Below are positions 1 through 11,190 of a stretch of 11,190 nt of DNA, piece by piece (positions within the stretch are counted from its first letter, which is position 1; each line of letters starts with the position of its first letter). The stretch is from the NCBI GenBank assembly GCA_015523565.1, contig WAKA01000076.1:1-11190 (forward strand). Direction: 5' to 3'. Source of the DNA: Candidatus Heimdallarchaeota archaeon (GTDB lineage Archaea > Asgardarchaeota > Heimdallarchaeia > Heimdallarchaeales > Kariarchaeaceae). The notes below the pieces were generated by a model that was not told where the DNA came from, did not search any database, and was given only the letters and a program-made list of their open reading frames with translations. The position numbers and the translations under genes were made by a program.

Positions 1-33
1 GCAATGTGCCTGCCTTGCAGGTAACCATTACAG

Positions 34-369
34 CTTTCAATCTAGATATCCTAGAATCCTCTATTGTAACCAACATTGTACATGAGAGACAATATCTCAA
101 AAACCATCTTTCAATCTAGATATCCTAGAATCCTCTATTGTAACCCCGTTCCTACCTACAGCTATTATTAGCCTCAAAACGACTTTCAATCTAGATATCC
201 TAGAATCCTCTATTGTAACTATTGACTTTGTTGCCGGGGATTTTCTATGAGTTTGTCTTTCAATCTAGATATCCTAGAATCCTCTATTGTAACAATAAAA
301 ACAATTCATCCCGTAACTCAGTATCCCTTGGTCTTTCAATCTAGATATCCTAGAATCCTCTATTGTAAC
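34..369 (-). CRISPR. CRISPR array: 5 identical 37-bp repeats, 4 complete spacers and a probable partial spacer at 1-33
   Basis: Repeat CTTTCAATCTAGATATCCTAGAATCCTCTATTGTAAC at 34-70, 108-144, 183-219, 257-293 and 333-369. Unique spacers at 71-107 (37 bp), 145-182 (38), 220-256 (37) and 294-332 (39). The minus-strand repeat GTTACAATAGAGGATTCTAGGATATCTAGATTGAAAG has the typical GTT...ATTGAAAG ends and a TCTAG-GATAT-CTAGA hairpin just before the 3' handle. Confidence 0.99.
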
Positions 370-463
370 TGCGGTCAAATCCTTGTCGAGAAGGGCTGAG
401 GACGTGATTTAGGAATCAAATTTTTGTTTATCACACGTGACGCACCTTCCTTAAATACCTGCC
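370..463 (-). promoter_or_regulatory. CRISPR leader (94 bp) between the cas1 stop and the first repeat
   Basis: Non-coding gap adjacent to the 5' (GTTAC) end of the first repeat in the inferred transcription direction. It has AT-rich tracts, and ACGTGA occurs twice (402-407, 435-440). Confidence 0.8.
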
Positions 464-1441
464 TCATTTCAGGATGAGGGGGAGGTATTCGGTTTTTGAC
501 AGGAGCCATGATGTAAGTTTTTGCACCTGTAGCTGGATGATGTTTCTCAAGGTCATTTCTCCCTTTTCATTCTTATGTTTTTTTCTCAGGAGTTGTTCAT
601 AAGCGGCGAGGTATTTGCGTTTGCCTTCGTCAGTCAGGTAGTAACCAATGCCTTCTTTTGTGAAATGCTTCCTTCCCAGTTGCTGTTTGTTGAGCATGTT
701 GACTGTGAATCGTTCAATGACAGGACGGAATTGTTCAAGTAAGTCAAGAACAAGTGATTTGCGACCGTGGCGGAATTGGTGAAGGAAGCCCCTGTATGGG
801 TTAAGACCGTAGTATCGGACATGGGGTTCGATTTCAGAGGTCATTAGGACATATCCCAATGAAAGTAGGCTGTTTGCTATGTCCTTTGGAGGTCTTTTGC
901 TTCGTCCATTGAAGAATGATGGGGTTGAAAGCACTTGTGGAAAGGCGTTCCAGTACGCCGCGGCGGCATGACCTTCCATGCCCCTGAGTGAGTCGATGGA
1001 ACGAGCGTTTGGGATTTTCTTCAATGCTTCCTGCAGTTGATCAGTGGGGATTGACTTTCTCTTCAGCATTGAAATCCTGCTTGTTATTTGTCCCGCAATG
1101 ATTTGCTTGATGAGGGGCAGGGCGTCTCGATCGGATGTTTGAAGGTGTTGTTCAAGGATTTTGTACGACATGATCTCCTGCCCGTAAAGCATTCCCTTGT
1201 ATTTTCCATGTGTACTGAAATAATGGACAGTGATGCCATTTCTCAGGCAATGGTCGATCAACTGGTAAGAGAGGTGAGCGGCACCGAAAATGCATATACG
1301 GGAAACGGAATGGAGAAGAGCCTGACCCAGTGTTTCTCCGTTTTGGGAGACTTCAAGTCTTTTGTTTTGGATTGTCAGGGATGTTCCCTGTGTTGTGATA
1401 TAAATGCTGGAGGTGTCTTGTAGGGTTATTGTGTCAGTCAT
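464..1441 (-). CDS. cas1: CRISPR-associated integrase Cas1
   Basis: 325 aa. N-terminal YITTQGTSL; catalytic motifs LRGMEGHAAAAYW, FNGRSKRPPKD.ANSLLSLGY, GLNPYRGFLH and SLVLDLLEQFRP. GGAGTGA RBS upstream. Adjacent to the leader. Confidence 0.98.
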   Translation of the reverse strand: MTDTITLQDTSSIYITTQGTSLTIQNKRLEVSQNGETLGQALLHSVSRICIFGAAHLSYQLIDHCLRNGITVHYFSTHGKYKGMLYGQEIMSYKILEQHLQTSDRDALPLIKQIIAGQITSRISMLKRKSIPTDQLQEALKKIPNARSIDSLRGMEGHAAAAYWNAFPQVLSTPSFFNGRSKRPPKDIANSLLSLGYVLMTSEIEPHVRYYGLNPYRGFLHQFRHGRKSLVLDLLEQFRPVIERFTVNMLNKQQLGRKHFTKEGIGYYLTDEGKRKYLAAYEQLLRKKHKNEKGEMTLRNIIQLQVQKLTSWLLSKTEYLPLILK

Positions 1442-1447
1442 TTCTGT

Positions 1448-2023
1448 TCACTCCATTTGAATTGTTGTCTGGATTGTTTCGACCCAGCAGAAGGTTCTGT
1501 TTGCGCAGTTTTTGCATTTGTTTGGGTTAGTTGTGCGCTTGAACTCAGTATCGTTTCTGATTCCCCTTATTGTCTGGATTGTCAACTGTTTGAGATAGTT
1601 GTCATAGCTTTTTTGGTATCGTTTTCTGGATTCATGGCAGTAGATTTCGAGGTGGGCTATATCATACCCCTCATATTCAAGGCAGAGAGCGTATGCACAG
1701 AGCCCTATCCAGTCAGGCAGGTAGTTTGGATTGCTGTTCTTCTTGAATTCGACGGGAATAAGTCTTCCGTCTTGGGTGATTTCGACGAGGTCAATGATTC
1801 CGAGGATTCCAAGTTCCTCGTTTGCCAGTTCGATGGATATGCCAAAGAGTTTTCGTTTTTTGTTCCTGTATTTCTTTCGGTCGATGCGCTTATGGATGAG
1901 TTCACCTTTTATGAGTTCGACCGTGGGGTCAGGGGGCACCTGCAGGATGACTTCAAGCATGAACTGTCGGGGGCAGAATGCATATTTTTGTATTTTTCGG
2001 ATTGGGATTTGGAATAGGTTCAT
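1448..2023 (-). CDS. cas4: CRISPR-associated exonuclease Cas4
   Basis: 191 aa. YAFCPRQ, GELIH and RecB-like GIIDLVE...PVEFKK motifs; C-terminal CKNCANRTFC completes the four-Cys Fe-S site. GAGGT RBS upstream of the ATG. Confidence 0.96.
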   Translation of the reverse strand: MNLFQIPIRKIQKYAFCPRQFMLEVILQVPPDPTVELIKGELIHKRIDRKKYRNKKRKLFGISIELANEELGILGIIDLVEITQDGRLIPVEFKKNSNPNYLPDWIGLCAYALCLEYEGYDIAHLEIYCHESRKRYQKSYDNYLKQLTIQTIRGIRNDTEFKRTTNPNKCKNCANRTFCWVETIQTTIQME

Positions 2024-2047
2024 ATTTATGACCTCTGTAAATCGGTT

Positions 2048-2317
2048 GTGTTCATTATTGTCATGTATGACATCCGCGAAGATGACAGGAGGTCGAAATT
2101 ATACAGGCGGATGAAGCAGGAAGGGGCAAGGGTACAGTATTCGGCGTTTGAGCTTGAAATAACAGAGCAAAGGCTATTGATCTTGAAGGAGGACATTCGA
2201 GGGATCATTGATGAAAGAGTGGATTCGGTAAGGATGTACAGACTCTGCCGCAGTTGTATGGAGAACATTGAAGTCATTGGAACGGATGACAAGGAAAGTT
2301 TCACCTCGATTTTTTGA
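2048..2317 (+). CDS. cas2: CRISPR-associated protein Cas2, inverted relative to the operon
   Basis: 89 aa, GTG start. IIVMYDIREDDRR, RVQYSAFE and DSVRMYRLCRSC are diagnostic Cas2 motifs. The 3' end overlaps the cas3' 3' end convergently (2301-2317). Confidence 0.96.
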   Translation: MFIIVMYDIREDDRRSKLYRRMKQEGARVQYSAFELEITEQRLLILKEDIRGIIDERVDSVRMYRLCRSCMENIEVIGTDDKESFTSIF

Positions 2318-4409
2318 ATCTGCAATTTATTTCATTGTAAAGGTTCAGGGCTGCGCCGAAAGAGGTTTCCACCCCTATGATGTTTTGATCCCATCCAATG
2401 AGTTGGATGAACATTGCGTCGGCGAATTCAGAAAGAAAGTATTCCAGATCCTCTTTTGTTTTTCCTTGCCTGAGTCGGAAAGTGAGACCGAAAGAAAGGA
2501 ATCCTACGGGTTCTGTTTCATCATCATCATTTGCGTAGACAATTGGGACGGGAGAGGTGTTATTTGTTGAGGCGGTGAAAACAACCTTTCCGAACCTGAG
2601 GGAGATTGATGCAATAGGGTCAGGCAGGTTTTTGAGGGTATGTATATGCCATTCTTTCCTGAATTGCTTCCAATGTTCAGCGGAGAGGGATTCCTTGTCG
2701 AATTTGGCAGAGATGTATTGCATTGGTTTCATGTAGATTGCATTGCCATATTGAATTGGGAGTGTGCCTAGATCAAACAGGGGCCACTTTGGCTTGAAAA
2801 ACCCAGGGATTACGGCATGCTCAGTAATGATCATGAGTTCTGAGACAGTTCGCAGAGCGTAAAGCGGGTTGTCGGAAAATCGTTTGCCACCGTCTTTTGA
2901 TCTGTAATAGATTTGTGGGAGGGTGGTTCTCAGAGTCATGGAGTTTAGCAGGAGCTTTTGCACGAAGGTTTTGTATTTTTCGAAGAGACTTTTTGCTTCC
3001 TCAACAGTGGGCAATGAAGAATGGGAATCATAATTGGATCCGTCAAACATTCTACAGTTCAACTCCAGTTTAATGAGAGTAATCCCTTCCCATAGCTTGT
3101 TAAGATAGTAATGCATGGCGAATATCAGGTCAGATGTGGTAGCTGTGAACATGCTTCCAGGAATTTTTTTGTCGATATCCATGAGATATTGGTAAAACGG
3201 ATTGATACCCTTATAATGGGATTGTGGAGGGGATTCAATCAAGTTTGAGTACCAATCTTTGCCTTTGTAAGGTGCAGGGAGGACATGAACAATTGCCTCT
3301 TCGTCACCGTATCTTCCGACTCTCCCGATTCTTTGGATTAAGTTTGGGGAGGGACAGCTTTCGGTGATAAGGACTTGGAATTGATCGCTGACGCCTACTT
3401 CGGCACTGCTTGTTGCAATTACCAGAACCTTTTGCTTTTGTGCATTTTTGATGTTTTTATACTCATTCCATCCGTTGAATACCCTGAAGAGGTTGTATGG
3501 TGCCTTTTTACTATGGAAATCGTTAGCCATCCTGTAAGCCCGTCTTCTTGAATTAAGGATCACAATGATCCTGTCTTTCTCATTCAATTGGTTTCTTATG
3601 ATATTTGCCAAGTAGCTGTCATGATCATCCATGTCGCAGGGGGGATGTATGAACAGCCTTAGGGATGAGTGTTTGCCAATACCAGTTATTTCTTTATTGA
3701 CAATGCCCCTTGTTTTAAGAAGATCGAGGGCATAATCAGGAGTTGTTGCAGAGAAGAAGCTATGTGGGATTTTCGGTGGGGTTCCTTCCAATGTTTCAAG
3801 GATAAGGCGTTCTCGTTCAAGATTGAGGACTACATTTTGCAATGCAAGAGGATGGAGGATATGGATTTCGTCAAAAGCTTTTGGGGCGAAGAGTTGCCTG
3901 TAGAAGAATTCCGCCTTATATGTTTTGTTTGACTTGTTGGGAAAATGGAGGTATGCCCATTTGTCAATTGTGCCCACTACTCCTAAGGAAGGGGTAAATC
4001 CAATGTACTCTTCTTCTTCAGATTTGATTGGATAAAATTCACCCAAGGTTTTCAGGAGATTTTTCACCTTTCCTGTTGCAGTTCCCGTTTGAGCTTTCAG
4101 GCCCATTTTTTTGAAACGGCTGTTTAAAAGTTCATGATGTTGGTTGAGAAGGGCATAGGTTGGATAGAGTGAATAAAAGAAGCCATGCCTTGTATCGTCC
4201 TGATGTTTTAGCCAATTGATCATTCCCAATTGAAAGATGTCCCTTTTTCCACCACCAGTTCCAACGGTACAGACAATTCCCTCCCCATTCATTATAGCCT
4301 CAATTCCTTTTTTTTGGTGGACGTATGGATCATATGGGGAATCTGTGAATACATTGCCTTCGAATTTTGTGGATCTTGGTTGTTCAGGTCCAATATGAAT
4401 TTCGATCAA
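2301..4409 (-). CDS. cas3: Cas3' SF2 helicase without an HD domain
   Basis: 702 aa, TTG start with GGAGG RBS, overlapping the upstream stop (TTGA). Motifs: Q PYVHQ, I GTGGGKR, Ia LYPTYALLNQH, II FDEIH, III SATT, IV ILNS, V ATSSAEVGVS, VI QRIGRVGR. The helicase begins about 30 aa from the start, leaving no room for an HD domain. Confidence 0.92.
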   Translation of the reverse strand: MIEIHIGPEQPRSTKFEGNVFTDSPYDPYVHQKKGIEAIMNGEGIVCTVGTGGGKRDIFQLGMINWLKHQDDTRHGFFYSLYPTYALLNQHHELLNSRFKKMGLKAQTGTATGKVKNLLKTLGEFYPIKSEEEEYIGFTPSLGVVGTIDKWAYLHFPNKSNKTYKAEFFYRQLFAPKAFDEIHILHPLALQNVVLNLERERLILETLEGTPPKIPHSFFSATTPDYALDLLKTRGIVNKEITGIGKHSSLRLFIHPPCDMDDHDSYLANIIRNQLNEKDRIIVILNSRRRAYRMANDFHSKKAPYNLFRVFNGWNEYKNIKNAQKQKVLVIATSSAEVGVSDQFQVLITESCPSPNLIQRIGRVGRYGDEEAIVHVLPAPYKGKDWYSNLIESPPQSHYKGINPFYQYLMDIDKKIPGSMFTATTSDLIFAMHYYLNKLWEGITLIKLELNCRMFDGSNYDSHSSLPTVEEAKSLFEKYKTFVQKLLLNSMTLRTTLPQIYYRSKDGGKRFSDNPLYALRTVSELMIITEHAVIPGFFKPKWPLFDLGTLPIQYGNAIYMKPMQYISAKFDKESLSAEHWKQFRKEWHIHTLKNLPDPIASISLRFGKVVFTASTNNTSPVPIVYANDDDETEPVGFLSFGLTFRLRQGKTKEDLEYFLSEFADAMFIQLIGWDQNIIGVETSFGAALNLYNEINCRFKKSR

Positions 4410-5092
4410 AATATGTTTTCCTCCAATTTTGGATTGATTTCCACATTGACATTGATTTGGTTGAGTTGTAATTTCAAATCTGAATGAAAGTATTCAGACA
4501 GCCGACCATAAAGCCATTTTTGGTTTTCATCAATTTTTCCTGAAAGGAAGTCCCCAAGATTGAATACTAGACTCTCTTCTGTTTGGATGCCTTCTATTTT
4601 TGCGCTTAGATGATCCGCCAATACAATCAATATCCGTTCAATTCTCAAGCTGAGACCATCAAGCTGTTTTTTGGGATGGTGGTTTCTCATCACCCATTTT
4701 GCAAGTGTATCATTTCTCTTTAGGGTGATTCCGAAATTTTCCAATAATTCAGCTTCAGATTGATGGAGGGAAGGGTCAAAAAGCCTGTCATCCGCATGAT
4801 CCCGATAATTTGTCCAATTTTTGTGGTTATTTTGCTTAAACCATGTTTGCCATTCTTCAGTATTTTTGCCATCATCATGGTGGAGAACTGCATAGGTAAG
4901 CTCATCGGTTGGGAAATGATTGTCTCTGCTTTTTAGGTCAACTGTTGAATAAAATTCATGGAAAAGGATTGCAGTAAGCATGCAATGACTGGAAAGATAT
5001 GTGTAAGGTCTGGCAAATGGTTCGTGATCCAATAAAGTTAGAATATATTGATTTTTTCCAACTTTGAGTGTGATGTTTCGAGAAACCATCAA
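4406..5092 (-). CDS. cas3'': Stand-alone Cas3''-type HD nuclease (start TTG 5092 or ATG 5089)
   Basis: 228 aa. Cas3-type metal ligands in order: ARP...LSSH, LHHDDGK, DHAD, MRNHH, LADHLSA. Coupled to cas6 (TGATG overlap) and to cas3'. Confidence 0.88.
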   Translation of the reverse strand: MMVSRNITLKVGKNQYILTLLDHEPFARPYTYLSSHCMLTAILFHEFYSTVDLKSRDNHFPTDELTYAVLHHDDGKNTEEWQTWFKQNNHKNWTNYRDHADDRLFDPSLHQSEAELLENFGITLKRNDTLAKWVMRNHHPKKQLDGLSLRIERILIVLADHLSAKIEGIQTEESLVFNLGDFLSGKIDENQKWLYGRLSEYFHSDLKLQLNQINVNVEINPKLEENIF

Positions 5093-5889
5093 GAAAGCCT
5101 CGCGTGGATTTTCCCAAGCCCTATGGTTCTGCCATGACCGACATTTGTCCAGTTTGCGATTTTGACTAGTTTGGAGATTGTTCCATTAATTTTTCCTTGA
5201 AAAACGAGTCTTCCCTTATGTCCAGTGTAGATTATTTGTTTGTCATCATTATGGACAGGGAATCGGATTGCCGTGAGTGATGATTGCTGATCCAATAAGC
5301 GAATTGGCTCACATGCCTTTTTGAAATCGTCAGGACTTATTTTCTGATCGGACACCATATTGTAAATTCTGAAAGGAGTTCTCATTATTTTTTCAAGGGA
5401 AAGCTCGTGCATTCTTAACTCTTTACCATATCCTTCTTTGAGAAAGAAGAGGGGAGTCTTGAATGTCATTTCCAATTTTGAGAATTTTGCTTGACTTGAA
5501 TTTAAGGTTTCTTCAGGCAAATATTTGGTGTTGGTAGAAACAATCTTGAAACGGTACTGTCCAATTTGGATTGTTTTTCGGTTCAATTCAGAGAATCTTT
5601 TTAGGGCTTTTCTCATGTCCTTTCCAAAAACGACAATGTCAAAGTATCCATGGACATGAGGAGGAACAACAAATGTTTTTCGTTCTTTTTTCATTCCAGG
5701 AGGAAATTGAATAGGGTTAATTGAAAATGGCTTAGGTGCATTGGAGTCATGCAATGAATTCCAGAGAGGTTTCATTGTCTTATATACAAAAGCCCTAAGG
5801 AATTCGCCATGCTGGAATGGCACATAAGACATTTTTATTGGTCGGATAGACACTCTAGTACTTGCAATCATAGGTCGCATTTCAATCAC
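5089..5889 (-). CDS. cas6: crRNA-processing endoribonuclease Cas6 (true start may be ATG 5880)
   Basis: LHDSNAPKPFSINP, MTFKTPLFF and the C-terminal Gly-rich loop NVGHGRTIGLG. GGTGA lies 5 nt upstream of ATG 5880. Confidence 0.95.
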   Translation of the reverse strand: MIEMRPMIASTRVSIRPIKMSYVPFQHGEFLRAFVYKTMKPLWNSLHDSNAPKPFSINPIQFPPGMKKERKTFVVPPHVHGYFDIVVFGKDMRKALKRFSELNRKTIQIGQYRFKIVSTNTKYLPEETLNSSQAKFSKLEMTFKTPLFFLKEGYGKELRMHELSLEKIMRTPFRIYNMVSDQKISPDDFKKACEPIRLLDQQSSLTAIRFPVHNDDKQIIYTGHKGRLVFQGKINGTISKLVKIANWTNVGHGRTIGLGKIHARLS

Positions 5890-7142
5890 CTGAATCTATC
5901 TATTGGAACCATTTCCCCACCATCCATATTCAGATAGAAGAAATTGTCCAAAGGGATGCAATAACCATCGACAACAATGGCATCTCCAGAATATTTTCCC
6001 TTGAGAATCGCATATCTCTCTGTTCTTTCAATCAATTGTGTGATCTCCATATCAGGAAGCATTTCCATTGGATATTGCAGGACAGTTGTTTCCATTTCTC
6101 GGACTTGCTGGATGTCGGCAGGGTGAAATTCCCCTAAATGGACTACAGTCTCATTGGTAGAGGCAAAGGTTCCAAAATGTAAGACACGCTCAAATCTTTT
6201 TTGGATTTGAGGGATGTCATCCTTGTTGCATACAATATACCCATGAAATTCTGTTTTGGGACGAATATATTCAATTGTTCCAAAATTTGGGAAGGGGTCA
6301 TTTGATCCTTTTCCATATATTGCAAGGTCACCGTATTCCGTCCTTGTGGTTGAGTAGTGATCCCATCCATACATGTAAAGATTAAGGTCTGAAAGGATAG
6401 CATCAGACACATTTCCAGAAATCCATGGTTTAAGTTCATTGGGTCGATTCGAGGGATTTTCCGACTTCCATTGTGCAATCATCTGTTCAATTTCAAATAA
6501 TCCAGGAAGTGAGCCAGAATGATTTGGAACGAGATGTTTCATCACCGCATTCATGTCAATAGTTTTTAGGGAAGTTTTTTGTGAATAGAAAACAATTTGA
6601 GGACATGAATCATAGAGTGTATGGTGAACAGCATCCCTTATCTTTTTCATCAACCATGATGGGTTTCGTTGAGCTTTTTTCCAATCTAGGTTCCATTTGT
6701 CTGTTTTCTGGTCTTCTTTCACATTAGCCACATCAGATACTTTGAGATGCCCTGTAGAAACAGCGAGGCTTATCAATGCCTTTACAGGAGTGCCAAATAC
6801 ACTGGTTGTTGTATATGTGGCAGATTTACCTGCAAAAACGGACTGCAGAAGAATACCGCCCATTGGCGCGATTAAATTGTAAACTCTGGTTTCAAGATGT
6901 TCCGAGAAGGAAAGGGGGTGAGAGGGAATTGCAGGAGTAAGATAAAATCCCTCAGAAGGCCAAAGGTAGCTTGAACTCTTTTTTATAGTATGACGAAGAT
7001 TGCTTGGACGGGATCCGAAGAGGATGGTGGATGATGATACATGGGTTTTGTAAACCTCATAATCACCACCCCTTTTTACGTTCCTGTTGAGATGAAGATT
7101 AGTCATGGGGAACAGGGAATATTTCGCCACATGAAATTTCAT
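5886..7142 (-). CDS. cas5: Cas5-group RAMP, Csc1 (type I-D)-like, with a large insertion
   Basis: 418 aa, positioned between cas7 and cas6. GFYLTPAIP, FPNFGTIEYIRPKTEF and VLHFG resemble Csc1 conserved blocks. GGTGA RBS and ATGA overlap with cas7. Confidence 0.75.
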   Translation of the reverse strand: MKFHVAKYSLFPMTNLHLNRNVKRGGDYEVYKTHVSSSTILFGSRPSNLRHTIKKSSSYLWPSEGFYLTPAIPSHPLSFSEHLETRVYNLIAPMGGILLQSVFAGKSATYTTTSVFGTPVKALISLAVSTGHLKVSDVANVKEDQKTDKWNLDWKKAQRNPSWLMKKIRDAVHHTLYDSCPQIVFYSQKTSLKTIDMNAVMKHLVPNHSGSLPGLFEIEQMIAQWKSENPSNRPNELKPWISGNVSDAILSDLNLYMYGWDHYSTTRTEYGDLAIYGKGSNDPFPNFGTIEYIRPKTEFHGYIVCNKDDIPQIQKRFERVLHFGTFASTNETVVHLGEFHPADIQQVREMETTVLQYPMEMLPDMEITQLIERTERYAILKGKYSGDAIVVDGYCIPLDNFFYLNMDGGEMVPIDRFR

Positions 7143-8128
7143 TCGGTTTCTTCACCTTTTGGGGTTTTTTTGTCAAGGAATTCTATCCAATCTGCCCCCA
7201 TTAGCAGTTCATCATATTTCTGATATACATAAGCAAGCAGATCCTCATTTTCATCAAAGCTGAACTGCACAACGGTTGCATTTGGGGGAAAGAGTCTATC
7301 AGGAGTATTAAGGAGATCAAAATCCTCTGCCAAGTCTATATTTGTAGCTATGTTGAGAGGGGATTCATTTGAGACAGCAGTTAATTGCATTTTAAACCGT
7401 CCATTTCTACTTGAATAAGCTCCGACACCGTCGACTTGACCAACTTCATTCAATGCCTTGATGGAAGCAAAGAAGTCATATTTCGAGGGATCCCGAATCA
7501 TGAGTTTGAATGGAAATCGAGTTCCTGGTTTAACGAATTCATAGGTTGCAAAACTTGATGAGCTGCGTGAAGACATGCCACCTCTAGAAGGAGAATCTAC
7601 TGTGTTTAAGACACCAGCTTGATCAAAATCCAGATAACCTGCCACGCAATCATTTGCATGTTCAACTGAAAACATGTCTGGCAAGAACCATCTGGATCTT
7701 CTAGCAAACCTTCCAGGACTGAGACTACCTAGTGAGACACAGACTACACAGTTTCCACATAGGTTTTCACTTTTTCTGCATGACTTGACAAAGGATAATT
7801 GTCTTTTTGTTCGTTCGTCTAGACCATTTTCCTTATTTTTGAAAGTATCTTGATCATAAATATCTCTCAGATCCATTAGCAATCCGTCACGTATTTTTGT
7901 CAGGATCTTTATTCCTCTGAGTTCTGCACGGACGGTGCCATTTATATCTTGTTTATCAACAACTTGGTGGTTGCTTTTGTCACCCACTGTTGACTTGAAG
8001 ATTCCTCTTTGGGTCATTTCAATGTAACCCACGATAGTCAAAATTCTTCCAGACCAAAGCCCTGCCTTTTCAGGGAGGTCAGGCAATTCATCAATAATTC
8101 CAGAAAGTTTATTTTCGATATCATTCAT
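7139..8128 (-). CDS. cas7: Cas7 backbone subunit, Csc2 (type I-D)-like
   Basis: 329 aa from ATG 8128, which has a GGTGA RBS 10 nt upstream and an ATGAATGA overlap with the upstream gene (the track start at 8173 is probably too long). Zn-binding CRKSENLCGNCVVC, SRWFLPDMFS, EFVKPGTRFP and GVGAYSSRNG match the Csc2 pattern. Confidence 0.85.
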   Translation of the reverse strand: MNDIENKLSGIIDELPDLPEKAGLWSGRILTIVGYIEMTQRGIFKSTVGDKSNHQVVDKQDINGTVRAELRGIKILTKIRDGLLMDLRDIYDQDTFKNKENGLDERTKRQLSFVKSCRKSENLCGNCVVCVSLGSLSPGRFARRSRWFLPDMFSVEHANDCVAGYLDFDQAGVLNTVDSPSRGGMSSRSSSSFATYEFVKPGTRFPFKLMIRDPSKYDFFASIKALNEVGQVDGVGAYSSRNGRFKMQLTAVSNESPLNIATNIDLAEDFDLLNTPDRLFPPNATVVQFSFDENEDLLAYVYQKYDELLMGADWIEFLDKKTPKGEETE

Positions 8129-8510
8129 TTTGTTTTTCACCTGCCAGATTGGAAAGATTGCGATAAATGACAAACATTGAAATGTTGATCGCGTTTCTTT
8201 CGTCTATATTTGGAAGGGTATTTTTGCAGTATTCTTGAAATTCGTCAACTTTAGACATATCGAGTTTGGACAAGTCCATTCCCTGTCTTGACAATTTAGT
8301 CATGAATTCTGCGATACCTTGTTCGATGGTTGATTGCTTGCGGATAATTCTGAAGAAATCACGCAAGGGTGCTTCATAGCTGCTTTCCTGTCGTTTAGCC
8401 TTGATTTCTTTCCATTTGGCCAATGGCTTGTTATCATTTTCAACAGGAAGGCCATACAAAAATTCAGTAAATTTTGTTACAAATTCCATTTCCTTTGAAT
8501 CTTTTGTCAT
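8121..8510 (-). CDS. cas11: Putative Cas11 small subunit from an internal in-frame start in the large-subunit gene
   Basis: The minus strand reads GGTGA-AACCAATT-ATG at 8523-8508, the same RBS used by cas7, cas5 and cas6. It gives a 129-aa helical-looking product (MTKDSKEMEF...). Internal Cas11 translation is established for types I-B, I-C and I-D. Confidence 0.65.
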   Translation of the reverse strand: MTKDSKEMEFVTKFTEFLYGLPVENDNKPLAKWKEIKAKRQESSYEAPLRDFFRIIRKQSTIEQGIAEFMTKLSRQGMDLSKLDMSKVDEFQEYCKNTLPNIDERNAINISMFVIYRNLSNLAGEKQNE

Positions 8511-9956
8511 AATTGGTTTCACCATTTCATAATAGGTTTCAACTAGGGTTTTGAAATCATACCTTGCCTTTGACTTTTTATTTGTGTTTGATTTCAAATT
8601 TTTCTTTTTCTTCGAATCTGAGTTGATTTCAGCGTATGTAAATCTCATTGACTTTCCAAATTCGGAAACAGGATTTTTTAGAAATCTTTCAATCTGCCTC
8701 CATCTAATTAAAGGTTTAGCAAATTTTGCTTCAGATCTGAAGAAAGGATGAACACTCCCAATTTTTTCTTCAGCGAAAGCCATAAGTCGATAAACAGAGG
8801 AAGCCTTAGATGTATCGATCAAGTTAAGACCAATGTCTGTGACTTGGAACAACCTGATTTTTTTGCCTAGTGGTTCGCCATCCAAGGTTAGGCTTTCAAG
8901 AGCTTTAACGATTAGTGAATAAAGGAGATTTGCCTCTTTTTTCAATCTAAGGTTTGGATCAACATAATTGTTCATTTTTATGTTTTTGCGTTGTCTTTTT
9001 GTCTTGTAGTTTAATACAAGTCCAGAAGCATTAATTATAAGAAATATCTTTCCATTGGCTGAGATGATTTTGAATGATCCCTCATCAATTTCATCAATTA
9101 GATCCTCCAAATCAAATTCATCTTCAGTAAACTCCAATTGGACGATTTCATTTCCATCAAATTTTGTCCTTAATTTTGTATCGGATTTTCCAGAGACAGT
9201 TTTTGAATAATTGGGAGGATGTTTGAAACGATATGCAAGATTGATGGCAAGTCTCTCGATTGGTTCATTGTCCACCCCTGTAACTTCAAAGATAACCAGA
9301 AAATGTTTTTCAGGGGGTTCAAAATCATGTATTACAACGGTTTCTATTATTTCTTTCCAAGTGCATATTGGGCAAAGAAGATTTAGATACGAATTTCCCA
9401 TCCGAGACCTTATTTTTTCAGGATCAGTTTCAGTCAACGCGAATCTTAACCTGCCTGGTGTATATTTGTATTGGGTTGGCCATACATTTTTGAAAATATG
9501 AGGGGTACGGGGTCTAGAATCCCCAAAAAAATCAAAGAATCCTCCACATTCATCACATCTATTTCCTTTGGCTTCAGGAGTTATTTGCATTTGGTTTACA
9601 ATTGTTCCCAAAAAAGAAACAAATTCCGGAAAATAGCGGTTCGAGTTTTGTAATTCATGGGATATTTCCATTAATGTGTTTGAGGAAAAAATTTGATGGA
9701 ATTTTGGTTTTTTGGATGAATATATTGCATGAATTTTAGAACGGGAAAGTGAATAGCGAGTCCAATCATTATTGAATGGGTTATTGCCCTTTATTAGAAG
9801 ATCAGGAGTAAGGTTTTTCTTTAGTTTTTCCAATTCATCCTTATTGACATCAATAAATGGTTCCTTTATGGTTTCTCGTCCCAAGGCATCTGCAACCAAT
9901 TGGCGAAATATTGCATCATGTACATAAGGCATTGAGGGAAAGTACAAACGAAACAT
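8121..9956 (-). CDS. Effector large subunit (HD-less Cas10d-like or Cas8-like, CxxC-CxxC)
   Basis: 611 aa from ATG 9956 (the track extends to TTG 10025). First gene of the operon and coupled to cas7. CDEC (9557-9546) and CPIC (9374-9363) form a likely Zn site, and the C-terminal region looks helical. No HD or GGDD motif seen. Confidence 0.75.
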   Translation of the reverse strand: MFRLYFPSMPYVHDAIFRQLVADALGRETIKEPFIDVNKDELEKLKKNLTPDLLIKGNNPFNNDWTRYSLSRSKIHAIYSSKKPKFHQIFSSNTLMEISHELQNSNRYFPEFVSFLGTIVNQMQITPEAKGNRCDECGGFFDFFGDSRPRTPHIFKNVWPTQYKYTPGRLRFALTETDPEKIRSRMGNSYLNLLCPICTWKEIIETVVIHDFEPPEKHFLVIFEVTGVDNEPIERLAINLAYRFKHPPNYSKTVSGKSDTKLRTKFDGNEIVQLEFTEDEFDLEDLIDEIDEGSFKIISANGKIFLIINASGLVLNYKTKRQRKNIKMNNYVDPNLRLKKEANLLYSLIVKALESLTLDGEPLGKKIRLFQVTDIGLNLIDTSKASSVYRLMAFAEEKIGSVHPFFRSEAKFAKPLIRWRQIERFLKNPVSEFGKSMRFTYAEINSDSKKKKNLKSNTNKKSKARYDFKTLVETYYEMVKPIMTKDSKEMEFVTKFTEFLYGLPVENDNKPLAKWKEIKAKRQESSYEAPLRDFFRIIRKQSTIEQGIAEFMTKLSRQGMDLSKLDMSKVDEFQEYCKNTLPNIDERNAINISMFVIYRNLSNLAGEKQNE

Positions 9957-10103
9957 TCTACAAATATGGATTCTTAGTGTTGATATTTTAGCACATATAA
10001 CAAATTGGAAAACAGTTAAATTCAAATTTTATAATTGAAATGTATTGAAATTATCGACAAATTTGAGAACTTTTTTTTAAATTTTTATTCCATTATTATA
10101 ATA
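9957..10103. promoter_or_regulatory. AT-rich divergent promoter region
   Basis: TTTAAA at 10076-10081 ends 23 nt before ATG 10104, the spacing of an archaeal TATA box for a leaderless mRNA. Minus-strand TATA candidates at 10000-9995 (TTATAT) and 10034-10029 (TTATAA). Confidence 0.6.
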
Positions 10104-11190
10104 ATGATTTCCCAATTTCAAGTCAATAATGAGGGAATAATAGATGCCATAAAGAAATTCATCAACCAAGACTATGAAAGTTATATAGACATTACCAATG
10201 CATATGAAATTTTCATCCAAGATTTGAAATGTAATGTAAGCTTACCAGAAGGATTGGAAGGGAAACCAATATGTTCAAAGAGTTCACAATCTGATAAACC
10301 GTTTTCGTTGTTGCCAAGATTTGGGGCCTGTAGAGTGACAATACATGTCCGATATTATAAGGACAATATTGCAACAATATTAATCGCAACTAAAGCTTTG
10401 TTTTTGGTTTTGATGCAAAACACACCAAATTTTGTGAGAGAAAAGTTTGATACGATGCAAGAGGTTGCATTGTCGATAGTTTTCCTTCTTGCAGAGAATG
10501 AAGGGACAAAGAAAAAAATATGGGACATGTGGACAGAATTACGAACCCAAAAAAGTTACACAAATCATGTTTTAAAGATACGAAAATTTCTAAGGTTCAT
10601 GTATAGAACTCGAAAGGAAAATGTAATAAGGAACATCTTGAATCTATCAGGGATTTCACCCCAAAATTTTAAGGATTATCCATACAGTGCAATTCTTTTT
10701 CCGAGACTGAAGGAAGCACACTATAAAGTCATGCATATAGAAACGAATGTGGAGGCTAAACAAGGTGAGAAAGCAAATCTTCTTGGAATAAGCCAGTCAC
10801 GTTATTCCCAGCTTTACAATGAGCTTATGTATCAGCAAGTCATTGTTCCATTTGTGGAAATTCGTCTTGAAAGGATTGGATTCAAGCGTTATTTTATTTA
10901 TATTATTCTTGAAAAGGATAGGGAAAAAGAAATTTTGCAGAGTTTCAGTTATATAGATGAATTGATAGCCATACAGATTTCACCAGAAAAAAAGATCTAC
11001 ATAATAATTTTTTATAAGCCAGCAAATACAAAATATCCAAAATTTCCAGACCATAGTGAAGTTATTGATTGGGGAGAAATCATTCCAGGGAATTCATTTC
11101 AATATGATGCGGTTGGTTTACACAATATCAAGGACAAACGATTTAAGGAAAAATTTACGTTGAAAAACCATTTTGAACCTATGAACGAGC
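10104..11190 (+). CDS. Partial ORF (at least 362 aa, 3'-truncated): Lrp/AsnC-like winged-HTH protein, putative transcription regulator
   Basis: Hand translation is open from ATG 10104 (MISQFQVNNEGII...) to the window end. Residues about 220-270, QGEKANLLGISQSRYSQLYNELMYQQVIVPFVEIRLERIGFKRYFIYIIL, fit the Lrp/AsnC HTH-wing-linker pattern. It is absent from the track because it has no stop in the window. Confidence 0.75.
   Translation, partial: MISQFQVNNEGIIDAIKKFINQDYESYIDITNAYEIFIQDLKCNVSLPEGLEGKPICSKSSQSDKPFSLLPRFGACRVTIHVRYYKDNIATILIATKALFLVLMQNTPNFVREKFDTMQEVALSIVFLLAENEGTKKKIWDMWTELRTQKSYTNHVLKIRKFLRFMYRTRKENVIRNILNLSGISPQNFKDYPYSAILFPRLKEAHYKVMHIETNVEAKQGEKANLLGISQSRYSQLYNELMYQQVIVPFVEIRLERIGFKRYFIYIILEKDREKEILQSFSYIDELIAIQISPEKKIYIIIFYKPANTKYPKFPDHSEVIDWGEIIPGNSFQYDAVGLHNIKDKRFKEKFTLKNHFEPMNE

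What the first reader, a model, noticed from the sequence alone, without database searches (positions are those of the whole stretch)
34..9956. Non-canonical type I CRISPR-Cas system: I-D-like Cas5/Cas7 with a I-A-like split nuclease layout
Seen: gene order large subunit-cas7-cas5-cas6-HD-cas3'-(cas2 inverted)-cas4-cas1-array, with the effector genes coupled by overlapping start and stop codons. Established: canonical I-D has Csc1/Csc2, a helicase-only Cas3' and the HD nuclease fused to the N-terminus of a large Cas10d, while a free Cas3'' with Cas8 is typical of I-A. Inference: this locus combines both plans and adds an enlarged Cas5, so it may be an undescribed I-D variant or an evolutionary intermediate between Cas10d-based and Cas8-based effectors.
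Basis: partly seen in the sequence, partly recalled or inferred. Interest (0 to 1): 0.85.

Follow-up and report, generated by a model that had tools for sequence, protein, structure and literature searches.

The report
Rare mosaic type I CRISPR-Cas, Heimdallarchaeota
This contig from a hydrothermal-vent Heimdall-group Asgard archaeon carries a complete, apparently working CRISPR-Cas immune system of the DNA-shredding type I kind, whose parts are mixed in a way that fits no named subtype; I found it in only a handful of closely related archaea.

Summary
On the minus strand lie a 611-aa large subunit, cas7, a 418-aa cas5, cas6, a free HD nuclease, the cas3' helicase, cas4, cas1 and a CRISPR array. 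cas2 sits inverted between cas3' and cas4, and the effector genes overlap by 1-8 nt. The same layout, inverted cas2 included, recurs in four more sequence-distinct versions.

Cas7 passes the curated Csc2 (I-D) cut-offs, but weakly (41-43 bits against 114-152 for canonical Asgard I-D). The 418-aa protein has no Csc1 sequence signal. It is Cas5 by fold only, with a roughly 150-residue helical insert, and a complex prediction places it on Cas7 (0.78, controls 0.00). The large subunit matches no Cas10d, Cas8 or Cas11 profile. An exhaustive search of 1.84 billion representative proteins found only its own family. Its only outside link is a CXXC...CXXC module aligned to Cas8b (hhalign E 6e-6). The HD and helicase motifs are intact.

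This is best read as an unclassified, possibly subtype-level, type I variant with I-D-like Cas7 and adaptation genes, a Cas8-like large subunit and a split Cas3. I found no paper describing it. The "evolutionary intermediate" idea is untested. A first-reader note of this scan flagged the same system in another genome.

The parts
8121..9956 (-). Large subunit, 611 aa (P0005). It has no HD domain and a conserved CDEC(134-137)...CPxC(195-198) module. The C-terminal ~130 aa are helical.
   Evidence: No Pfam, NCBIfam, PADLOC or PDB sequence hit. The exhaustive profile search found only its own family. hhalign against Cas8b gives 85% and E 6e-6 over residues 113-200, and nothing against Cas10d or Cas11d. 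ESM Atlas features are nearest to Cas8b1/Cst1 and Cas8a1 clusters, 0.93-0.95.
8121..8510 (-). Possible internal Cas11-like product: an in-frame ATG (M483) with GGTGA 7 nt upstream would give a 129-aa helical C-terminal protein. This is an inference.
   Evidence: The ATG plus GGTGA is conserved in the window, L006 and L013. L010 has GAGG and L009 has none. No separate cas11 gene is present in the locus.
7139..8128 (-). Cas7, 329 aa, a distant Csc2 (Cas7d) relative with a C-x6-LCxxCxxC motif.
   Evidence: Pfam PF18320 scores 41.4 bits (cut-off 25.5) and TIGR03157 scores 43.4 (cut-off 38). hhalign against Asgard Cas7d gives 85.5% and E 5.7e-6 over 100 columns.
5886..7142 (-). Cas5-fold RAMP protein, 418 aa, with a helical insert at about residues 118-266.
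5089..5889 (-). Cas6 endoribonuclease, 266 aa.
   Evidence: Pfam PF10040 scores 39.9 bits, and there are several PADLOC Cas6 models.
4406..5089 (-). Free HD nuclease (Cas3''), 227 aa.
   Evidence: Conserved residues are H35, HHDDGK70-75, H98, H109, HH137-138 and DH159-160. There are weak PADLOC hits to Cas3 HD, Cas3g, the Cas10d N-terminus and Cas3b. Only five family members were found.
2301..4409 (-). Cas3' helicase, 702 aa, without HD.
   Evidence: DEAD and Cas3-like_C_2 domains, and many Cas3 models. GTGGGK, DEIH and QRIGRVGR motifs are read in the translation.
2048..2317 (+). cas2, inverted relative to the operon.
   Evidence: Pfam Cas2 scores 73 bits. The best PADLOC model is Cas2d at 85 bits. 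It is inverted in all four loci that include this region.
2026..2325 (-). Operon-strand 'bridge' ORF antisense to cas2, running from the end of cas3' to the start of cas4.
   Evidence: It is open in all four loci and fused in frame to cas4 in L010. Synonymous resampling keeps it open in 0.32, 0.048, 0.026 and 0.025 of trials.
1448..2023 (-). cas4, 191 aa.
   Evidence: TIGR00372 scores 96 bits. The best PADLOC models are Cas4c and Cas4d.
464..1441 (-). cas1, 325 aa.
   Evidence: Pfam Cas1 scores 262 bits. The Cas1d model aligns full length at 251 bits.
34..369 (-). CRISPR array with five 37-nt repeats. The minus strand reads GTTACAATAGAGGATTCTAGGATATCTAGATTGAAAG. The array is cut by the contig end.
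   Evidence: The repeat is conserved in L006 and L010, with a TCTAG/CTAGA stem, a variable loop and an ATTGAAAG 3' end.
370..463 (-). Probable leader between cas1 and the first repeat.
   Evidence: Assigned by position and repeat orientation. This is an inference.

Best explanation
This is a complete, probably functional type I CRISPR-Cas system of an unnamed, very rare lineage. Cas6 most likely cuts the repeat at the base of its 5-bp hairpin, leaving an ATTGAAAG 5' handle. The crRNA is then held by a Cascade built from the Csc2-like Cas7 backbone, the enlarged Cas5 at the handle, and a private Cas8-like large subunit, possibly with a Cas11-like product made from an internal start in that gene. 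On R-loop formation, the free HD nuclease (Cas3'') and the Cas3' helicase are recruited to nick and degrade the target DNA, as in split-Cas3 systems (I-A). Cas1, Cas2 and Cas4 add spacers. In classification terms it is a mosaic: Cas7 and the adaptation genes are nearest to I-D, the large subunit is Cas8-like rather than Cas10d, and Cas3 is split as in I-A. Gene identities, conserved catalytic motifs and conserved synteny are shown here. Complex composition, DNA targeting and the internal Cas11 are inferred.
For: Gene content and coupling. Conserved catalytic motifs: HD, helicase. Five sequence-distinct versions share the order. They also share a repeat with a conserved stem and 3' handle but a variable loop. 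Canonical Asgard I-D components hit the I-D profiles strongly, whereas this locus's large subunit and Cas5 hit none. Csc2 scores are bimodal across 301 Asgard genomes: 114-152 bits for canonical I-D, against 36-50 bits for this variant, which occurs in only one genus. Large subunit: only its own family among 1.84 billion representatives, Cas8b Zn-module hhalign E 6e-6, nothing against Cas10d, and the control comparison of Cas8b with Cas10d does not align Cys modules. Cas5 fold. Cas7 with Cas5: score 0.78, best control 0.00, a mark reached by 58 of 80 solved complexes and 2 of 110 mismatched pairs; the runs agree in at least 38% of contacts and partner pLDDT is at least 70. That pass may reflect likeness to solved Cascades.
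Confidence: 0.7

Rival explanations
1. It is a derived I-D system. On this reading the large subunit is a Cas10d that shed its N-terminal HD as a separate gene and diverged beyond sequence recognition, so the locus is a 'I-D2'-type variant.
For: The gene order large subunit-cas7-cas5-cas6 is that of I-D. Cas7 passes the Csc2 cut-offs. Cas1, Cas2 and Cas4 score best or near best with the I-D models. The HD protein has a weak hit to the Cas10d N-terminus (E 7e-4), and hhalign puts its H and HD-K motifs in register with the Cas10d HD (E 0.024). Canonical I-D is common in other Asgard families.
Against: No Cas10d profile or alignment detects the large subunit. It is about 280 residues shorter than Asgard Cas10d even after the HD is subtracted. 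Its Zn module aligns with Cas8b and not with Cas10d. The HD hits Cas3 HD models at least as well as it hits Cas10d. Cas5 has no Csc1 signal.
Confidence: 0.2
2. It is an extremely divergent I-B (or I-A) system whose Cas7 only resembles Csc2 through a shared Zn-knuckle region.
For: The large subunit's only outside similarities are to Cas8b/Cst1 and Cas8a1. Split cas3'/cas3'' is typical of I-A, and from general knowledge it also occurs in some archaeal I-B. The best Atlas fold hit for Cas5 is the I-B/HMARI Cas5.
Against: No Cas8a, Cas8b, Cas7a/b, Cas5a/b or Csa5 profile is hit. Cas7 hits only Csc2 and type IV Csf2 models. The gene order differs from I-A and I-B. The large subunit does not align with the second Cas8b family, A12.
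Confidence: 0.1

Closest known systems
Subtype I-D CRISPR-Cas (Cas10d, Csc2/Cas7d, Csc1/Cas5d, Cas6, Cas3'; Synechocystis structures 7SBA/7SBB; the canonical Asgard loci L035-L039 examined here)
   Same: Order large subunit-cas7-cas5-cas6. Csc2-family Cas7. Helicase-only Cas3'. Adaptation genes nearest to the I-D models. A 37-nt repeat ending in GAAAG.
   Different: The large subunit is not recognisably Cas10d and carries no HD. HD is a free gene. There is no separate cas11d, unlike the archaeal I-D loci examined. Cas5 is about 160 aa longer and has no Csc1 signal. cas3' lies after cas6 and is preceded by the HD gene. cas2 is inverted.
Subtype I-A (Cas8a, Csa5, Cas7a, Cas5a, Cas3', Cas3''; P. 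furiosus Cascade 7TR6, 9CRP)
   Different: No Cas8a, Csa5 or Csa2 profile matches. The gene order differs. Cas7 is Csc2-like.
Subtype I-B large subunits Cas8b/Cst1 (PF09706 CXXC_CXXC)
   Same: A CXXC-x57-65-CXXC module at a similar distance from the N-terminus. Similar protein length (560-720 aa). No separate cas11 gene. From general knowledge, I-B makes Cas11 from an internal start.
   Different: No Cas8b profile hit. The similarity is confined to about 86 residues. I-B normally has a fused Cas3 and a Cst2/Csh2-type Cas7.

Membership tests
Type I CRISPR-Cas | Cas3 helicase together with an HD nuclease (fused or split) | tested here: met
   Cas3' has DEAD and Cas3_C domains and many Cas3 models. 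The free HD protein has conserved H, HD, H, H and D motifs.
Type I CRISPR-Cas | A multisubunit Cascade (Cas7, Cas5, large subunit) with Cas6 and a CRISPR array | tested here: met
   Cas7, Cas5 fold, predicted Cas7-Cas5 contact, Cas6, array.
Subtype I-D | Cas10d large subunit with a fused N-terminal HD | tested here: not met
   No hit to any Cas10d model, whereas Asgard Cas10d scores 100 bits. hhalign gives E 0.055 on an unrelated stretch. HD is encoded separately.
Subtype I-D | Csc2 (Cas7d) | tested here: met
   PF18320 scores 41.4 (cut-off 25.5) and TIGR03157 scores 43.4 (cut-off 38). The match is weak and partial compared with 114-152 bits for canonical Asgard Csc2.
Subtype I-D | Csc1 (Cas5d) | tested here: inconclusive
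Subtype I-A | Cas8a with Csa5 (Cas11a) and Csa2-type Cas7 | tested here: not met
   There are no hits to these models in NCBIfam or PADLOC. Only the split Cas3'/Cas3'' trait is shared.
Subtype I-B | Cas8b large subunit | tested here: inconclusive
   No Cas8b profile hit. However, hhalign gives 85% and E 6e-6 to a Cas8b alignment over the CXXC module, and Atlas features score 0.94-0.95.
Subtype I-B | Cst2/Csh2/DevR-type Cas7 | tested here: not met
   Cas7 matches only Csc2 and type IV Csf2 models.

The most novel reading that the evidence does not exclude
The lineage is a surviving stage of the proposed path from Cas10d-based I-D to Cas8-based type I. It would be a Cascade that keeps a Csc2-type backbone but already has a small, HD-less, Cas8b-like large subunit and a free HD gene parked next to the helicase, one fusion away from a canonical Cas3. 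It would merit its own subtype. The enlarged Cas5 and the dual-coded inverted cas2 would be lineage-specific additions.
Probability: 0.2. Interest if true: 0.75.

Novelty: new variant of a known kind. Interest (0 to 1): 0.55.

Why it matters
Type I-D is widely discussed as the bridge between type III and type I systems (review PMC10212523). In that scenario the HD moves from the large subunit to the helicase and Cas10d shrinks to Cas8. A natural system with a Csc2 backbone, a small HD-less Cas8-like subunit and a free HD gene is the combination that the scenario predicts, so it offers a concrete object for structural and phylogenetic tests. It also adds a compact, complete type I system from the archaeal group closest to eukaryotes. 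Its large subunit, Cas5 and HD families are absent from current typing profiles, so tools built on the profile sets I tested would probably leave it untyped or call it partial I-D. The 2025 classification update itself says such rare 'long tail' variants are expected (PMC12669027), so this is a useful addition rather than a surprise.

Tried and rejected
- **Foldseek on the Cas5 model.** The PDB search found no match at E <= 0.001. The weak rows were enriched in Cas5 and other RAMP chains.
- **PDB sequence searches.** Profiles of the large subunit, Cas5, HD and Cas7 gave nothing meaningful.
- **Pfam at E <= 10.** Nothing was found for the large subunit or Cas5 families.
- **hhalign.** The large subunit against Cas11d and against the second Cas8b family A12 gave nothing.
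- **Homologue searches.** The word-based search with the Cas7 profile found only the five family members, and so did the search with the HD profile.
- **JGI metagenome scan** with large-subunit patterns: no relatives.
- **Spacers.** Four spacers were searched exactly in IMG/VR with no protospacer found, so no PAM could be derived.
- **Sequencing runs.** No RNA holder was listed. DNA holders are hydrothermal-vent metagenomes of one study.
- **Literature.** Searches and reading of the I-D review, the 2025 classification (text and held supplements) and Asgard defence and virome papers found no description of this layout. The 2020 CRISPR Journal paper on Asgard CRISPR variants is not held and could not be checked.
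- **Not done.** No trees of Cas7, Cas3' or HD against I-A, I-B and I-D references were built, because too few references were in hand and divergence is extreme.
- **Other arrays.** I considered that the arrays on contigs C181 and C78 belong to another cas locus. Their flanks carry no cas genes.
Full report
**What is there.** The window is a whole 11,190-bp contig (C76) of a 3.57-Mb MAG that is about 90% complete. Earlier notes of this scan call the organism a Heimdall-group Asgard archaeon. The two other species genomes that hold the same system are titled 'uncultured archaeon' and 'Candidatus Heimdallarchaeota archaeon'. The DNA is held by hydrothermal-vent metagenome runs of one study.

All cas genes but one lie on the minus strand:

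| Gene | Coordinates | Note |
|---|---|---|
| large subunit (LS) | 8121-9956 | 611 aa |
| cas7 | 7139-8128 | Csc2-like |
| 418-aa gene | 5886-7142 | Cas5 by fold |
| cas6 | 5089-5889 | |
| HD | 4406-5089 | free nuclease |
| cas3' | 2301-4409 | helicase only |
| cas2 | 2048-2317 | PLUS strand |
| cas4 | 1448-2023 | |
| cas1 | 464-1441 | |
| array | 34-369 | five identical 37-nt repeats, runs off the contig |

The effector genes overlap by 8, 4, 4, 1 and 4 nt.

**It is a conserved system, not an accident.** The LS has only two other cluster representatives among 1.84 billion proteins searched exhaustively with HMMER. The Cas7 profile search added two more loci. In all, five sequence-distinct versions have the same order: the window, L006/L007, L009, L010/L011 and L013. 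Wherever that stretch is on the contig, cas2 is inverted. LS identity to the window's copy is 35-66%.

The repeats are conserved between loci. They keep a TCTAG/CTAGA stem and the 3' end ATTGAAAG, while the loop varies. That is what co-evolution with a hairpin-recognising Cas6 would give.

Among 301 Asgard genomes, canonical Csc2 scores 114-152 bits in 17 genomes, mostly of one family. The variant scores 36-50 bits and occurs only in the window's own genus, in 3 of the 4 genomes sampled. Among 185,579 species genomes, only two others carry an LS relative.

**What each protein is.**

- *Cas7.* It passes the curated Csc2 thresholds of Pfam and NCBIfam, but only over the central part. It aligns to an alignment of canonical Asgard Cas7d at 85.5% and E 5.7e-6, around a C-x6-LCxxCxxC motif.
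- *The 418-aa protein.* It has no sequence hit anywhere, and none to Asgard Cas5d by hhalign. An AF2 model from five sequences is poor overall (pLDDT 56) but has confident blocks.
  - The best ESM Atlas fold hit is a Cas5 I-B/HMARI cluster.
  - The Cas5 core is split by a helical insert at about residues 118-266.
  - A complex prediction with Cas7 scored 0.78 against a best control of 0.00. That mark was reached by 58 of 80 solved complexes and 2 of 110 mismatched pairs. The runs agree in at least 38% of contacts and partner pLDDT is at least 70. The contacts lie in the core segments, not the insert. Because Cascade structures are solved, this pass shows likeness to a Cas5-Cas7 pair rather than proving binding.
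- *The LS.* It has no HD and no hit in Pfam, NCBIfam, PADLOC or PDB.
  - hhalign finds nothing against Asgard Cas10d or Cas11d.
  - It gives 85% and E 6e-6 over residues 113-200 against an alignment of Asgard proteins that PADLOC calls Cas8b/Cst1. This puts both CXXC motifs in register at a similar distance from the N-terminus.
  - A control comparison of Cas8b with Cas10d does not align their Cys modules.
  - Language-model features also place the LS next to Cas8b1/Cst1 and Cas8a1 clusters (0.93-0.95).
  - So the LS is better described as Cas8-like than as Cas10d-like, on limited evidence.
- *The HD protein.* It keeps the non-permuted Cas3-type motif series in all five homologues. It hits Cas3 HD, Cas3g, Cas10d N-terminus and Cas3b models only weakly and about equally.
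- *Cas3'.* It has the GTGGGK, DEIH and QRIGRVGR motifs and no subtype preference.
- *Cas1, Cas2 and Cas4.* They score best or near best with the I-D models.

**Comparison with canonical I-D in the same phylum.** Locus L036 reads cas1-cas4-cas10d (882 aa, HD at the N-terminus)-cas11d-cas7d-cas5d-cas3'-cas6. Every one of these proteins hits its I-D model strongly. The present system therefore differs in five ways:

- the large subunit;
- the free HD gene;
- the absence of a cas11 gene;
- the enlarged Cas5;
- the position of cas3' and the inverted cas2.

**Likely mechanism.** Most likely this is a working DNA-targeting type I system. Cas6 processes the hairpin repeat. The Cas7, Cas5 and LS proteins form Cascade. 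The free HD and the Cas3' helicase act together as in split-Cas3 systems. Cas1, Cas2 and Cas4 acquire spacers. Catalytic motifs and synteny are shown; the rest is inferred.

A small subunit may be made from an internal start in the LS gene. An in-frame ATG about 129 codons before the stop is preceded by GGTGA in three loci, even where the encoded residues differ. From general knowledge, this is the solution used by I-B, I-C and I-D. It is an inference here.

**Known or new.** I found nothing describing this layout. I searched or read the I-D review (PMC10212523), the 2025 classification and its held supplements (PMC12669027) and recent Asgard and archaeal defence papers.

A first-reader note of this scan flagged the same system in another genome (e1-5626713), and another flagged the LS of this window (e1-5627846). 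Neither had been followed up. They agree with what I tested but are not independent support.

**Verdict.** This is a real, rare, mosaic type I variant and possibly a new subtype. The 'I-D variant' label is too narrow, and the 'evolutionary intermediate' claim is untested. Interest is moderate, because such long-tail variants are expected. This one bears directly on the I-D-to-Cas8 scenario, and it carries unusual extras: the Cas5 insert and an inverted cas2 whose antisense frame is kept open.

Noticed in passing
window 2026-2325 (-); L006 12468-12749; L009 7676-7960; L010 11830-12702: The operon strand opposite the inverted cas2 is an open frame in all four loci. It starts at or just after the cas3' stop and ends at the cas4 start. 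In L010 it is fused in frame to cas4. Synonymous resampling of cas2 keeps this frame open in only 0.32, 0.048, 0.026 and 0.025 of trials. This suggests selection for ribosomes to read through to cas4 (translational coupling) or a dual-coding stretch. The loci are related, so the probabilities are not independent.
   Followed up: partly
window 10104-11189 (+), runs off the contig: A divergently transcribed gene upstream of the large subunit is conserved with L006 3175-4758 (41% identity, E 3e-90). It has no family hit and contains a stretch that looks HTH-like by eye. In L010 the same position holds an unrelated protein with a TrmB winged-helix domain. It may be a locus regulator.
   Followed up: partly
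G000 contigs C181:19659-20885 and C78:9007-9193 (L062, L063): At least 20 more repeats differ at 2-3 positions from the window's repeat, and both arrays run into contig ends. No cas-family hit was found among the neighbouring genes scanned with Pfam; those with hits are LRR, MCP, methyltransferase, TetR and epimerase genes. They could be one orphan array split by assembly, or the distal part of the window's array.
   Followed up: partly
G000 contigs C49, C12, C173 (L002-L005): There are four further Cas1-family matches elsewhere in the genome. I did not examine their contexts, which could be other CRISPR types, casposons or solo Cas1.
   Followed up: no
L012 1151-2427 (JGI 3300009702): In this metagenome contig the enlarged cas5 is called as two genes of 198 and 206 aa. 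This may be a frameshift, a sequencing error or a decaying copy.
   Followed up: no
L006 = GCA_003696825.1 RFHV01000299.1: This record is labelled 'Methanobacteriota archaeon' at NCBI. Its large subunit is identical to that of contig CAZYCQ010000074.1 (L007, L064), which I matched by its length of 13,262 bp to genome G015, placed in the window's own Asgard genus. The NCBI label is probably wrong.
   Followed up: no

Follow-up and report, generated by a model that had tools for sequence, protein, structure and literature searches.

In subtype I-D CRISPR systems, Cas11 is produced from within the large-subunit gene by internal translation. That large subunit, Cas10d (Csc3), has reference structures from S. 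islandicus (PDB 6YES/6THH) and Synechocystis (7SBA/7SBB). In the S. islandicus protein, an HD domain and a Cyclase/RRM domain with a 180-residue helical insert are followed by a zinc finger of 65 aa, a Palm/RRM domain without GGDD, a thumb of ∼100 aa, and a Cas11-like domain of ∼128 aa (PMC7689449). In Synechocystis Cas10d, the region between the HD domain and the finger holds the PAM-recognition domain (PMC9123187). The zinc finger of Cas10d has a published, weak similarity to that of Cst1 (PMC3150331), the Cas8b1 of some I-B systems (PF09706/TIGR01908). In published scenarios (PMC3150331, PMC10212523), the HD nuclease moves between Cas3 and the type I-D Cas10, which is inactivated, and its loss from Cas10d gives rise to a small, inactive Cas8. 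An I-D-like system whose large subunit lacks the HD domain is not described in the sections consulted of the 2025 classification update (PMC12669027) and of the I-D review (PMC10212523).

We analyzed a stretch of 11,190 bp (the window), which is an entire contig of a 3.57-Mb MAG in 233 contigs. It carries a complete type I operon consisting of a large subunit (LS), a Csc2-type Cas7, a 418-aa Cas5 candidate, Cas6, a stand-alone HD nuclease, a Cas3′ helicase, an inverted cas2, cas4, cas1, and a CRISPR array (Table 1). The operon is intact, and its genes overlap. Cas7 scored above the curated cutoffs of the Csc2 family (PF18320, 41.4 bits with a cutoff of 25.5; TIGR03157, 43.4 bits with a cutoff of 38), which bears out the proposal of a first-pass annotation that the LS is paired with a RAMP protein of I-D type. 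The presence of both a Csc2-family Cas7 and a helicase-only Cas3′ is a likeness to subtype I-D. The protein in the Cas5 position was matched by none of the Cas5 profiles of Pfam, NCBIfam, and PADLOC. Against the Csc1 HMM, it gave only two collinear, nonsignificant stretches (residues 65–75 and 284–312), and whereas Csc1 has ∼250 aa, this protein has 418 aa, as it also does on a related contig (L001).

Table 1. Positions of genes, large-subunit domains, and other features in the window, with the corresponding domains of S. islandicus Cas10d
Feature	Position	Strand	Details	S. islandicus Cas10d
CRISPR array	34–370	−	Five identical 37-nt repeats, unique spacers; runs off contig end	
cas1	464–1441	−	Profile matches	
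cas4	1448–2023	−	Profile matches	
cas2	2048–2317	+	TIGR01573, 3.6e-17	
Cas3′ helicase	2301–4409	−	702 aa; DEAD, Helicase_C, and Cas3-C domains; without HD	
Stand-alone HD nuclease (Cas3″)	4406–5092	−	228 aa; PADLOC Cas3 8.6e-5, Cas3g 3.9e-4, Cas10d N terminus 7e-4	HD, 1–186 (none in LS)
Cas6	5089–5889	−	Profile matches	
418-aa protein in Cas5 position	5886–7142	−	Matches no family	
Cas7, Csc2 (I-D) family	7139–8173	−	Likely start ATG 8128	
LS gene (P0001)	8121–9956	−	611 aa; ATG 9956 to stop at 8121; first in effector operon	
LS Cas11-like helical bundle, residues 485–611	8124–8504	−	pLDDT 85–94	Cas11-like, 720–847
Candidate start of a 129-aa Cas11	8508–8523	−	GGTGA (8523–8519), 8 nt, in-frame ATG (8510–8508, Met483)	
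LS helical Thumb-like domain, residues 372–484	8505–8843	−	VIA-align to Cas10d 7sbb_I 727–975 and 6thh_C 638–844	Thumb, 624–719
LS putative degenerate Palm/RRM-like domain, residues 201–371	8844–9356	−	Predicted	Palm/RRM without GGDD, 491–623
LS variable acidic insert, residues 246–292	9081–9221	−	Within the palm-like region	
LS zinc-finger domain, residues 131–200	9357–9566	−	C134/C137 at 9546–9557, C195/C198 at 9363–9374	Zinc finger, 426–490
LS N-terminal region, residues 1–130	9567–9956	−	No HD domain; 31–130 align to ∼110 residues directly before the Cas10d zinc finger	Cyclase/RRM with 180-residue helical insert, 187–425
ORF divergent from the cas operon	10035–11189	+	At least 385 aa; runs off contig end	

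The nuclease and helicase functions are encoded by two adjacent genes, as in type I-A. This likeness is one of layout only; the Cas7 here is of Csc2 type, and the operon has neither a Cas8a nor a separate csa5/cas11 gene. The order LS–Cas7–418-aa protein–Cas6–HD–Cas3′ recurs, together with a related CRISPR repeat, on the L001 contig, which comes from another species of the same genus. There, the HD protein is 64% identical and is likewise encoded by a separate gene, so the split nuclease is a stable trait rather than an artifact of assembly. An N-terminally eroded Cas10d was one of the two readings in the first-pass annotation: the HD domain is indeed absent from the LS, but it has not been lost, since it persists as a conserved gene of its own in the same operon. 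The minus-strand repeat of the array terminates in ATTGAAAG. Neither the window array nor the L001 array had a protospacer match in a phage collection, and four spacer cores had no exact match in IMG/VR. Alone among the cas genes, cas2 is read from the plus strand; it sits between cas3′ and cas4, overlapping the end of cas3′. The divergent ORF at the other end of the contig had no match in Pfam, NCBIfam, or PADLOC.

The LS gene was originally placed at 8511–9956, which covers residues 1–482 only, up to the internal Met483, and omits the last 129 residues. At its other end, an upstream TTG at 10025 was rejected as the start because the homolog P0002 (62% identical) begins at the Met equivalent to ATG 9956. 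The features listed for the protein were all found in its sequence: a length of 611 aa, a CxxC-x57-CxxC arrangement beginning at about residue 134, and acidic and basic runs. The two CxxC motifs are CDEC (residues 134–137) and CPIC (195–198), separated by 57 residues, and they contain four of the five cysteines of the protein (134, 137, 195, 198, and 577). These four do not vary in any of the four lineages, even at 36% identity, so the motif is not chance. The acidic run EDEFDLEDLIDEIDE occupies residues 278–292, and the basic runs KTKRQRK and KKKKNLK occupy residues 318–324 and 449–455. The absence of HD and GGDD, likewise part of the first-pass annotation, was confirmed: HD-domain profiles did not match the 611-aa protein, HD dipeptides occur only at residue 13, where the His is not conserved, and at residue 210, and the sequence contains no GGDD, GGDE, or GGD.

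From the finger onward, the LS corresponds to S. islandicus Cas10d in the order and sizes of its domains, with a four-Cys finger, a putative palm in which GGDD is missing, a helical thumb, and a Cas11-like bundle, whereas the HD domain and most of the HD-to-finger region are gone. Thus, ∼130 residues precede the finger of the LS, compared with roughly 425–520 in Cas10d. The four-Cys finger itself is present as in Cas10d, and the RRM folds that flank it are predicted. Residues 201–371 have the predicted order β-α, variable acidic insert, β-hairpin, and conserved TKxQR basic patch, with ANGK at the GGDD position in the hairpin. The Thumb-like domain terminates in a Lys-rich variable linker (449–463). 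Further likenesses to Cas10d are the Csc2-type Cas7 partner and a probable internal Cas11 start, read from the gene sequence. The differences are the separate rather than fused HD, a finger that contains a conserved, family-specific insert (YTPGRLxFAL), and the spacing between its cysteine pairs, which is 57 residues in the LS vs. 38–45 in Cas10d and 35–38 in Cst1. Moreover, no curated Cas10d profile matches the LS.

Relatives of the LS were sought by a word-indexed search and by an exhaustive profile search whose 1.84 billion representatives stand for ∼15 billion proteins; we also covered 400 genomes of the phylum, IMG/VR, and contigs from GTDB genomes and JGI metagenomes. Across these ∼15 billion proteins, the family amounts to five sequences from four lineages. 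The exhaustive search returned just two other clusters, P0002 (62–66% identity) and P0003 (36%), the latter with a near-identical sibling (P0004), and all of the searches together added only a copy in genome G053 (49% identity, cut by a contig end). No member of the family turned up in IMG/VR or in the JGI metagenome contigs. Among the 400 genomes of the phylum, the LS was confined to the genus of the window (G055 and G053). A further genome of this genus, G054, is 93% complete and had no match to the LS or its Cas7; the system is therefore variably present within the genus. Weak matches in G143, G311, G315, and G318 were rejected, as E values of ∼0.004 per genome are at chance level over 400 genomes.

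The LS and its family profile had no match in Pfam, NCBIfam, PADLOC, or the PDB sequences. PF09706 (Cas_CXXC_CXXC) did not match any member of the family at E values up to 10, TIGR03174 and the PADLOC Cas10d model did not match the LS at E values up to 1–10, and when PF09706 and TIGR03174 were run against the six-frame translated genome, neither picked up the LS gene. The prediction that standard profiles would miss so divergent a protein was thus correct. With current Cas profiles blind to the family, loci of this kind probably end up classified as incomplete or unknown.

For more sensitive comparisons, we built alignments of 120 Cst1/Cas8b1 sequences, of 120 cyanobacterial Cas10d sequences, of 16 archaeal Cas10d sequences of 800–900 aa from genomes of the same phylum, and of a divergent pair of 768 and 731 aa found beside the nearest Cas7 relatives. 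Custom HMMs made from the first three sets gave no match to the LS even with filters off. In hhalign, the positive control of archaeal against cyanobacterial Cas10d yielded an E value of 5.6e-20, and the 768-aa pair was matched to archaeal Cas10d with Prob 96.8% and an E value of 2.5e-10. The LS family aligned with archaeal Cas10d at P 0.02 and with the 768-aa pair at P 0.017, in the latter case with the zinc finger aligned, and against cyanobacterial Cas10d alone, it gave only a nonsignificant C-terminal alignment (P 0.5). Against a merged, more diverse Cas10d profile, the score was 39.6 (P 8.8e-4, Prob 23%), and the alignment paired LS residues 31–236 with ∼110 prefinger residues, both knuckles, and the first postfinger (palm) strand of Cas10d. 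None of 70 column shuffles of the LS alignment reached this score (17.4 ± 2.6, maximum 24.9); reversing the alignment gave 16.3, and the real score lies 8 SD above the shuffles. The similarity to Cas10d around the LS zinc finger is weak but above control. In addition, the second knuckle of the LS, G-x7-C-x-L-C, has the spacing of archaeal Cas10d, whereas Cst1 has G-x3-C.

The structure of the LS was predicted with AF2. A model from a two-sequence alignment had a pLDDT of 45.8, and its fold search returned only generic helical and ferredoxin-like matches. The model from the five-sequence alignment reached a pLDDT of 56.6 overall, with values of 85–94 for residues 468–607 and of ∼30–60 in the N-terminal half (45–70 for residues 1–130). 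Foldseek against the PDB, the check suggested in the first-pass annotation, produced no match at E ≤ 1e-3, but four of its top five matches (all E > 1e-3) were Cas10d chains. Independently of Foldseek, we compared the LS model with 48,161 PDB representatives using VIA-align. The first rank was taken by Synechocystis Cas10d (7sbb_I; 8.7, 4.4, 200; LS 372–609 vs. 727–975), the second by type I-D Cas11d (7sba_J; 7.9, 3.5, 111; LS 485–609 vs. 4–146), and the third by type IV-B Cas11 (7jhy_h; 6.2, 4.9, 123; LS 469–611 vs. 14–146). In this model, the C terminus of the LS has a helical Thumb and a Cas11-like domain as in Cas10d, a fold match that the poorer first AF2 model did not reproduce. The fold search cannot weigh Cas10d against Cst1, because the PDB, by sequence, contains no Cst1-type chain.

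Two origins had been offered for the LS, an eroded Cas10d or a Cas8-like protein. The C-terminal fold match to Cas10d/Cas11d and the hhalign alignment of residues 31–236 favor the first over the second, and the presence of the HD nuclease as a separate gene next to cas3′ favors an N-terminally reduced Cas10d. The same reading is supported by the operon context with its Csc2-family Cas7, by the gene order shared with a second genome, by the spacing of the second knuckle, by the Cas10d encoded beside the nearest Cas7 relatives outside the genus, and by the conserved GGTGA-N8-ATG. The LS thus probably belongs, as large subunit, to a rare type I effector derived from I-D and is a Cas10d without its HD domain and without ∼200 further N-terminal residues from the Cyclase/RRM-plus-helical region. 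By function and size, it is Cas8-like. The choice between the two names is partly semantic, because the zinc fingers of Cas10d and Cst1 are themselves weakly similar (PMC3150331), and our hhalign comparison of Cst1 with archaeal Cas10d (P 0.0024) agrees with this published similarity.

An unlikely alternative is that the LS is a Cas8b1/Cst1-type (CXXC_CXXC) protein brought together by recombination with Cas7/Cas5 genes of I-D type and a split cas3, in which case it would act as an ordinary Cas8 (PAM reader with a fused Cas11). Cst1 resembles the LS in lacking an HD domain, as expected of a Cas8, in its size (450–580 aa vs. 611 aa), in its helical C terminus, and in a CxxC...CxxC finger that begins ∼100–130 residues into the protein, ∼100 residues preceding the CxxC pair in Cst1 as well. 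The first-pass annotation had set such Cas8 proteins apart by a finger near the N terminus, which is a loose premise: in five Cst1 proteins, the motifs are at about residues 100 and 140, and finger position alone therefore does not tell Cas8 from Cas10d. An N-terminal P-[FY]-V-x-D-A in the LS also resembles the GNPFVDAG of Cst1. When P0001 and P0003 were used in ESM-Atlas feature searches, Cas8b1/Cst1 and PF09706-bearing clusters came up for both (0.93–0.95) among the nearest named neighbors in language-model feature space, but the recognition score is below the tool's reliability threshold. The hhalign alignment of the LS family with the 120 Cst1 sequences is collinear but not above background, its score of 21.4 (P 0.11–0.12) falling inside the range of the shuffled controls, which were run against Cas10d. 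The PF09706 and NCBIfam models stay silent even at an E value of 10, the spacing differs both between the cysteine pairs and in the second knuckle, and the partner RAMPs come from another family, Cas7 being Csc2 and not Cst2. The best profile and fold matches, moreover, are to Cas10d and Cas11d.

Less probable still is that the LS shares with Cas10d only its C-terminal Cas11-like module, the N-terminal 370 residues being independent in origin and the four-Cys finger convergent. The N-terminal half has neither a confident model nor a significant sequence-to-profile match, and it includes the least conserved part of the protein: across the four lineages, invariant columns make up 12% of residues 1–130, compared with 31% of the C-terminal bundle and 41% of the zinc-finger segment, the most conserved. 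However, the hhalign alignment to Cas10d that stands so far above its shuffles lies within this half, and the order and sizes of the domains from the zinc finger to the C terminus mirror those of S. islandicus Cas10d (PMC7689449). That the LS is a decaying or nonfunctional remnant, as its shortness relative to Cas10d, its extreme rarity, and its absence from one genome of the same genus might suggest, is very improbable given a frame that is intact in four lineages at 36–66% identity with strongly conserved motif blocks, an intact operon with overlapping genes, an array of five identical repeats with unique spacers, and the synteny kept in L001. The family is a conserved, functional-looking large subunit.

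If the LS is an N-terminally reduced Cas10d, analogy with the I-D Cascade would place it next to the Cas5-position protein at the 5′-handle end of a filament of Csc2-type Cas7, and its C-terminal bundle would begin the minor filament. More copies of Cas11 could be supplied from the internal GGTGA-N8-ATG at Met483. This element is kept in three lineages (the window, L001, and the G053 copy) although the encoded residues differ, and GGTGA is also found upstream of the 418-aa gene. P0003 has Met residues at the place equivalent to Met483. In the fold alignment, residue 4 of Cas11d falls on LS residue 485, two residues after Met483. Judged from sequence, the conserved element hints that a Cas11 is translated separately. 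Once the PAM has been recognized and an R-loop has formed, the nontarget strand would be cut by the separate HD protein together with the Cas3′ helicase.

It is possible, although we propose this tentatively, that the locus is a lineage of its own at the subtype level, one that keeps, or has re-created, the postulated intermediate between I-D and Cas8-type type I systems. Such an intermediate would have a Cas8-sized, HD-less large subunit and an HD domain in the form of a stand-alone Cas3″, encoded directly upstream of Cas3′ and unfused. The HD protein might be an integral Cascade subunit as in I-A, and the PAM might be read by a new element, for example the YTPGRLxFAL insert. The system combines an I-D-type Cas7, a Cas8-sized LS that is Cas10d-like at its zinc finger and C terminus, and a free HD beside the helicase, and it is thus a concrete natural example for testing the scenario of HD transfer and Cas8 origin. 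The LS may show how simpler type I large subunits arose, and its compactness, together with the separate nuclease, could be of interest to developers of type I editing tools.

Outside the genus, the nearest relatives of the Cas7 adjoin a 768-aa, HD-bearing protein that is a Cas10d by hhalign. These loci (L084, G124:C193, 3529–10018; L085, G143:C387) constitute a second unrecognized I-D variant of the same phylum, with the order cas3′, 768-aa protein, Csc2-type Cas7, 206-aa ORF, and Cas6, flanked by a CARF-HEPN gene and a HerA/Cas4-like gene. Like the LS, their compact Cas10d proteins (768 and 731 aa) are missed by the PADLOC and NCBIfam Cas10d models; unlike the LS, they keep the N-terminal HD, and the loci keep the canonical I-D order cas3′-cas10d-csc2. 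The finger of the 768-aa protein is CxxC-x40-CxxC. In 10 of the 15 I-D loci of the phylum (L064, L066, L067, L070–L075, and L078), an ORF of ∼205 aa with no family match comes first after cas10d, ahead of csc2; possible roles for its product are those of a small subunit with its own gene or of an accessory protein. Finally, in the genome from which the window derives, a 574-aa ORF at the start of another contig (L011; G000:C65:123–239) has a weak match to PF09706 (CXXC_CXXC) with an E value of 0.05 and could encode the large subunit of a different CRISPR system.
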